DNA from: Phycisphaerales bacterium
Lineage (GTDB): Bacteria > Planctomycetota > Phycisphaerae > WQYP01
DNA: 64,000 nucleotides
Assembly: GCA_027451365.1 (NCBI GenBank)
Contig: DAIDJN010000018.1
Location: forward strand, 1-64,000
Direction: 5' to 3'
In this document: in pieces, positions 1-64,000 of the stretch
How the letters are laid out: each line of letters starts with the position of its first letter
How positions within the stretch are numbered: position 1 is the stretch's first letter
Program-made: the position numbers and the translations under genes
The notes under the pieces: model-generated
What the model saw: only the letters and a program-made list of their open reading frames with translations
Database searches by the model: none
What the model was told of the DNA's origin: nothing

Positions 1-643
1 TGATATTGTAATGCTTCCACTTTTTACCGTTAAACACGGATACGCCGTGGCGATTGGTGCCTGCCCATAATCTCCCGTGGCCATCCACACATAACGCCGT
101 GATAAAATTACTGGCCAAACCGGGTGAATTGCCGACATCAAAATGGTGCCAATGGAAGCGAGGCAGACCTGGCGGTTTTTTAGCCAAGGCCGCCGCAGCG
201 GCGGCAGCTTTGACGCCAATGGCATCAGAACTATTCGAACCCACCGCGACACCATGGTAAATTCCAAAATCTTCACCGGAAACCCAAACCCCGCCACGAC
301 CATCTGGGGCAATTGCGGCGACAAAGCGCGTGGGGCAGCCGGTGGCTTTTTCGGATTCCCTTGCCTCCGGTCCGCTCATTTGAACTTTTGGGGTTGCCGC
401 TTTGCGGCTGACATCGCGATTGGGTGAAGAGGCGAAAAGCGGAGCCGGTGCGGAAATAAGGATAAACAGGGCGGCGATCCATGCCGAAATCTGGCCTGCG
501 GCACCATTTAGCGGGTTGTGTCTTGACTGGGGAAAGAATGCCGAGAATGACCGGGAACAATCAGTTGCAGAAGCGCCTGAACTCGATTGCGGTGTCTTAT
601 GGTAAGACCGGTCGTTGGGTGACGGCGAAGATGTGACATTCAT
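1..643 (-). CDS. Partial secreted protein with two-component-regulator propeller (Reg_prop-like) repeats; runs off the left edge
   Basis: Own translation of an open frame not in the ORF track: ...ISAWIAALFILISAPAPLFASS...FVAAIAPDGRGGVWVSGEDFGIY...GLASNFITALCVDGHGRLWAGTNRHGVSVFNGKKWKHYNI. ATG at 643 is preceded by a G-rich SD; an alternative ATG lies at 745. Confidence 0.7.
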   Translation of the reverse strand, partial: MNVTSSPSPNDRSYHKTPQSSSGASATDCSRSFSAFFPQSRHNPLNGAAGQISAWIAALFILISAPAPLFASSPNRDVSRKAATPKVQMSGPEARESEKATGCPTRFVAAIAPDGRGGVWVSGEDFGIYHGVAVGSNSSDAIGVKAAAAAAALAKKPPGLPRFHWHHFDVGNSPGLASNFITALCVDGHGRLWAGTNRHGVSVFNGKKWKHYNI

Positions 644-1242
644 CTTGCGCCCCCCCCCAATTGTTGCGCCTACTGCAACTGGCCGGGAGGCAGCCGGATA
701 GGTTCGACAGTTCGAGGGTGCCAAATTATAGCATTGGCGAGCCATGATAAATCACCCCGACAAAAGGCCCAACGCCACAATACAGGAATAGCCACACGTA
801 CATGCGGCACCCATAAATCGGCTTTGGCCAACCACTGGAGCGAAAATTAGCAATTAAATGATGCTGTGTCAAGTTGTACCAAATACGGCGGGCGATGATT
901 CGCCCATACCGCCCGGCAAGTGTGGCCACATTTCTCCGCAAAATCGGTTGGTAGAACGGGCTGGTAGTATTAACAACTGCGGTCGGACCCTCGGTTGGCT
1001 GTCTTCGGCTGCCATCGGGCAATTTAGCCACCCCGATACATTTGTTGACAGCGATTTTACCGTAGCTCGATCGGAGGGAAGAGAGTTGCAAGCCGCCTCC
1101 GCGGCGGTAGAGCGGAGCACTTTGGAGGCCTTCCTTGCTTAAGGGCTTTCGTTTGGGCCTTTTTTGGATGGTCTTCGGCTTCAGGCGGCTTCTAGCACAT
1201 TCGCCATTGCGAAAAGGCCGACTGGCGTTAGCAGATTAGGCA

Positions 1243-2664
1243 TTAAGCTGTATTGAGATATATACATTTATATGGAAAACGGGTGCCTCCATGCGAGTCG
1301 GGCCGGGGGGCGGGCGGTGGATCGGTATGACCCGGCAGCGGAGCGACGGGGCCATCCGGTCCCTGCCCGCCCCCGGCGGGGCCGTCTTGGCTACTTATCC
1401 CTAAAAGTTTCAACGGGGTAGCCATTTCCCGGTTTCCTGCAGTCCAACCGTTTTCCCAGAGGTTGATGGCTTCGATAGCCTTCTCGTTGCTTTGGTCTTG
1501 GGTAAGCGGGGTGGGTGCTTTTAGATTGTCGGCGTATGGGCTTGCTGGTTCAATCAGCCAGCGTTTGGGTTTACAGTCTATGGATTCGTTGGAATTGAGC
1601 CGGTTCAGCCATCGTGGGATTGTGTAGGAAGTGCCGTGCTCTGTGCGCCTTGTTTCATAGGCGGTGCGGAAACCGTATTCTTTCGCAAGCTGGGTCGCTC
1701 GAAGCATTTCATTCCGGCAGGCTGCCCCTATCATCTCTCGTATTTGCGGGGCGTGGTGTTCCGTGATGGATCGGAGTGACCGAAGTTGGTGGTACATTGT
1801 GGAATGTGGCTTCCTGCTTCTGAATTCTTTCGGTCCCGTTACCCATGAATGCCAGCCCTTATAGCCCCAGGTGCGCCGGTGGTGTTCACGTAATAAATGC
1901 CCCTCATATCCCGGGCCGCCGGTCGTGTTCTTTGTTATGTACTTGCCGATATAGGATTCGGCGGCATCGCTGTTGGCCACGATTTCTATTTTCAGCCCAT
2001 GGATGGCGTTTGGGCCTTCGCTTGTCGTATAGGCACGGCTAAGCTCTCGCTGTACTATTGGTACATCTGCGGGATGGCATTTAATAAGAAAATGGTCGTG
2101 CGGGGTTCCGTCGCGATGGGATTCGCGTCCCTTAAGGCAGGTGGTTTTGATTCCATGGCGATTGAGCCGTTGGCGAAGTTGGCGGGCCATCTGGTCGAGT
2201 TTTGCTGCTGCCTGCGTCGGTGTAAAGCCTTGGTACCTGGGTGATGCCCAATGCCATTGAGTATCCAGCGTTGCGGTGACGAACAGATTGCCTGTTAATC
2301 CGTCCTGTGCCGCGAGGTCGGCCAATCCGTGAAGTGTTGCGAATAGCTTTCCTCGTCTGCGGTGCTGCTTTCGTTCTGGGCTGATTAGCTGCTCGAGCGG
2401 CAGGACTTCGTTGGGATCATCCGCATTGACGATGACATGATTCTGAGTAAATTCCAGTTGTCGTCGACGGTCTTGGATGGATGTCTGTATAAGCCATGGG
2501 CTTATTATTTCAGGCTGTCCATCCTGCAGGTTTCCGTCAACATGGTAGCTTCGCCAGCGGCGATCGCGGATGGATTGCTCACAAGCCCGGATCATGGCGA
2601 GCCTGGCGGTCTTGCGAGTAGTCGGATTGGTCACCGTGTCACACTTCTGCGGCGATAAGATCAT
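1243..2664 (-). CDS. Rolling-circle replication initiator, P2 gpA-like HUH endonuclease (Phage_GPA family)
   Basis: Motifs FVTATLDTQWH, ESHRDGTPHDH (compare EPHxDGTPHWH) and YIGKYITKN (YxxxY two-tyrosine motif). Confidence 0.8.
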   Translation of the reverse strand: MILSPQKCDTVTNPTTRKTARLAMIRACEQSIRDRRWRSYHVDGNLQDGQPEIISPWLIQTSIQDRRRQLEFTQNHVIVNADDPNEVLPLEQLISPERKQHRRRGKLFATLHGLADLAAQDGLTGNLFVTATLDTQWHWASPRYQGFTPTQAAAKLDQMARQLRQRLNRHGIKTTCLKGRESHRDGTPHDHFLIKCHPADVPIVQRELSRAYTTSEGPNAIHGLKIEIVANSDAAESYIGKYITKNTTGGPGYEGHLLREHHRRTWGYKGWHSWVTGPKEFRSRKPHSTMYHQLRSLRSITEHHAPQIREMIGAACRNEMLRATQLAKEYGFRTAYETRRTEHGTSYTIPRWLNRLNSNESIDCKPKRWLIEPASPYADNLKAPTPLTQDQSNEKAIEAINLWENGWTAGNREMATPLKLLGISSQDGPAGGGQGPDGPVAPLPGHTDPPPAPRPDSHGGTRFPYKCIYLNTA

Positions 2665-2885
2665 TTGGCGGCCTCCGGCTGTGGGGCTGGAGGCGGTTTA
2701 TTCTGCGAAGCTGCGGCCTTTGCGAGCTCGGCGATAGCCTGCTGCACGGCCGGGGAGAGCATTGGCCAAAGCTGGCAAACGGTTTCAAAATCGTCATCGT
2801 TTGGGCCGGAATTTGGGCCGGTTAGTTTTGAGTTGTCGTTATTTCGCGGGGTTTTCGGGGGGTGTTCTGGGCTTGGCACGCCCAT
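2661..2885 (-). CDS. Small hypothetical protein coupled to the rep gene
   Basis: 74 aa; its stop overlaps the rep ATG (ATGA). Contains DDFETVCQLWPMLSPAVQQAIAELA, a W-P-x-L motif I recall from small ORFs near planctomycete integrative-element ends (not verified). Confidence 0.45.
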   Translation of the reverse strand: MGVPSPEHPPKTPRNNDNSKLTGPNSGPNDDDFETVCQLWPMLSPAVQQAIAELAKAAASQNKPPPAPQPEAAK

Positions 2886-3007
2886 TGGTGGGGGTTTTTC
2901 GAATTTTGCCGGGCGCTCCGATTTTGCAGCATCTGCTGCGATTTAAGGGTTCTGGCGAGTATTGCCCTGATGACTCCTGCGCGCCGCCTTGCGCGCCTCC
3001 CTATGTC

Positions 3008-3031
3008 GGCGGGCGAGACGCCCGCCCCCCA
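3008..3031. repeat. REP-like palindrome GGCGGGCG-AGA-CGCCCGCC-CCCCA downstream of the pilin operon
   Basis: Perfect 8-bp stem; near-identical copies lie inside pilin leaders at ~8216-8241 and ~9197-9222. Confidence 0.7.
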
Positions 3032-3090
3032 GTTTGGCCTGACTCCCGCGTGGGCCTGTCGCCATGTGGCACCGGAACATTGCCGCAAGC

Positions 3091-6000
3091 CTACTGCGGG
3101 AGGCCTTGCAGAGCCACCACTTGCGGATCAGGCGGGTTGGGGCTGGTGGCACCGGCACCATTGCTGGTGGCATTGGTGCGATCGATCAGGGCAACAAATC
3201 GCTTCTGCCCTTCCAGAATGAATTCGGCGTTGGCATTCGTGGAATCCGGCGTCAGGCCACCCTCGGTGGGACTGCTCGAAGTGGAGGCCGGAACTGGGAT
3301 ACCCTGTGTCGCGTTGTACCAATCGGTAACCTTGTACGCTCCGCCATTTTGAATATAGGCCTCATTCAAACGCAAGGCTTGAATATAGGTATAGCAGATA
3401 AAAGTATCACTGCGGACGGTGGCCATATTGTAAAGTTCGGCAAAGCCGGTGGCGTTGTCACGGGCGGCGATGGATGTGGGCGAAACACCATTGAGCACAT
3501 TTGCCAAGGCCCATGTCAATTCCGCCTTAGAATGAAAGCCCAGCCCCCTGATGGCGCTGAACGTACCGAGCCGCAGGCTATACTGGTTAATATCTGTAGC
3601 CAGCGCCTGTGGGCTATTGGTTCCGCTCGTGCTGCCATCAAACGATCCGATCATGGCTTCCAGCACGGGCAGCGACGCCGTATTGATGTTTATGCGGCCG
3701 GGAACAGCCAGCTTGTTATAAATATTCGATCCATCATTGACGGAACCATCGGAAAAGGCTGAATCAAACGTGATGTAATCCAGCAGCTTGATGGCGGCGG
3801 GTTGGGGGACGGTCGCGGCGACATCATCATAAAAATCAAAGCGGGCGTTGGCTTCGTATTGCAGATTGGTATTTGGTTCATTGGTGTTTTTGGGAAGCGC
3901 GGCCACCTGTACGGCAAGCGGGCTTAGCGGCAGGTAACTGGCACCGGAAACAGACGCAAAATTCGCCACAAACGGGCTGGTTTCAAAATCGGCAATATTC
4001 AGCAGAGGAGAACCGGTGGCGGCACTAACGCCTGAGGGGTCAGATACGCTGTTGTAATATCCCAAGCAATCACCCATATCCGCAAAGCGGTCATAGAGGG
4101 GGATGCCGAATGCGGGACTGACCTGCGTATTGCCGGTTGTAATGCCAAGGTTACCCGCCCAAAAACCAGGCGTCAGTGTCTGGTTGGCGTTATCGCAATA
4201 CCAATCGCCCGCGGTGGTGGTGGCTCCGGGTACGCAGTTGCGTTGCACTGTATACACTCCAGTACCGCCCGTAAAACTGCCCACGACGCCGGTCATAAGC
4301 GGCTCAATATTGAAACTGTCAACCGGCATTTCGCTGGCGGTACCGGCCCGATTCACGAATGGCCGCAGCAGCACCACCTCCTGCGGGCTGGAACTTTGGG
4401 CGAATATCATGGTACCCTTTTGGAGTGTTACCGTCGGCGATGGACTCACCGTAAAATTGCCATTCTGCTGCACCACTACCAGAAACCCATTGGCGGGAAT
4501 TGTGGAGCTTATGGACGTGGCCGCGGAATAGGAAGAGCCGTTGTAAAGTTCCAGCTCCCAATTGGTCAGCGCCAGCGGTGCGCCAAACGGATTGTAAAGC
4601 ACCACGGCATAGTTTTTGTAGGTGACACTGGTTTTAGTTACCGTCGCATAAACCGCCGCCTGAATAATAAAGGGCTGTGCCGCCACTCCGGCTACAATTT
4701 CGTTGGTCGGGGCGGCAAATGTACCAATGCCGGAGAAATTTCCACTGGTACCATTATAGCCGCGGATGCAGGGGCCGGATGAATCGATAAATGAAGGTCC
4801 ATTGGTGCCGCCGTTGGCCACACCCATGCGATAGGTCATGTAATTGGCGGCGAACGCCTGGCCCTGGCTGGTGCCGAAGCCAGATTCCGCCATCGCTTGG
4901 GCAATTTGGGCGGCGGTAAGGGCGACACCGCCAGCAACATCTGCGCCAACGGCGTTCGTATTCGTGGCGCTGCCTGCCACTAGTGCCGGCGAATCCGCCG
5001 GAGCATTGACGAAAATTTTTCCGGGGCTTTGCGGCCATTCCTTCCAACTGACACCATTGACGGAATAGGCTGCCGAAGAGGTCAGGCCAAAAGGTGGTGG
5101 ATTGGCCACGTCCGGTTCGGTGCGCAATGGCCGGTCTTTGGAATAGGTGGTGAAGAACATTTTCCAGGGCTGGCCCAGGTTGGCGAAGCCTCCCCCATTG
5201 GGAGGATTGAATCCGAGGGTATATGGCAAAACAGACCCAACCCGGCAATCATAAAATGGCTGAGTCACGCCGGAGGCTATGCCAGTGGCCGGTATGGACC
5301 CCTGAAAAGCCCGCAGAGCGAGTTCCGAACTGGTACCAAAAAGTGCAATTGCCGCGGAATCAGTCCCGCCGGCATCGCGCGTCCAGAGGGCCTGCTGCCA
5401 AACCGAATCCACGTTATAATTGGCAAGACTGCCATTGTTGCTGCGGGCAATGGCCACCTTCAGCAAACTTAACATATCGCTTGTGCCACCGGTGTTGTTA
5501 TTGACCGTGCAATAGGGAGGATTGGTGCTTGTATCGTATGCATACCCAAGGCCATAGCCATTGAAATATTGTCCGCCCGGATTGTAGGCCGCGCCAGAGG
5601 CCTGCCCCACATTCAGATTCAACATGGAATTGGTATCCATGATCCGCACGGCAAAGCGGTAGCGTGTGCCATTGGGAGAACTGTAAGGCAGCAGATTCCA
5701 GCAGGAATCATCTATACCGTAGCGGTTGAATGTGGGCCAGACACTGTTGCTCCAGGCCGGGAAAACCACCGAGGCATTGGGCACATAAACCGTCCCCTGC
5801 GTTCCCGGTGTGGTCACCGCAGTTCCGCCGGAAAGCTGATATGACATGCCAATGTCATTTAGGCCGGTGCCCGGGTCGTACAGGAATGGACTTAATATGG
5901 AAAAAAGTGGATAGTTCACGCCCGGACTCACAGTTGGGGTGAAACCGGATGGTGGAGTTGTATAGTTACCTGTGATGGGTGGGGTCGGAGCAGACTGGCC

Positions 6001-6774
6001 CCCAGTGTATGCGCCAATTTCGATTGCCGCCGGCGCAGTCTGAATCTTTGTTGGGTCCACGCCGGTCCAAAGCATGTTCGTATTGGGCGGAAGGTAACTT
6101 TCCGATAGCCAGACCGGCAGCGACACCAGCCATGGTTCGCTGCGGTACAGGTCTTGTGAGTCGGTGTAAAACGAGGATGGTGTCCCGGGCGCGATACCCG
6201 TAGTAGTGCCCAATTCAGGCATATCCCACGTGCGGGTGTAAGGTTTGATAGGAGTTGCGGCATTCAAATAGGCCCCGCTGCCATCGGTTAATTGCGTTCC
6301 AATCTGGCCGCGCACAATATTCAACACTGATGTCTGCGCCAGCGCCAGGCTGGCATTGCCGGTGGAGGCATTAGTGGATTGGCGGTCGGCACCGGCCATC
6401 AGCACATATACGCTGCCCATCACGGCCAGCAGAACCAGAATGGCGATAACCAGCAGAAGAATCATGCCGGACGCCCGCTGGCGGGCGGACCGGTCAATGA
6501 ATAATGAGTCCTGAGTCATGAGTAATGGGGATGACGACGATGACGAATTTTTACCACGAAGACACGAAGACACGAAGGACGGGGGGGAGACGACGGGAAT
6601 AGCCACAGAGGTCACAGAGAACACGGAGGACACAGAGGACGACTTGGGAGAGCAGTCAGAATGCAGAAGGTTGCAGCAAGGAGATGAAGGAATCTTCTGC
6701 CTTCTTACTCCTGTCTTCTGACTTCCATCTTCTGCATTCTGCGTTTTGTATTCTGTATTCTTTGTGTTCTTCAT
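3091..6774 (-). CDS. Large PilX/GspK-like minor pilin with lamin-tail-like and helix-hairpin-helix segments; 103-aa leader
   Basis: RQRASG|MILLLVIAILVLLAV (no Glu5, as in PilX/GspK), AVVLYNPFGAPLALTNWEL...TIPANGFLVV and GRININTASLPVLEAM; last gene of the pilin cluster. Confidence 0.7.
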   Translation of the reverse strand: MKNTKNTEYKTQNAEDGSQKTGVRRQKIPSSPCCNLLHSDCSPKSSSVSSVFSVTSVAIPVVSPPSFVSSCLRGKNSSSSSSPLLMTQDSLFIDRSARQRASGMILLLVIAILVLLAVMGSVYVLMAGADRQSTNASTGNASLALAQTSVLNIVRGQIGTQLTDGSGAYLNAATPIKPYTRTWDMPELGTTTGIAPGTPSSFYTDSQDLYRSEPWLVSLPVWLSESYLPPNTNMLWTGVDPTKIQTAPAAIEIGAYTGGQSAPTPPITGNYTTPPSGFTPTVSPGVNYPLFSILSPFLYDPGTGLNDIGMSYQLSGGTAVTTPGTQGTVYVPNASVVFPAWSNSVWPTFNRYGIDDSCWNLLPYSSPNGTRYRFAVRIMDTNSMLNLNVGQASGAAYNPGGQYFNGYGLGYAYDTSTNPPYCTVNNNTGGTSDMLSLLKVAIARSNNGSLANYNVDSVWQQALWTRDAGGTDSAAIALFGTSSELALRAFQGSIPATGIASGVTQPFYDCRVGSVLPYTLGFNPPNGGGFANLGQPWKMFFTTYSKDRPLRTEPDVANPPPFGLTSSAAYSVNGVSWKEWPQSPGKIFVNAPADSPALVAGSATNTNAVGADVAGGVALTAAQIAQAMAESGFGTSQGQAFAANYMTYRMGVANGGTNGPSFIDSSGPCIRGYNGTSGNFSGIGTFAAPTNEIVAGVAAQPFIIQAAVYATVTKTSVTYKNYAVVLYNPFGAPLALTNWELELYNGSSYSAATSISSTIPANGFLVVVQQNGNFTVSPSPTVTLQKGTMIFAQSSSPQEVVLLRPFVNRAGTASEMPVDSFNIEPLMTGVVGSFTGGTGVYTVQRNCVPGATTTAGDWYCDNANQTLTPGFWAGNLGITTGNTQVSPAFGIPLYDRFADMGDCLGYYNSVSDPSGVSAATGSPLLNIADFETSPFVANFASVSGASYLPLSPLAVQVAALPKNTNEPNTNLQYEANARFDFYDDVAATVPQPAAIKLLDYITFDSAFSDGSVNDGSNIYNKLAVPGRININTASLPVLEAMIGSFDGSTSGTNSPQALATDINQYSLRLGTFSAIRGLGFHSKAELTWALANVLNGVSPTSIAARDNATGFAELYNMATVRSDTFICYTYIQALRLNEAYIQNGGAYKVTDWYNATQGIPVPASTSSSPTEGGLTPDSTNANAEFILEGQKRFVALIDRTNATSNGAGATSPNPPDPQVVALQGLPQ
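6626..6734. repeat. 109-bp perfect direct repeat, copy 1 (copy 2 at 12413-12521), within prepilin leaders
   Basis: Base-by-base comparison shows identity; encodes EDGSQKTGVRRQKIPSSPCCNLLHSDCSPKSSSVS. Confidence 0.95.
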
Positions 6775-6843
6775 ACATCACCTGTTTCTTAATGTTCTGG
6801 CCACAAGGCGGCAACCGCCTGCGTTAGCATGTGGTTATTCTGG

Positions 6844-8370
6844 TCATTGCGGAAAATTAATTATCTGGGTTATGGTCTGGGTGCTCATGCGGTTGTTGGG
6901 GTCGGTGACCAGATAGGTAATTTTCAGGGCCACGGGCCAGTATTGTTTGTTGGCCTGGGTGAAAACCAGTGTCTGCGTGTCATAGGCATCACCGGTTTCG
7001 GAAATGGCGGTCGGGACCAGATTCGGATCATTTGACAGTGGGAAGGCATCCGGCCCGTACCATTGCAATTGCCCAAACGCATTCGGATAGCCGACATCCA
7101 CGGCAAAACTTGGAACGCCTTGCAGCATAATAGGTGTCATGCGGAAATAGCCGTTCAGGGCGGCGGTGACAGATCCATGACCACCTTGCGTGGAAGCCTG
7201 CGGAGATGAAACCGAGGCAAAACGGTAACAGTAGTCATCCGCGGCGGTCTGAAGGGCGAGATTCCCGACCGCCTGTTCCGCCGCCGCCTGCGAAATGGTC
7301 GCCACATCAAAGCGGGAAGATGTGGCTTGCGCGGCTGTTTCGCCAGCACCTGTCGGGGTACCTGGTGCCGGGCTTCCAGTGCCCGGATAGGTGATATTGG
7401 CAAAGGCCGGATCGGTGAAGTTACCGGCTGTGTTCGTTGACGTCAAAAGAAACAGATGCCGCCCCAAGTAGAACTGGCCCGAAGTCAGGCCGGAGGGCTG
7501 GGCATTGGAAGGCAGCACATTGGCCTGCGGCCAATAATATGGTTCAGCAGTACCGTTGGCCAATTCGCCTTGGCTGACATACAACTGTCCATACCAAATG
7601 GCGGCAGCATTGGAGGACACAAAATCCGTTAACGGCGAACTGGTGTTGTTTCCAGTGCGACTGTGAAACGAACCGTTGGCGATAAAGCCAAGTTGATCAT
7701 CCCGCCACAAAAGTGCCGGTGCACCCGAAACTGCTGTATTGTACGTTGCCCAAAGCGGTGTGCCGCCAGAGGTTCCGGGCTGATTGCCTGTGCTGGCGGT
7801 ATTTCCCTTAATGCAAAAATAGACAGTGGTAACCGGGTAGGTACCTGCCGCGGTGACTTCATCACCGGCCTGATATACCTGACCGATAGTCCAGATTGGG
7901 GCGTAAAATCCCTGGCGGACAATCAGGTAGCCGCCGCGGTCAAGGTGTTGAACATCAGAGGCAATTTGTGCCTGTACAGCCCGCACGTCAGACATGGTTT
8001 TGAGCGTGGCCTGCCCCACGCGAACTGCGTGGCCCGCAAGTTGGAAAATTTCACCCACTGCGCCCATCATGACCACCAGAATGGACATAGCGACCAGCAT
8101 TTCAATTAAAGTAAAGGCACGACGATTTTTAGCCGCAGAGGACACAAAGGACGACGACGGATTTTCACCACGAAGGCTGGGAATAATGACTGGGAGGCGG
8201 CCGTCTCGGCCGCCAGGCGGGCGAGGACGCCCGCCCCCCATAGTGCCAGAAAAATGGGCAGACCCCACCACGGACGGGCCGACGACGGATTTTACCACAG
8301 AGGAAGCCCGTGTTGGTCGCAGTTCGTTGTTCGTTGATCGTTGGCTGTTGTTTTTCATAAGGTCACTCAT
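6844..8370 (-). CDS. Prepilin-type (PilW/GspJ-like) minor pilin; 85-aa leader
   Basis: KNRRA|FTLIEMLVAMSILVVMM N-methylation motif. Confidence 0.8.
   Translation of the reverse strand: MSDLMKNNSQRSTNNELRPTRASSVVKSVVGPSVVGSAHFSGTMGGGRPRPPGGRDGRLPVIIPSLRGENPSSSFVSSAAKNRRAFTLIEMLVAMSILVVMMGAVGEIFQLAGHAVRVGQATLKTMSDVRAVQAQIASDVQHLDRGGYLIVRQGFYAPIWTIGQVYQAGDEVTAAGTYPVTTVYFCIKGNTASTGNQPGTSGGTPLWATYNTAVSGAPALLWRDDQLGFIANGSFHSRTGNNTSSPLTDFVSSNAAAIWYGQLYVSQGELANGTAEPYYWPQANVLPSNAQPSGLTSGQFYLGRHLFLLTSTNTAGNFTDPAFANITYPGTGSPAPGTPTGAGETAAQATSSRFDVATISQAAAEQAVGNLALQTAADDYCYRFASVSSPQASTQGGHGSVTAALNGYFRMTPIMLQGVPSFAVDVGYPNAFGQLQWYGPDAFPLSNDPNLVPTAISETGDAYDTQTLVFTQANKQYWPVALKITYLVTDPNNRMSTQTITQIINFPQ
8151..8278. 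repeat. 128-bp repeat containing a REP doublet, copy 1 (copy 2 at 9132-9259)
   Basis: 8 mismatches in 128 bp; contains TGGGRGGCGGCCGTCYCGGCCGCC-A-GGCGGGCGAGGASGCCCGCCCCCCA. Confidence 0.95.
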
Positions 8371-8403
8371 TATTCAATACTCAATCGTCACCGCGCATTG
8401 CCA

Positions 8404-9357
8404 TCAGAACTTCAGCGTGGTGGCGTATATATACACCGTCGGGCTGGCGGTCTGCGGGCTTGGGCCGGTAGCCGGCGGTGCGTAAATAATTGAATCATTC
8501 GGGGGCGTTTGGGCCGAGGTTGTCAGCCCGGTGACGGCATATTGTCCGTTGGCATTAATTATGGTGCGAACCACCCCGCCGGTGGTCAGATCCACACCCG
8601 TTGTGCCAATAGGCATGCCGGATACGGTCGCGGTGGACAATGTTGGCGTGGGGCTGCCGCCGCCGTAGGTGCTTTTGCTGTCACCCTGATTAAATACGAA
8701 TATATATATATCCCATGTCGGAATCGCCGCCGGATCGGCGAACGATATCGGGTCCAGACGGATGACCGCGGTCCAGGAATAAAGGGCGTAGGGATTGCCG
8801 GAAGTCCCCCCCAACGTGCTGCTATAGGGCACAGTGCTGTTGAGTTGGTAGGTGGCCATGCTGGCACTGCCAACCGCTGTCCAGGCTATTGCCGAGGGCG
8901 GCGCATTGGCGGTAGTCGGACCATAGACGTTCGTCAGATAGGCGACGGCACTTTGGGCGATGGTCTGACCGATGGTTTTCTGGGCGTCCTGCGTGGTCCA
9001 TTTGATGGCAATGGGGAATGTGGCGGCGACCATTATCAGGCCGACCCCCAGAATCGCGATGGCAAACATGATTTCAATTAAGGTAAAACCACGACGATTT
9101 TTAGCCACAGAGGTCGCGGAGGACACAGAAAACGACGACGGATTTTCACCACGAAGCCTGGAAAAAAAGACTGGGGGGCGGCCGTCCCGGCCGCCAGGCG
9201 GGCGAGGAGGCCCGCCCCCCATAGTGCCAGGAAAATGGGCAGACCCCACCACGGACGGGGCAGGCCGCTGGCCTGCATCCTCATTGATCCGTGATCTGTG
9301 ATCAGTGATCTGTGATCTGGCTTCTGTATTCTGTATTCTGTGTTCTGTATTCTTCAC
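8404..9357 (-). CDS. Prepilin-type (PilV/GspI-like) minor pilin; 90-aa leader
   Basis: KNRRG|FTLIEIMFAIAILGVGL; the GTG start overlaps the upstream gene's stop (GTGA). Confidence 0.8.
   Translation of the reverse strand: MKNTEHRIQNTEARSQITDHRSRINEDAGQRPAPSVVGSAHFPGTMGGGPPRPPGGRDGRPPVFFSRLRGENPSSFSVSSATSVAKNRRGFTLIEIMFAIAILGVGLIMVAATFPIAIKWTTQDAQKTIGQTIAQSAVAYLTNVYGPTTANAPPSAIAWTAVGSASMATYQLNSTVPYSSTLGGTSGNPYALYSWTAVIRLDPISFADPAAIPTWDIYIFVFNQGDSKSTYGGGSPTPTLSTATVSGMPIGTTGVDLTTGGVVRTIINANGQYAVTGLTTSAQTPPNDSIIYAPPATGPSPQTASPTVYIYATTLKF
9132..9259. repeat. 128-bp repeat containing a REP doublet, copy 2
   Basis: 120/128 identical to 8151-8278. Confidence 0.95.
9285..9356. repeat. Two adjacent heptamer tandem arrays, (TGATCNG)5 and (TTCTGTR)4, in a prepilin leader
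   Basis: Arrays at 9285-9319 and 9322-9349; related TTCTGYR arrays at 6730-6757 and 12517-12544. Confidence 0.9.
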
Positions 9358-10226
9358 TGTATGATCCCTCCGGTATAGGTGTTCACCGTCAGGGTGTTGC
9401 TGTGGCCGAGGGCGTAAGCGCCCGGACTGCTATAACCGGGGGTTGCGGTGCTGCTAATGGTCTGCGGCCAGTTGCCTACGTTAAACACCAGCACTGCGGG
9501 GGTGGTGGGGCCAACAGAAACCGTATAGGCGGGGTAGGCGGATGTACTGATCTGGCTATTTGGCAATTCCACTACCGCAACGCTGCTTAACACAATAAGA
9601 TGGCCGCTGCTGTTGAATACCACTACCCGCGGAATGGTGAAAAGGCCGCCGGAGGGCGTCGTGCCGGAATCCGCTCCCGCCTGCGGTCCGGCAAATTGGG
9701 ATTCAACAATATTGGGCATCTGAAGGCCGGCGTCGTCGTAGGCGGCGCTTCCCACCAGGCCCGCCGTATAGGTTGCCTTGGGCAGGTATTGCACTGATCG
9801 TGGTAGGTAGGGAATAAAGTTCACGGTGCCATAGCTGACCTGGCCAATGGGCGCATATTCGTAGGCAAAGGCGGTTTCGCCTGTGAAGCCGGGCTGTTCG
9901 TACATGACCAGGGCCACATAGGTATGCATTCGCAGAGCCAGGGTTTGCGCTTCGCCGAGTGCGGCGGAAATCTGGTTCACACCCTGCACCTGGCCACTGT
10001 TGCGAAACAGCGCGACAAAGCCGGGTATGGCGACCGCGGCCAGAATGCCCATGATGGCGATAACAGCGAGGAGTTCGATAAGGGTAAAACCGTGGCGTTT
10101 TTCAGCCACCGCGGATGATGACGACTGGCGGGCGCGAACGAACAGATTGCCGGAATACGTATTGATTTGCGTAGGAATCTCTGATCGTTGATCTCTGATC
10201 GTTGATTGTGGGTCGTTGTTTGTCAT
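9354..10226 (-). CDS. Prepilin-type (FimT/GspH-like) minor pilin; 46-aa leader
   Basis: EKRHG|FTLIELLAVIAIMGILAAVAIP...ISAALGEAQTLAL...VVVFNSSGHL. Confidence 0.8.
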   Translation of the reverse strand: MTNNDPQSTIRDQRSEIPTQINTYSGNLFVRARQSSSSAVAEKRHGFTLIELLAVIAIMGILAAVAIPGFVALFRNSGQVQGVNQISAALGEAQTLALRMHTYVALVMYEQPGFTGETAFAYEYAPIGQVSYGTVNFIPYLPRSVQYLPKATYTAGLVGSAAYDDAGLQMPNIVESQFAGPQAGADSGTTPSGGLFTIPRVVVFNSSGHLIVLSSVAVVELPNSQISTSAYPAYTVSVGPTTPAVLVFNVGNWPQTISSTATPGYSSPGAYALGHSNTLTVNTYTGGIIQ

Positions 10227-10287
10227 AACAGTACTCGTTCCATACTCCGGTCATGCGGCTTCGGCCGCCGGACAGTTATTGCTATGT

Positions 10288-11271
10288 TTATTGTCCAAAC
10301 ACAATGTCGTCGCCATCAAAATAAGTTCCATCCGGGCCGGCGCTGACCAGCAGATAATTCTGCGAACCGGTTATGGTGGAACCGGTGGTGGTATTGCTGA
10401 TGTTGGCACCGATCAGCGGCAAAAATGCCGCGTAGTTGGAGCCGGCGGCCTGACTGCCGGTTGGTCCTGTGGCGGTGGCGCTGTTGTCAGTGGAATTGAA
10501 AATCCCCTCGCCGGCGGTAGCACTGAAAACAGCTGTGCTGGTGGGCGATGTATTGGCTGAAAAATAGAGGATCGGATTGGGATGACTGCCCGCACTTGGT
10601 GGGAAGGAATCGCCGATGTAATAATCGTCGGTGTCAAGGTCCACGATGTTATTGGCACCAATATCCAGATAAGGACCGTAAACCGTGTTGGAAACGCCCA
10701 CACGGAAACCTTTGGTTTGGGAAAGGGAGCCGCCGGCGTATCCCGTATTGCCGGAGTTACCCGGCGCGCCATCATATTTGCCAGGCAAATACCCCAGTAA
10801 TGCCTCGGCCAGAATTTCATAGCCTTTGCCACTGCCAATAAGACTGCCGTACGCGGTATTGGTGTTGGATACCAGCCCGGACTGCGGATACATATTAAAA
10901 TCAGAATGATACGCCTGCAGGCCGGTGCTGATGGTGCGCATATCGCCCATGGTGGCACTAATGTAGGCCTGTTTTTGTGCGGAAATAACCACCGGCACCA
11001 GAATAGCGATCAGAATTGCGATAATGGAAATAACCACCAGCAATTCAATAAGGGTAAAGCCGCGACGATTTTTAGACACAGCGGACACAGAGGACATAGA
11101 GGACGACGGTGACGGGCTTTTACCACCAAGACACGAAGACACGAAAAACGAAGACGCAAGGGCAGGCCGCTGGCCTGCATCCATATTGATCAGCGAACTG
11201 TGATCCGTGATCTGTGGCACCTGGTCCGTGCTCTGCGTTGTCTGGCTGTTGTTCGTCATAACATTACTCAT
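10288..11271 (-). CDS. GspG-like pseudopilin/pilin; 71-aa leader
   Basis: KNRRG|FTLIELLVVISIIAILIAILVP, GLQAYHSDFNMYP and C-terminal YLLVSAGPDGTYFDGDDI. Confidence 0.85.
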   Translation of the reverse strand: MSNVMTNNSQTTQSTDQVPQITDHSSLINMDAGQRPALASSFFVSSCLGGKSPSPSSSMSSVSAVSKNRRGFTLIELLVVISIIAILIAILVPVVISAQKQAYISATMGDMRTISTGLQAYHSDFNMYPQSGLVSNTNTAYGSLIGSGKGYEILAEALLGYLPGKYDGAPGNSGNTGYAGGSLSQTKGFRVGVSNTVYGPYLDIGANNIVDLDTDDYYIGDSFPPSAGSHPNPILYFSANTSPTSTAVFSATAGEGIFNSTDNSATATGPTGSQAAGSNYAAFLPLIGANISNTTTGSTITGSQNYLLVSAGPDGTYFDGDDIVFGQ

Positions 11272-11313
11272 TATTCATTACTCATTGATAAATCCGATCA
11301 AAATCGAGATTTA

Positions 11314-12561
11314 TTATTGTCCGCCGTAGACGACGACATCATCGGAGGCGGGAGCCTGGTTTCCTGCGGTTATGCCATTGAGGTTCTGGCCATAAATATG
11401 GTCGGCCCCCGCGCTGATCAGCACGAAGCCGCCCACCACGGGATTGCCGACCGCGTTGACCGCCGTGCCGGCTGGCAGATCATTAATATTGACGACATCG
11501 TTGGCTAGTGCATTATTCGCAATGGTGGACGATCCGTTGGTGGCCGTAGGGTTAAACGAAGAATATTGCTCGGAAGTTTGGGAATTGTTTTTGGTGGAAA
11601 TAATATTTTGTTGGGTATAAGTACTGTTGCAATTCAAATAAAAAGCGGCCGCGGTCCCAGAATCTGTGCCCACGGGCACGCCAGTAGTCCCTGGCATGCC
11701 GGGCACTTTGCGGAAATACAGGATGGGCACGCCGGCGGGGAAATCATCAAATAGCGTGGGAAGCGTGTTGAAGGTTGCGCCCGCTGGGGTCAGAGTGGGA
11801 AACGTCTGCAGATCTCCGCTGGAAGCGGATGGATTGTAATAGGCGCTTTTCTGCACTCCGTTGTTGCTGTAGTCGATAGGGCCGGAACCGGGGGTAAGGT
11901 CCACATAGCCGCCTGAAACGCCTGAGGTCGAACCAGTATACGCCAAGGTGGTCACGCCGGTTGGGGGCGTCTGGCCGGTTGGATAAACCGTCCCCATCAG
12001 CCCCAGAACCAGATTCTGGGTTCCGGTTATTTTATTGCCACCAATCGTCACATAGCCCTTCGAAATATCTGACTCGCTGAACGGACCCGGATAGGCATTA
12101 AAGGCGGAATAATAACTTAAGCAGCTTGCTCTAATAGCCCCAAGTTCCGCTTCCGTTGCCGCTGAATAGCCGGAATTAATGGCACTGGAAAGCGCCGGCA
12201 GCAGAATGGCCATCAGGATGGCGATAATGGAAATCACCACCAGAAGTTCGATCAACGTAAAACCGCGACGATTCTTAGCCACAGAGAACACAGAGGGCGA
12301 CGACGGCGGGATTTCACCGCGACGACACGACGACACGACCGATGACGACGACGATTCACCACGAAGGCACGAAGACACGAAGGACGGGGGGGCGACGATG
12401 GGATTTAACACAGAGGACACAGAGGACGACTTGGGAGAGCAGTCAGAATGCAGAAGGTTGCAGCAAGGAGATGAAGGAATCTTCTGCCTTCTTACTCCTG
12501 TCTTCTGACTTCCATCTTCTGTATTCTGTATTCTGCATTCTGTATTCTTCGCGTTATTCAT
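11314..12561 (-). CDS. GspG-like pseudopilin/pilin; 100-aa leader
   Basis: ATG at 12561 with GAGGA SD; KNRRG|FTLIELLVVISIIAILMAILLP; C-terminal FVLISAGADHIYG...DDV. Confidence 0.85.
   Translation of the reverse strand: MNNAKNTECRIQNTEDGSQKTGVRRQKIPSSPCCNLLHSDCSPKSSSVSSVLNPIVAPPSFVSSCLRGESSSSSVVSSCRRGEIPPSSPSVFSVAKNRRGFTLIELLVVISIIAILMAILLPALSSAINSGYSAATEAELGAIRASCLSYYSAFNAYPGPFSESDISKGYVTIGGNKITGTQNLVLGLMGTVYPTGQTPPTGVTTLAYTGSTSGVSGGYVDLTPGSGPIDYSNNGVQKSAYYNPSASSGDLQTFPTLTPAGATFNTLPTLFDDFPAGVPILYFRKVPGMPGTTGVPVGTDSGTAAAFYLNCNSTYTQQNIISTKNNSQTSEQYSSFNPTATNGSSTIANNALANDVVNINDLPAGTAVNAVGNPVVGGFVLISAGADHIYGQNLNGITAGNQAPASDDVVVYGGQ
12413..12521. repeat. 109-bp perfect direct repeat, copy 2
   Basis: Identical to 6626-6734. 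Confidence 0.95.
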
Positions 12562-12628
12562 ACCATCCTCATTTCTTCGTCCGGCCGCGCGGCCAAGTGG
12601 GGGTACCCTGTTTGGGCACAGTTTGGGT

Positions 12629-13921
12629 TCAGCTCCCGCCGCCACCAATGGTGGACAGCAGTTTGATGTACGGCAGGAAGACCGCCACGACAATGGTTCC
12701 AACCACGCCGCCAAGGCCGACGATCATGATCGGTTCCAGCAGGCTGACCAGAGAACCGACCAGCACATCGACTTCTTCATCATAATTATCAGCGACCTTC
12801 ATGAGCATTTTGTCTAGGTCGCCGGTTTCTTCACCCACGTCAATCATATTGACGACAATGGCATCGCAGACGCGCGAATTACGCAGCGGTGTGGCGAAGC
12901 CTTCGCCCTCACGAATGGCGTCGTGCACTTTCTGCAGGGCTTTTTCAAACACCATGTTGCCGCAGGTATCGCGGGTAATGCTGATGGCTTCCAGAATCGG
13001 GACGCCGGCTGAAAGCAGTGTGCCGAGTGTACGGGTCCAGCGGGCGATGGTTCCCTTGGAAACAATTTTGCCCATGACCGGAATTTTCATTTTCAATAAG
13101 TCTATGGCATATCGGCCCGGCTTGGTCTTGCCGATAATTTTCAGCAGCAGCCAGATCACAAAAGGTGTGGCGATAATTTCCGCCCAGCCATATTGATGGG
13201 CAATCCAGTTGGATGTGTGAATCATGAACAGCGTAATCGCCGGCAGACCGGTTTTAAACGAAGCAAACAGCTTCTGGAATTTGGGGATAACGAAATACAT
13301 GATGCCGGTTACCATAATCACGGCGGCGCTCATGACCACAATAGGATAAATCATGGCACCACGAATACGCCGTTTGAGTTTCTGGGCTTTTTCCATGAAA
13401 TCAGCAAGGCGCTGAAGAATCACATCCAGCACGCCGCCGGTTTCACCGGCCTGCACCATGTTGCAGTACAACTTGTCAAACACTTTCGGATGCCGCGCCA
13501 TGGATTCAGAAAGGGTGGCTCCGCCTTCCACATCGGAGGCAATGTTGTCCAGCGTGTCGCGCATCAGGCCGGGCCGCTGCTGTTGGTGAAGAATTTTAAG
13601 GGACCGCAAAATCGGCAGGCCGGCATCCTGCAGCGTGGAAAGCTGACGCGTGAACTGAGTTATAAGTTTCAGGGAAACGCCACCAAAGTTAATGTTGATG
13701 GACCCCGGCTTTTTCTTTGCACCGGCGGCCCCGGTGGCGGCGGCCGGCGCCCCCCCGCCCGGCGCGGTTTTACCTTTCTTCAGGGTCTTTTCCTTGATCT
13801 TCATCGGGAAATAGCCCTGCGAGCGAATTTTGGAAATTGCGTCATCGGAGCTTTGGGCGTCAATTTCCGACTTGACCGATTGCCCGGCGGCGTTCAACGC
13901 TTCATACTGAAACACTGGCAT
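12629..13921 (-). CDS. pilC: Type IV pilus / T2SS inner-membrane platform protein (PilC/GspF family)
   Basis: MPVFQYEALN start with GGAGG SD; FTRQLSTLQDAGLPILRSL, AGETGGVLDVILQRLA, VGEETGDLDKML and LLEPIMIV. Confidence 0.93.
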   Translation of the reverse strand: MPVFQYEALNAAGQSVKSEIDAQSSDDAISKIRSQGYFPMKIKEKTLKKGKTAPGGGAPAAATGAAGAKKKPGSININFGGVSLKLITQFTRQLSTLQDAGLPILRSLKILHQQQRPGLMRDTLDNIASDVEGGATLSESMARHPKVFDKLYCNMVQAGETGGVLDVILQRLADFMEKAQKLKRRIRGAMIYPIVVMSAAVIMVTGIMYFVIPKFQKLFASFKTGLPAITLFMIHTSNWIAHQYGWAEIIATPFVIWLLLKIIGKTKPGRYAIDLLKMKIPVMGKIVSKGTIARWTRTLGTLLSAGVPILEAISITRDTCGNMVFEKALQKVHDAIREGEGFATPLRNSRVCDAIVVNMIDVGEETGDLDKMLMKVADNYDEEVDVLVGSLVSLLEPIMIVGLGGVVGTIVVAVFLPYIKLLSTIGGGGS

Positions 13922-14341
13922 GTGATTGCCTCCGCAGACCCGGCGGATAACAGCCGGGTCGAAAGTCTTGGAACTCTTCAGGATGGCACGCGCCAACTGG
14001 TTCCTGTAGTTGTTATAGGGAAAGCGGTCTGGGGCGGATAGGGGGCACGGCCCCGCATAGACAATGGCCGGACGATGAAATGCCGGCCGCAATCTGGATT
14101 GTTTTTGGCCGACTTCCGGTAAAATATAGGCGGAAACGGCTCGATTTCTAAAAAAAAGGAGCGATTCCGGCAAAAACCGCCCCATTTTGCCCGCCAAGCC
14201 GTTATCATGCCCAGCGGCGGGACGGATTATCGCACCCGACCGCCGGGCAATTGTTGCCACCTGTGCTGGAATATGGACGCGCTTATGATTCCACGTCACT
14301 CGACTGAAGCATACCCCCCGCCATCCTTGCGGACTCTGGCC

Positions 14342-15322
14342 ATGGAACAGGATTTGGCGGGTCAGGCCGCTGCGCTGATCCGCATGGCGGTGCGGGAAGA
14401 CCTGGGCTATGGCCCCCCAGCCGAGGCGATATCCGAACCGGGAACGCCGTCCGGACCAGTCGCGGGAGATATCACCTCGCAAGTTGCAATTCCTGACAAT
14501 CTTCAAGGCCAGGGCTGTATTATTGCCCGACAGGCCGGTGTTGCCGCCGGAATTGGTCTTTTATCGCAGATAACCCAGGAATACAGCGAACAAATTCAAG
14601 TGCACCTGTGCGTTGCAGATGGCGACGCGGTTGGGGGCGGAACAATGCTGGCCACGGTGCGCGGTCCGGCGCGGGCGATTCTTTCGGCGGAACGTGTACT
14701 GCTGAATTTTGTGGGGCGGCTTTCCGGTATTGCCACGTTGACGCGAAGCTTTGTAAAGGCGGCGCGCACCGGCTGCGGACCGAATATGGCCTGTCCGCAA
14801 ATTTGTGATACTCGCAAAACCACGCCAGGCTGGCGGCATCTGGAAAAATATGCGGTTCGCTGTGGTGGCGGCCTGAACCACCGCATGGGCCTGTACGACG
14901 GTGTGATGCTGAAGGATAACCATCTGGCGGCACTGACCAAGCAGTTGGGACCGGGCCATTCGCTGGCTGATTTAACCCGCCACGTTCGTCAGGAAACCGC
15001 CAGGGAAATTCCCATCTGGCTGGAAGTGGATACATTGGAACAACTGGCCGACGCGCTGCCGGGCGGCGCAGACATCATTCTGCTGGATAACATGCCCCCC
15101 GCCCAGCTTCGGCAGGCTGTGGAAATGCGCGATCGATTGAACGCGCAGCGCCGGCCTCTGCTGGAAGCCTCCGGCGGCATTACGCTGGCCAACATTGGCG
15201 ACGCCGCCCGCAGCGGGGTAGACCGCATCAGTATTGGCGCACTCACGCACAGTGCGCCGTGGCTTGATGTTTCCATGGAATTTATCCCCGATAGTCAGAC
15301 AGGCGACCCCCGCCATGCATAA
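14342..15322 (+). CDS. nadC: Nicotinate-nucleotide diphosphorylase (carboxylating); start uncertain
   Basis: EDLG...GDITS, ERVLLNF, DTRKTTPGWRHLEKYAVRCGGGLNHRMGLYD, LKDNH and EASGGIT. Confidence 0.95.
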   Translation: MEQDLAGQAAALIRMAVREDLGYGPPAEAISEPGTPSGPVAGDITSQVAIPDNLQGQGCIIARQAGVAAGIGLLSQITQEYSEQIQVHLCVADGDAVGGGTMLATVRGPARAILSAERVLLNFVGRLSGIATLTRSFVKAARTGCGPNMACPQICDTRKTTPGWRHLEKYAVRCGGGLNHRMGLYDGVMLKDNHLAALTKQLGPGHSLADLTRHVRQETAREIPIWLEVDTLEQLADALPGGADIILLDNMPPAQLRQAVEMRDRLNAQRRPLLEASGGITLANIGDAARSGVDRISIGALTHSAPWLDVSMEFIPDSQTGDPRHA

Positions 15323-16352
15323 CACACATCTCCATCAGCCGAAAGCGGATGCTGGCCCGCAAGGCGACATCGAAAGCCAGGTTCATACGATTGCAACGTA
15401 TTTATATGAGAATGGCCGACTGGCCGTTAGCCAGATTGCCACAGGCCTGGGCATTTCGGTCGCGGCGGTGCAACGGGGCCTTGCGGAGCTCTCGGCCCGC
15501 GGCTGCATTCTGGAAACCGATCCCCACACGGTGGCCCTGCGGGCAACTGGCTGGCCGTTCTGGCGATTTATACTGGAAAAGTCAGGCCGGCGACCGAAGC
15601 GTGAACTGGGCCGCAACACACTGGTTTTTGAAAGCGTTGGCAGCACCAACGATATCTGCCTGCAGGCCGCGGGAACTATTGGCAACCACGGCCAGCCGCT
15701 GGTGGTGCTGGCAGACCGCCAAACTCGCGGGCGCGGGCGATGGGGCCGGAACTGGTCGGCCAATGCGGGACAATCAATCTTAATGTCGGTGTTGCTTCTG
15801 GATGCTGCGCTATCCGCTGAAACGCTGACCCTGGCCGCCGGAGTCGCGTGCGCGGCGGCTGTGGAAAAGCAGACCGGCTGCGTGGTAAGCCTGAAGTGGC
15901 CGAACGATTTGCTGATAGACGGTCGAAAACTGGCGGGGATTTTAATTGAAACCGTTCCCGGCCGGGTGGAGGAACCCGCGACACGAAAATTTGTGCTGGG
16001 CCTGGGACTGAACGTGAATCAGCAGTCGGCGGACTTCCCGCCGGAATTAAGCCAGCGCGCCACATCGCTGCGCCTGGCCACGGGCCAAGCCTGGGACCGA
16101 CTGTCGATTATTGACGCGCTGCTAAGCGAACTGGACGCCATTGCCGGAGCGGACGCCGCGCCAGCGGTAATAGCCAACGCGTGGAAAACGCGGTCACAGA
16201 TGCTGGGCCAGACGGTGCGCGTACGGTGCCGGGGGCGGGAAATTCCAGGCCAGATTGCGGATGTAGATCCGCTGGCCGGCTTGGTGGTGCGCGATCATGC
16301 CGGGGCGATTCATTTCTGCCCGGCGGCGGAAACAACCCTGTTAACGGAATAG
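15315..16352 (+). CDS. birA: Biotin--[acetyl-CoA-carboxylase] ligase with an N-terminal HTH
   Basis: VGSTND, QTRGRGRWGRNW, LKWPNDLLIDGRKLAGILIE and GLGLNV; overlaps the nadC stop. Confidence 0.93.
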   Translation: MHNTHLHQPKADAGPQGDIESQVHTIATYLYENGRLAVSQIATGLGISVAAVQRGLAELSARGCILETDPHTVALRATGWPFWRFILEKSGRRPKRELGRNTLVFESVGSTNDICLQAAGTIGNHGQPLVVLADRQTRGRGRWGRNWSANAGQSILMSVLLLDAALSAETLTLAAGVACAAAVEKQTGCVVSLKWPNDLLIDGRKLAGILIETVPGRVEEPATRKFVLGLGLNVNQQSADFPPELSQRATSLRLATGQAWDRLSIIDALLSELDAIAGADAAPAVIANAWKTRSQMLGQTVRVRCRGREIPGQIADVDPLAGLVVRDHAGAIHFCPAAETTLLTE

Positions 16353-16537
16353 AAAATCTGCCCGCAGTTGTTGGATTTGAAATTTCCAAGCCGGTCGGCC
16401 AGGCTTTTCGTATAGGCCTCGCTGACCTGTCCGGATATTTTACAATACTCCACAAAAGCCGATTTTAACGCCGGTCTATGGCATACATGCCGCGCAGCGT
16501 GGGATGGACCGGCGATTCGGCCGTCCCCACGCCGGAT

Positions 16538-17014
16538 TCATGCGGTTGCCAGTGGCCGAGGCCCGGGTGCCGCGGAGCGGAATATCAGGGCATCCAGAGA
16601 CATCATGCCGGATCCCGCCAGCAGAACCATCGCCAACATTGCGATCAGGGCTAAATTAAAATCAACACCCCCGAAGCCTTCGCGGTGCATCACCCAAAGG
16701 GCCACGATCTGGTCAATGATAATCGGTACGGTAACGATCCGCGAAAACAGACCCGCGAGCAGCAGAATTCCGCCGAAAAATTCGGTCCCGCCGGAAATCG
16801 CCGCCCACACGGCGGGCGGCAGGATCGGAAAACCATCGGTTTTAATTTGCACTGCAAACTGATGAAGCCCGCGCCCCTCAAACAGGCCGAACAGGTGTTG
16901 GCCGCCGTAATAAATAAATACCGCGCCAAGGACCAGACGGATCAGCAGAATGCCCAGGCTGGTTGAAAACAGCGAACTTTGGCCTGAACAACAGGATTGT
17001 GCGGAATTTGACAT
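16538..17014 (-). CDS. DoxX family membrane protein
   Basis: LLIRLVLGAVFIYYGGQHLFG...EFFGGILLLAGLFSR...GSGMMSLDA. Confidence 0.85.
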   Translation of the reverse strand: MSNSAQSCCSGQSSLFSTSLGILLIRLVLGAVFIYYGGQHLFGLFEGRGLHQFAVQIKTDGFPILPPAVWAAISGGTEFFGGILLLAGLFSRIVTVPIIIDQIVALWVMHREGFGGVDFNLALIAMLAMVLLAGSGMMSLDALIFRSAAPGPRPLATA

Positions 17015-17331
17015 GATGGGGGCACTCCTAAAAAAAAGACAATTCGCGGCGGGCTTTCCCTGCGCCGCAATACAAAGCCACTGGCCCTATCCCCCGATTT
17101 TCAAGGCCAACGCCGGCGCATGGAATTTAATCAGGGGGGGATTGAACATCAGAAGTTTTGGTCACAGCTTAGGCGGGTTACCGACCGATTGGATTTTACC
17201 TGCAACGACTTGGGGATACAAGTTAGGCCCGTTAAAAGTTTTGGTGGGCAAAGGCCGGTGGATATTATTGGAATAACCAGACAGATGATGTGTATCTGCG
17301 CGGAATCAGCCCGGCCCACATTTCAGGTCTG

Positions 17332-17366
17332 AAAAAAAAGGCCATCGATTTTATCGACAGCCTTTT
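17332..17366 (-). terminator. Intrinsic terminator downstream of the PEP-CTERM gene
   Basis: Minus strand AAAAGGCTGTCGAT-AAA-ATCGATGGCC followed by T7. Confidence 0.75.
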
Positions 17367-17425
17367 GCGAGTATTTGAAAATTCATTGCGCCAGCGGCGA
17401 ATCGGTCCGCAGTCCGCAGATCAGT

Positions 17426-18130
17426 TCAGGCCCGCGCGCGGCGACGAAGCAGCAGCAGCGGAACTAGACCAAGGGACATCAACGCCACTGACATTGGTTC
17501 TGGCGTGGGAGTGGCCGCGGCATTTACTGCAGAAGCACCGTTAATGTCGTTGATAATTTGCACGGCCGGCAGGTTATTAATAACCAGGGTATTGCCGAGT
17601 TCAAAGTTTCCTGTGAGAGCCGGATTAAGGTTGGCAAAATTGGCGGCGGAATCCGCATAAAGGGCACCCGTGCCAGTGCTTTGATTGGTAATCACCGGAT
17701 TGGAGACCATTGAACCGGATGGGGAAACATCCTGGGCCGACCCGGTTACCGACACGCTGGCATTGCTGTTGGAAAAGGAGTTGACGGTGCCATTCGACAT
17801 CAGAAGGGTCGCGCTGGCCGCAGGCGCAAGGACAAAGTTATTGTCGACGCCGGCGAAAGTAATGGAAGCCGCACTGCTGCCAGTGTTGCTTAATCCGGCG
17901 ACATCCAGGGCAAATTCCGTCGAATTGTTTCCCATGGCTTGGGTTACGGTAATGGACTGCCATGAAAACCCGCCGAAGGAGCCATCGCCCATATTGCTAT
18001 TCCCGTTGGAAGTCAGGCGTGTGGATCCGGCGCTGGTGGTAATGGTGACCACAATGTTGCCAAAGCCCGCTGAAGCACCACCGAAAAGAACGGCGGAAAC
18101 CGCAAGTGCACAAATGGAATTCAATTTCAT
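17426..18130 (-). CDS. PEP-CTERM sorting domain surface protein
   Basis: Signal peptide MKLNSICALAVSAVLFGG, Ser/Asn/Thr-rich body and C-terminal TPEPMSVALMSLGLVPLLLLRRRARA. Confidence 0.85.
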   Translation of the reverse strand: MKLNSICALAVSAVLFGGASAGFGNIVVTITTSAGSTRLTSNGNSNMGDGSFGGFSWQSITVTQAMGNNSTEFALDVAGLSNTGSSAASITFAGVDNNFVLAPAASATLLMSNGTVNSFSNSNASVSVTGSAQDVSPSGSMVSNPVITNQSTGTGALYADSAANFANLNPALTGNFELGNTLVINNLPAVQIINDINGASAVNAAATPTPEPMSVALMSLGLVPLLLLRRRARA

Positions 18131-18553
18131 AAACGCTCTCCAGAAAAGAACCAAAAGGAACCAGTCGGATGGCGCAAAACAACAGCGCCAGCCCAAATAA
18201 TCCGCTTTCATTCGCAGCTGACAGGCTTTTAGTATCCGCTGTAGCCGTCCGCCGTGAAGTGCCGCATCTCGAAAGAACCATTAAACATTCCATGAAAAAA
18301 TCCATGGAAAAGTCCAAGGGCAAATCCGATCAACCTCCCAGGCAAACTTCCGACTAAATTCCAGGATCCTCTCACGCATTCAGCTATGTCCATATTCGCA
18401 AAGAACGCGAGCCATGAACACAAACGGCAAACTTGTTCGGGACCCCGGCAGACCAGCCGAGGGGGTGCACTGAATGGAGTCTATATTGAAACCAGGCCTG
18501 GGTCAACAAAAATCTTTAATTTTTCTGATTTTAAATAAATTTTGTATTTACGT

Positions 18554-18580
18554 AATTATTTATGGTTAATATAAATAATT
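18554..18580. promoter_or_regulatory. AT-rich palindrome AATTATTTAT-N7-ATAAATAATT in a divergent promoter region
   Basis: Perfect 10-bp inverted repeat within an AT-rich intergenic stretch. Confidence 0.4.
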
Positions 18581-18829
18581 TGTTAATATAATTTACTTTT
18601 ACGCAATCGTAATTTGCGATCGCCTTTGGCTTTGCCTTCCGCTTCGCAAAACGGTTAAGATGCGCGTCTGTTAATTTAGCGGCGATTACGACCCGCTCTT
18701 TTAAGGTTGAACATCATGTATTTGAATTGTTTAATGGATTGGACTGCCATTTGTCTTCCATTCCGCCGCGGTCAAGGCTCGGTTAGGTTCAGCGGCAGTT
18801 TCTATCGGACTGGCACGTTGGATTGCGCC

Positions 18830-20098
18830 ATGGGTCGATTCCTGCCCCTGACGGCACTGGTGATTATTTGGACATTTGCTCAACATGCGGCCACCGCTTC
18901 AGCCGCGAACGTACCGGAACTCTCCCCGGCGTTCATGGCGGCTTTGCAGGATTTATCCTCTGACCGTTACCAGACGCGGCAAAAAGGCAATCACGAAATT
19001 CAGCAATTCTTAGCGGGCCAGATGGCCATCATGATTCAGGCGGTCGGCCCGGAAAAAGGGAATCGTGTCACCAAAATTCTCCGCTTCAATGTGGAAGTTT
19101 CCCGCTGGGCAAAGGCCGTCCTGTCGCTGCCGGTGGCGGCGCGAGCCAGAATGTTTGAGTGGGGACTTGCCGCTAAACACATCAATACCGTCGCCAAAGC
19201 GTTTTCACCTCATCCAAGTGTGCGGGCCGCGGCGGCCAAAGCCATCGCCCCCTGGACGGGCGCTAACGCGGACTGGCTTTTACTGCGACTTTTATCCGAT
19301 TCGCATCGGCTGGTCTATCTGGCGGCGATGGATGCCGTTTGGAACCGCAAACCGACACCAGCCATGGTGCAAGTGGTCTGGCTGAAAGTGATCGCCAATG
19401 GCGGTCAATTTATTCCATATAATCCGCAAGGCCGGTTTGTCATGTTCCACGGACAGAAAATTATTGTCCCGAAAACCAATAATTACTGGGTGCAGCTTCA
19501 AGACAGCGTATATGCCGAACAACTGATGGAACATTGGAACCCGCCGGAATTAACCGGCCTGTTAACCACGGTGGCCCGACACGCCGCAGAGAACCCGAAT
19601 GGACCACTGGCAAATTTATTTGCGAATCCGGGCAATACGCAGGTACTCGGATACATCCGGCTTTTCCGACTGGCCAAACCGGTGAGCGCAGTTCCCTATT
19701 TCCTGTATTTGCTGAAAACGCCGGGCAAGTTTGGCAGTCAGATGAATTTCAACAACACGCCCACCTATTGGGACAGCCACACCAATGTGGTGTATCTGTT
19801 GTCCATGACCACAGGCCAGAAGTTGACGTCGCTGGGCTTTTTCCATTCGCCCTTTTTTGGCGGGCGATGGCTTTTTCATAACAAAGGTTCCCAGGACAAG
19901 GCGATTGAAACACTCTTGAAATTCTTCAAGCAAAAACATGTGAAAGAGTGGACCCCGCCTGCGAAATCCGGTGACAATAGGAAGCCGGTGTTAACACCAG
20001 GGCCGATGCCAACCATTCCGCCGGCAGGAATTCAGCTGAAAAAGGGTGCCGCGAAAAAACTCTTAATTCGTCTTGCGCCGGTGCCGGCCGCAAGATAA
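18830..20098 (+). CDS. Exported hypothetical protein with HEAT-like repeats
   Basis: Signal peptide MGRFLPLTALVIIWTFAQHA; LQDLSSDRYQTRQ, SPHPSVRAAAAKAI and LLRLLSDSHRLVYLAAM. Confidence 0.6.
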   Translation: MGRFLPLTALVIIWTFAQHAATASAANVPELSPAFMAALQDLSSDRYQTRQKGNHEIQQFLAGQMAIMIQAVGPEKGNRVTKILRFNVEVSRWAKAVLSLPVAARARMFEWGLAAKHINTVAKAFSPHPSVRAAAAKAIAPWTGANADWLLLRLLSDSHRLVYLAAMDAVWNRKPTPAMVQVVWLKVIANGGQFIPYNPQGRFVMFHGQKIIVPKTNNYWVQLQDSVYAEQLMEHWNPPELTGLLTTVARHAAENPNGPLANLFANPGNTQVLGYIRLFRLAKPVSAVPYFLYLLKTPGKFGSQMNFNNTPTYWDSHTNVVYLLSMTTGQKLTSLGFFHSPFFGGRWLFHNKGSQDKAIETLLKFFKQKHVKEWTPPAKSGDNRKPVLTPGPMPTIPPAGIQLKKGAAKKLLIRLAPVPAAR

Positions 20099-20246
20099 GA
20101 CCGGCCCGCCCGAACCGCCGCACGCGCCACCTGGGCATTTACCGCAGCATGGGAGTCAGGGCGCCCCGTGCCACCTCGGATCTTTCGCAAAGGCCGTCGG
20201 CAAGCTATCTTAATTTTATTGACAATGTTATTTACGTGAGGATTGC

Positions 20247-21065
20247 ATGGCGGTCATAAAAATCGGTTCAGTCAATTGGAATGCCGGACATGACTTTTTG
20301 CTGATTGCCGGACCATGCGTGATTGAAAGCCTGTCGGTCTGTCTGACCATCGGCGAAAAGACAGCCGCGGTGTGCGCCCGCCATAAAATTCCCTACATTT
20401 TCAAAGCCAGCTTTGACAAGGCCAATCGATCCAGCAAGTCGAGTTTCCGCGGCCACGGCATGGATGAAGGCCTGCGTGTGCTGGAACAAATCCGCGAGAA
20501 GCTTGGCGTACCCGTCACCACCGATGTACATGAAAGCTCACAAGCCGCCGCCGTTGGAAGCGCAGTGGACATGTTGCAGATTCCCGCATTCCTGTGTCGG
20601 CAAACCGACCTGCTGGTTTCCTGCGGTCAAACCGGCAAGCCTGTGAATGTGAAAAAAGGCCAGTTTATGGCCCCATGGGAAATGGGCAACGCGGTGGAAA
20701 AGGTTCGTTCCACCGGAAATCCGGGCGTGCTGCTGACCGAACGTGGCACATTTTTTGGCTACAACCGTCTGGTCAACGACATGACCGGCATTCCCCAAAT
20801 GCAGGCGCTGGGCGCGCCGGTTCTCATGGATGCCACCCATTCCACACAACTGCCCGGCGGCTTAGGAACCGCCACGGGCGGACAGCGCCAATTTGTCGGT
20901 TTGCTGGCCGGTGCGGCCACCGCGGCAGGTGCCGATGGCCTGTTTGTGGAAGTACACCCCGAACCGGAAAAAAGTCCATCCGATGCCGCCACCATTCTGG
21001 CGCTGGATCAATTGGAAAGTCTGTTAAAAAAATGTCTGGCGATTCGTGCCGCCGTTACAGGATAA
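20247..21065 (+). CDS. kdsA: 3-deoxy-8-phosphooctulonate (KDO8P) synthase
   Basis: IAGPCVIES, FKASFDKANRSS, QIPAFLCRQTDLL, NVKKGQF and DATHSTQLPG. Confidence 0.97.
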   Translation: MAVIKIGSVNWNAGHDFLLIAGPCVIESLSVCLTIGEKTAAVCARHKIPYIFKASFDKANRSSKSSFRGHGMDEGLRVLEQIREKLGVPVTTDVHESSQAAAVGSAVDMLQIPAFLCRQTDLLVSCGQTGKPVNVKKGQFMAPWEMGNAVEKVRSTGNPGVLLTERGTFFGYNRLVNDMTGIPQMQALGAPVLMDATHSTQLPGGLGTATGGQRQFVGLLAGAATAAGADGLFVEVHPEPEKSPSDAATILALDQLESLLKKCLAIRAAVTG

Positions 21066-21143
21066 TAGCTGATTGCAAAATTGCGGCCCAAACCGTCGGC
21101 ACCGGCCATTTGAGCCGGCGTTCAGGTGCAGCGGTCGGGCTTT

Positions 21144-22355
21144 CTACAACCACCAGCGGAGGCAATAGGCGAGAAAATCGACGATTCGCTGCCAGGTGGA
21201 TCGGCGGGCGAGATATTGCGCGGTGATCCGGCGACTGTGGCGCATCTCATATCCGCAAATACGGCAGGCCGCGCGTGCAAAACGGCGCGAACGGATCACC
21301 GCCAGAAATTCCAGATTAATCCAGAGACTGCGCGGGTCCATATTAGAGGACCCGACCACTGACCACTGGCGGTCCACCACCAGCAGTTTGGTGTGCATCA
21401 CCCGATTGTCACGTTCAAAAAGGCGGATGCCGGCCCGCAACAGCCTTTTGTACAGGTGCCGCGCGGCATATTGCGCCACCAGAACATCGGTTCTAGCCGG
21501 CAGAATAACACTCATCCGAACCCCGCGGCGCCGCGCGGCCAGCAGTTGCCCCATCACCCGGCCCACGGGAATAAAATAGGCCATAGCGATAACTATATTC
21601 TTGCGGGCACCCCGCAATACATGGCGGTATACACGCGGACCGCGACTGAATTTCAGCCCCGGACCGCTGTCAAAAAAATGAATGGAATCTTCGCCATCCA
21701 CGAGTTTCACCCGGCGATAACGTTTCGGCCGGCGCGACAAATGTTCGCGCTTGGCGTGTCGCCAGGAACGTTCGAAACTCCCCGCCACCTCGGCTTGTTG
21801 CGGGCCAACCAACCGTATATGCAGATCGCGCCAGCCGGTGGTCGGGGCATGCTGTTCATCCACATTCAGAAAACGCAAATCACGGCCGTGGTCCACAATA
21901 TTCATGCCGCCAAAGTACGCCGACCGTTCATCGACAATCAGCAGTTTGCGGTGGTCGCGCCGGTTGAAGATGGTGAAAAAAGAAAATCGCCGCAAGGCTT
22001 CCCACACGCTGTGATAGGCATGCACCTTCACGCCGGCGGCGGCCATTTCGGCGAAAAATTCCGCTCCCGTGCGCTGGCTGCCCACCGCATCAAACAGCAG
22101 CCGCACATCCAGGCCGTCGCGGGCCCGTTGCATCAGGGCCGCGGCAATGGTGCGGCCGCTCTGGTCATTGGCAAAAATATAGGTTTCCAGCCAGATGCAA
22201 TGTCGGGCAGAATGAATATCATCCAGCATGGCCGTAAACAGCCGCGGGGCTTCAGTAAAAAGCGTCAATGTGTGACCAGCCACATTCACCGTGGTGCCAT
22301 CGGAGTTGTCGCTCGGCGGCGGCGAATGAATTGGTTGCGGTATTTGGGCATCCAT
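21144..22355 (-). CDS. Cardiolipin synthase-like phospholipase D (ClsB-like)
   Basis: Two HKD motifs (DHRKLLIVD and MHTKLLVVD...GSSNMDPRS); WRDLH. Confidence 0.9.
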   Translation of the reverse strand: MDAQIPQPIHSPPPSDNSDGTTVNVAGHTLTLFTEAPRLFTAMLDDIHSARHCIWLETYIFANDQSGRTIAAALMQRARDGLDVRLLFDAVGSQRTGAEFFAEMAAAGVKVHAYHSVWEALRRFSFFTIFNRRDHRKLLIVDERSAYFGGMNIVDHGRDLRFLNVDEQHAPTTGWRDLHIRLVGPQQAEVAGSFERSWRHAKREHLSRRPKRYRRVKLVDGEDSIHFFDSGPGLKFSRGPRVYRHVLRGARKNIVIAMAYFIPVGRVMGQLLAARRRGVRMSVILPARTDVLVAQYAARHLYKRLLRAGIRLFERDNRVMHTKLLVVDRQWSVVGSSNMDPRSLWINLEFLAVIRSRRFARAACRICGYEMRHSRRITAQYLARRSTWQRIVDFLAYCLRWWL

Positions 22356-22393
22356 ACGTTCACCCCGCCGGCCAGCACGCGGACTCGGGCGCA

Positions 22394-22759
22394 TCAGCGT
22401 GAGCAATCCACCGGCTTGTGCACACTGGCCGGAACCATACAGATGAATTTAAAATCGGCATCCGATCGGTTCTGAAACTGATGCATCTCATTGGCCGGCA
22501 CATAGACCACATCGCCCGGATTCAAAACAGTTTCTCCGCCGGGACCAATCGCCACGCCCTTCCCGGCCAGCACAAGAACTTCATGTTCATAATTATGCTG
22601 ATGATGCGGTGTGTGGCCGCCCGGTGCCACCGTGAATTTTCGCATAGCAAAATTCGGGCAGTTTTCCGCAGGCCCCAGCAGCATCTGCATACGCACGTCG
22701 GCGGCTCCGGGCATTGTGACCGGGGCGGAATCTATCTGCGATTCACGTTTTACAATCAT
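22394..22759 (-). CDS. Cupin domain protein
   Basis: FAMRKFTVAPGGHTPHHQHNYEHEVLVLAG...PGDVVYVPANEMHQF. Confidence 0.9.
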   Translation of the reverse strand: MIVKRESQIDSAPVTMPGAADVRMQMLLGPAENCPNFAMRKFTVAPGGHTPHHQHNYEHEVLVLAGKGVAIGPGGETVLNPGDVVYVPANEMHQFQNRSDADFKFICMVPASVHKPVDCSR

Positions 22760-22797
22760 GTAAGCTTCTCCTGTCGGTGGCGGCCGACACCATCGGT

Positions 22798-23268
22798 TTA
22801 TTGTGGCTTGCCGCTGTCCATATCATACACCCAGGCGGCGGATGCAATCCCGTCATTCTGAATTTCACCGGGCGTGAAAAACCGTTTGATTTCCGCCGCC
22901 GCGGCTTCCGGAGAATCGCTGCCATGAATCAGATTAAAACTGCTGGAAAGCCCGAAATCTCCGCGAATGGTACCCGGTTCGGCCTTAAACCCGAATGTGG
23001 CACCCATCAATTTTCGACACACTTCAATTGCATTGTTCCCCTGAAGCACCAGCAGCACCACAGGGCCACTGGTCATAAATTTCACCAGCGAAGGATAAAA
23101 TGGCCTGCTCTGGTGCATGGCATAATGATCGGCGGCCAGCGCCGGCGTAAGCCGCGTGAGTTTCATGGCCGCAATTTGCAGCCCCTTGGCTTCCAGCCGT
23201 GAAATAATGGTTCCGACGAGTCCGCGCCCCACCGCGTCGGGCTTGAGAATAATGAGTGTGCGTTCCAT
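22798..23268 (-). CDS. ndk: Nucleoside-diphosphate kinase
   Basis: MERTLIILKPDAV, PGTIRGDF and NLIHGSDS; GGAGA SD. Confidence 0.97.
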   Translation of the reverse strand: MERTLIILKPDAVGRGLVGTIISRLEAKGLQIAAMKLTRLTPALAADHYAMHQSRPFYPSLVKFMTSGPVVLLVLQGNNAIEVCRKLMGATFGFKAEPGTIRGDFGLSSSFNLIHGSDSPEAAAAEIKRFFTPGEIQNDGIASAAWVYDMDSGKPQ

Positions 23269-23564
23269 TCTGTTTTCTCCGCTGCAAAATTTAGTCAGAC
23301 CGGCCGTCACCAGTCTTTCGTTTGAATAATGTTACAAGAAAAATATCTTCCCGAACAGCGGAATTCGCGAGGCCTGGGGCAAATATCCAGCCCCGGCGCT
23401 GTGGACGCCCGTCAGTGGCGGCGGCAATGCCAGGCCTTTATCCCATAAATCGCGGCCCTTGGCCGACAAATATCGGCCTTAAAACGGGGACAGGTCAAAT
23501 GACAAAGCTGCAGTCTTAAATTTGAAATGGGCATTCACGTTCTGACCTGGTTTTCCAAGTCGAA

Positions 23565-24287
23565 TTAGGGAATCGAACTATCCACACTGCTGTTGGTCAA
23601 ATGCACACCTTTGATCAGTTTCCGCCAGTTCACAACCGGCAAAACCCTTGTCATGTGCGCGGCCGCCTGTTGAATAGCCGGCGTAACTTTCAAATGAACG
23701 GCTTTCACGTAAACAATTCCGCCGAGTTTTTCGCCCAGCTTTCCCTCTATGCGTTTGTACATCAGCAGGTTGTAACGGTGGTGCGCGGTGCGGACATACA
23801 GTGGCGCAATCAGCGTTCCGGTGACCGTCTTTCCATTCACCATGGTAAAGCGGTATGCAAAACTGATCCGCGGCTTGGTCAAGCCGGAATAGACTTTTAT
23901 ATCGCTTCCCTCCTGCTGCCATCGCCACTGGCGGATCAGATGGGCACGAATAATGTTAACATGGATCGACTTGATCAACCGTATATCCATATCGCGGTAT
24001 TGTTTAATGTTATCGAGCCAGACCCGGAACGGCGTGCGCAGCGTTGTCCAGATTTTTCCGGTGAGTACCCGCCCGTCACTTAATTCCACTGTTCCCTGGC
24101 GCACGCCCAGCGCCAGTCCTTCGTGCGCATGGGCAAACGGATTGGCCTGGGCCGGCGCGAATTTCGTGCCCGGGGACTTGGCGTTCTGCGCATTGTTGAG
24201 CAGTGAATTCAGGCTTTGGCCGTTCACCCGACCGCAAGCGACAACACAGGCCAGCACCAGCAGGCAGCCGCACAGCCGCCCCATCAT
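23565..24287 (-). CDS. Exported hypothetical protein; start uncertain
   Basis: Long ORF with a hydrophobic N-terminus (LCGCLLVLACVVACG) and GTVELSDGRVLTGKI; divergent from tilS. Confidence 0.55.
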   Translation of the reverse strand: MMGRLCGCLLVLACVVACGRVNGQSLNSLLNNAQNAKSPGTKFAPAQANPFAHAHEGLALGVRQGTVELSDGRVLTGKIWTTLRTPFRVWLDNIKQYRDMDIRLIKSIHVNIIRAHLIRQWRWQQEGSDIKVYSGLTKPRISFAYRFTMVNGKTVTGTLIAPLYVRTAHHRYNLLMYKRIEGKLGEKLGGIVYVKAVHLKVTPAIQQAAAHMTRVLPVVNWRKLIKGVHLTNSSVDSSIP

Positions 24288-24375
24288 GCGACCGCACGTG
24301 ATGGGCCGGGCAGCCCGTCGTGGCAGCGGAGCGGATTTCCCGTTACACTTCCTGCTGTACATCATGGATACCATT

Positions 24376-25530
24376 ATGCCCGCTCCCACCGGTCTAATTC
24401 AACAGCTCGACCAGTTTCTACATAAAAATGCTCTGCTTGCGCCGCGGAGCCGTATTCTGGTTGCCTGCTCGGGCGGGGCGGACTCCATGGCGCTTCTGCA
24501 TCTGCTTTGCTGCGTGAATCAATCCAGATTCTGGAAATGGAAACTCATTATCGGCCACGTCAATCATGGCTTGCGGGGCCGCGAAAGCCGTGCCGATGAG
24601 GCCCTTGTGCGACAAACGGCAAAGACCCTGGGCCTGCCGCTGGAACTGCGACGTTTAACATGGCCACGGCACCCGCGCACAACCGGGAATCGGCAACCGC
24701 AAATCAGTGAAAATGCCGCCCGCACGGCGCGTCTGGCCGCTCTTCAAGCCATGGCCCGGAAACGCCGCTGCACTGTCGTGGCCATGGCCCATCACGCCGA
24801 TGACCAGGCGGAAACCGTCCTGCTTCGCCTGTTGCGCGGTGCCGGCACCGGCGGTCTGTCCGGCATCCGGCCATGTCGCCGTCTTGGAACGCTTCATTTG
24901 GTTCGTCCGCTGCTCGGCTGGTCGCGCGCCGCATTGCGCCACTGGCTCCAAAGCCAGAATCATTCCTGGCGCGAGGACAAAAGCAATCAGAACGCACGGT
25001 TCTTGCGCAATCGAATACGATTGGAACTTCTTCCCCTGCTGGAAAGCTATCAGCCGGGAATTCGCAAAGTGCTGGTGAACATGGCCGCCCGCCAGCGCAG
25101 CACACACAGCTTCCTGATGCGGCATAGCCGCCACCTGTTGCGGCGCTGTCTGCTGCGGAAAACATCGCGAGCGTGGGATCTCGACGCCCGCCGACTGCTT
25201 GCGGCATCTGGGGATGCTGCGGCCATGGTATTGCGGAGCGGCATTGCCGCACTGGGCGGAAAAAAAGATCGAATCTCCGGCACCATACTGACCGAATTGC
25301 TGGATCAGTTGCGCCAGACGCCGCACCCGGTTCGTCGGCAATTTTCCGGCCCTGTGAATATTGAATCGCGTCGTGGCATCGTGCGCATCTCCCGTGGCGG
25401 TCCACCAGCACCAAACCGACAGAAATCCGTCCGGTCGGCTGCGTCCGGCCAACCAAAGTCTGACGGGAAACCCGGTAAAAAGCCCCGGCGTGCTCCAACT
25501 CGCCGCATAACCCGAAAGGCTACAGCATGA
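24376..25530 (+). CDS. tilS: tRNA(Ile)-lysidine synthetase
   Basis: VACSGGADSMALL, HVNHGLRG, AHHADDQAETVLLRLLRG and EDKSN...RNRIR. Confidence 0.95.
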   Translation: MPAPTGLIQQLDQFLHKNALLAPRSRILVACSGGADSMALLHLLCCVNQSRFWKWKLIIGHVNHGLRGRESRADEALVRQTAKTLGLPLELRRLTWPRHPRTTGNRQPQISENAARTARLAALQAMARKRRCTVVAMAHHADDQAETVLLRLLRGAGTGGLSGIRPCRRLGTLHLVRPLLGWSRAALRHWLQSQNHSWREDKSNQNARFLRNRIRLELLPLLESYQPGIRKVLVNMAARQRSTHSFLMRHSRHLLRRCLLRKTSRAWDLDARRLLAASGDAAAMVLRSGIAALGGKKDRISGTILTELLDQLRQTPHPVRRQFSGPVNIESRRGIVRISRGGPPAPNRQKSVRSAASGQPKSDGKPGKKPRRAPTRRITRKATA

Positions 25531-26792
25531 AAAGCCGGCTCTCCCGAATGTGGCAATCTCTGGAACGGTGTTGCGCCGACCGGAAATTCGTTATATCGGC
25601 GTTGGCAATTATTTTTTTTGTGGGATTGGGGTTGCGGGCGGCATTGGCATGGCTGCATCCCATGCTGTTGCCTGACTCTATTGATTATCTTGCCCTGGCC
25701 CATCGCATCCTGCATGGCCAGAGTTATCGTGTGACCGGCATGTACGCCAAACGTATGCCCGGCTATCCGGTTTTTCTGGCGGCGGTCGGCCTGGCGGGCG
25801 GGTTGAATATACATCTGGTCCTGCTGATTCAGGCGGTTTTTGGAGCACTGGTATCGGTGGTCGTATTCGCCATCAGCCGGCCAATAGGGACCGCCGCCGG
25901 ACTTCTGGCCGCTCTGTTGACCGCTGTGGATCCGCTTTGTGTCGGCTTTTCGGCAGCGGTCCTGACGGAAATTCCTTTCATGCTGCTGTTTGTTCTGGCA
26001 CTTTGGCTTCTGATTCAATTGCTAAGCCAACCGGGAAGCGCGTGGCGGTGGATATTGTTTTCGATCTGTTTTGCCACTGGCGTATATGTTCGAGCGGAAG
26101 TGGCCCTGTGCATTTTTCCTTTACTGGGCTGGCTTATATGGATGAATCGTCGTTCACCACATTTGCGCCACGCGGTGGGCGGCACCATTGCATCCCTGGC
26201 AATCATAACGCTTATTCTGCTGCCCTGGTGGCTGCGGAACTACCGCCTGTTTCACCATGATTTTTTTCGCTTCACCACCCTTCAGGGAATCAGCCTTTAC
26301 GAATCCGTGTACAGCGGCGCCACCGGCGGACCGCGGCAGTCGGATATTGTTCGGCCGCCCGCCATTCAAAATCTGCCCGAAGGTCAGCGGGATGCCGCCT
26401 GGACGCGCCGCGCTTTTGCCGATGTATTTGATCACCCGTTTCGCATGGTCCGGCTGGGCTTTGTCAAAATCGGCCGCACCTGGTCGCCCTGGCTGCATGC
26501 CCGCGGATATTCGCGGCCCTGGCTCAACGCCCTTTTGTGTGTTTGGTATGTCCCCTTATTTCTTCTGGCGTTGGCCGGCCTGCCGATCTTGCGCGCCTGG
26601 CGCGGCCCGGCGGGCATACTGCTGATCGGCATCCTGTATTTTACGGCTATGCACGCGGTGTTCCTGGGATCTGTGCGCTATCGCGTGCCGGTCATGCCGC
26701 TGGTGTGCATATTTGCCGCCGCGGCTCCCGCCATCTGGCTGGGCCACAAAGCATCGAATTCCCCCGCCCAGAAGCATCCGACGACACCATAA
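25527..26792 (+). CDS. GT-C fold membrane glycosyltransferase (PMT/ArnT-like)
   Basis: Multi-TM protein; PDSIDY, RMPGYPVFLA, VLTE, PWWLRNY and RYRVPVMP. Confidence 0.75.
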   Translation: MKSRLSRMWQSLERCCADRKFVISALAIIFFVGLGLRAALAWLHPMLLPDSIDYLALAHRILHGQSYRVTGMYAKRMPGYPVFLAAVGLAGGLNIHLVLLIQAVFGALVSVVVFAISRPIGTAAGLLAALLTAVDPLCVGFSAAVLTEIPFMLLFVLALWLLIQLLSQPGSAWRWILFSICFATGVYVRAEVALCIFPLLGWLIWMNRRSPHLRHAVGGTIASLAIITLILLPWWLRNYRLFHHDFFRFTTLQGISLYESVYSGATGGPRQSDIVRPPAIQNLPEGQRDAAWTRRAFADVFDHPFRMVRLGFVKIGRTWSPWLHARGYSRPWLNALLCVWYVPLFLLALAGLPILRAWRGPAGILLIGILYFTAMHAVFLGSVRYRVPVMPLVCIFAAAAPAIWLGHKASNSPAQKHPTTP

Positions 26793-26865
26793 ATATTATA
26801 TATCTACTTTATTATATATATTGAATTATTTATAACCATTTACGCTGTCCGAAAAGTCCGCCGTG

Positions 26866-27630
26866 TTACAGATTCTTCAAAGACGCATCCACCGGCAATT
26901 CCAGGCGGAAGTTGGTGCCGCGGCCCGGCTCGCTGGTGACGAGCACATGCCCCTGATGCTCTTCAATAATCCGGCGGGTCGTGGCCAAACCCAGGCCTGT
27001 GCCTCCCTTTTTCGTGGTAAAATAGGCTTCAAACAGATGCGGCATGACCTGCGGGCTTATTCCGACGCCTGTATCGGAAATATCCACAAACACATTGACA
27101 CGATTCAGATGGGTGCGGATGATCAGATCCCCGCCGCCGGGCATCGCCTGAAGCGCATTGAGCAGCAGGTTCAGCAGGGCCTGTTTGAACAAATTGCAAT
27201 CCAGCCGAAGGAGCGGATTTTCAGCGCAGAGGCTGGCATGTAGGCGAACACCCGCCGCGTGCGCCTGGGGCTGAAAAAAGTCCACCATTTCCTGAACCAC
27301 CCGATTGATATGCGTCGGCACCAGATGCAATTCCAGTCGACCGGCAAAGCGTAAAAAATCGTCGATTGTTTCGGCCAGCCTGTCCACTTCCTTGCGCAAA
27401 GTGGCGGTGCGGGCGCGGCTGGTCTCAAGACCGGGTTTTCCGGACAAATCTTCCTGCAGCAACTGCAGATTCAGTTTCACGGTGGAAAGCGGATTTTTAA
27501 GCTCGTGCGCCAGACCACCGGCCAGTTCGCCCAGCGCGGCCAGTTGATGCAGTCGCGCCAGCCGCTCATGCTCGCGCGCGTCGGATGCGGACGGGGATGT
27601 GTTCTTCGGCTGTGGGGGCTGGTCGTGCAT
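26866..27630 (-). CDS. Histidine kinase (HisKA + HATPase only; no sensor domain)
   Basis: LAHELKNPL, NLLLNALQAM, DTGVGI, FTTKKGGTGLGL. Confidence 0.9.
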   Translation of the reverse strand: MHDQPPQPKNTSPSASDAREHERLARLHQLAALGELAGGLAHELKNPLSTVKLNLQLLQEDLSGKPGLETSRARTATLRKEVDRLAETIDDFLRFAGRLELHLVPTHINRVVQEMVDFFQPQAHAAGVRLHASLCAENPLLRLDCNLFKQALLNLLLNALQAMPGGGDLIIRTHLNRVNVFVDISDTGVGISPQVMPHLFEAYFTTKKGGTGLGLATTRRIIEEHQGHVLVTSEPGRGTNFRLELPVDASLKNL

Positions 27631-27703
27631 TCAAACCAAGTATAAAGTCGGAATTCCCCCGGCGGCAACCGAAAGGCCGTCATCTGCAGGCGATCCCGGG
27701 TGG

Positions 27704-30700
27704 TCAGGGGAGATCCGTCTGTTCCAGCGGGGCAAAAAGCTGGCGGACATCATCCGGCGTCAATTGTGCCGCTGCGCCCGCGCCGGCGTCCAGCAGGCCC
27801 TGCACCAGTGCCGATTTGCGCTGTTGCATGGCCTGAATTTTTTCTTCCACGGTGCCGCGCATGATCAGCTTGTACGTAAACACCGGCTTGGTCTGGCCGA
27901 TGCGGTGGGCACGATCTGTCGCCTGGTTTTCCACCGCCGGGTTCCACCATGGATCATAATGAATAACCGTATCCGCTTCGGTCAGGTTCAGGCCGGTACC
28001 CCCCGCCTTGAGACTTATCAGGAACAGCGGCACTCCGCCCGCCTGAAATCTGCCCACCGGTGTGGTGCGATCCACTGTCTGGCCGTCAAGCCGGACAAAA
28101 TCGATTTCGCGTTTGACGATTTCCTCTTCAATCAGGTCCAACATTCCGGTGAACTGGGAAAACAGAAGGATTTTACGGCCTTCCTCTATCATCGGAGGCA
28201 GCATCTGCATCAGGTATTCGAGTTTTGATGACTCACGAACCGACGCGGCGCTGGGCAATTTGACCAGGCGCGGATCGCAACAGACTTGCCGGAGTTTAAG
28301 CAGGGCATCCAGAATCACAATATGCGAGCGGGCGATTCCCTTTCCGGCGATTTCATCCTGCACACGGGTTTGCATGACCGCGCGGATGCTTTCGTACAAA
28401 TCCAACTGATCACCGGAAATTTCAACGGTGCGCACAACTTCGGTCTTGGCCGGCAATTCCAGCGCGACTTCCTGTTTGCGCCGCCGCATGATAAGGGGTC
28501 CGATGCGACGGGCCAGGGCCTCCCGGCGATGTGTGTCGCCGGCTTTTTCGATCGGATCACGAAAAACACGGCGGAATGTTTTGGCATCGCCGAGAAATCC
28601 GGGCAGAAGGAAGTCGTACAGCGCCCACAACTCGCCCAGATGATTCTCCAGTGGCGTTCCCGAAAGGCAGAGCCGATGGCGGGCTTCAATTCCCCGTGCA
28701 GTCTGGGCGTAGAGTGTCCGCGGATTTTTGATGACCTGCGCTTCATCCATGATCAGCAGATGGAACGCCGTTTTCCTAAGTTCTTCGCTATCCCGCGCCA
28801 GCAGCGGATAGGTGGTAAGCACCAGATCGTGCGAGGCAATGGCGGCGAACAGGTCGTGTCGCGCCGGACCATGCAACAGCACGGTTTTCAGGTCCGGCGC
28901 GAAACGCTCAGCTTCGGCGCGCCAGTTGTGAATAACGCTGGTTGGAGCGATAACCAGTGTGGGACGGTCCATTCGGCCCGATTCCTTTTCGCACACTATG
29001 TGTGCCAGTGTCTGCACGGTTTTCCCCAGCCCCATGTCGTCCGCCAGTACCCCGGACAGATCATGTTCCCGCAGGAACTGCAGCCAGTTCAGGCCGTCGC
29101 GCTGATAGCTCCGCAGCTCGGCCTTCAGGCCGCCGGGCGGCGCTATGGCGGATAAGCCGGAAAAATTTCTCAATTTGTCGCCCAGCAATTTGAGCCGGTC
29201 ATCGCCATTCCATTGCCAACTGTTGTCGATCAGCGAAAGCTGTGCGGCGCGCAGGCGGTCGACTCGCATTTTATTACCGGTCGCCTGCGCGGCGGGGTCC
29301 AGCAGTTCCACCAGAACACCCAGAATGCCTTCCAGTCGCTTGCGCGGAATGGAAATATTGCGGCCATCCGGAAGTCGAATGGCGATGGTTTTGCTTTTTT
29401 TGTCGGTCATGGCCAGTGCGGCGCGCAAAAGCGGAAGTATATTGATGCGTTCCCCTTCCACTTCCACTCCCAGTTCCAGATCAAACCAGTTGTTGTCGCC
29501 GGTGGCCGTGGTTTCAAGAAAATAATCATCCACCTTGACCGTGCGACAGCGGAAACTGTGGTCAAATTCAATCCGCCAGCCTTCGAGTACCAGCGCCGGG
29601 ATTCCGCGCTGAACAAAGGTCTTCCAAGGGTCACTTAACCCCTCATTATAGAAGCTGACCGTGGAGGCCTTGTTTCCCTGCAGCCCCTGATAGTATGTTA
29701 AATTGCGCTCGCGGAGATCGTATTGACACAACGTGGTGTAAAAGCCCCGTTCAACGTCCATGCGGCGGCGCACCACGGCAATGCCGTCCGGCATATTAAG
29801 GCGCATTTGTTCAGGCCCCATGCCGGGTTTCACGCGTTGCCCCATATATTCCACCCAGAATTCGGCGTAATGAAAATATTTTTCAGATTCCTTCCAGGAC
29901 AGCCGTTCGGAATACCACGGATTCTGGGCAGAAAACAAGTGCAGGATCGGAACGGGAACTTCGTCGTTCCTTATTTCCACACGCACTTCACGTGGCGCGG
30001 GAAAGGCCAGGTCCGCAAGCGTCCGCCGCAGGGCGGGTACGTTTTCCGGCTGCACCGGCGGACCGGAAAGCCAGGACGTCAGCCGCATGGGCGACCAGTC
30101 CAACTGTATAGGGCCATATTCGAATGTATTTGTGTCTATATACAGGCACTGCAGGCCCAGCACTATTTCGCCCGTCGGCTGCACCGAGAGACCAGGTATC
30201 TGGATGCCTTTTGCCCCGTCGAGCCAGCACGGCGTTCCCGGCCGCGGTTTGCCGGGTTTCAGCGGCGGCGAACTGACGCTCCGCCAATAACAGCGCCCCG
30301 TTGACACCATCGCCGCAACAAGGTCAGCCGCCAGGCGGTAGGGAAACGGCGTATTCAGTCCGTCCAACGTTCCCGGAGAGCATGCCAGAAGCGTGCTGAG
30401 AATGGAAGAATCAACGGCTTTAACACTGGCTGGCGGGTTGCGCATCGCCTGATGGGGATTAAACGTCCGCACATTGCCGACGGAACCGTCTTTGTAAACA
30501 TGCGCATTGCCTAGAATTACCGTAATTTGTCCGAAATGGTCCGGGTCAGGCGACAGGATATAAACAAAGCGGCGTTTTTCGCGGTTGGAAATTTCCGGAA
30601 CCGCTGCGGCCTGGTCTGCCCCGAAATCTTGTGTTCGCACCAGCCGCAACCACTTTTCCAGCTCGGCGGGCATGGGATGTTCGGCCACAGCAGGAGTCTC

Positions 30701-31141
30701 CGGCCCCGATTGCACCGGTGCGGCAACAATTCTGGGTTGGGTGCCGGATTTGGTTTGGGTGTCGGAATTGTCCGGATGGGCAATGGCCCCATTGACGAAG
30801 TCATGCGGCATGCGTTTGATGACATCGGCCGCGCCAAGATACTCAATTATAACGGCGGCCACATGTTCGCAATTAAAACTTCGACGGCAGGTACAATGCC
30901 CCTCCATTACAATACCATGGGTTGTGTCCGATTTTATCTTCACCACTACCGCAAAGGGCTTGGACTGGTTTTGCCGAACCTTGCCGGTCAGCATGTCATC
31001 TTCGTCCACCTGACAATCCAGAACACACCCCTCGCGCTGGGCTATGCGCCCCTCTTCAAATAATTCTTCGCTGATAAAAATGGCGGGACAGGTGCTTTGC
31101 ATCTGGGTTCGGCTAAGTAATCCGGCAGTCATGGGCGACAC
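27704..31141 (-). CDS. SWIM zinc-finger / SNF2-family helicase
   Basis: CTC...CEHVAA, LADDMGLGKT, DEAQ, LSGTPLENHL and YDPWWNPAVENQATDRAHRIGQ. Confidence 0.93.
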   Translation of the reverse strand: MSPMTAGLLSRTQMQSTCPAIFISEELFEEGRIAQREGCVLDCQVDEDDMLTGKVRQNQSKPFAVVVKIKSDTTHGIVMEGHCTCRRSFNCEHVAAVIIEYLGAADVIKRMPHDFVNGAIAHPDNSDTQTKSGTQPRIVAAPVQSGPETPAVAEHPMPAELEKWLRLVRTQDFGADQAAAVPEISNREKRRFVYILSPDPDHFGQITVILGNAHVYKDGSVGNVRTFNPHQAMRNPPASVKAVDSSILSTLLACSPGTLDGLNTPFPYRLAADLVAAMVSTGRCYWRSVSSPPLKPGKPRPGTPCWLDGAKGIQIPGLSVQPTGEIVLGLQCLYIDTNTFEYGPIQLDWSPMRLTSWLSGPPVQPENVPALRRTLADLAFPAPREVRVEIRNDEVPVPILHLFSAQNPWYSERLSWKESEKYFHYAEFWVEYMGQRVKPGMGPEQMRLNMPDGIAVVRRRMDVERGFYTTLCQYDLRERNLTYYQGLQGNKASTVSFYNEGLSDPWKTFVQRGIPALVLEGWRIEFDHSFRCRTVKVDDYFLETTATGDNNWFDLELGVEVEGERINILPLLRAALAMTDKKSKTIAIRLPDGRNISIPRKRLEGILGVLVELLDPAAQATGNKMRVDRLRAAQLSLIDNSWQWNGDDRLKLLGDKLRNFSGLSAIAPPGGLKAELRSYQRDGLNWLQFLREHDLSGVLADDMGLGKTVQTLAHIVCEKESGRMDRPTLVIAPTSVIHNWRAEAERFAPDLKTVLLHGPARHDLFAAIASHDLVLTTYPLLARDSEELRKTAFHLLIMDEAQVIKNPRTLYAQTARGIEARHRLCLSGTPLENHLGELWALYDFLLPGFLGDAKTFRRVFRDPIEKAGDTHRREALARRIGPLIMRRRKQEVALELPAKTEVVRTVEISGDQLDLYESIRAVMQTRVQDEIAGKGIARSHIVILDALLKLRQVCCDPRLVKLPSAASVRESSKLEYLMQMLPPMIEEGRKILLFSQFTGMLDLIEEEIVKREIDFVRLDGQTVDRTTPVGRFQAGGVPLFLISLKAGGTGLNLTEADTVIHYDPWWNPAVENQATDRAHRIGQTKPVFTYKLIMRGTVEEKIQAMQQRKSALVQGLLDAGAGAAAQLTPDDVRQLFAPLEQTDLP

Positions 31142-31439
31142 CTTCCGTGGCTCTCTGCAATCTCATGAACGAGACAGATTGCATTCACCCGGTATTTTCG
31201 CAAATTTCGCGCAAAAAGAAAAGGGGGAAGTGAAATATTCTCAGACGTCGTCAAAACTTCATAATAAATTCAATTTAGCGAATTATTATTGGCGCAAATT
31301 CTATATGCAGTAGTCCCAAATGCCATATACACCAATATGATGTTATCGTGTTACGGAGATTGGAACGCGCCAGCAAGCGAAGAAGGCCGGAAACCGCCCA
31401 CTCTGCCGCGGAAAGACGCCTTGTAACAGGGAGTTTTAA

Positions 31440-31513
31440 CGAGGGCGACGGGGATCGAACCCGCAACCTTCGGATCGACAATCCGATGCTCTAACCAATT
31501 GAGCTACGCCCTC
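31440..31513 (-). tRNA. tRNA-Asp (GTC); CCA not encoded
   Basis: GAGGGCG acceptor stem, TAGCTCAATTGGTTAGAGC D-arm, TCGGA-TT-GTC-GA-TCCGA anticodon arm and GGTTCGATCCC T-arm. Confidence 0.97.
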
Positions 31514-31616
31514 AATGGGGATATTTCCAAGCCCAGTATGCTAAGGCGCGGGCGGCGGGTATGTCAAACGAATGCAATTATTTTTACCCGGCGAGAGTCT
31601 CTTTTAATGGTCCGTT

Positions 31617-32444
31617 TTAAACTTTTCTGGCACATAACGCCAGAAATAAAGGAATTTCGCGGCGACTCGCGTCCAGTCCGGCAAATCGCCGACCGGCCGG
31701 TGGCGTCTTGCGGCTGATCCATTCCTCCAGCCTTTCCAGCAGCAGGCCGGCCGAACCAAGGGTATTGATATAGGCCTGCAACGGGCGGTGAAAGGTGAAG
31801 GTTTCCTGCCCCGGATCCTGTCCGGGATGGGTTTGAATGGGAATTTTTTCCGAAGTCAGGTAGCTGTCCACGCGGCGATATTGCAATTGATCGCGGTCAT
31901 CCCAACCCCAGTCACTTTTTTTGGGGATGCGAAAACAAGGATGCAGCAGTACCACCACCAGACGTCCGCCCGGCTTAAGCAAATGAAAACATCCTTTCCA
32001 TATTGGCGAGAGCGGCGTCATGTTGGCAATAGCCAAAATACAGATGGCGGCATCAAAAGATGCAGGGGCCAGCGGACTATTTTCCAGATGGCGGGCGTCG
32101 CCGACGTAATAACTTTCCAATTCCGGCGATGCCGTGCGGCGTCGCGCCGCTTCAATCAATGATGGGGCCAGGTCCATACCGACAGTCGCGGCCCCGCGGC
32201 CCGCCAGTGCGCGACAGGCCACGCCTTGCCCGCAGGCAATGTCTAAAATGCGTTTACCGGGATGCGGATCAATTAATCGCAGCACTCCGGGAATAATCAC
32301 CTGTTCATGATGCACGCTGCCCTGGTCGCCGACCAGTTCATCATACCATTCCCCCACATGGTCCCAGTCAGTCCTGACCGGATTGGTTGATATCGAACCG
32401 GTTCGTCGGGCGGGACCTTGCTTTTGCGGCGCACGCTTTTTCAT
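31617..32444 (-). CDS. Class I SAM-dependent methyltransferase
   Basis: ILDIACGQG, LLKPGGRLV and HPCF...FHRPLQAYIN. Confidence 0.9.
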   Translation of the reverse strand: MKKRAPQKQGPARRTGSISTNPVRTDWDHVGEWYDELVGDQGSVHHEQVIIPGVLRLIDPHPGKRILDIACGQGVACRALAGRGAATVGMDLAPSLIEAARRRTASPELESYYVGDARHLENSPLAPASFDAAICILAIANMTPLSPIWKGCFHLLKPGGRLVVVLLHPCFRIPKKSDWGWDDRDQLQYRRVDSYLTSEKIPIQTHPGQDPGQETFTFHRPLQAYINTLGSAGLLLERLEEWISRKTPPAGRRFAGLDASRREIPLFLALCARKV

Positions 32445-32567
32445 GACAGGTAACTATAACCGGGCGGCTGGATGGATTCATCCGGCCTGCCTGTCGCGTG
32501 AATTCAGGCGACAGATCGAATCTGCGGATAAACTGTTTCCTTGCAGTTTCAAACTGGAGTTCGAATT

Positions 32568-33905
32568 ATGGATCGATCGAGTCGGCGGCGGTTTCTGGGA
32601 ACAGTTGGCGCAGCAGGCATGGCCGGGGCGTGGCCAACCTTGGACTTGCGGTTGGCTGCAGGTCCGGATATGCGAAAAGCATTTACAGGACCGTATTTGA
32701 ATGCGGCGGAATTTGGAGCGGTGGCCGATGGCAGCCACGATGCCACCGGAGCCATTCAAAAAGCTCTGGACACCCAAAGTCGGCTGGGCGGCGGCGTGGT
32801 GGCTCTGCAGGCCGGAGAATTTACACTCGGTGGCAACCTGCACATTCCGGAATCTGTCGCGCTGTGCGGCACCGCCCGGGGGCCGACCTCCCGCGCCGCG
32901 ACCGGATTTCCTTCTGACCAGCTCGCCGGCACGGTGGCCCGGGGCACCGTGCTGCGGGCAATTGGCGGTCACGGCAAAGAAGATGGCCCGCCGCTGATAA
33001 CCCTGGCCACCAATGCAGCCATTCAGGGGCTGGCGATTTGGTATCCGGGGCAGAATCCACTGGAAACACCGGTCGCGTATCCATGGACACTCAGATTAAA
33101 CGGTGAAAATGTAACCGTGGAAAATGTGGAGTTGCTCAACTCGTGGAAAGGAATCAACGCGGATTCCGCGCATCGGCATTTTATCCGGAATGTCACCGGC
33201 CAGCCCCTGCGGATCGGCATATTTGTCGACAATATCTATGATATTGGCCGCATTGAAAACGTGCATTTCAATCCCTGGTGGTCGCAAAGTCGGCCCGTTC
33301 AAAGCTTTATGTACCGGCACGGCGAATCATTTGTATTCGGGCGTTCAGACTGGGAATATGTCCTTAATACGTTTTCATTCGGCTACAAAACGGGTTACCG
33401 GTTTATTCAGGGAAAAACCGGTGCCTGCAATGGGAATTTTCTGGGGATTGGCGCGGATGCTTCAATGCACGCGGTGCGCGTTGAACAATCACAGTCGCCC
33501 GGCCTTCTGATTACCAATGGAGAATTTGTTTCTTTTGATCATCTTGCGCTGGGAGGCATGCAGCCAAGGCAGGTGGTGGTGGAGGCGGCCAACAACGGGC
33601 CGGTCCGTTTTGTAAACAGTTCGTTCTGGGGACCGTCTGATGGCATTGCGAAACTTGCGGGCCGCGGAACCGTCGGATTTAACGCATGCACAATAGTTCA
33701 GTGGAATCCGGCGTTTGCCGCGGTGGAATCGGCCGGGGCGCCCCTGATTATCAACGGATGTGAATTCCAGCAGCCGGGAACACAGGTGCGATTGGGAAAG
33801 TCCGTGCGCCAGGCGGTGGTATCAGGAAATCTGTTTGCGGGAACTTTACGGATTGATAACCAATCATCCGGCGCAGTGGAAATCGGTCTGAACAGTTCGC
33901 AATAA
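32568..33905 (+). CDS. Tat-exported pectate-lyase-3-like beta-helix protein
   Basis: SRRRFLG twin-arginine signal; FGAVADGSHDATGAIQKALD and DIGRIENVHFNP. Confidence 0.8.
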   Translation: MDRSSRRRFLGTVGAAGMAGAWPTLDLRLAAGPDMRKAFTGPYLNAAEFGAVADGSHDATGAIQKALDTQSRLGGGVVALQAGEFTLGGNLHIPESVALCGTARGPTSRAATGFPSDQLAGTVARGTVLRAIGGHGKEDGPPLITLATNAAIQGLAIWYPGQNPLETPVAYPWTLRLNGENVTVENVELLNSWKGINADSAHRHFIRNVTGQPLRIGIFVDNIYDIGRIENVHFNPWWSQSRPVQSFMYRHGESFVFGRSDWEYVLNTFSFGYKTGYRFIQGKTGACNGNFLGIGADASMHAVRVEQSQSPGLLITNGEFVSFDHLALGGMQPRQVVVEAANNGPVRFVNSSFWGPSDGIAKLAGRGTVGFNACTIVQWNPAFAAVESAGAPLIINGCEFQQPGTQVRLGKSVRQAVVSGNLFAGTLRIDNQSSGAVEIGLNSSQ

Positions 33906-33956
33906 TGCTTCTTCCGCGAAGCCTGACGAATTCCTTAAATCGCCACGCCCCGCGAT

Positions 33957-34874
33957 TCAGGTTCCCCGCGCGACTCTGCGGTTCCGCGGTACGTTTGCCA
34001 GCACACGACCGACCGCAACTTCGATGCCCAGGCGCGATGGCGTGTCACGTTCCACAATCTGCCGCAGCTTTTCCCGCGGCACCTGCGGCAGCCCAGCGTT
34101 CCGTGCAAATGCGTTAATGTTATAAATTGTCTCAATGGCCGCTGCCGCTGAATGGAAGGGGAAATTGCTTCCGAACAGCAGTTTATCCGTTACCTGCATC
34201 TGGTGCGCGCGAACCAGTGTATCGTAGGCAATCCAAGGCTCCTGCAGCACGCTGCCCAGGCACGCCAGAACGTGGTCATGCTTTTGCAGCAGCGTCAGCG
34301 TTTCGTCCACCCATGGCCGCCCCATATTGGCAATAATGATGTGCAGCGACGGATGTGTCCGGGCAATTTCGTCCAGCAGGATCGGACGTGCATATTCCAG
34401 ACGGGTCTGCTGCGACAGGTAAGTTCCCGGCGAAAAAATGACCGGCATTTTCAACTTCGCCGCGCGCGCATAAGCTCGCATTGCACGGGTGTCACACGGA
34501 TGGAAATCCTGGGCGGCCGGGGCAATAGCCAATCCTTTCAGACCCGGCTCACGGGAGATTAGTTCAATCTGGTCCAGCGCATCCGGGTCGGTTGGATCCA
34601 GTCCGGCAAATCCAAACATCCGATTCGGATGCTCCATGCAATAATCGGCGATAAACCGGTTTGGAATTTCCGCCTTCATCGCCAGACTTTTGAATCCCAC
34701 CACAAAACAGCAGTCCACGCTTTCCGCCGACAACATCAGGCTGGCCGTATCCGCCTTGGGAAGCATACGAAGTTCATCTGAACCGAAAACCATCGGCCGC
34801 GCCAGCCGGCGCAGCGCGTCGGGACCAAGCTGTTCAGGGCTTTGCCAGATGGCTGTATAACAATCCACAATCAT
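33957..34874 (-). CDS. Amidohydrolase_2 family protein
   Basis: MIVDCYT, HPNRMFGFAGLDP and KLLFGSNFP; the metal-ligand histidines appear degenerate. Confidence 0.75.
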   Translation of the reverse strand: MIVDCYTAIWQSPEQLGPDALRRLARPMVFGSDELRMLPKADTASLMLSAESVDCCFVVGFKSLAMKAEIPNRFIADYCMEHPNRMFGFAGLDPTDPDALDQIELISREPGLKGLAIAPAAQDFHPCDTRAMRAYARAAKLKMPVIFSPGTYLSQQTRLEYARPILLDEIARTHPSLHIIIANMGRPWVDETLTLLQKHDHVLACLGSVLQEPWIAYDTLVRAHQMQVTDKLLFGSNFPFHSAAAAIETIYNINAFARNAGLPQVPREKLRQIVERDTPSRLGIEVAVGRVLANVPRNRRVARGT

Positions 34875-35263
34875 GTCGAATCACCTTCGCTTTAACCGTC
34901 ATGGGACAGATTTCAGTTCATCCCGCGGCCGACCTTGCAAGCATTATAAACCGACTCGGCACCGGATGTGACATTGCGCCTGATTAAGAGCCATCGGGGG
35001 CTGGCCCGCATTTTTACGAAGGCTGCAAGCGTCGGTGGGACCGCGGCCATGGCCCGGTAATCGTAAAGTCCGGCATCGCTTCAGGTCGGCAATCGGCCAT
35101 TGACCGCGCAGCTCCAATATCCGTTTCGCAACCGGTTGGACAAATCACGATCAATACGCGCAGCCCTCGATTTGGCATCGCGGTTGCGACGGTTCGCATT
35201 GCACACACCGTCGGATAAGTTATGATAAAACCATCTGGTCGGAACAGGACGAGACTTTATTTC

Positions 35264-36067
35264 ATGACTGACGAAAATGTGCCAGCGGCAGACCTTACAC
35301 CGGCCACCCCGGAAGCAGCGCCGCAGGCTTCGCCAACGGATTTAATCTCCGCCTCCCCCACCTCGCCGACGGATTTTGACCCGTCACAATCTGATCAGCC
35401 TGCTGTGCAATCCGCAGTTGCCGCCGTCCAATCGCCGGCCGGCGGCCCCCCCTGTCCTGTGGCCGGCTGCAAGGGCATCATGCGGTCACTTCCGGTTACC
35501 ATCGGCACTGCGCAGTCGCGATGCACGTTATGCGGTTTGGAAACCGATGAGTTCGTGTTTCGTCCGGTATTGCATGAAACCGTGCGGGCGGAATTGGCCC
35601 TTGCCGAGGACGCGGTGTGCGCTTTTCATCCGGATAAAAAAGCGGTCAACACCTGCGCCGGCACGGGCAATTTTATCTGTGCGCTTTGCAGCGTGCCGCT
35701 GCGCGATTCAACTTACAGCGTGCAGTTTCTGGAATCATCGGCGGGCAAAGCCGTAATTGGCGGAAATTTCGACCGCTACCTCAACCGCCCGGATCGCGCC
35801 GTCATCGCGCCGCTGCTGCTTTATCTGGTTCTGCCATTGGCTGGAATCATCTGGTTTACCGCCGTGATTTGGTTTCCTTATGGATTATTCCAATGGTTTG
35901 CCGCGCGGCGACAGTGGAAAGTCGATGCCCTGTTCCGCACGCAGTGCAGTTCCCTCCGGCTGTGGACAATTCTGGTGGTGTTCCTGCTGGCAGGAGGAGC
36001 GTCACTGTTTTCATCCGTCGGAATGATATGGTATATGGTCATCACAGGGATTCGCGGATCCGCCTGA
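35264..36067 (+). CDS. Membrane protein with Cys-rich (B-box-like) zinc fingers
   Basis: CPVAGC...CTLC and CAFHPDKKAVNTCAGTGNFICALC; C-terminal TM helices. Confidence 0.6.
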   Translation: MTDENVPAADLTPATPEAAPQASPTDLISASPTSPTDFDPSQSDQPAVQSAVAAVQSPAGGPPCPVAGCKGIMRSLPVTIGTAQSRCTLCGLETDEFVFRPVLHETVRAELALAEDAVCAFHPDKKAVNTCAGTGNFICALCSVPLRDSTYSVQFLESSAGKAVIGGNFDRYLNRPDRAVIAPLLLYLVLPLAGIIWFTAVIWFPYGLFQWFAARRQWKVDALFRTQCSSLRLWTILVVFLLAGGASLFSSVGMIWYMVITGIRGSA

Positions 36068-36088
36068 CGGTAAACATTTGGGAGATGT

Positions 36089-36565
36089 ATGTCCGACCCG
36101 CTGAAATTCAGTTTTTCCAATATGTTTACGCGCACGCGGATTGTCCTTGGGGATGACGTGCTGACCACGCTGCAAGGCGAATATGGCCGCGACCGCGTGC
36201 GCCGTGTCTATTATGACCAGATCGCGTTCGTGCTGACCTGGAAAACCGATCGCGTGCTGGCGCTGCTGGTCATGTTTATCATGCTGATGGGCCTGGCTCT
36301 GGCGGCGATCGTCAGCTTCGCGTCGTATCACAACTGGATCATCGGATCAATCATGACCATTATTGGAATTCTGGACCTGTGGGGCATGGTTCAGGCGGGA
36401 CGAAAAAAAATGCGGCACTTGGCCATCTATCGGACGGGAAATATTCTGCGCATTTCCGGCGCGATGGATGACCGTAAGTTCAATTTTTTTCTGGATTCCC
36501 TCCAACAGCGAATTCGGGCGGTGCAGCAGGCGGGCACAGCGGAAATTCAATCGCCCGTTGCCTGA
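36089..36565 (+). CDS. Hypothetical membrane protein
   Basis: GGGAG SD; two hydrophobic helices. Confidence 0.6.
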   Translation: MSDPLKFSFSNMFTRTRIVLGDDVLTTLQGEYGRDRVRRVYYDQIAFVLTWKTDRVLALLVMFIMLMGLALAAIVSFASYHNWIIGSIMTIIGILDLWGMVQAGRKKMRHLAIYRTGNILRISGAMDDRKFNFFLDSLQQRIRAVQQAGTAEIQSPVA

Positions 36566-36711
36566 AACAGACATGGTGCAATATCGCACCGGCACCAAAG
36601 CACACGTCGACTACCCCCCCACCACATTCGATATAACACCAGAAAGCCAATCGGGAATTTGCGCCGGTGGATTGCTTCGGGAATGGCCAGAGAGGTCAAA
36701 TCAGTTTCCCA

Positions 36712-39003
36712 TTACGGAACCCTTGGTGGCTCGCGAGCTATCAGTACGGCAATTTCTTCCCTGATCCGCTTAATTTCACGCGGGTTCAGCCGTGTAAGCT
36801 CTTTTTTCGGCAGGTCGCTGTTCAGTTGCAGGGCTAGTTTTAACTGGGCAATCCGCTCCGGCAGCGTCAGCCCCGAACGAGCGGTCATTGCGTATCCGAT
36901 CCGCACCCGCGGATTGGTGGTGTTAATCGACAACAGTCTGAGCACCTCTGCCCGCGGATTGCGGCCCATTGCAATTGTCAGTTCAATCTTGCGGGCCAGC
37001 CAGATTTGCGAACGCGGCTTGCAGGCCAGCACATGATCCACCGCCACCAGGGCGGCGCGCGTCCGGTGGGTTACCGCCGCCTTCATATAAGCCTGCTGCC
37101 ACGGCTGCGGGTCCATGGCCAGCCGACCGGTTTCCGCCGGCAGCCAGATAAAACAAATGGCCGCAGCGGCAGTCAGTGCGGCCAGCGCAAGCAAACCGTG
37201 CCGCAGAGCGCCTGCGGCCGCCGCGTGGGGTGCCCAGGTAACTGCATGTCGCGATTCACGCGCGGAATCAGCCGCGACCGGCTGCGCGGCTCCCAGACAA
37301 ATCCAAAACAACATCGCCACCGGACCGGTGATCAGCGCCAGGTTGATCTGGTCGTACAGACACATGCCCGCAGCGCCCAGGGCCAGTGCCAGCAGAACCA
37401 CCCGCTTCTGTTCGCTGTTCAGAAATGCCCAAGCCCCGTTGGCCAGCACCATGCCCAGAAAACCGATGCATGCAAAGCTTCCGGCCATCAGCAGCAGAAA
37501 CTTAGCCTCGCCCGGACTGTCCTTTGCCGGTGCGGTCAGGGCCATCTGAATGATCCACCAGCCCAATACAAATACCGCCAGAAATGCAGGATGAACATAG
37601 CGACGCGCGGCGGTATCGGCTTGCTCCATGGCGGGTCTACCAATAACCAGCAGAAATGCGGCCAACGCCAGGATTCCCCATAAAGCCGCCGCCGGCAGCC
37701 CCGCTTCGCTGGCCAGTCGTACCAGCGGATTGTGCGGATCTTTGACATCTTCCGGCGCGCTGGGCAGTTTGTAGTGCGTATAATAATAGCCGAAATTATT
37801 AAGCCCTACTCCCAGCATTGGGTGATGTTCCACCATCCGCGCTGCACCGGTCCAGTATTGCCAGCGATACAGCAGGTCCTTGGTCGGCAGCCCATGCCGG
37901 AGTATTCCCCAACCTATGATACTTCCGGCCAAAACCAGCGCCATCGCCAGAACCGCGGCTGCGGCCGACCAGCGCCGGCGCCCCAGTGATTCACGGTAAA
38001 CCCAGCCGACGCCCAGCGCCACAAGACAGATTGCTTCCGATGCCATGCCGCCCTTGGAAAGCGTAAACACCAGCACAACCAAGGAAAGAATAAATAGGAT
38101 ACACAGCGGAGCACCCGGAATAACAGCCGGCGGAATTTCATTGTCGCTATTGGTTGTATCTTTTCTTTGTGCGTACTTGCCGCGTGCCACATTTCCGGCG
38201 GACGACTCTGCTACTTTCCGCCGCTGAGAAAACAAAAACAACGCCATTGGCAGACAAATAAGGCTTAAGGGCAACAGTACCTCGGCCAAACCATCGCTTA
38301 AATTAAGGAAGCCGGTCACCGCCCCGGCCTTCACACGACTTTGAAAAAGCAGAATGTTCGGGTTGCCCGGCCCCCAGCCCATTTGCCGGAAAAACGCCTC
38401 TTTATGGTGCAGAAAGTAATGCAACGTCGCGGGCAATTCAAAATATTTCTCGTAAAGGCACTTCGCGCATATGACCGCCAGCAGGGCCACCAGCACACTG
38501 ATGACAAATTGCCGCCGCCGGTCGGTACTGCATACCACCGCAATGGCCCAACCGCTGATCATTCCCATGACCATATCAAAAACGCCGGTTATTGCAGCGA
38601 ATCGATTGGAGGCCTGTAATGCCGAAAGCGTGCAGCAGCCTGTCAGCAGGAATATGCCCGCCAGCCGCCATAGCTTTTCCCGCGCCATTTTTTCGGCGGC
38701 CGCAAATCCCGCTACCGCCAGGCAAAAAGCACAAACCGCCATCGTCAGAATATCCCGCGGTCCGGGACTGGAATAAATCCCGCGGGTTACCGCGCCGATG
38801 GCGGCCCCGGAACCGGAAAATGCGCCATCCTCAATCGGTTCATTGGTGGTCAGGCGGATGCACAGAATCAGCAGCAAGCCCACCAGCACGACCCAGCATG
38901 TGGCGGTTTTCCATACCGCAGTGCCGGCGCAATCGGCCCGCCGGATTGCCGATCTGCCCGACATTGGATTCGCTTCGCTGCCTGGCCGGTCATTGCTCTT
39001 CAT
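36712..39003 (-). CDS. O-antigen ligase (Wzy_C) family membrane protein
   Basis: VFTLSKGG, RWQYWTGAARMVEHHPMLGVGLNNF and DPHNPLVRLASEAG. Confidence 0.85.
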   Translation of the reverse strand: MKSNDRPGSEANPMSGRSAIRRADCAGTAVWKTATCWVVLVGLLLILCIRLTTNEPIEDGAFSGSGAAIGAVTRGIYSSPGPRDILTMAVCAFCLAVAGFAAAEKMAREKLWRLAGIFLLTGCCTLSALQASNRFAAITGVFDMVMGMISGWAIAVVCSTDRRRQFVISVLVALLAVICAKCLYEKYFELPATLHYFLHHKEAFFRQMGWGPGNPNILLFQSRVKAGAVTGFLNLSDGLAEVLLPLSLICLPMALFLFSQRRKVAESSAGNVARGKYAQRKDTTNSDNEIPPAVIPGAPLCILFILSLVVLVFTLSKGGMASEAICLVALGVGWVYRESLGRRRWSAAAAVLAMALVLAGSIIGWGILRHGLPTKDLLYRWQYWTGAARMVEHHPMLGVGLNNFGYYYTHYKLPSAPEDVKDPHNPLVRLASEAGLPAAALWGILALAAFLLVIGRPAMEQADTAARRYVHPAFLAVFVLGWWIIQMALTAPAKDSPGEAKFLLLMAGSFACIGFLGMVLANGAWAFLNSEQKRVVLLALALGAAGMCLYDQINLALITGPVAMLFWICLGAAQPVAADSARESRHAVTWAPHAAAAGALRHGLLALAALTAAAAICFIWLPAETGRLAMDPQPWQQAYMKAAVTHRTRAALVAVDHVLACKPRSQIWLARKIELTIAMGRNPRAEVLRLLSINTTNPRVRIGYAMTARSGLTLPERIAQLKLALQLNSDLPKKELTRLNPREIKRIREEIAVLIAREPPRVP

Positions 39004-40118
39004 TTCGTGTGGTCTCCCACACGTTCAAGAATGCCGACAATCAGCAGAATGCTCGCGCACTGCGCTGCAATCAGCACCGCCATGGCGTTGGTCGCGGTGG
39101 CAAGCAGCGGTGCGGAAAGACCACTGGCCAGGGTAACGGCATAAATAACGAGCACGGCCCCGCGCTGCGAAAATCCGTGGCGCGTCAGCCGATGGGAAAA
39201 ATGATTCGTGTCCCCGGCCATGGGGCTGCGCCCGCGCCCTACCCGCACCAGGCTGACCACTACCAGATCGTAAATCGGCACCGCCGTCACAACCAGCGGC
39301 ATAAACAGGCTGTACCATCGGCCAGGTGTGGTGTAATAGGTGGTTCGAATGGTAAGTGCGGCAAGAAAAAAGCCCAGCACCATGCTTCCCCCATCGCCCA
39401 TAAAAATGCTGGACGGCGGAAAGTTAAAACAGAGAAATCCCAGTACCGCACCCATGTACAAAAGCAGCATGCCGCAGATAAACCACTGATGGCTTTGAAT
39501 GGCGGCAATAAAGAACATCAGCGCGCAAATGCCCGCGACGCCCGCCGAAAGACCGTCCATATTGTCCATAAAATTTAACGCGTTGGTCAGCAGAACCAGC
39601 CAGAATGCGCTGATCAGCCCCGACACAAATACACCGCCGGTCATTTTATGATCCAGCAGCGTCAGCACCCGAAAACCGCCAGTATGCAAAAATTCACCGC
39701 CGACGACCAGCGCCGCGGCAATCAAAAATTGCCAGAATAATTTGGCCTTCGGCCCCAGTGCACGGCGATCGTCCGCCAGGCCCAGCAGATGAATGGCCAG
39801 CGTGCAGCCAATCAGCAGCAGCGCCAGTCCACGATGCGCCACCAGTCCGGGCAGATGAATTTTTAAAGATGCTGGAACCCAGTTTACAAAAGGCTTTTGC
39901 GATAAAGGTTTCACAATTGCCACACCCGAAAGCAGTGGCAGGGTAATCGCCCAGAATATGGCCATGCCGCCGTTCCGAGGTTTGGCCGACAGATGAACTT
40001 TTCGCTCTCCCGGCTGATCAATCATCCCGAGTTTTCCGGCAAAACGGCGCGCCAGCCAGGTACCCGCCAAGCTCAGCAGAAAGGCACTTATCAGCAACCC
40101 TGTGGCAACCGCCAGCAT
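39000..40118 (-). CDS. WecA/MraY-family undecaprenyl-phosphate GlcNAc-1-phosphate transferase
   Basis: DQPGERKVH, GLADD, NALNFMDNMDGL, IFMGDGGS and HFSHRL; AGGAG SD. Confidence 0.9.
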   Translation of the reverse strand: MLAVATGLLISAFLLSLAGTWLARRFAGKLGMIDQPGERKVHLSAKPRNGGMAIFWAITLPLLSGVAIVKPLSQKPFVNWVPASLKIHLPGLVAHRGLALLLIGCTLAIHLLGLADDRRALGPKAKLFWQFLIAAALVVGGEFLHTGGFRVLTLLDHKMTGGVFVSGLISAFWLVLLTNALNFMDNMDGLSAGVAGICALMFFIAAIQSHQWFICGMLLLYMGAVLGFLCFNFPPSSIFMGDGGSMVLGFFLAALTIRTTYYTTPGRWYSLFMPLVVTAVPIYDLVVVSLVRVGRGRSPMAGDTNHFSHRLTRHGFSQRGAVLVIYAVTLASGLSAPLLATATNAMAVLIAAQCASILLIVGILERVGDHTK

Positions 40119-40229
40119 CAAAACTCCTGTTGCAATTTCGGCCGCCGCTGTCCGCTGGCGGGGAATTGTCGCCTTTCCACAGCGCGCCAACCAAGTCGTC
40201 CATTGGCCGCCTTGGCCCGGAACTTTCGA

Positions 40230-40796
40230 TCAAACTCCCGCACGTGCCGGTGCCGCAATTGTCCTTTGTAACTGTTGAAAATAAAACTCGCGCGCCCGCA
40301 CAAAAAATTCGCTTGCCTGCGGCGTTTTATAATCGGCGTAGGTCCATGGCCAGGGGGTCCACTGGTTGTTGCTCCAATGCAGCGTCACTTCGCCATAAAT
40401 GCCTTCGGAAAGATAGACCCGGTGGCTGTGATCTTTCGTGGTGGCTAAAACCACTTTGTAGCGGGTGACGTAACCAGGATCCACATTCACCGGACGGCGT
40501 ACAGATTGCGTACACTGGCGGCCCAGCAGCACTTCGGCCATATTCGTTTCGAGCTTGCACTTGGCGAGTTGTTCGGGCGCAAAAAGCGTGGCAAACCGGA
40601 CCCATTGCCGCAAAAGTCCAGTTCCCATCTGGTCTTCATAATAGTTGGTAAATGTGAAGGGGATAACCGGCGACATATCGTCGATCAGGCCATACCACTG
40701 GGACAGTTCCTTGCGGGCCGCGGTCAGCGCTTCTTCAGAGCAGGCCAGCAATCCGGCAAAACGCAGAACTGGCAGCGGAGGATTGGGAACAGCCAT
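40230..40796 (-). CDS. DUF4416 family protein
   Basis: FTFTNYYEDQMG, RPVNVDPGY, LATTKDHSHRVYL and PWTYADY. Confidence 0.8.
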   Translation of the reverse strand: MAVPNPPLPVLRFAGLLACSEEALTAARKELSQWYGLIDDMSPVIPFTFTNYYEDQMGTGLLRQWVRFATLFAPEQLAKCKLETNMAEVLLGRQCTQSVRRPVNVDPGYVTRYKVVLATTKDHSHRVYLSEGIYGEVTLHWSNNQWTPWPWTYADYKTPQASEFFVRAREFYFQQLQRTIAAPARAGV

Positions 40797-41204
40797 GAAA
40801 ACTCCAACTCATCTGGTCCAAGGTACGCGAAACATTCCAACCGGAATTCATGTTTCCCCGCGGCTGAACGAATTTATACGCCATGCCGGGCCCCTGGTAT
40901 TTACAGACCCGGGCATATTCCGGATACTCAATACCGGCTGACCAGCCGAATCAGCCGAAGATTCTTAACGCAAAATTACCCGCCGGAGTACGGGCAGGCA
41001 AGTAAATCAGGCGGGCCGCCTGTTCGGAACTTGCCCGATTCTTTAGAAGGAACCTGAAAAACATCCGGGCGCGCCGACAGCCGCTTCCGCCATATGGCGT
41101 TTCTGCACACGCTTCAGACCGACCATTGAAGATTCGCAATGTCCCGGAGCGAGCCGTTCTGCAACCGGTTCGGCATATCCCGACAGAATCGCGGCACCGA
41201 TTGT

Positions 41205-42038
41205 CTAATGTTTTTGAATATCAATTGTCCATCCGGCGTTGGCGGGCGGGGGCCGTACATGGAAATCGTGGTGCATTGCTGCATTCACGTTCACTTTGGT
41301 CAGCACCGCCAACGTGGGTGTGGAATCGGGATCAATGCGCAAAATGCGAACCGGCAGATCCAATTTCGGGTCAATCCAAAGTTCCAGCCGCTTAAACGTA
41401 AACGCCTTGGGGTCTTTTGGAACCAGTTTCAGGTGAATGAGTCCCGCGTCCATTTTTACGGCCGGCACAAGCGAGACCGTAAATTGCTTTTCCACCACCG
41501 CCGGACTTTGCCCGATCGGAATGGGAATTGGCCCCTGACCAAGTTTCAACGGATTATAATGCGTTCCAGGACGAGCCACCTGAACCTTGCGATAGATTTT
41601 TGCCGCACCGTCGCGATCAATCAGCCAGCGCCCGTCAAACACAATATCGTGATTCGCATGACGACGGGCGATCGCACCATCCACCACCATTATGTTGAAA
41701 CGGATATCAAACCGTGTGCGGCCTTTCACGGTCTGATACCAGATTTTTCCAATATTGATATCTTTTTCATCGGTTCGCAAATGGTGCACGCTCATGCGGA
41801 TATCCGCCGAAAAACTATGCAGCGTTTGCCCGCGTTCGTCCAGCCGCTTAAGCCATTTATAGACGGCTGCCCCCACAGGAGGGGAAACCGTCGCGGTACG
41901 GGTGGCCGGCGCGGGATTCCCTTGGGCATCGCTGCTTCCGCGGCATAAGGCCACACCGCCAAGCAGCATGGCGAAAAAAAGCGGTAACGCCAAACGGCAC
42001 GGCTTCATATCCTCAGGCCGTATTTTTCCAGTCAACAT
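41205..42038 (-). CDS. LolA-like exported protein
   Basis: Signal peptide; HSFSADI...VFDGRWL...LKLVPK...LWIDPKLDLPVRI. Confidence 0.65.
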   Translation of the reverse strand: MLTGKIRPEDMKPCRLALPLFFAMLLGGVALCRGSSDAQGNPAPATRTATVSPPVGAAVYKWLKRLDERGQTLHSFSADIRMSVHHLRTDEKDINIGKIWYQTVKGRTRFDIRFNIMVVDGAIARRHANHDIVFDGRWLIDRDGAAKIYRKVQVARPGTHYNPLKLGQGPIPIPIGQSPAVVEKQFTVSLVPAVKMDAGLIHLKLVPKDPKAFTFKRLELWIDPKLDLPVRILRIDPDSTPTLAVLTKVNVNAAMHHDFHVRPPPANAGWTIDIQKH

Positions 42039-42673
42039 GTCAAACTCCGTTGAGTCCCGCCCGCCGATTGGACCGGTACTCGAAACTGCCCCGGGGATTT
42101 AATCAGTTCAATAATATGGTCCAGCCTGGAAACATGAAACGTTGCCTGATGGGCGAAAGCTGGTGGTGCCTGGGGATCATCAAGAAGCAGCACACTTTCC
42201 ACGCCTGCGGCGGCGGCCGCCTGAAGATCAAAAATATAATCCCCGACCATCAGTGTTTCCGTCGGTTTGGCATTCAGTTTTCGCAGGATCATCCCGATGC
42301 TCTCCGGATGCGGCTTGAACGGCGGTTGATCGCGCGAAACAGCCAAGTCAAACGCCAGATCGCATCGCGCCACAATTCGATTCATGCTTTTACCGCTGTT
42401 GCGGGTCAATAATGCGCTGCGTATATTCCGCCCCCGAAGGTGACATAGCAGATCCCGCGCACCTGGTCGGAGTGTCGACTTTTCCGCAGCCATATTTTCA
42501 TATCGCTCCAGCACCGCGATGGACCGGGCGCGGCGAGGCTCAGGCAGCGTGTCAATCCATTCCAGTATCGGCACGCGTTCGGTCAGGCCGAGTTCCAGTC
42601 GCAAAGAATCGAAATCCAAAGCATCGTGGGTAAGCGTGCCATCCATATCAAAAATCACGAGGTTGTAAGGCAT
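42032..42673 (-). CDS. HAD-superfamily hydrolase
   Basis: IFDMDGTL, LLTRN, KPHP and MVGDYIFDL. Confidence 0.9.
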   Translation of the reverse strand: MPYNLVIFDMDGTLTHDALDFDSLRLELGLTERVPILEWIDTLPEPRRARSIAVLERYENMAAEKSTLRPGARDLLCHLRGRNIRSALLTRNSGKSMNRIVARCDLAFDLAVSRDQPPFKPHPESIGMILRKLNAKPTETLMVGDYIFDLQAAAAAGVESVLLLDDPQAPPAFAHQATFHVSRLDHIIELIKSPGQFRVPVQSAGGTQRSLTC

Positions 42674-42768
42674 TCCGCCGGCTCCAATCACAACACGCCG
42701 GATTATAGCCGATAATTCCATCCGGAGCCTGTCGCCAGATGCCTCCTTCAACCAAAAAGTCTTATCGC

Positions 42769-42950
42769 GGACCTGTTGTTGGTGGCCGTGGTTCAGCGGA
42801 TATTCAGGCGTACTGTTCTATCGGGAACTTGAAACATCGCACGCATGTCGGCGGGAAATCCTGTCAGAGGCATCAAGGCTTGAGTCGTTCCGACGGGTCG
42901 AATTCCGCCGATTTTGCGTCTCGCCGCGGCTTCGACTCCACATTTAGGCC
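42769..42950 (+). ncRNA. Candidate ~180-nt structured RNA of unknown family (6S-like size)
   Basis: Closing pairing 42785-42791/42924-42930 and a long irregular hairpin 42841-42919; G-U pairs favour the + strand. Confidence 0.45.
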
Positions 42951-43011
42951 TTAGGACACGCCATTCGTCGCCGTCCGCCTCCCACGTGGGTTCACCTTCC
43001 GGCTGGCCGGT

Positions 43012-43039
43012 TTGCGATCTGGGTTCCGGAAGGTATCAT
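43012..43039 (+). promoter_or_regulatory. Putative sigma70-type promoter for the retron ncRNA
   Basis: TTGCGA-N16-TATCAT, ending 8 nt before the a2 repeat. Confidence 0.5.
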
Positions 43040-43047
43040 TTTGTCAG

Positions 43048-43157
43048 GTGTCTTGGCGGCGCTCCAATGCAGAGCGCGGGCTGATGTTTCGTCAGCCGGG
43101 CCTTCATGGCTCTGTTTCCAGAATCTGCGACACCGGTCGCACCGGTGTGCAAGACAC
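43048..43157 (+). ncRNA. Candidate retron msr-msd RNA
   Basis: Terminal inverted repeats GTGTCTTG (43048-55) and CAAGACAC (43150-57), an unpaired G at 43056, three short stem-loops and a perfect ACACCGGT/ACCGGTGT hairpin; ends 79 nt upstream of a retron-type RT. Confidence 0.7.
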
Positions 43158-43160
43158 AGG

Positions 43161-43188
43161 GGCCGGGTGTTAAAACCCGGCCTTTTTT
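43161..43188 (+). terminator. Intrinsic terminator-like hairpin between the ncRNA and the RT gene
   Basis: GGCCGGGT-GTTAAA-ACCCGGCC followed by TTTTTT. Confidence 0.7.
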
Positions 43189-43236
43189 ATTATCCATTGA
43201 ATTTGGATTTAACGATAATCCACACAAGGTGCTCCG

Positions 43237-44124
43237 ATGGGTTTTTTTTCAAAGCTATTTGGCGGCGACAGAAAACCGGACGGGCCGCTGACACTTGGCG
43301 AATTGGCCCGACGCCTGAAAATGGACGAATCGGCTCTAGCAAATCTGCCGGTTCACTATTCGGCTAAGCAGATTCCCAAACGGTCTGGTGGTCTGCGGCA
43401 ACTGCATGTGCCGGACAAGACTCTGGCGGACCTTCAGCGGACGATACTTCACCGACTTCTGGCAACACTGGCGATTCATCCGGCGGCTACCGCGTTCCGC
43501 AAAGGAAAGTCTGTGGTGAACAACGCCGGACCCCATTGTCGGAAAGCTTTAATTATCAAATTGGATGTAAAGGACTTTTTCGGAACCACCACCGCGCGGC
43601 GGGTGGAGGACTATTTTCGCGCCATTGGCTGGAATTCTCAGGCGGCAAGGCGATTGACCGAGTTGACTACGCTTAATGATGGATTGCCCCAAGGTGCCCC
43701 CACCAGCCCGGCCTTAAGCAATCTCGTGAATTACCAGATGGATGTTCGGATGGCGGCAATAGCTCAAAATAATGGTGCCGCTTATACACGCTATGCCGAT
43801 GACATCACCTTCTCGTTTGATGAATCAGCAACGCGGACCATGACCGCACTGGTTATATATCGCGCCAGAAATACACTCCGGGACTTTGATTACCGGATGC
43901 ATAGTGGCCACAAACTGCGAATAGTCAGATCGCATCAGCGGCAACTGGTAACGGGACTGGTGGTGAATCAAAAGCCCAATCTGCCGCGCAAAACCCGCCG
44001 CTGGTTGCGCGCTGTGCAACATCGCGTGGCCAATGGAAAAGAAGCCACGCTTACGCCGGGACAACTTGCGGGCTGGCACGCATTGCAAAAGATGATTCAT
44101 CAGCAAACCACCGCCGGCAAATAG
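43237..44124 (+). CDS. Retron-type reverse transcriptase (295 aa, no fused domain)
   Basis: IPKRSGGLR, NAGPH (retron NAxxH), KLDVKDFF, LPQGAPTSPALSN, YTRYADD and VTGLVVN (retron VTG). Confidence 0.92.
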   Translation: MGFFSKLFGGDRKPDGPLTLGELARRLKMDESALANLPVHYSAKQIPKRSGGLRQLHVPDKTLADLQRTILHRLLATLAIHPAATAFRKGKSVVNNAGPHCRKALIIKLDVKDFFGTTTARRVEDYFRAIGWNSQAARRLTELTTLNDGLPQGAPTSPALSNLVNYQMDVRMAAIAQNNGAAYTRYADDITFSFDESATRTMTALVIYRARNTLRDFDYRMHSGHKLRIVRSHQRQLVTGLVVNQKPNLPRKTRRWLRAVQHRVANGKEATLTPGQLAGWHALQKMIHQQTTAGK

Positions 44125-44456
44125 CCGCCATGCGGTATTGCGGGCACAAATATGCAGTGCCAACGTGTTGCCCTCCGCTCTGCCCAGGTCACCTGTTCTT
44201 AATTGGACGGGTGTTGCACTTTTCTGTCAGGTATTGTCCGGAAATGCGACTACTATATAGGAATGGGCCGCCGGCGAACCGGCATGCCGGAAGGACACCG
44301 CAGATTCCCGCTTCGCGGAAATCGCGAATATTTCGGCCAGCGCCCAAAAGGCAACAGAATGATCTTACGCGCCGCAAAACCCCTTGGAAAGCTGAAAAAT
44401 CGCTTCCTGCTGAAGCACACCGCGAGGATCGTCAACGGCCCAGACGGATAGCATTC

Positions 44457-46676
44457 ATGACACGAAAAAGGCGATTGCTGATCATACGGATATTGGTCGC
44501 GCTGGGCGTTCTGGCGATTGCGTCGCGGCTGATTATTCATATACTTCGCGCCGGCGTTCCTGTGGTCGCCAGGCCACCCGCGTGGCGGCTGATTCATGCC
44601 GATTCGCCTTACTTGCGGGCACATGCCCGAGACCTGGTTCGCTGGCGTCCATGGGGCCAGGCGGCGTTTGCTGCTTCCCGGAAACTTAACAAACCGATTT
44701 TTCTGACGGTCGGTTATGCGGCGTGCCACTGGTGTCGCGTCATGGACCGCCAGTCTTTTCGCAATCCACAGATTGCGGCCCTGATAAACCGCTATTTTAT
44801 TCCGGTGGTGGTGGATTCCGAGCAGCGTCCGGATATTAATCATCAGATGATGGCCTTTGTAGAAATATCCACCGGTTCAGGCGGCTGGCCGCTGAATGTG
44901 TTTCTTACTCCACATGGCCGGCCGTTTGCGGGTGGAACCTACTTTCCGGCAAAGACGGCATATGGCATTACCGGCCTGTCCACACTTCTGCCAAAAATCC
45001 ACGGGTTATGGTTGCACCATCACGGCAAGCTGACCGCATTTGCCCGGCGCGTTGAGCTTGTTCTAAATGCCATGCGGCGGAGTTCTATCCGCAAAAGCGG
45101 CAAGCAAAATATTTTGACTGTGTGCGCAGCTGATCTGCATATGTTAATGACCGACTTTGATTTCCGAGAAGGCGGATTCGGCAAAGGTCCTAAATTCCCG
45201 CAATGCCCGACACTGGATTTTCTACTGAACCTGTACCATCGGACCTCTAACCGCAAGGCGCTGCGGATGGTGACTCAAACATTGGCGGCCATCGACCGTG
45301 GTGGAATTCATGATCAACTTGGCGGTGGCTTTTTCCGCTACGCCATTGACCGGAAGTGGCGCGTGCCGCATTACGAGAAAATGCTGTCGGATCAGGCCCA
45401 ATTAACGGAAACCTGTCTGACGGTCTGGCGAATGAACCATCATCCCCGCTGGGCGAAGGTCGCAAACAGCACGCTGGCCTTTACTTTGCGGGATATGCAG
45501 GCGGCCAGCGGCAGATTTTATACCGCCTTGGGTGCGGACAGTCGCCCCGTCGATGGAAGCACCTCGGAAAAGGATGGAGCATATTATGTTTGGACCTTCG
45601 GCCAGATCAGGCACGTTCTTGGTCAAAATACGGCCGATATCCGCCTGCGATATGGTATTGAACCCGCCAAGCCGGGGCAGGCGGAACGCGGTCGGCCGCT
45701 GCACATTGCCATGGCGACAAAGGCGATTGCCGCAATATATCATCAGCCGTTGGCGGAAGTTTTGCGAGCGCTTCATCGGGATCGACAACTGCTGCTTGCA
45801 ACCCGCAGGCGGCGTCCACATCCTTTAGTGGACAATAAATCAATCACAAGTTGGAACGCACAAATGATTCAGGCCCTGGCGGAGGCGGGTTGTGCCCTTG
45901 GCAATCCGCGCTACACACAGGCCGCGGAAAAGGCCGCCGGCTTTATTCAGGATCATATGTACGATGCCCGGCGAGGCATATTGTTCCGCAGTTGGGACAA
46001 CGGACGTGCGTCAATTCCCGGCATGCTTTCCGATTATGCCGATACCATTTCGGCTCTGCTTGCGCTTTATCAGACCACACTGCATATTCAATGGTACAAG
46101 TTTGCCCTGCAACTGCAGCGCGACCAGGACAAATGGTTTTATGATGCGCGATCAGGCGGGTATTTCACCACACCATCGACTGACACGGGTGTATACCGCC
46201 GATGGAAAAACCGTTCGGACGGCTCAACGCCTTCGGGCAACGCGGTAGCGGTTCACAATCTGCGCATTGTGTCCGCGCTGACGCGCGATCCACATTGGCG
46301 GCATGAATTGCGGCAAACCACCGCGTTTTACACCGCCATGCTGGCCGACCACCCGGATGCCATGCCCGCCATGCTGGCCGCCCTGGCGAATGCCCGCACA
46401 CCAGTTGGCGAAATTGTGATTGCCGGTCGCAGGGATTCCTCGGGCGTTGAGCAAATGCTGCGGGCGGTGTGGCGAAAGTACACCCCGAATGAAATTGTGG
46501 TTGGATCGATTGCCGGAGAGGGACGACGATATCTGATGACATGCCTGCCGCGGCTTGCCTTCATGAAAATGGCCGGTAACCGGGCAACAGCGTATGTGTG
46601 TCGCAATTTTACCTGCCAGGCCCCCACAACTTCGGTCGCCCGATTGCGGACGCTGTTAAGCGGCATATCCCGGTAA
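44457..46676 (+). CDS. YyaL/DUF255 thioredoxin-domain protein with an N-terminal hydrophobic segment
   Basis: RLIHADSPYLRAHA, GYAACHWCRVM, GGWPLNVFLTP, GGIHDQLGGGFFRY and PHYEKML. Confidence 0.88.
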   Translation: MTRKRRLLIIRILVALGVLAIASRLIIHILRAGVPVVARPPAWRLIHADSPYLRAHARDLVRWRPWGQAAFAASRKLNKPIFLTVGYAACHWCRVMDRQSFRNPQIAALINRYFIPVVVDSEQRPDINHQMMAFVEISTGSGGWPLNVFLTPHGRPFAGGTYFPAKTAYGITGLSTLLPKIHGLWLHHHGKLTAFARRVELVLNAMRRSSIRKSGKQNILTVCAADLHMLMTDFDFREGGFGKGPKFPQCPTLDFLLNLYHRTSNRKALRMVTQTLAAIDRGGIHDQLGGGFFRYAIDRKWRVPHYEKMLSDQAQLTETCLTVWRMNHHPRWAKVANSTLAFTLRDMQAASGRFYTALGADSRPVDGSTSEKDGAYYVWTFGQIRHVLGQNTADIRLRYGIEPAKPGQAERGRPLHIAMATKAIAAIYHQPLAEVLRALHRDRQLLLATRRRRPHPLVDNKSITSWNAQMIQALAEAGCALGNPRYTQAAEKAAGFIQDHMYDARRGILFRSWDNGRASIPGMLSDYADTISALLALYQTTLHIQWYKFALQLQRDQDKWFYDARSGGYFTTPSTDTGVYRRWKNRSDGSTPSGNAVAVHNLRIVSALTRDPHWRHELRQTTAFYTAMLADHPDAMPAMLAALANARTPVGEIVIAGRRDSSGVEQMLRAVWRKYTPNEIVVGSIAGEGRRYLMTCLPRLAFMKMAGNRATAYVCRNFTCQAPTTSVARLRTLLSGISR

Positions 46677-46691
46677 TCTTCGTATCCTGGT

Positions 46692-48050
46692 TTACCGGAC
46701 TGACCGCAGGTCCAGAAACCGGATTGGCTTGCGGGAATTGTGGCCGGCCCGCAGGCGGGCCATTTGCGCCGCGCTGCTTGGCTTTATATCGGGTGCCACT
46801 TTCAAGCTGGCGGATGCGGCCTGCCGTATCTGGCGGCACAATGCCGGAATTGCAGCCGCGGGAACGTTTAACTGTATATGGATCAATATATCATCGCTTA
46901 AATCGTGTCGGCTTCGCACCACCAGAATATAATCATGAATTTCCGGCTTTGAATTAAGCAGATCCACTATGGCGGCCGTATAAACCGTGACTCCGCGTAC
47001 TTTTAACATCTGAGCCTGACGACCAAGAATCGGACCGAGCCGCGGAGTGGTGCGGCCGCAGGGACACGGGTCGGTATACAGCGCTGCGAGGTCTCCGGTG
47101 GCGAAACGAACCAGCGGCATACCCTGCACGCCCAGTGGCGTGATTACCACCTGGCCAACGGTTCCGGGCCAGACCGGTTGATTCTGTTGATCCAGAATTT
47201 CCACTATACCCAGCGCCGGGTTCAAATGGCCTCCACCACACCGCGGCCCCTGCGCAAATGTGGTGCACGTTTCCGTCGATGCGCAGGTACTCAGAACACG
47301 AACCGCCGGCAGATTCAGACTTCTGGCGACACATTTGGCCAGCGAATTGGGGTGAAGATCAGCATCCCGAAGGGGTTCGCCAATGCCGATGGCGGCCTGA
47401 AGCTTTATGCCACCAGCCGCGCGACCGGTCGGCGCATGAGCGACCAGGGATGGGACCGTAATCAGAAATACCCGGATATGTGGCGGAATCAGCCGCTTAA
47501 GAAGCGGAATATTTGGGAAATATTGCGAGCCTGCGCGCACACACGTGGCACCCAGCTTTTGAGCGCCAAGCCAATAGGCCAGGCCCGCGACAAACATGCG
47601 GTCCATTGCCACGGCCACCACCAGCATATCGCCCCGGTTCAGCCCGGCGATATTCAGAGCCACAGCCTCATTTTCCGCCAACCGCTGAAGGTCCGCTTGT
47701 GTCAGGCCGACACGCAATGGCTGACCCGTGGTGCCGGAGGTGGTGACCCATTCGGCGATCTGGTGGCCCGGCACAGCCAGCGCATCGGCCTGAGCCACGG
47801 CTAGATCAGCTTTGGTGGTCAGTGGCATATCCATCAAATTAAGCACGGACAATTCACCGCGACACGCGCCGACAATGTGGCGAAGCCGACGGTTCAAGTC
47901 CGACCGCATCGCCCATCTCAAATGCTCCGCAAACCGTCGCCGCTGGAGCGCCTGCCAGCGTTTGACGGGCCAGAACAGCGGACGACCGGCGGGAATAATA
48001 GCCGCCGCCGGCAAGGCGGATACCGATCTTTTCAGATTGCCTTTCATCAT
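46692..48050 (-). CDS. Phenylacetate-CoA ligase-like (PaaK family) AMP-dependent ligase
   Basis: TTSGTTGQP, STCASTE, MPLVRFATGD and CPCGRTTPRLGPILGR. Confidence 0.85.
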   Translation of the reverse strand: MMKGNLKRSVSALPAAAIIPAGRPLFWPVKRWQALQRRRFAEHLRWAMRSDLNRRLRHIVGACRGELSVLNLMDMPLTTKADLAVAQADALAVPGHQIAEWVTTSGTTGQPLRVGLTQADLQRLAENEAVALNIAGLNRGDMLVVAVAMDRMFVAGLAYWLGAQKLGATCVRAGSQYFPNIPLLKRLIPPHIRVFLITVPSLVAHAPTGRAAGGIKLQAAIGIGEPLRDADLHPNSLAKCVARSLNLPAVRVLSTCASTETCTTFAQGPRCGGGHLNPALGIVEILDQQNQPVWPGTVGQVVITPLGVQGMPLVRFATGDLAALYTDPCPCGRTTPRLGPILGRQAQMLKVRGVTVYTAAIVDLLNSKPEIHDYILVVRSRHDLSDDILIHIQLNVPAAAIPALCRQIRQAASASLKVAPDIKPSSAAQMARLRAGHNSRKPIRFLDLRSVR

Positions 48051-48754
48051 GGAACATCACCCGTAAAATCAAGAGTCATCTCCAGTCCGTGGCCAGTGTC
48101 CAGAATGGTCAGACGTCCGGGCTGAAAACTTTTGTGATAGCGGCTGTACCGAATAATGACCCGACCGGCTTTCGACGTCAGGCGGGTCAGCGCAAGATGT
48201 CCCGCGGTGCCGGTAAAATAAAGCGCCCCATGCCAATTGCCGGACCCTGTGACGCGGATTTGAGCGTCGTGGCGATGAAGGGAAATGACTGGTGAAGACC
48301 GGGCGGCCACGGCTGGCGCGGCCAGCGCCATATACAGGTCATTTCCCAACGCAATTGCAAGCGTTTGGGGAAATTCCGCAGCCATATGCCGAATAATGGT
48401 GTGGCCTTTTAGTCGCTGCAGTTGAACCGCCAGCGTTCCCAATTCCGTTAAGGCCACGAAATTAAAATGAGGCGAAGGTGTTGTGATCCACTGCCCCACC
48501 AGATTTATCCGGTGACCATGCACACGCAACGTTGCAAATATAGACCGTTTGAAATGCGTTTGTAATTGCTGGAGTGAAAGGATGACCGCATCGCCAGAAG
48601 GTGCCACGCCGCGGAACACCGCCCGCGGCGGTGTGCGCCAATTCGCGCATCCCGCCAGTACCAGCGACAATACCACGCCAATGGCCGGAAGCATCCTTGA
48701 AAGGACCGGCACCTTGGTTGTAATGGCAGCGCGATCAATGGCATTATGATTCAT
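48047..48754 (-). CDS. Lipoprotein (DUF3261-like)
   Basis: Lipobox VLAGC; FVALTELGTL; operon context. Confidence 0.55.
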   Translation of the reverse strand: MNHNAIDRAAITTKVPVLSRMLPAIGVVLSLVLAGCANWRTPPRAVFRGVAPSGDAVILSLQQLQTHFKRSIFATLRVHGHRINLVGQWITTPSPHFNFVALTELGTLAVQLQRLKGHTIIRHMAAEFPQTLAIALGNDLYMALAAPAVAARSSPVISLHRHDAQIRVTGSGNWHGALYFTGTAGHLALTRLTSKAGRVIIRYSRYHKSFQPGRLTILDTGHGLEMTLDFTGDVP

Positions 48755-51700
48755 TTGGCACCATTCCTGGCATTGCGGCCGGCCGCGGCCAGAGCTTTGC
48801 GTAAAGAGGCCCGCCGCGCCGCATAAGGGGGATCCAGCCGCAGGGCATGGGCAAGGTCAGCGGCTGCGGCCGCGTATTTCCGCTGCGCCAGTTCGGCGCG
48901 CCCGCGCAACGAATATCCGCCGAAAAAGAACGGATTTTCATGAATTGCCATAGTGGCCAGGGCGGCGGCCTGCGCAAAGCGGCCCGCAGCCAGGGCGGCA
49001 TAACCGGCCACAAGATGTGCGCGCGATCGCAAAAACAACTTTTCGTGGCCACTGGTCAGGAAGTGATCTGCCGGAATAATGGGCAGTGGTGGCCCCGCGC
49101 CCACAACGGTGGTTGGGCCGCGGAGCGCTGGCATTGCCCGGAAGCCGACATAATTTCCTTCGGCAAATGGAAACGCGGCAACCCAGATATTTCCCGCTGT
49201 AAGGTCCATAATCACACTGTGCGTGGTAATAAGGCCGTCAATGCTGTTGCGATTTCCCCAGCCGATATTGCGGCCATGCGGTCCGCGCTTGTCGCGCAGG
49301 AGAGCGGCCATGGAAAATTCATTTACATGACCCTTAAGACCGCGGATAAGACGCGTAGCGCGTCGCAGCCGCCAGTTGGAGGTCGAGTTTTTAATGCGTG
49401 CCAGATTCACCGGATCCTGCGCGAATACCGGGCATTCCAACTGATTGGCCACGGCGGTGAAGCCATGGATATATCGCCATGCGAAATGAGCCGGAGATAT
49501 TTCCAGGACCGCCGCGCGACCGTTGCGACCATTTCCTACCACAATAATATTGGACACAAATACATGGGCGGCACGAAATATTTCAATGGCCTGATGAATG
49601 CTGGCCGCGTGCTGCAACACCTGGCGTGCGACAATGATTGTCGGCTCGCCCACTGGACGGAAACTCGCCGATGCGGCCGCGTTAATAAACAGGCCAATAT
49701 GCTTTTCGTTCATGCCGCTGACACAACCGGCCAGCCCCGGCCACGCCACGGTGGCAAAAGCATAACCATGACGCGGCTTTACAAAAGTGATCGATTTCTG
49801 ATGATTAAAGGCCGGTCCGCATTCAAAATCAAAGTTCCGGCCCAGCCACAGATGCCCATCCCCGGACCAGGCGGGCGTTGCGACCACGCCGGTGCAACCG
49901 ACCGCGTGACGATCAATCAGGGGATTGTCCACCAGATTCTGCGAAATATCGTCCAGGGCATGATAGGCCAGCAGTCGCGGATATAGAGGCATCAGATAGC
50001 CATGTTCATCCGGGTGGGCTTGCGCCTCAGCGTAAAGTTCGCGCTTAATATCGGCAGGAATATACTGCGGCAGAAAAAGCATATCCATGCCGATGGCCCG
50101 CAAAAGGAACCAGCGAACAAATAAGTTTGGTGCCAGCGCGTCCATGCGATCAAGCATTTGGTTTTCAATGCGCAGGTCCATGGGAGCGCCCAGTGCGGAA
50201 GCCTCGTATCCTATCTGTTCCGACGTGCCGCCAATGTGCATATCCCATACGCCATGGTCACGACGTATGCGGGCCGGACCGCAGGTCCACGCCTGCGCCC
50301 CGGTCTGCACCACGGGCCAGTGCGGAATCGGCCCCAAATGCGCGGGCTTTTCATGAAACATGATGACCTGAGCGGCTATAAGCGCCGCCAGTGCCAGAAG
50401 CATCAGCAGCCCCGCCAGCCGCCAGAAACCGGCTATCAGAAAAAACACAACACGATCGAGCCGATGCGTCCGCAGACGGAAAATCAAGCGGGTCATTGGG
50501 CTGACCAGGAAATAGGACGCCAGATAGCCGCCCGCGATGCCCGCCGCGAGTGTAAGCCCGATTCCCCGCAGCGCCGGATGCCCCGCAACCAGCATCGCCG
50601 CGGTTCCCAGAAATGTCGTCAAGGCACATAAAAATGTGGCGGCGTTGCGATTGCCACCCGCGGCCATAGGGTTTCGCCAAGCTGGGTCGCTTGCGGAATA
50701 AATGCCGTAGTCCACCGCAACTCCCATCATAAACAGCAGCGGAACCAGGCTCAGCAGGTTCAACCCGCCAGCGAACCATTGTGCCGCCCCCAGGAGCCAG
50801 ATAAATCCGACCAGCATGGAAATCGCGGAGACACATGTCAAATCAATGCGGCGAAAGAACAGCAGCATGGGCAGCAGAATCAGAAGTGCCACCCAGGGAA
50901 ACAGATTTTCCGCCTCGGCCTGGGCGCGGGCGGTGGCATTATAGAACAACAAATCGCCGGATAATATGGCCGCCCCAGGCTGGCGAAGGCGCAGTTCCCC
51001 GGCCCAATCGGTCCGCATGCGGGGCGACAGGCCACTGTTAAGCTGAACCTCTGCGGCGAGGTTAATGCGGGTGGTGCGTCCCGCGGACGTCTGAAGGTCA
51101 ACCGGGCCTGGAATAAGCCGCGCTGGAGATTCCCGCAAACGCTCAAGCGGACCGGGAATTTCAGGTAATTTGGCAATGGCGGCCACGCGATTGGAAAACG
51201 CGGCAGGCCGAAATCCATTGGCTGCGGCGGCGGTTGCCAGGCGATTTTCAACGGCAAGCTGGCGTGCGGGAGTCCAGAAGTTTCGCCATCGGGTCAGTCG
51301 GCGTCCAACGATTGTCGAATCGGGCAGCAGGAAGCCCGGCGACTGAAAAGATGAAATCAGACCGTCCTTGCGGAATTCGGTTAGCGCCTGATCCAGCCGA
51401 TGAAGCGCGGCCATAGCCTTGTCCGCATGACGATTTGACACGATTACCACAGCGCGGTGCCGAAGGTTTCCCCAGGTCTGAAAAAATTCATGCTCCTGCC
51501 GACGCAACGCGGCACCCACGCCATCCAGTGATCGGCCGTGCCGGTTGTAAGCCACATGCGCGGCATGAAAAAGCAGAACTCCGGTCAGAAGAACAAATGC
51601 AACTGCGGAACTGCGGCGAAGCCATCGGCCAGCGCCGGCCGGGAAGGCCCACCGGGCGTTATTTCTGACGGAAGCTTTTGCCAGAACCCACGGTCCAAAA

Positions 51701-52995
51701 AATGCCGGCAGAATAAGGAAGGTGACACACCAGATGCACACCGTGGCTGCCGCCACAAAAAGCCCCAGTCCGCGGAGTCCCGGCGCGGAACTGAACATAA
51801 TTGCCGAATAACCGGTGACACTGGTTATGACGCTAAGCGAAATCGGGCCTAGCATAGCACGGGCGGCCGCGCCACTGTGTGTCGGCAGGAATTTGCCATT
51901 TTCGCGGGTGGCGCGATTCAACGCGGCCAGCAACTGAATGCCGTAATCTGTGGTGGATCCACAGATCAGTCCCGCAAACGCCAGCACCAGCAAGGGCAGG
52001 TGAAGATGCAGCAGTCCGGCGATTCCCAACGCGGTTCCCACACCCATGACGGGAGGAATCATGCAGATAAGCAATGTGGAAATGCGGCGAAAAAACAGCA
52101 GTATGGCGATAGCCACCAGCACCGTTCCCACGATGGAAACCAGGGTGACATCCGCCTTGACCCGCCGCGCATTTTCCACGTAGTTGCGCGCCGGCCCGAT
52201 CAGCCAGACACGCAGTCCGGGCATTCGGCTTTGTTCCCGCGCAACAACTTTATGCACCGCGGCCAACATCTGGGAAGAAGCCACAATATTCTGGGCGGGA
52301 ACTTTTGGCAGAAGAATCAACATGACATGGCGGCGATCCGCCGAAACGATCATGCCATTTTCCATGTGGGCGGCCGGAGCCGGATTCAGCCGGCGCAACT
52401 GACTGCTTAAAATGGCGGAAAGCCCCAATGGATCCGCCGCAAGCTGTGCAGCCTGAAGCTGGCCATCGGGCGCGGCAAGGTCTGCGGCGACGACGGCAAA
52501 ATGCCGGTTCAACCATGCGGCCGCAAGATGATGGCGAAAACTCTGCAGCGCAGATCTGTCCAGCATGACCGGCGCAATGGACATCAGATTCAATTGCGCA
52601 TTCAGCCCGGCTTCCGGCGTAAAACCCGAAAATACACTCTGGAATTGCCCGGTTGCCAACAGCGATTTTTGCAGCGTCCCCGCGGCTTGCGCTGCGTTTC
52701 CACGGTGATTCCGCGCGAAGTGAACGTCCATCCGCATGGCGTTGATCAGAGCCGGATATTGGCGGGTATTGGTCAGGTCATGCACGGTGCGACTGCGCGC
52801 GGAAAAAAACAGCAGCACATTGGTCTGCCACCTGATTCCCCGTGAAGCCAAAGACATCGCAATGCTGATTGCGACAAGAACCAGAATAAGAATCAGCCGT
52901 CGGGCCGCAAGAAAACCGTACCACCTGTTCATGGCTCGCTGCAGCGGTCCGCAGGAGACCAGGCCGGGCGGATCTATGGGCGGGATGTTTTTCAA
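48751..52995 (-). CDS. MMPL/RND-type exporter fused to a C45-family (acyl-CoA:6-APA acyltransferase-like) Ntn hydrolase with TPR tail
   Basis: Two TM bundles with GSTTDYGI and GVAVDYGIY; C-terminal GCTGVV...LGRNFDF...SGMNEKHIG...THSVIMD; 1414-aa uninterrupted ORF. Confidence 0.8.
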   Translation of the reverse strand: MKNIPPIDPPGLVSCGPLQRAMNRWYGFLAARRLILILVLVAISIAMSLASRGIRWQTNVLLFFSARSRTVHDLTNTRQYPALINAMRMDVHFARNHRGNAAQAAGTLQKSLLATGQFQSVFSGFTPEAGLNAQLNLMSIAPVMLDRSALQSFRHHLAAAWLNRHFAVVAADLAAPDGQLQAAQLAADPLGLSAILSSQLRRLNPAPAAHMENGMIVSADRRHVMLILLPKVPAQNIVASSQMLAAVHKVVAREQSRMPGLRVWLIGPARNYVENARRVKADVTLVSIVGTVLVAIAILLFFRRISTLLICMIPPVMGVGTALGIAGLLHLHLPLLVLAFAGLICGSTTDYGIQLLAALNRATRENGKFLPTHSGAAARAMLGPISLSVITSVTGYSAIMFSSAPGLRGLGLFVAAATVCIWCVTFLILPAFFGPWVLAKASVRNNARWAFPAGAGRWLRRSSAVAFVLLTGVLLFHAAHVAYNRHGRSLDGVGAALRRQEHEFFQTWGNLRHRAVVIVSNRHADKAMAALHRLDQALTEFRKDGLISSFQSPGFLLPDSTIVGRRLTRWRNFWTPARQLAVENRLATAAAANGFRPAAFSNRVAAIAKLPEIPGPLERLRESPARLIPGPVDLQTSAGRTTRINLAAEVQLNSGLSPRMRTDWAGELRLRQPGAAILSGDLLFYNATARAQAEAENLFPWVALLILLPMLLFFRRIDLTCVSAISMLVGFIWLLGAAQWFAGGLNLLSLVPLLFMMGVAVDYGIYSASDPAWRNPMAAGGNRNAATFLCALTTFLGTAAMLVAGHPALRGIGLTLAAGIAGGYLASYFLVSPMTRLIFRLRTHRLDRVVFFLIAGFWRLAGLLMLLALAALIAAQVIMFHEKPAHLGPIPHWPVVQTGAQAWTCGPARIRRDHGVWDMHIGGTSEQIGYEASALGAPMDLRIENQMLDRMDALAPNLFVRWFLLRAIGMDMLFLPQYIPADIKRELYAEAQAHPDEHGYLMPLYPRLLAYHALDDISQNLVDNPLIDRHAVGCTGVVATPAWSGDGHLWLGRNFDFECGPAFNHQKSITFVKPRHGYAFATVAWPGLAGCVSGMNEKHIGLFINAAASASFRPVGEPTIIVARQVLQHAASIHQAIEIFRAAHVFVSNIIVVGNGRNGRAAVLEISPAHFAWRYIHGFTAVANQLECPVFAQDPVNLARIKNSTSNWRLRRATRLIRGLKGHVNEFSMAALLRDKRGPHGRNIGWGNRNSIDGLITTHSVIMDLTAGNIWVAAFPFAEGNYVGFRAMPALRGPTTVVGAGPPLPIIPADHFLTSGHEKLFLRSRAHLVAGYAALAAGRFAQAAALATMAIHENPFFFGGYSLRGRAELAQRKYAAAAADLAHALRLDPPYAARRASLRKALAAAGRNARNGAK

Positions 52996-53741
52996 GGCGA
53001 TCCTGTCGGCTTAAAATAATTCGCCGGTAACGGCGGATTCTTTTCCTGCTTATATAACCAATATACCGTGGCATCACCGGTTACCTGGTGAATGGCGATA
53101 TACACCAGCCGACTGGAATGCCGCGCAAAACCCAGTTGCAGATTCCGGATGGCCTTGGACAATATTCCCCGTCGCGGAACCAGTGTAAACACGATGCGCG
53201 TGGGAGCGGTTTTTTGCGGGCGGGATCGTCGCCGCGGCCCTGTTACAGGCCGTATCCGAAGCGCTGACATCGCATAGGAAATGCGATACTCTTTCCCCAG
53301 ACGCCCAACGTGTCCCAGTGACCATTGGGCCAATTGCCCCATGATGAAGCCAAGGGATTTACTCCGCGAGGGATCCGCCTTGTGCCAACGGCGGTTGGTC
53401 TGACTGCGTAAATATATATGATTTCCGGTCAGAATGACTGTCGATCGATATGGCTTCCGGGTGGCAAACCGTACATTGTCCGGCCGCCCAATCGCCAGGA
53501 TGCCGGAACTGATAAACGGCTGCCGCAGAACCGCCAGACGTTTTTCACACACAAACTTGGCCCGCCAGGTATGAAGCTTCCGCATGACAATCATTTTGCT
53601 GCGCAGGTGAGCCGCAGCGTTGCCCTGATTTGTCGCGGGAACCGCGGCGGCATTGCCGCTTGCGGGCAAAACCGTCGCCATTATGACGACAATTCGCCAC
53701 AACCCGCTAAAAACATAACGCATACCCTGTGCCCGCCGCAT
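52992..53741 (-). CDS. LolA-like lipoprotein carrier protein
   Basis: AKFVCEKRLAVLRQPFISSG...PDNVRF...KPY...LVP...GDATVY. Confidence 0.75.
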   Translation of the reverse strand: MRRAQGMRYVFSGLWRIVVIMATVLPASGNAAAVPATNQGNAAAHLRSKMIVMRKLHTWRAKFVCEKRLAVLRQPFISSGILAIGRPDNVRFATRKPYRSTVILTGNHIYLRSQTNRRWHKADPSRSKSLGFIMGQLAQWSLGHVGRLGKEYRISYAMSALRIRPVTGPRRRSRPQKTAPTRIVFTLVPRRGILSKAIRNLQLGFARHSSRLVYIAIHQVTGDATVYWLYKQEKNPPLPANYFKPTGSP

Positions 53742-53927
53742 ATCATTTGCCCACCCGCCAATCTTGGGGCGGTCTAATCTGCATTGTACCGCGGGTTGAC
53801 TGCGGAGGCATCATGAATTGAAACTCTCAATTAAAATAAAGATGCAGTGCCCCATTCAGCGTTGCCCAAACCGCCGCAGTTCGCGGCTTGCTGACATTCT
53901 AATCAGGCGGCGAAATTCGCCCGGAAT

Positions 53928-55655
53928 TTATTTCTTAGCAGCGGGCGCGTAGGCCGTTGGATTGGTAATCGTGTTGTGACCAAGCTGAATGGGTCCGCAA
54001 TTCCGGACCGCAATTGCTGGCGGCCGACGATCGCCCGTGGCCGAAAGCAAAGGCGGCCCCGTAAATGTGTTGTCCGCTACCTGGCCACTGCCGGTCCATT
54101 GCATGAAAATATCGCCGGCAAAATTGGAAACAAAAGTGTTATGTCGAATGACAATATCGCTGTTGCCGACAGCGCCATCGCCATGCACATATACGGCGGA
54201 AAAATAGCCGCCATGACCGCCTTTACCGTCGCGAATCAGATGGTTGTCTTCGACAATCACATTGTGACAGTAACCGGCCTCATGCCACCAGAATTCCGGC
54301 CCGATGGAAATGCCAGCCATGCCGCAGCCACGAACGGTATTGCCGATGACCAGTCCGTTGGAACCTTTCAGCAACATGCCGCGCGAACGGGTATCGCCAA
54401 GCAGGCAGTCGATGACTCGGTAACCCTGGCCGCAACGGTCCGGATTGGTCACATAACTGCCCACAGGCACGGAAAGATTGTGATTGAGAATGACGGTACT
54501 GGTCTGATCCGAATTTTTTTGAACCGCCAGCACCAGGCCGGTGGCAAAAAAGCCCTCTTTATTTGAAATTTGAATCGGCTGGCCCGCGGTCAGACCGGAA
54601 TTGCGGTTGTCTTTCACACGGATGGTATTTCCCGTGGCGCGTAATACCGTCTGAAATTCGCCATGAATGGCAATGCAGTCGTCCAGAAAGACACCTTTGA
54701 ATACACAATGCTCGATATCGGTTCCAGGATTTGCGCCCACGGAGTGAAAGCCATCCGCCTGATTGGTCACCACAGGGCTTTCCGTTGCGCCGGCCGGTTT
54801 AGGCCCGAGAACCCAATGACAGTAAAGAAGATGATTGCCGCCGCCGCCAGCTTCAAAAATGGGGGCGAAACCGTTGCGCATCAGGGTGACGTGCTGAATT
54901 GTACAATTGTGGCTGTGGTCCAGAAGAATCTTATTCCGCGGGTTCCCCCAGCGCGCCACCAGCCAGTCGCCGACCTTGAATTTCGGCCTTTTCATGCGGA
55001 AAAACAGCCTAAATACGCCATGCGCTTCCGCCGAATGAATTGCTGTGCCTATATCCGGGCTGCCGACGCGCAGGTGACGGGTTCTTCCGTTCACCACATC
55101 GAAGCCGGTGGGAAAATGTTTGTCGCCGATTTTCGGCTCCGGATAGCCGGCATCCGGTTTCCAGTCCAGATTGTAACCGCCGCTTGCCGGGGTGATCTGA
55201 ATGATCCGACCCTGATAAAACGTGACACGTGTCTGAGAAATGGTGGGACCATCCAGAATGACATTGCGGCAATGGTCCAGATCAAAACAGACACCGGCAT
55301 GCGCAACCCGCATGATCAGTTCAACTTGTTTTGCTGAAATGCAGATATTTTGCCAGTGTTTCAGATGAAAGGTCGGGTGACCGGTAGCTGGCAGATGATA
55401 GACGCCCGGATTTATGACTATTTCATGAGCGCCGGCGGCATAAGCTTTTTGCACAGCCACGGACAAGGCACCTGGATGATGCGGATCACCCACATGAACG
55501 ATGTATGGGACCGCGGCCGTGACGCTTGTGCCAATTGCTGCAACAAGCGTTACGAGCAGCACCCGAAACAGCACACAGAATAGCTGCGCCGGCAATCGGA
55601 GGCCGGTCGATTGCCCGGAAGCATCGCGGCTGGCACCGTTCAAAAATTGAGGCAT
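53928..55655 (-). CDS. Secreted right-handed beta-helix protein (GH110-like candidate)
   Basis: Signal peptide; TNQADGFHS...DDCIAIHG...RSRGMLLK...WWHEAGY beta-helix repeats. Confidence 0.65.
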   Translation of the reverse strand: MPQFLNGASRDASGQSTGLRLPAQLFCVLFRVLLVTLVAAIGTSVTAAVPYIVHVGDPHHPGALSVAVQKAYAAGAHEIVINPGVYHLPATGHPTFHLKHWQNICISAKQVELIMRVAHAGVCFDLDHCRNVILDGPTISQTRVTFYQGRIIQITPASGGYNLDWKPDAGYPEPKIGDKHFPTGFDVVNGRTRHLRVGSPDIGTAIHSAEAHGVFRLFFRMKRPKFKVGDWLVARWGNPRNKILLDHSHNCTIQHVTLMRNGFAPIFEAGGGGNHLLYCHWVLGPKPAGATESPVVTNQADGFHSVGANPGTDIEHCVFKGVFLDDCIAIHGEFQTVLRATGNTIRVKDNRNSGLTAGQPIQISNKEGFFATGLVLAVQKNSDQTSTVILNHNLSVPVGSYVTNPDRCGQGYRVIDCLLGDTRSRGMLLKGSNGLVIGNTVRGCGMAGISIGPEFWWHEAGYCHNVIVEDNHLIRDGKGGHGGYFSAVYVHGDGAVGNSDIVIRHNTFVSNFAGDIFMQWTGSGQVADNTFTGPPLLSATGDRRPPAIAVRNCGPIQLGHNTITNPTAYAPAAKK

Positions 55656-55763
55656 TCGTATTTTCCTTTCCTGCTGACCCGGCGGCGGCGTGAAGGCCGT
55701 GGATAATTGCCTGCGGTCTATTGACTTTTCGACACGCATTTTCCAACACAACAATTGGAATCT

Positions 55764-56891
55764 TTAATGCGCCGCGGGCAATGGCACTGCCCGCGGGCCG
55801 AGTGTGGGGCTGTCGTGCCCCACTTTTCCGTCAGGCGCAAGAATAAGCGGGTCTATGCCGAGCAGCCCATTGTATCGCCGCGACTTTTCAATACGGTAAC
55901 TGAACCACGGGCGGTTGTCCGGCCCCTGAAACAGAGCAAGATGGCCGCCCCAAAAAACGGTCCCACGCGGATCTTTTTTCCATGGCCCCATGATACTCCG
56001 GGCGTAGGCACACCCGGTGCGATATCCATACAGTTTTGGATATTTCGGATTGAGCTTATTGTACGGTTCGGCATAAAACAGATAATAAAGATTGCCGATT
56101 CGGGTGGTCCACGGGCCTTCCACATAAGTCGTCGAAACAGGCAGACCAATGTCTTTATTGCTGCACGTGACGGCCAGCACGCGTTTGCCGATAAAGGAAA
56201 TTTTGTGCTGCGCCATGTCGCTTAAATCCACCTGCTGGATGTACATGTTGCCCAGCGGGAAAATGTCGTACACTTTTCCGTCGGTATTCTGAAATAAATC
56301 GCTGTCGCAACCCGAACCGCCAGGCAACAAGGACGTGTGCCGGTAAGGACCAGTGACTTTGTTAGCCACGCCCACGTAGGTCCAGTAGCCGAAGCGATCT
56401 CCCGGATTGTATTTCTTTGCAATCCAGTTGGATGCACCGAAAATAATATAAAATTTTCCGTTGATCTGATGAATTTCCGGCGCCCAGAACTGATTCTTAT
56501 AGGGACAATTGTCCGGAAGTTTTGCCGACTGGTAAAGCCACGGTCCGGGTTTCCAGTGCATTAAATCGGTTGAGGAATAAATGCGGATGCCCGGCGAGCT
56601 GTTCTGGTTCGGTTTGGACAAATCCCGTGCGGTCCAGTTGCCGAATGGATACATGGTAAAGACCAGATAATAGGTGTTTTTAACCCTTATTATGCACGGG
56701 TCTCGGAGGGTATTATCGCCATCAATGCCGGATTTTCCCAGAGGATAAATCGGATTCCGGTATTCAAACACTTTTTGGGCCGGAAATATCTGGTTGGGTT
56801 CAGTACGGGCCGAAGCGGCCGATGCGTGAGCCGGAACAGGTGCAAGAAAAAGCAGCGCCGCAACCAGCACCGCAAAACGCGTTGCCAACAT
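55764..56891 (-). CDS. Glycoside hydrolase family 43-like secreted protein
   Basis: LRDPCII, SSTDLMHW, WAPEIH, DSDLF and VEGPW; AAGGAG SD. Confidence 0.85.
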   Translation of the reverse strand: MLATRFAVLVAALLFLAPVPAHASAASARTEPNQIFPAQKVFEYRNPIYPLGKSGIDGDNTLRDPCIIRVKNTYYLVFTMYPFGNWTARDLSKPNQNSSPGIRIYSSTDLMHWKPGPWLYQSAKLPDNCPYKNQFWAPEIHQINGKFYIIFGASNWIAKKYNPGDRFGYWTYVGVANKVTGPYRHTSLLPGGSGCDSDLFQNTDGKVYDIFPLGNMYIQQVDLSDMAQHKISFIGKRVLAVTCSNKDIGLPVSTTYVEGPWTTRIGNLYYLFYAEPYNKLNPKYPKLYGYRTGCAYARSIMGPWKKDPRGTVFWGGHLALFQGPDNRPWFSYRIEKSRRYNGLLGIDPLILAPDGKVGHDSPTLGPRAVPLPAAH

Positions 56892-57202
56892 GAATATCTC
56901 CTTATCACAGAACGATTATCAGTCCTTGGGGGTAGAAGTTCCAGCGGATGGCTTCCCATCCGACAGTTCCCCCGTGCCAACCGCGCCGCCGCCCTGACCC
57001 GCTGCGTGTCGCAACCGGTTAGCTGTTCATGCTCCGCGAGCCTCTCCGTTTGCCTCCCGCGGCCTCCCCAGTGCCCCAAAAATCACCACGCGGCTTGCAT
57101 TTGGCCATTGGCAGGGCGCGTGGCCCGGGCGGTCCGCAATGGTTTCATCGGACCAACATAGCCGCGCACATAGTTTGCTTATATCTGCATACACCAATGT
57201 AT

Positions 57203-58804
57203 TTAAGCATTCTCACGATGCGGCTCGCCAACTTTCAACATCATGGCACCATGTATGGGGATTTTCGCACTGAAGTTGGCTACTTTGCCCAGGCTCTTGC
57301 GCCGCCACAGGTCACGCACGGCTTGCGATCCGCGTAATGCGAGGGTGCCGCGAGTGCGTACCGGATCCAGCATATCCCATCCTGAAATGTGCAACGTGCG
57401 CGGCTGGTCCCCGCGGTTAAACAATGCCACCGCCGTCGTTCCGTCCCATAGCGGCCTGGCCCAAATTTCCGCATTTCCCTGCCGATCCACACACTGGGCC
57501 TGCATGCCAAGCGCATCCTGATTCACGGCCAGAACTTCGGTGTTGGTTATTAAATCCGTCGTGAACTTATTAAGGTTCTCCAGATCGCAACCCAATAGCA
57601 GCGGGGCCGCCAACATGCACCAGAGCGTAATATGGGTCAACTGCTCATGCGGCGTAAGCTTGGTCCAATGCAGCTTTCCATCTTCAAAATGTCCATACCC
57701 CACCACCAGCATGTCGGGATCATTCCAATGCCCCGGACCGGCAAATGGAAATAAGCGCCCGCCGTGGTCAAAACCGTTGGCACACATGGATTTCCAGGAA
57801 TCGTTGATGTCATAGCTTATGCGGTAACTGTTGCCCCATACCGGCGGATTGCCGCCCCACGTCCAGACATGGCCCATACCATATTGGCACAGACTGAAGA
57901 ATATATCGCGCCCGGATCGACGCAGAGCCTCACCCATGACCGCATAAGGCCGGATGAATTGTTCCAGGTCCGTCAGTTTTGGCACTTCCTGACCATAACT
58001 GCACCAGTCATATTTGAGATAATCCACACCCCACCGCGCATAGGTGTTCGCGTCCTGCACTTCATGTCCGAAACTGCCGGTATGTCCCCCGCAGGTGGTG
58101 GGACCCGGCGAGGAATAAATGCCGAACCGCAGCCCCTGGCGGTGTACATGATCCGCCAGTTTTTTCATGTCACCAAAGGCGGGTGTGGTCTTAATTTCAC
58201 CATCGGCGGTGCGGCCATTCTGCCAGCCATCATCTATGTTAATGTAATTAAACCCTTTGGCCGCCAGACCGCTGCGAACCATTGCATCCGCCGAACCCAT
58301 TGTCCGCTGGGCGGTATTATGAATGTCATAGGCATTCCAGGAATTCCACCCCATCGGCGGCGTAAGCGCCAAGGTGTGATTCGCCGCAACCAGACGCAGA
58401 AAACGGCGGGCCGTGCCATGCTTATTTTCCGCGGTCAGCCGCACGTTGTATTCGCCAGCGCTGATGATTTTCCCTGTGATCAGGCCGTTCGGGGCCATGG
58501 TCAAACCATCCGGCAGGCCATCGGCGGATACCATAAGATTGCCGTCGCCGGTGTGGGGAACCAAAAACCGAAAGTCGCGGCCCGGAGTGGCCCCTACCAC
58601 GCGTGGGCCATGAAATTCCGGCTCCGGAGGATCGCCGCTGGCAATTTCCGGCAGTTCATCAACACCTTTATATTCGGGTATGGAAGCCGCAGCCGAACCG
58701 ATCGCCGTTGCCGCAACTGCCATCCCCCCTGCGGCCATAATGAAGTCGCGGCGGTTGACAAGAATTTTGAGTTCCGGTGGTTGATCCAAGTGGAAACCTT
58801 TCAA
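57203..58804 (-). CDS. GH27 alpha-galactosidase with Ig-like domain, Tat-exported
   Basis: NRRDFIM, LALTPPMGWNSWN, NIDDGWQ, WGVDYLKYDWC and GPGHWNDPDML. Confidence 0.92.
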   Translation of the reverse strand: MKGFHLDQPPELKILVNRRDFIMAAGGMAVAATAIGSAAASIPEYKGVDELPEIASGDPPEPEFHGPRVVGATPGRDFRFLVPHTGDGNLMVSADGLPDGLTMAPNGLITGKIISAGEYNVRLTAENKHGTARRFLRLVAANHTLALTPPMGWNSWNAYDIHNTAQRTMGSADAMVRSGLAAKGFNYINIDDGWQNGRTADGEIKTTPAFGDMKKLADHVHRQGLRFGIYSSPGPTTCGGHTGSFGHEVQDANTYARWGVDYLKYDWCSYGQEVPKLTDLEQFIRPYAVMGEALRRSGRDIFFSLCQYGMGHVWTWGGNPPVWGNSYRISYDINDSWKSMCANGFDHGGRLFPFAGPGHWNDPDMLVVGYGHFEDGKLHWTKLTPHEQLTHITLWCMLAAPLLLGCDLENLNKFTTDLITNTEVLAVNQDALGMQAQCVDRQGNAEIWARPLWDGTTAVALFNRGDQPRTLHISGWDMLDPVRTRGTLALRGSQAVRDLWRRKSLGKVANFSAKIPIHGAMMLKVGEPHRENA

Positions 58805-58966
58805 TGACAGTATTTCAAATCGCCGTATGTGTTCATTTTTTCCGACACGCCGCAGTTATCTGCAGTGTCGTTGCCAGGTTACGGTCAAGATGGCGATGCG
58901 TACAACTGACAGACGTGCCATGCGGCTTGAAAGAGGCACGCAGGCAGCGGCGCTTCGGCAGGCTTA

Positions 58967-61576
58967 TTACCGCAGGGGGCCGCCACGAACTTCCCGGCTG
59001 ATTCCAAGGTCAAAAAACTGTCCCCCACTGGTTTGCAATACATGCACCGCGAACAGATTGGTATGACCCGGTTTCAGCGCCTTTATTGCCTGCCTTCGAA
59101 TTTGCAGCGGCACATAACTGATACTGTAACCCGGAGCGTGGCCGGCCAGAACGCCATTTATATAAATTGTCACATCCTCATCATGGTAGCAATAAAATAC
59201 CAGCCCTTTAGCACTTCCTGCGGGCAGGGTGAATGTGCGACGCAGCCAGATGTTGTCCGTTGTCCATGACGTTTTGGGAGTAACGCCCGGATCCTGCGTA
59301 CCGAATCCCGCTGGCGCAGTTTTCCAACTGGCGTCGGAAAATCCCGGTTTAAACCAACCGGCCCCCGGCTTTTGCAGTGTGTAATGCCAGATAACCGGTT
59401 TGGTCGTCTGGTTCGCCGCCGGCACGACCGCCCGCCAGGTCGGGGGATTGGGCAGCGGCGCAAATTCGCCGGAAAGCTTTTGCCCGGCTGCGGCCCATGC
59501 ATGCCAGACCTTTTTATTGGTGAGCATAGTCATAAATACCGAACCCATGACCGGCCGGGCATACATTCCGGCACATCGGGCGTTGTTGGTCCAATAGAAA
59601 TCGGCCAAGCCGACCCGGTTGCGGGTCTGGTCGGCAAAGTGATACACGCCATCCATGATGCGATGAAAATAGACCGAACCGGGGTCCAGACTTGCCGTGA
59701 AAAAATTCCACGGGTCTTCGGTATAAAGTTTACGCGAATCAAGCGGCAGTCCATAAGCCTGCATTTTGGTCATGTAATATGCCAATTCCTTGTGCTGCAC
59801 ATCGCGCGTAAACAGATGGAGTCCGAGCACATTGCTCCAGATCATGTTGTATTTCTGGCTCCACGAATGCCGGAACTTAAAGCCCAGGCGGAAATGCGTG
59901 CCGTCTGCACTGGCGTCCGCCTTTTCCCATTGGCCGACAAATGTTTCAGCCAACACGCGGTACTTTTCAGCGCGAGTTGATTCGCCGCGCAGTGTGCACA
60001 GATAGGCATACGCACCGATGGCGTTGATGGCCTTGACCGAAAGATTCGCGTTATGCGACATGGTGCCTGCAAAATCATCCGTACAAAGCTGATTTCCCGG
60101 ATCAAAGCCATTTTTCGTCAGAAAATGCGCCCACTTGGTCAATAGCGCCCAATGGGCGTCGGCAAAGCCATGCTTGCCCCCCTCCGCCTGCGCAATCGCT
60201 GCCGTCAGTAGAATCATATTGGCGGATTCCTCCACCGGCATGGTTTCGCCGCCGCCATGAATGTGCCCCATCGCATTGGGATAGGCGCCCAAGTCATGAA
60301 TTGAATATGGCTGTGGCCAGTATTTTTTGTCACAGAACTGGAATACCGACACCATCATCGCTTTCATTAAATCCGGATTAAGCAATAGAAACATTGGCGC
60401 AGCGGGGTAAATCACATCGACCGTCGAAATGTCATTTCCACTTGTGTTTTCATCCGTCATAAGCAGTGGCTGGCCATTGGCGTCTTCCGGCATGCCCATC
60501 ATGCCGATGGATTCCCGGTAAGACAAAGCGCAAAGCTGGGCATATTTTTGGCCGCCCACCGTGGCGCAGCTGTTCCACAGTTTGTGGTCAAAGGCGCGGC
60601 ACGCCTTACGAAGCGCTGAATATTGGTCTTCCGCCTTTTTGAGCATGGCCGACGCCGTGGGCGATTCATGCATCCAGTATGGCCGCAGCCACGTCCCGTT
60701 AAGATTCACGCAATACAGTTCGTCCAGAGCGGCCAGCACATGACGTGACACCGGCTTGGCTCCCACATTTCCCATATCCATTGAAATGGCTTCCACTGGT
60801 ACAGCACCGGCCGATGACAAGGGCGAGAGTCCGGCTTGGGCCGCCGCCGTCGTCAGACCGCCCGTGGCGACGAATTGTGTTTCAAGCTTTGTCGCGTCGC
60901 CAATCGAACCATTCGCCTCATTCGCCGGCGCGGCGGTATCCATATAGCCCCAGGACAGATTCGGCGGCTGAGATTGGAGCACATATTGATTTTTAAGCCC
61001 CGCCTTAAGCACCAGCAACCCGCCGACCGTCCGGCTCTGGTTGACCAACTTCTGCCCCGGTTTACTCTCTACGATCGCCGCGCTTGTACTGTAATAAATT
61101 TGCACAGAATGGGACTGACCATCGGTGGATTTGACCCGCCAGGTGATATAGGTAACCGGCCGGCCACAGGCCGCAAGATCATCCGGCAATCGGGGCGTCA
61201 TAAAGGTAAGTCTTAATGCAACGCCGTGACCCGCAAAATGGTAAATGCTTCGCAATGCCCACACCGCCACAGATTTCTGATGCAGCGCTGGCAGATAGGC
61301 CGGCTCGCCCCCCATCAATCGAAAACATTTCCCATCAATGCGGATAACGCTGACCAGGTTTTTCACATTTCGCGCCCAGTCCTTGGTCGGGTGATAGGCC
61401 AAATGCGTGTCCCCCGCCCAGATATTCAGATAGGGATCATAGGTCAAAAGCGGAACGGCAGGCGGGCGAAATGACGCGGCCGGCCCGGCAGCGGAAACAG
61501 AACGCGCGGAACACAACAAAGCGAAAAGCAACGAGAAAGTGACCGCTGAAACACGACGCCCGGCGAATTTCATCAA
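58967..61576 (-). CDS. Glutaminase A-like (DUF4965/DUF5127/DUF1793) protein with a C-terminal carbohydrate-binding-like domain
   Basis: RPPAVPLLTYDPY, TVDVIYP, HDLGAYP, MPVEESANM, QLCTDDFAG and WSQKYN; C-terminal IWLRRTF...HDEDVTIYING. Confidence 0.85.
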   Translation of the reverse strand: MMKFAGRRVSAVTFSLLFALLCSARSVSAAGPAASFRPPAVPLLTYDPYLNIWAGDTHLAYHPTKDWARNVKNLVSVIRIDGKCFRLMGGEPAYLPALHQKSVAVWALRSIYHFAGHGVALRLTFMTPRLPDDLAACGRPVTYITWRVKSTDGQSHSVQIYYSTSAAIVESKPGQKLVNQSRTVGGLLVLKAGLKNQYVLQSQPPNLSWGYMDTAAPANEANGSIGDATKLETQFVATGGLTTAAAQAGLSPLSSAGAVPVEAISMDMGNVGAKPVSRHVLAALDELYCVNLNGTWLRPYWMHESPTASAMLKKAEDQYSALRKACRAFDHKLWNSCATVGGQKYAQLCALSYRESIGMMGMPEDANGQPLLMTDENTSGNDISTVDVIYPAAPMFLLLNPDLMKAMMVSVFQFCDKKYWPQPYSIHDLGAYPNAMGHIHGGGETMPVEESANMILLTAAIAQAEGGKHGFADAHWALLTKWAHFLTKNGFDPGNQLCTDDFAGTMSHNANLSVKAINAIGAYAYLCTLRGESTRAEKYRVLAETFVGQWEKADASADGTHFRLGFKFRHSWSQKYNMIWSNVLGLHLFTRDVQHKELAYYMTKMQAYGLPLDSRKLYTEDPWNFFTASLDPGSVYFHRIMDGVYHFADQTRNRVGLADFYWTNNARCAGMYARPVMGSVFMTMLTNKKVWHAWAAAGQKLSGEFAPLPNPPTWRAVVPAANQTTKPVIWHYTLQKPGAGWFKPGFSDASWKTAPAGFGTQDPGVTPKTSWTTDNIWLRRTFTLPAGSAKGLVFYCYHDEDVTIYINGVLAGHAPGYSISYVPLQIRRQAIKALKPGHTNLFAVHVLQTSGGQFFDLGISREVRGGPLR

Positions 61577-61677
61577 TGGTTCTCCAGTAAAAGCGAGGAA
61601 AAAATAGGATCAGACCTTTGCAATGTCCTGATATTAATGGAAAGGTGTAACGCGCGACAACGGAATTTATTTCCCTT

Positions 61678-62730
61678 TTAATGCACCTGATGATCAATAT
61701 TCCAGTTCATGTTCATCGGCGAACCGCCAGTGGACGAACCGGTATTAATCAATTCATATTGCGAATGCCACTCCACATGACCATCACAAAACAACACATT
61801 CGAACCGCCTTGATGCACATTGCCCACGGATTCCGGACCGATCCAAAGACCGTGACTGCTTGGGATGGTGTTGGTAAAACTCCAGTTCCCCGCTCCCGGT
61901 TCGGCATCATACGTCCACGGGTATCCAGTGCTTGAATTGTCCGCCATTTGTCCCGTATTTCCAGTTCCCACAAGCTCCGTCAGATTCATATGGTCGGTCA
62001 CAGCAATCATTTGCCCCGGGTTGGCAATCTTGCTGGCGGAAACCGGTATCCACCACGGCAATGTGCCTCCCAGGCCGCAGCTTTGGGACACAGCACCGCT
62101 GGAACTCGGATAATTGGGCCAGAATGAATTAACCGGTGCCCAATAGTTGGTTCCCCACGCGTTATAGCCATAGGAAGGAAATGATACAGGGCAAACATAT
62201 TGGTTTGCGCCCGCATTCCAGCCACCATAGCCAAGTGTACGCTGACCTTTTACATAACCATAGCCGTTCAGGCTGCCATCATTAAAAAGGGGCATGGTTG
62301 GATTTTGCGTTTGCACATAGGCAATATATTGCGAGGAAATGGGTTCCGCAGGACAATAAAATGTTGCCGCCGATCCCGGGCCGCCCATCATGGACATCAG
62401 TTGTGGAATCCAGACGCAGAAACCGTTGATGTCCACATTTGGCAGAAAGTTGTGGCTGGTCTGCTCGTATTCCGCCATTGCCACGCCCATTTCGTGCATA
62501 TTGGCACCGCAGGCGTCGGTTTCGGCGGCGGCCTTTGCCTGACTTAACGCGGGAAGCAGCAGACTGATTAGCAGTGCAATAATCGCAATCACGACCAGTA
62601 ATTCCACAAGGGTAAACGCATGCCGCTTCCCCGACTTCAAGGACCAATGATCCTTCACCAATGAACCAGCCAGCGTTGCCGGCCCGGATGTTTGACGAGA
62701 GCCTTCACCCTGGTATTTGACATCGAACAT
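61678..62730 (-). CDS. DUF1559 prepilin-type N-terminal / H-X9-DG protein
   Basis: KRHA|FTLVELLVVIAIIALLISLLLPALSQAK...C..N; HQGGSNVLFCDGHV; AAGGAG SD. Confidence 0.9.
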   Translation of the reverse strand: MFDVKYQGEGSRQTSGPATLAGSLVKDHWSLKSGKRHAFTLVELLVVIAIIALLISLLLPALSQAKAAAETDACGANMHEMGVAMAEYEQTSHNFLPNVDINGFCVWIPQLMSMMGGPGSAATFYCPAEPISSQYIAYVQTQNPTMPLFNDGSLNGYGYVKGQRTLGYGGWNAGANQYVCPVSFPSYGYNAWGTNYWAPVNSFWPNYPSSSGAVSQSCGLGGTLPWWIPVSASKIANPGQMIAVTDHMNLTELVGTGNTGQMADNSSTGYPWTYDAEPGAGNWSFTNTIPSSHGLWIGPESVGNVHQGGSNVLFCDGHVEWHSQYELINTGSSTGGSPMNMNWNIDHQVH

Positions 62731-62939
62731 GGTCGTCTCCTTGGACCGGCGTACAGAAATGCGATGTTCAAAATCAGCAAACCGGTGGATTCCGGCTGGT
62801 GATTCGCAAGTTTCCATTAACCGCCGTCCGCAAGACCGCCGTTTGCGAAAAAAGGGCTGGCCTATGATCGCGCTGGCCAGCTCTCCTTAATTCGATATCG
62901 GCTGTTGACCCGCATTAAAGCGCACTTTTGCCCCCGTTT

Positions 62940-63863
62940 TCAGGCCATCTTGCGCCGCTTCAGCAACAATAAGCCCATCGCACCGCTGGCGCAGAGGCCA
63001 AAAGTGGCAGGTTCTGGCGTTGCCACCTGCTGCAGACCGTAGTAGGTCGCCAATGAATTATATTCATTGGTCCCGTTTACCACGCTGTTGAACATTCGCA
63101 CCTCAGCAATGTTTCCACTGAAATAGCGGGCTATCGGGTTATATTGATCCATCGCGCCAATTAAAAAACCCGTTGAGGTATTGCGATCTGCGGTATCCAT
63201 AGTCGTGGTGCCGCTTGGCAAATAGCTTTGGGCCACATCCACGCCGTTAATAAAAATGGTAACAGCCCCAGTCGATGAATCTCGTGTCGCCGTGGCGATA
63301 ATTGTATTACCACCTGTGTAGGTGAAATTGGCGCGATCTTCCTGATCGGTATTCGCAGTTGGATTACCCTCCCCGAGAACTACTCCCTGCGAATTATCAG
63401 CCAGACCGAAGCCCCAGTCAGTCTGAATTCCGGGCTGCTCGTTTCCCACCAAACCATTCGCGTTATACCAATCATTATTGCCGGAGTAATCTCCCGCGTT
63501 GTTCGTCGTCGTGGTATCGAAAACAACGGTTATGCTGTAATCGCTGGTTGGTTGAGCAAGCGTGCCGGCCGCCACTCCGAAATTTCCAGCACCACCAAAA
63601 CTTATGTAATTGTGACCATTAAACTGGCCGTTGGAGTTATTAACCGATAAGCCGGTGCCCGCGGCAGTCGCGCTGATTGAATTAACCGAATCAGTCCAGG
63701 TATTTCCAGCCGTTAGCGCTCCCGTACTTAAAGAACTAGCATTCCAATCCGCAACCAGGCTTGCATTCACCAACTGTCCCGTGCAAGCCACGGCCAAAAC
63801 GCCAGCGCCGACAGCCCACACCGCTGACAGCCAAGATCGAGAATTAAATAGATTGGTCTTCAT
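62940..63863 (-). CDS. PEP-CTERM protein with a LamG/concanavalin-like domain
   Basis: Signal peptide; VTIFING...FLIGA...FSGNIAEVRMFN; TPEPATFGLCASGAMGLLLLKRRK. Confidence 0.85.
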   Translation of the reverse strand: MKTNLFNSRSWLSAVWAVGAGVLAVACTGQLVNASLVADWNASSLSTGALTAGNTWTDSVNSISATAAGTGLSVNNSNGQFNGHNYISFGGAGNFGVAAGTLAQPTSDYSITVVFDTTTTNNAGDYSGNNDWYNANGLVGNEQPGIQTDWGFGLADNSQGVVLGEGNPTANTDQEDRANFTYTGGNTIIATATRDSSTGAVTIFINGVDVAQSYLPSGTTTMDTADRNTSTGFLIGAMDQYNPIARYFSGNIAEVRMFNSVVNGTNEYNSLATYYGLQQVATPEPATFGLCASGAMGLLLLKRRKMA

Positions 63864-64000
63864 AAAAACTCCCTGCGAAAAAGCGCTCTCACCCGCACCT
63901 GCCCTGGCCGCACGGTCAGGCAAAACAAGGACGGGTTATTTTATTTTTATCCGGCACAATCGCACCGAATGAATCCGGGCGAAAAGATATCTCTTTACCA

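Follow-up and report, generated by a model that had tools for sequence, protein, structure and literature searches.

Type IV pilin leaders are taught as tags of 6-30 residues. In the window analyzed here, meaning the whole 64,000-nt stretch of DNA, a pilC gene is followed by six minus-strand prepilin-type genes (g1 to g6) in which 138-309 nt lie between a distal start codon and the cleavage site, and much of that sequence is repetitive. Are these repeats read as part of very long leaders, or do they lie untranslated between the genes, and do they do anything for the pilin genes that carry them? The platform gene and the mature parts are arranged as follows.

12629..13900, minus strand: pilC/GspF-type platform protein gene, head of the cluster, without repeats (PF00482, 8.3e-65)
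11314..12261, minus strand: g6 mature part, 315 aa, pilin-like
10288..11058, minus strand: g5 mature part, 256 aa, best GspG/PilA-like match (TIGR01710, 8.2e-13, below cut-off)
9354..10088, minus strand: g4 mature part, 244 aa, pilin-like
8404..9087, minus strand: g3 mature part, 227 aa, PilV/GspH-like N-terminus
6844..8115, minus strand: g2 mature part, 423 aa, minor pilin-like
3091..6465, minus strand: g1 mature part, about 1124 aa, PilX/GspK-like (LTD and T2SSK matches weak, below cut-off)

The cleavage sites read G/A↓FTLIE, and PF07963 (N_methyl) was found above its cut-off of 21.2 bits in five of the six proteins (31.9-38.4 bits), with the motif starting at residues 43-96; TIGR02532 was above cut-off in the same five. 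The exception is g1, whose site is G↓MILLL (G↓MILLLVIAILVLL) and lacks E5. Because it gives the best GspG/PilA-like match, g5 is a candidate major subunit. A Peptidase_A24 gene is present in the genome (C26:10109-10423, 37.3 bits, above cut-off). When the genes are read from their distal starts, the spacing from each one to the preceding stop is -4 to 69 nt. The coordinates and lengths assigned to the six leaders in the preliminary description were correct for in-frame distal starts.

12262..12561, minus strand: g6 leader, 100 codons; g1-like 5' portion, then CGT/GTCGTC repeats and nonamers
11059..11271, minus strand: g5 leader, 71 codons; start module common with g2, heptamers, GCAGGCC hairpin, octamers and nonamers
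10089..10226, minus strand: g4 leader, 46 codons; ATG, 14-nt/7-nt repeats (GATCAGAGATCAAC), then a unique part
9088..9357, minus strand: g3 leader, 90 codons; about nine heptamers (CAGAATA/CAGATCA), GCAGGCC hairpin, GC hairpin doublet, tail and nonamers
8116..8370, minus strand: g2 leader, 85 codons; start module common with g5, two GC hairpins (the "doublet") and a CGTGGTGAAAATCC tail
6466..6774, minus strand: g1 leader, 103 codons; ATG, degenerate heptamer array, 13-bp-stem hairpin block, nonamers and octamers

Tandem arrays with units of 7, 8 and 9 nt, GC hairpins and shared blocks at 86-94% identity make up these leaders. Tandem Repeats Finder placed 24 of its 44 rows for the window in the six leader stretches, which total 1485 nt or 2.3% of the window. 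The arrays are imperfect, those with units of 7 and 8 nt included, with 70-100% matches and 2.9-9.1 copies; some contain no stops in all six frames. Palindromic units are present as well, among them the inverted repeats I3 and I6, with arms of 28 and 21 nt respectively, and stems are visible in folds. That modules are shared among the leaders, as first proposed, was confirmed by block comparison: g1 and g6 have 157 nt in common (94% identity), g2 and g3 145 nt (92%), g3 and g5 57 nt (89%), g2 and g5 42 nt spanning their distal starts (86%), and g1, g5 and g6 88 nt. The g6 leader is a near-copy of the first ~235 nt of the g1 leader (94%, with one in-frame 18-nt indel), while the 3' portion of the g1 leader is unique; indels between paralogous leader blocks measure 18 and 9 nt. 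The residue at -1 is A in g2. Some details required correction. The SFVSSCLRG array exists, but its unit is 8 nt (CACGAAGA on the plus strand) and not 9. The "REP doublet" is present in g2 and g3, but with two copies in the whole assembly it does not represent a dispersed REP family. pilC is free of arrays, as had been stated, and the mature parts hold just two trivial rows, at 10364 and 10999.

Reading frames were compared in 17 genes: six from this genome (G000), six from a congener (G001) and five from a member of another genus (G013). The 17 genes are not independent, as the g1/g6 and g2/g3 leaders are mostly recent copies and orthologues share descent. In all 17, the gene's own frame stays open furthest upstream of the cleavage site, for 44-227 codons as against 8-88 codons for the longer of the two other frames; the other frames carry 0-11 stops each over the leader stretches. 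The 17 leader translations are all hydrophilic, each with a net positive charge (+2 to +41), and on the Kyte-Doolittle scale no 19-residue window in them exceeds 1.45. Upstream of a 23S-IVS-protein gene, repeat tracts leave three frames open simultaneously, so openness is partly compositional.

Start codons give a second view of the same question. Possible proximal starts occur in all six genes of this genome (GTG at -7 in g3, g4, g5 and g6 and at -10 in g2; ATG at -18, within the leader, in g1 and at -13 in g5) and would yield ordinary leaders such as (M)AKNRRG↓FTLIE; the cases in which a long leader is forced come from the relatives instead. In G013, the 75 codons before G↓F in gene c and the 45 codons before it in gene d contain no ATG, GTG or TTG, so the repeats there must be read; in G001, such codons are missing from the last 34 codons of the g3 leader and the last 28 of the g4 leader. 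The GTG at -7 sits inside the TCTGTG nonamer and is not conserved, being GCG in g2 and missing in g3, g4 and g6 of G001. Shine-Dalgarno (SD) sequences had been reported to support the distal starts; this holds for three of the six, namely g1 (AGGTG 4-5 nt before the ATG at 6774), g3 (GGAGG 9 nt upstream of its GTG) and g6 (GAGGA 4-5 nt before the ATG), and not for g2, g4 and g5. No SD-like motif precedes the proximal candidate starts, while one is found at the nearest ATG in 31 of 39 other prepilin-like genes of the genome against a background of 12%. The stop/start overlap of g4 and g3, where the GTG start of g3 forms GTGA at 9354-9357, was verified, and the congener has ATGA at the same place behind the same GGAGG.

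The relatives also show how quickly the leaders change. Repeat-free orthologues in G018 and G020 have leaders of 13-23 aa starting at ATG. Heptamers, doublet and hairpin block are all missing from the G001 leaders, whose frames are nevertheless open. Two public orthologues, P0002 (of g6) and P0003 (of g5), have mature parts with 80-84% identity to those of this genome (248/310 and 206/246 residues), while their leaders, of 97 and 144 aa, are different mosaics. The P0002 leader is nearer to the g1 leader (54/87 identical) than to that of g6 (44/87), and by this comparison leader modules evidently move between genes. A search with the g6 leader against a collection of 5.8 billion proteins, in a length class lying between longer and shorter classes, returned three proteins, all of them prepilins. 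The only leader indel in metagenome contigs was an insertion of 9 nt, in frame, at 8149 (g2 leader, one contig). Of the two outcomes envisaged for a comparison of the operon among relatives, turnover of leader modules was seen and gene swaps were not: the order pilC-g6-g5-g4-g3-g2-g1 is identical in 3/3 genomes (G000, G001 and G013) from two genera. No terminal repeats or target-site duplications were identified, and between G000 and G001 the leaders have diverged too far for filled and empty sites to be compared.

The modules extend beyond the pilin operon and recur in an EPS/LPS cluster on contig C59 of the same genome. Of 19 blastn-short matches outside the operon, 15 fall in this cluster, and nhmmer with five modules gave the same distribution. 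With both searches concentrating in the operon and the C59 cluster, a genome-wide dispersed REP family was rejected; nor do the modules form, in this genome, one element family across many unrelated genes. Within the EPS locus, a GT4 glycosyltransferase gene (L001:1312-3222) holds ~235 in-frame residues of repeats, and residues 7-244 and 510-626 of its product align to an orthologue of 405 aa in G014, with the repeats lying between; Acyl_transf_3 proteins of the locus carry an array at the N-terminus. G013 has about 20 short dispersed module sites, and a separate DUF1559-type prepilin gene in that genome (L023 1923-3131) likewise has its leader filled with the modules.

Judging from sequence, the leaders are probably translated and the repeats in them tolerated, much as Rickettsia palindromic elements (RPEs) are. 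The six genes would be translated from their distal starts, making the repeats part of unusually long class III leaders that prepilin peptidase is predicted to remove. A leader that stays in the cytoplasm and is then discarded should render nearly any hydrophilic, stop-free insert harmless, and short tandem arrays and hairpin modules may survive there since they are tolerated. Slippage, local duplication and gene conversion among neighboring leaders could generate them, with frame-breaking versions presumably purged because they would kill the gene. The repeats would then be passengers, neither a switch nor a shuffling device. This corresponds to the half of the preliminary interpretation that cast the leader as a safe harbor for repeats, a half now backed by the frame in 17/17 genes, the forced long leaders, the turnover, the hydrophilic leaders and the GT4 insertion; the other half, which made the modules recombination handles for shuffling pilin cassettes, is not supported. 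Nothing shows a dedicated pilin variation system.

Among known systems, the genes resemble those with class III signal peptides: G or A stands at -1 and, in five of them, E at +5, the N_methyl motif is present, the leader is hydrophilic with a net positive charge, pilC is a neighbor and the genome has a Peptidase_A24 gene. According to the available text of PMC4471445, the leader of such peptides is cytoplasmic, hydrophilic and 6-26 aa long, whereas those described here are made from DNA repeats and span 46-103 codons, and up to ~214 in G013; they fall within 6-26 aa only if the proximal GTG or ATG is used. RPEs, described in the accessible part of PMC10969869 as in-frame insertions of "selfish DNA" within protein-coding genes, are similar in that hairpin-forming modules are read in frame at tolerated protein sites, here the leaders, a GT4 loop or linker and acyltransferase N-termini. 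As with RPEs, in-frame inserts are absent from orthologues, both for GT4 (against G014) and for the leaders (against G018 and G020). In contrast to the RPE, which is one defined element of ~150 bp, the leaders are a mosaic of 7-, 8- and 9-nt arrays and small hairpins, and in the assembly their modules occur in few copies, at two surface-structure loci only. This low copy number is a poor fit to a freely spreading selfish element. The original paper on RPEs is reportedly that of Ogata et al. We know of no leader of such length that is processed.

The repeats might instead be untranslated intercistronic elements, with proximal GTG or ATG starts, ordinary leaders of 7-18 aa and REP/BIME-like hairpins that, for example, stabilize or partition the mRNA. 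In its favor, each of the six genes has a proximal start that gives a textbook leader within the known range of 6-26 aa (PMC4471445, in its available text), the repeat sequence contains GC hairpins and a 13-bp stem, and the layout recalls REP/BIME in its tandem GC-rich hairpins between operon genes. We nonetheless consider this unlikely. It offers no reason for the gene frame to be open in 17/17 genes while other frames carry stops, and it must contend with four genes in relatives that have no proximal start at all, with a proximal GTG that belongs to a repeat unit and is lost in g2 and several G001 genes, and with the lack of SD-like motifs at proximal starts when 31/39 comparable genes have one. 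Whole-segment fold z-scores are modest (-0.04 to -2.99), Rfam in E-value mode gave no matches over 6000-13000, and of the 14 terminator-like sites (8.6 expected, the excess being of weak sites) none within the leaders is convincing; promoter-like sites number 6 against 6.3 expected. Unlike REP/BIME, which are extragenic palindromes in hundreds of copies, these modules lie inside an open frame, the doublet in two copies in the assembly. The companion proposal, that the upstream frames are open because the repeats are poor in stops and entire 5' blocks were copied between genes, is similarly doubtful; the pure tandem arrays, read from their units, have no stops in any frame, and the repeats beside the 23S-IVS-protein gene agree with it, but the same frame counts and forced starts oppose it. 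Slightly less probable again is a reading in which the disposable leader-coding segment houses regulatory nucleic-acid structure: short tandem arrays in palindromic pairs right behind the starts would set, for each pilin cistron separately, how fast it is translated, how long its mRNA lasts or whether it is on or off, the peptidase would erase the protein footprint, and the leader would act as a coding "UTR".

Two further proposals make the repeats a device for variation. If the 7- and 8-nt arrays were contingency loci, slippage would shift the frame and switch each pilin, and the EPS acyltransferases and glycosyltransferases, on or off. Arrays whose unit is not a multiple of three do begin 5-20 nt past the distal starts of g1, g3, g4 and g6, and the only other locus with modules encodes surface-polysaccharide enzymes, which are classical targets of phase variation. 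There is a precedent in the poly-psi VNTR of NeuO in E. coli K1, a heptanucleotide tract, lying 2 nt past the start codon, that leaves the gene ON only when the copy number is a multiple of three (PMC3046976, in the part available). The pilin genes share with it heptamer tandem repeats, here predicted to be translated, right behind the start of a surface-modifying gene, and three units make one in-frame heptad. However, where NeuO has a long perfect tract, the arrays here are degenerate, with at most about two perfect consecutive units in g1, g3 and g6, and are mixed with other modules, including 9-nt arrays and hairpins that are unable to shift the frame. None of the 17 genes is out of frame, and the g3 array showed no copy-number change in contigs of four metagenome samples (X1-X4), which is weak evidence since contigs hide rare variants. 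Contingency switching is thus quite improbable. The least credible proposal, with very little probability, is that shared modules serve to shuffle or delete whole pilin cassettes. It can draw on the long repeats between g2 and g3 and between g1 and g6 (145-157 nt, 92-94% identity), on the movement of leader modules between non-orthologous genes, and on some metagenome contigs that join modules of different genes, or the pilC end to the g5 start region. Yet the shared blocks are direct repeats and so would delete genes, not shuffle them, and conserved gene order and content in 3/3 genomes leave cassette shuffling unsupported. The sides of the joints measure just 22-51 nt at 85% likeness, as is typical of repeats or of other organisms; the joints are thus probably repeat artifacts and were set aside.

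Should the preferred reading of translated, disposable leaders hold, repeat leaders of 50-200 residues would widen the range of substrates attributed to prepilin peptidase and the SRP/Sec pathway, and would suggest a simple evolutionary rule by which repeat DNA, purged from other places, can build up in a coding segment that is discarded. In that case, software for gene calling or pilin prediction that expects short leaders may misplace starts or miss genes in Planctomycetota and other uncultured groups, and the leader may serve as a fast-evolving strain marker. If the repeats instead regulate each cistron, they would be a new means of tuning pilus-subunit stoichiometry. In the open literature searched, no paper on repeat-expanded prepilin leaders was found. 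The accessible part of PMC4679880 describes, for Beggiatoaceae, direct repeats of the heptamer TAACTGA close to start codons; these likewise cluster as heptanucleotide direct repeats at gene 5' ends, but have another unit, are described as intergenic and are not linked in that part to prepilin leaders. Matches to a PQI/ICG-type nonamer, found by regular expression on other contigs of the assembly, belong to another repeat family and were set aside.

A pilC/GspF gene (PF00482, 8.3e-65) heads a minus-strand cluster on the contig studied, which belongs to a metagenome-assembled genome (MAG) of 4.06 Mb in 88 contigs (G000), and is followed by six genes, g6 to g1. The prepilin N_methyl motif was found in five of the six, while the sixth, g1, encodes a 1227-codon PilX/GspK-like protein with the cleavage site G|MILLL. 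In all six genes a long distance separates the motif from the first in-frame start, and the leader lengths of the preliminary description, counted from the farthest in-frame (distal) starts, were confirmed as 103, 85, 90, 46, 71 and 100 codons for g1 to g6; one review gives 6-26 aa for prepilin leaders (PMC4471445). With distal starts the intergenic gaps are -4 to 69 nt, which is ordinary operon packing. The pilC open frame (window 12629-14506, minus strand) extends ~200 codons upstream of a conserved MPVFQYEALNAAG start; the true start is probably near 13840, and the long frame is then no evidence of an extension.

The six leader stretches make up 2.3% of the 64-kb window and contain 24 of its 44 tandem-repeat rows (Tandem Repeats Finder), with units of 7, 8, 9, 14 and 21 nt. 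Comparison of the leaders with one another bore out the proposal that they draw on common repeat modules, in blocks of 42-157 nt with 86-94% identity:

Leaders g1/g6: common block, 157 nt, 94% identity
Leaders g2/g3: common block, 145 nt, 92% identity
Leaders g3/g5: common block, 57 nt, 89% identity
Genes g2/g5: block spanning the distal starts, 42 nt, 86% identity
Leaders g1/g5/g6: common block, 88 nt

A repeat search detected inverted repeats whose arms measure 28 and 21 nt, and folding gave GC hairpins and a 12-13-bp stem, with whole-segment z-scores of only -0.04 to -2.99. The SFVSSCLRG array, described as a nonamer, has an 8-nt unit, and the 'REP doublet' is present but occurs in just two copies in the assembly.

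Candidate proximal starts are present in all six G000 genes:

g3-g6: GTG at -7, within a TCTGTG nonamer
g2: GTG at -10
g1: ATG at -18; g5: ATG at -13

These candidates speak for the repeats being untranslated intercistronic hairpins, a reading we consider unlikely. Against it, in 17/17 genes (six from G000, six from the same-genus genome G001 and five from G013, of another genus) no other frame upstream of the cleavage site stays open as long as that of the gene, although these are not independent because the g1/g6 and g2/g3 leaders are mostly common. The gene frame is open for 44-227 codons and the longer of the two alternative frames for 8-88, with 0-11 stops in the alternative frames. This argument is limited in that pure tandem arrays are stop-free in all frames, and one repeat tract, beside a 23S rRNA-intervening-sequence-protein gene, is open in three frames simultaneously. 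Two G013 genes lack ATG, GTG or TTG for 75 and 45 codons before G|F, which leaves no way to start translation without reading the repeats, and G001 g3 and g4 lack these codons for 34 and 28 codons before the site. Such genes, in which a long leader is forced, are known from the relatives and none from G000. The start/stop overlap of g4/g3 holds as GTGA in G000 and is ATGA in G001, both behind an identical GGAGG. Of the Shine-Dalgarno (SD) support claimed for the distal starts, that for g1, g3 and g6 stood and the other three have no such motif; none was found before the proximal candidates of the six genes. Among other G000 prepilin-like genes, 31 of 39 have an SD motif ahead of the nearest ATG (background 12%). 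All 17 leader translations are hydrophilic and net positive with no membrane-like window, the character that a cytoplasmic leader needs according to the same review (PMC4471445). At the sequence level, open frame, relatives without proximal starts, spacing, SD motifs and leader chemistry favour the distal starts.

Orthologous operons in two genomes of the same family but other genera (G018, G020) have repeat-free leaders of 13-23 aa starting at ATG. G001 leaders (29-73 codons) are without the hairpin block, doublet and heptamers, and G013 leaders (65-214 codons) have their own module set (WRLGGSK/NRQDAK nonamers) with the FVSSCLRGK tail as in G000; comparable expanded leaders occur in loci of genome G006 and in one more public MAG. 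Public orthologues of g6 and g5 have mature parts that are 248/310 and 206/246 identical and leaders of 97 and 144 aa that are different mosaics, that of the g6 orthologue being nearer to the G000 g1 leader (54/87) than to the G000 g6 leader (44/87). Gain, loss and exchange of modules among leaders therefore run much faster than divergence of the genes. At 8050-9450, contigs of four metagenome samples have only indels of +9 nt (g2 leader) and +3 nt (g3 body). In one contig from metagenome run X2, 112 other nt replace a 364-nt g1 leader/intergenic stretch (window 6479-6842) between flanks ~90% identical over at least 166 nt, a variant with a shorter leader in a close relative. The module turnover anticipated for relatives was thus seen and gene swaps were not, the order pilC-g6-g5-g4-g3-g2-g1 being identical in 3/3 genomes (G000, G001, G013).

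The most economical reading, which we hold to be probable, is that the leader repeats would be translated, tolerated inserts. The leader would stay cytoplasmic and then be cut off, so that stop-free hydrophilic repeat DNA could persist there, and selection would remove frame-breaking variants. The earlier 'safe harbour' idea fits the in-frame turnover and hydrophilic leaders; its companion, 'recombination handles', does not fit the constant gene order, which makes a cassette shuffling device most improbable. That the repeats mediate phase variation like that described for NeuO (PMC3046976) is very unlikely. For translated inserts, the nearest behaviour is that described for Rickettsia palindromic elements (PMC10969869), a likeness of behaviour and not membership; unlike those elements as described there, the leader modules form no single defined element and have a low copy number in the G000 assembly. 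In literature searches that covered listings and abstract starts outside subscription journals, no publication dealt with repeat-expanded prepilin leaders.

The modules are not equally dense genome-wide, but neither are they exclusive to the operon: nearly all G000 modules outside it fall within one EPS/LPS cluster (L001, G000:C59:64000-83999), which includes:

L001 1312-3222 and 6825-8291, minus strand: GT4 genes with long in-frame repeat inserts (motifs PQINTDxHRL, KTEDRRQK, PRRHEDTK)
L001 3478-4152 and 17235-18035, minus strand: PDDEXK_3 (GxxExxY-type) gene and 23S rRNA-intervening-sequence-protein gene

Arrays and hairpins related to the leader modules sit in frame within the two GT4 genes, in one of which (L001 1312-3222) the Pfam match falls into two halves, residues 14-172 and 510-605. 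The product of this gene matches a 405-aa orthologue in genome G014 over residues 7-244 and 510-626, which makes ~235 repeat-encoded residues an insertion. Arrays also occupy the N-termini of two Acyl_transf_3 genes. Heptamer-array repeats of 95-150 codons precede both the PDDEXK_3 gene and the 23S rRNA-intervening-sequence-protein gene, those before the latter opening in several frames together. One Acyl_transf_3 paralogue is divided between two overlapping minus-strand ORFs (L001 9942-10898 and 10573-11358; profile positions 2-139 and 90-320), the result of a frameshift, pseudogene formation or misassembly.

About 40 other G000 prepilin-like genes are repeat-free, with the nearest ATG 3-38 codons upstream. 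The DUF1559-type gene at window 62616 (minus strand; nearest ATG at -38, TTG at -8) has, as originally noted, no repeats in its 38-aa leader, which stands at the long end of this range. Modules in G013 cluster in the pilin operon; ~20 short sites are dispersed elsewhere, and one of them takes up the leader of a separate prepilin gene of DUF1559 type.

A different dispersed family in G000, whose members measure a few hundred bp and contain nonamer arrays of ATCTGTGGN (one frame reads ...NSRQFAHGNKICGICGICG...), was rejected as a pilin-leader module and is an unrelated repeat family:

C1:4398-4739, C19:74253-75616, C56:33941-34324, C67:9267-9938, C68:25937-26512 and C83:31629-32336: ATCTGTGGN-nonamer family

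RHS/YD-repeat-like C-terminal ORFs (G000 C57:1518-2669 and C58:673-1686) adjoin LCVLCDLCG-type nonamer arrays, and RHS-like ORFs in G013 (locus L026) have similar arrays at their 5' ends.

Follow-up and report, generated by a model that had tools for sequence, protein, structure and literature searches.

A compact retron lineage, mostly from Planctomycetota, with no linked effector and a probable membrane anchor

When a retron reverse transcriptase (RT) gene is found with its RNA and no effector gene beside it, has the effector been lost at that one locus, or does a whole lineage do without one, and what would its reverse-transcribed DNA (RT-DNA) then be for? The question is raised by a locus in a Phycisphaerales bacterium (GCA_027451365.1, DAIDJN010000018.1, positions 1-64,000, forward strand; this stretch of 64,000 nt is the window referred to throughout). 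An initial annotation had described it from the sequence as an apparently effector-less retron with a very short RT-DNA. The features of the locus are collected in Table 1; the terminator-like hairpin, the sigma70-like site and the amphipathic N-terminal helix were absent from that annotation.

Table 1. Features of the retron locus, in window coordinates
Feature	Position	Strand	Description
Sigma70-like promoter, predicted	43012-43039	+	-35/-10 hexamers, 16-nt spacer, 9/12 consensus matches
a2 arm of the closing stem	43048-43055	+	8 nt, perfect complement of a1
Predicted branching (priming) G, unpaired	43056	+	Opposes G43149; invariant in 20/20 aligned RNAs
msr stem-loop 1	43059-43077	+	6 bp, conserved 7-nt loop with variants
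msr stem-loop 2, likely RT recognition site	43079-43097	+	8 bp, 3-nt U-rich loop
Stem-loop 3	43098-43112	+	5 bp, variable
Single-stranded linker; probable zone in which reverse transcription ends (inferred)	43113-43129	+	
msd hairpin	43130-43148	+	Variable 7-8-bp stem, near-invariant 5-nt top at 43137-43141
Opposing G, predicted first templating base	43149	+	Invariant in 20/20 RNAs
a1 arm	43150-43157	+	8 nt, pairs with a2
Terminator-like GC hairpin and T run, between RNA and RT gene	43158-43190	+	
Retron RT gene	43237-44124	+	295 aa, without fused enzyme domain
N-terminal amphipathic helix (RT residues 1-10), predicted membrane-targeting sequence	43237-43266	+	

The RT carries the three motifs that the initial annotation had read in it, NAxxH (residues 96-100), YADD (186-189) and VTG (238-240). 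Among its top 120 homologs, most of which share 50-57% identity and span about 290 aa, YADD is retained by 118, an NAxxH-like motif by 110 and VTG by 106. RVT_1 was the sole Pfam match, with the RT domain beginning near residue 20, and no NCBIfam model reached its cut-off. The 25 best PADLOC models were all retron RTs, of which type XIII scored highest, though modestly (251 bits). When an AlphaFold model of the RT (mean pLDDT, 90.9) was searched with Foldseek, the top match was the RT of Ec86 (TM-score, 0.72; 28% identity), and 17 retron RT rows preceded any other RT, with group II, DGR and DRT enzymes ranking lower. Ec86 (Retron-Eco1, type II-A3) is thus the closest solved fold; unlike the analyzed retron, it is described as having a linked NDT effector. 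A homodimer prediction scored 0.00, which speaks neither for nor against a dimer. An msr-msd RNA adjoins the RT gene, with an a1/a2 stem, an unpaired G after a2, msr hairpins and one msd hairpin. Judged by motifs, predicted fold and RNA architecture, the locus is a genuine two-part retron, consisting of an RT gene and a short folded RNA.

The 110-nt element with a2/a1 repeats, stem-loops and a perfect hairpin, as first annotated, was borne out by complementarity and folding. The core RNA folded with a z score of -4.27 (1/200 shuffles equally stable), and inclusion of the downstream hairpin gave -4.98 (0/200 shuffles equally stable); the arms of the msd hairpin (43130-37/43141-48) are perfectly complementary. 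Covariation was scored on an alignment of 20 short-type RNAs, from which the misaligned L009 was left out. Pairing was found in 92% of 680 cells, and 122 cells were compensatory, whereas shuffles gave 38 and slid controls no more than 34; the scored structure had been derived from the same 20 sequences and is hence biased in its own favor. The closing helix a2/a1 was 93% paired, with compensatory change in 4 of its 8 pairs. Stem-loops 1 and 2 were each 99% paired, and 5/6 pairs of stem-loop 1 were compensatory. Stem-loop 3 was 72% paired in the alignment, a deficit due in part to register shifts. In the msd stem 6 of 7 pairs were compensatory, while the 5-nt top was identical in 17/20 RNAs. 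A covariance model built on these RNAs, the check on upstream regions that the initial annotation had proposed, matched 48/49 clade loci (28/29 outside the training set) and 0/51 other loci; the one clade locus missed has just 119 nt upstream. In a second locus set, a few of whose loci overlap with the first, it matched 23/24 clade loci and gave 1 weak match among 41 others. The source genome holds a single copy of the RNA, and no second RNA copy or second RT was found in it. Two weak, sub-threshold Rfam matches were rejected as chance, and the RNA has no Rfam family.

The flanks of the RNA were compared among 44 RNAs (6 of 50 copies, with miscalled arms, were left out). All 44 have, after a1, a hairpin with a folding energy of -15 kcal/mol or below, as do 207 of 880 random control windows (24%), and a T-rich tail stands behind this hairpin in 25. 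At a distance of 25-60 nt ahead of the branch G, 31/44 RNAs have a -35-like motif, compared with 129/880 random windows (15%); the -35 hexamer of the analyzed locus itself fails the stricter pattern used for this count. On the contig of a related organism from a mine-drainage study, the RNA differs at 1/133 nt and the RT at 69/483. In run X1, window positions 43078 and 43085 show strain differences, the first an unpaired base and the second a change from a U-G to a C-G pair, both compatible with the fold.

Several variants of the RNA were observed. In a derived branch, the msd stems are longer and the fixed loop is missing. Loci L206-L209 and L211-L215, all from one genus, combine transmembrane-anchored RTs with very short msd hairpins (about 7-8 bp) whose top is often of the UUCG type. 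At L016 (5700-5925), a Brocadiaceae record with a long-branch RT, a related longer RNA escapes the covariance model. Tandem, diverged RNA copies, each with its own downstream hairpin, precede a single RT at L152 (5657-5772 and 5823-5935), L150 (7119-7213 and 7308-7431) and L210 (1157-1283 and 1343-1479).

The RT-DNA was predicted from this architecture. G43056, previously proposed as the branching G, is unpaired in the fold and invariant, and the predicted product's 5' end is the reverse complement beginning at G43149, the same start that had been given in the initial annotation. Counted from this opposing G, the template measures 33-37 nt if copying ends at stem-loop 3 and 48-52 nt if it continues as far as stem-loop 2. 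The RT-DNA is therefore predicted to be about 35-50 nt long, its exact end point not being fixed by sequence. As their names indicate, the RT-DNA of Ec86 (86 nt) is longer than that predicted here, and that of Ec48 (48 nt) is similarly short. The predicted product is also shorter than that described for Mx162 (162 nt). According to the accessible text of a published retron census, termination of reverse transcription usually precedes an AT-rich stretch, at a position that can be found only by experiment; this rule agrees with the shorter estimate. Of the 98 predicted retrons in that census, RT-DNA was visible in E. coli for 62.

Whether RT-DNA accumulates at all bears on a second reading, in which the RT binds the RNA and maintains little or no standing RT-DNA, with synthesis being conditional or the working unit being the ribonucleoprotein itself. 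The priming context is atypical, departing from the TAGC or TTA-G context described as common, and in the covariation data the msr half is conserved to the same degree as the msd half. Type VI retrons have moreover been reported, in the text available, without the usual constitutive msDNA. The analyzed retron does not resemble type VI in its gene content, however: no conserved or hydrophobic small open reading frame (ORF) was found within the RNA in 19 RNAs, and there is no common HTH neighbor. The canonical a1/a2 stem with its two opposing invariant Gs, and the YADD, NAxxH and VTG motifs intact across the clade, also count against it, and we consider this second reading decidedly unlikely.

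The initial annotation had allowed that the RT might fall in a non-retron clade. In a quick IQ-TREE tree of 101 RTs, which held retron-type RTs only and was labeled by PADLOC score instead of by published reference sequences, it fell within a retron clade: its relatives grouped in a single branch (43 rows; SH-aLRT, 99), which lies close to type XIII and clade 11 and separate from both. Two long-branch RTs, L014 and L016, fall within this branch, with uncertain placement. Six other retron RTs with poor PADLOC fits (L019, L036, L054, L175, L032 and L021) branch near type XIII and clade 11.

Comparison with named retrons gave partial likenesses only. Type XIII (RT clade 10; Mx162, Mx65, Sa163 and Ne144) is similar in providing the best PADLOC model, in its tree region and in vertical inheritance. 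However, loci labeled type XIII score 368-556 bits against the 251 of the analyzed RT, the analyzed clade branches separately (quick tree; SH-aLRT, 99), and the analyzed locus has no SWIM/DEDE or winged-helix effector or HEAT/ARM gene nearby and no long N-terminal extension. Stand-alone retrons are described by Mestre 2020 (PMC7736814) in RT clade 11 and, within RT clade 2, in the branch of Retron-Eco5 (Ec107). A trans-acting effector or a different function was already proposed there, and the role of orphan retrons was left open. The analyzed retron is like these orphans (PMC7736814) in comprising an ncRNA and an RT without a protein cluster, in not being linked to prophages and in the trans or domesticated role proposed for it. 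Even so, its RT scored 222 and 218 bits with the Ec107-like and outgroup models, whose best-fitting loci reach 358-421 and 342-463 bits, respectively. It lies far from the Ec107 branch in the tree, and the 10 loci that best fit the outgroup models (labels by PADLOC scores) form their own branch (99), apart from the analyzed clade; the covariance model found no matches at clade-11 loci. Unlike these two groups, the analyzed clade is mostly planctomycete and has its own 110-nt RNA and a membrane-type N terminus.

The retron is flanked, as annotated, by a divergent HAD hydrolase gene and a DUF255/thioredoxin (YyaL-type) gene about 333 nt past the RT stop. The initial annotation had listed no effector, no fused domain and no island hallmarks, and the wider scans agreed. 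PADLOC at 1e-15 matched 3 of the 37 other window proteins (an SNF2 helicase, a methyltransferase and a DrmC-model match), all at least 10 kb away, and no defense gene was found within 10 kb of the retron among the 37 proteins scanned. No GC anomaly was found at the locus, and the sole tRNA of the window lies 11.5 kb from it.

The same pattern held for the relatives. For 50 clade loci, each taken with at most 6 kb of flank, homologous neighbors were shared by 4 loci at most, with neighbor genes called by a simple script and several contigs ending near the RT. Such sharing reflected either synteny between closely related loci or widespread families, response regulators and sulfatases among them. 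Of 165 nearest neighbors, 150 were scanned (15 from near-identical loci were left out); Pfam identified mainly metabolic, transport and translation genes, and the 12 PADLOC matches were spread over 11 families. A second locus set, in which 36/55 neighbors were scanned, gave a similar, mainly housekeeping picture. Since no neighbor is common to more than 4 of the 50 loci, the effector has not merely been lost at this locus, an outcome that the initial annotation had considered. The lineage as a whole lacks a linked effector, which sets it apart from the tripartite anti-phage retrons (types I-XIII); fusions occur in a minority of relatives only.

Several candidate partners were rejected. The HAD and YyaL-type genes are absent beside other clade loci, and in a same-genus genome the HAD gene is kept but adjoins an unrelated gene in the slot that the retron occupies here. 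The 296 nt that separate the HAD gene from the retron promoter (42712-43009) are skipped in the related contig and contain no ORF with a homolog elsewhere in the genome. A hidden small toxin ORF in the RNA was rejected because starts and lengths vary among 19 RNAs and none is hydrophobic. The SWIM protein considered as a distant type XIII effector is the SNF2 helicase 12 kb away; the genome's only other SWIM match is a gene on another contig.

The distribution of the lineage was examined with an RT profile built from 59 of the top 120 homologs. Of 401 sampled genomes of the phylum, 67 matched at 1e-60, and beyond a clear gap 30 matched beyond 1e-100, the source genome included. Named clade loci are mostly from Planctomycetota, with single Verrucomicrobiota and Riflebacteria records. 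Within one family, 28/201 genomes carry the retron RT and are clustered by genus (for example, 4/4, 9/12, 3/3, 3/3 and 4/6 carriers per genus, compared with 0/25 and 0/18 in others). Among 60 relatives of the source genome, 5 matched the RT at 1e-40; it was not found in the one same-genus genome searched. The best plasmid match was 40.5% identical, with no close relative on plasmids, and there was none among the best 80 viral-contig matches listed, the best of which was 43% identical. The dN/dS of the RT was 0.06-0.42 in six pairs, indicating purifying selection.

Genus-level clustering and purifying selection would agree with domestication. Patchy presence (30/401, and not found in the same-genus genome), together with occasional conflict-type fusions, suits defense as well as housekeeping. 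The initial annotation had called the locus a minimal or domesticated retron type whose effector may act in trans or may not be a protein. Domestication fits these data, and the lineage does lack a linked effector; retrons without an effector, and both of these hypotheses, were already in print in Mestre 2020 (PMC7736814), and a minority of relatives carry fused domains.

Patchiness of this kind could also be left by a relic or selfish cassette whose ancestor lost its effector and whose RNA-RT pair persists without benefit to the host. Many unrelated insertion sites, the different gene found in this slot in the same-genus genome, tandem RNA copies at three loci and one truncated clade member (L223) would all be in keeping with such a history. 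Purifying selection on both RT and RNA would not, nor would the one copy per genome seen here. Mere self-copying needs neither a conserved loop nor a membrane segment, and the accessible text of PMC7736814 describes retrons as being without demonstrated autonomous mobility. A relic or selfish origin is, in our estimate, very improbable.

The N terminus of the RT provides the second distinctive trait of the lineage. In the AlphaFold model, residues 1-10 lie outside the well-predicted core and contain a short helix (3-8) at low pLDDT. A strict motif test on the top 120 homologs found an amphipathic helix in 81 and a transmembrane segment in 11 more (92/120), against an amphipathic-helix background of 49/1919 genome ORFs. 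Among 50%-identity representatives, a predicted anchor of either kind was present in 55/75 at 300 bits or more and in 15/38 below 270 bits; since the latter lie outside the core clade, the trait is enriched, not exclusive. Relatives carry 1-3 or 8-12 predicted transmembrane helices where the analyzed RT has its amphipathic helix, and most Planctomycetaceae members have a transmembrane helix in the RT. A search for longer RT forms recovered 38 proteins, 23 of which (P0122-P0144) are clade RTs whose N-terminal domain has 8-12 predicted transmembrane helices; no family was found for this multi-pass domain in an atlas look-up (best, 0.78). Compared with the membrane-targeting tag of E. coli MinD (PMC5471200), RT residues 2-10 are identical at 6/9 positions with equal hydrophobic spacing. 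The tag is C-terminal in MinD and N-terminal in the RT, and the likeness is short and may be convergent. Together, these predictions suggest that the N terminus likely tethers the enzyme to the inner membrane.

Other fusions were observed among the relatives. P0121, a cluster of 6 from Pirellulaceae/Planctomycetota records, has the RT before DUF4011-helicase-REase-DUF3320 (1908 aa), a domain set also known from anti-phage helicase-nucleases. P0145-P0156, P0194, P0202, P0208 and P0213 combine the RT with a C-terminal OB-fold-like domain, some with HTH_40, and several of them have no N-terminal anchor; the OB-fold-like assignment of one such fusion is a lead from the atlas look-up. The peripheral relatives P0237, P0239, P0240, P0250, P0265, P0178 and P0157 are fused to trypsin, TIR, CHAT, EAD5, HU/IHF or DUF1266.

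A membrane segment on the RT invites the reading that the locus is a self-contained anti-phage system, in which that segment is the effector, the RT-DNA keeps the complex quiet and a phage trigger makes the complex gather on the membrane and damage it (abortive infection). No effector gene is there to provide toxicity, and the RT N terminus spans the range from an amphipathic helix to 8-12 transmembrane helices. According to PMC7736814, the effector of type IV retrons (Retron-Eco6, Ec48) is a 2-TM protein, and that of types I-C, XI and XII is fused to the RT. The peripheral relatives fused to TIR, CHAT, trypsin, EAD5 or helicase-nuclease domains point the same way. Nevertheless, membrane involvement in type IV comes through a separate gene, whereas here the segment is on the RT itself with no second gene, and the analyzed RT lies outside the clades of all four types. 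A 10-residue surface helix would, from general knowledge, be a weak pore former. Clade loci lie outside defense neighborhoods and keep stable synteny within genera, and neither plasmids nor the best 80 viral-contig matches listed yielded one. We therefore regard a self-contained toxic system as unlikely.

The reading that we prefer, with a probability of roughly one-half, is that of a two-part retron whose RT, likely held at the inner membrane, likely makes a branched DNA of 35-50 nt, the conserved loop of which would act via an unlinked host partner. Most transcripts begun at 43012-43039 would stop at the hairpin that follows a1; an RNA of about 140 nt would thus be in excess, and read-through would supply the RT mRNA. 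The RT thumb would bind stem-loop 2, whose geometry, an 8-bp stem with a 3-nt U-rich loop, is like that of the Ec86 element described as bound by region Y (PMC6868368). Priming would occur at the 2'-OH of G43056, with copying backwards from G43149, and the product would be a mini-hairpin with a free stem sequence and a fixed loop. Since the stem sequence is free and the loop is fixed, the loop would be the recognized part. The RT-DNA complex would sit on the inner membrane via the N-terminal helix. The absence of a linked effector, together with inheritance within genera among housekeeping genes, suggests that output goes to a chromosomal partner elsewhere, with the unit perhaps serving as a sensor or decoy in a stress or phage response. 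These considerations suggest that the role of the lineage is unlike that of the usual toxin-guarding retrons. More tentatively, and at less than even odds, the clade may be an unclassified lineage in which a membrane-bound RT is the sole protein part and a fixed-loop mini-hairpin of about 35 nt, among the shortest natural RT-DNAs, is used at the membrane either for a defense trigger or for a non-defense role fixed in planctomycete genera.

No description of the clade, of its RNA or of a membrane-anchored orphan retron RT was found in the literature searched, which mostly excluded subscription journals. Clade members may already be in the Mestre 2020 tree. Across 72 of the 85 Planctomycetota places in its table, a 2026 SPIRE survey lists numerous planctomycete RTs at low confidence, lacking effectors and under various labels, among them one low-confidence type III-A5 row with DUF6702 and flagellar-hook neighbors. 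These two families also adjoin clade members here, and neighbor families, as opposed to sequence, thus suggest that clade members were collected in that survey and went unrecognized as a group. The absence of an effector is not new in itself; what deserves attention is its absence across a lineage, combined with a compact RNA with a fixed DNA loop and a probable membrane anchor. If the anchor is real, retron RT-DNA would be tied to the cell envelope without a separate effector, a link not found in the literature searched. With a 1.1-kb cassette that allows separate mutations in the promoter, the RNA ends, the branch G, the fixed DNA loop and the membrane helix, the role of an orphan retron becomes testable. 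Having an RT of 290 aa and an RNA of 110 nt in which the msd stem can take many sequences and lengths, the retron is also a compact candidate for retron-based editing.

Downstream in the window, positions 46692-53741 hold an operon with an AMP-binding ligase gene, a 1414-aa MMPL and acyltransferase (AAT) fusion and a LolA-like gene; three genes of this operon also sit together in the same-genus genome.
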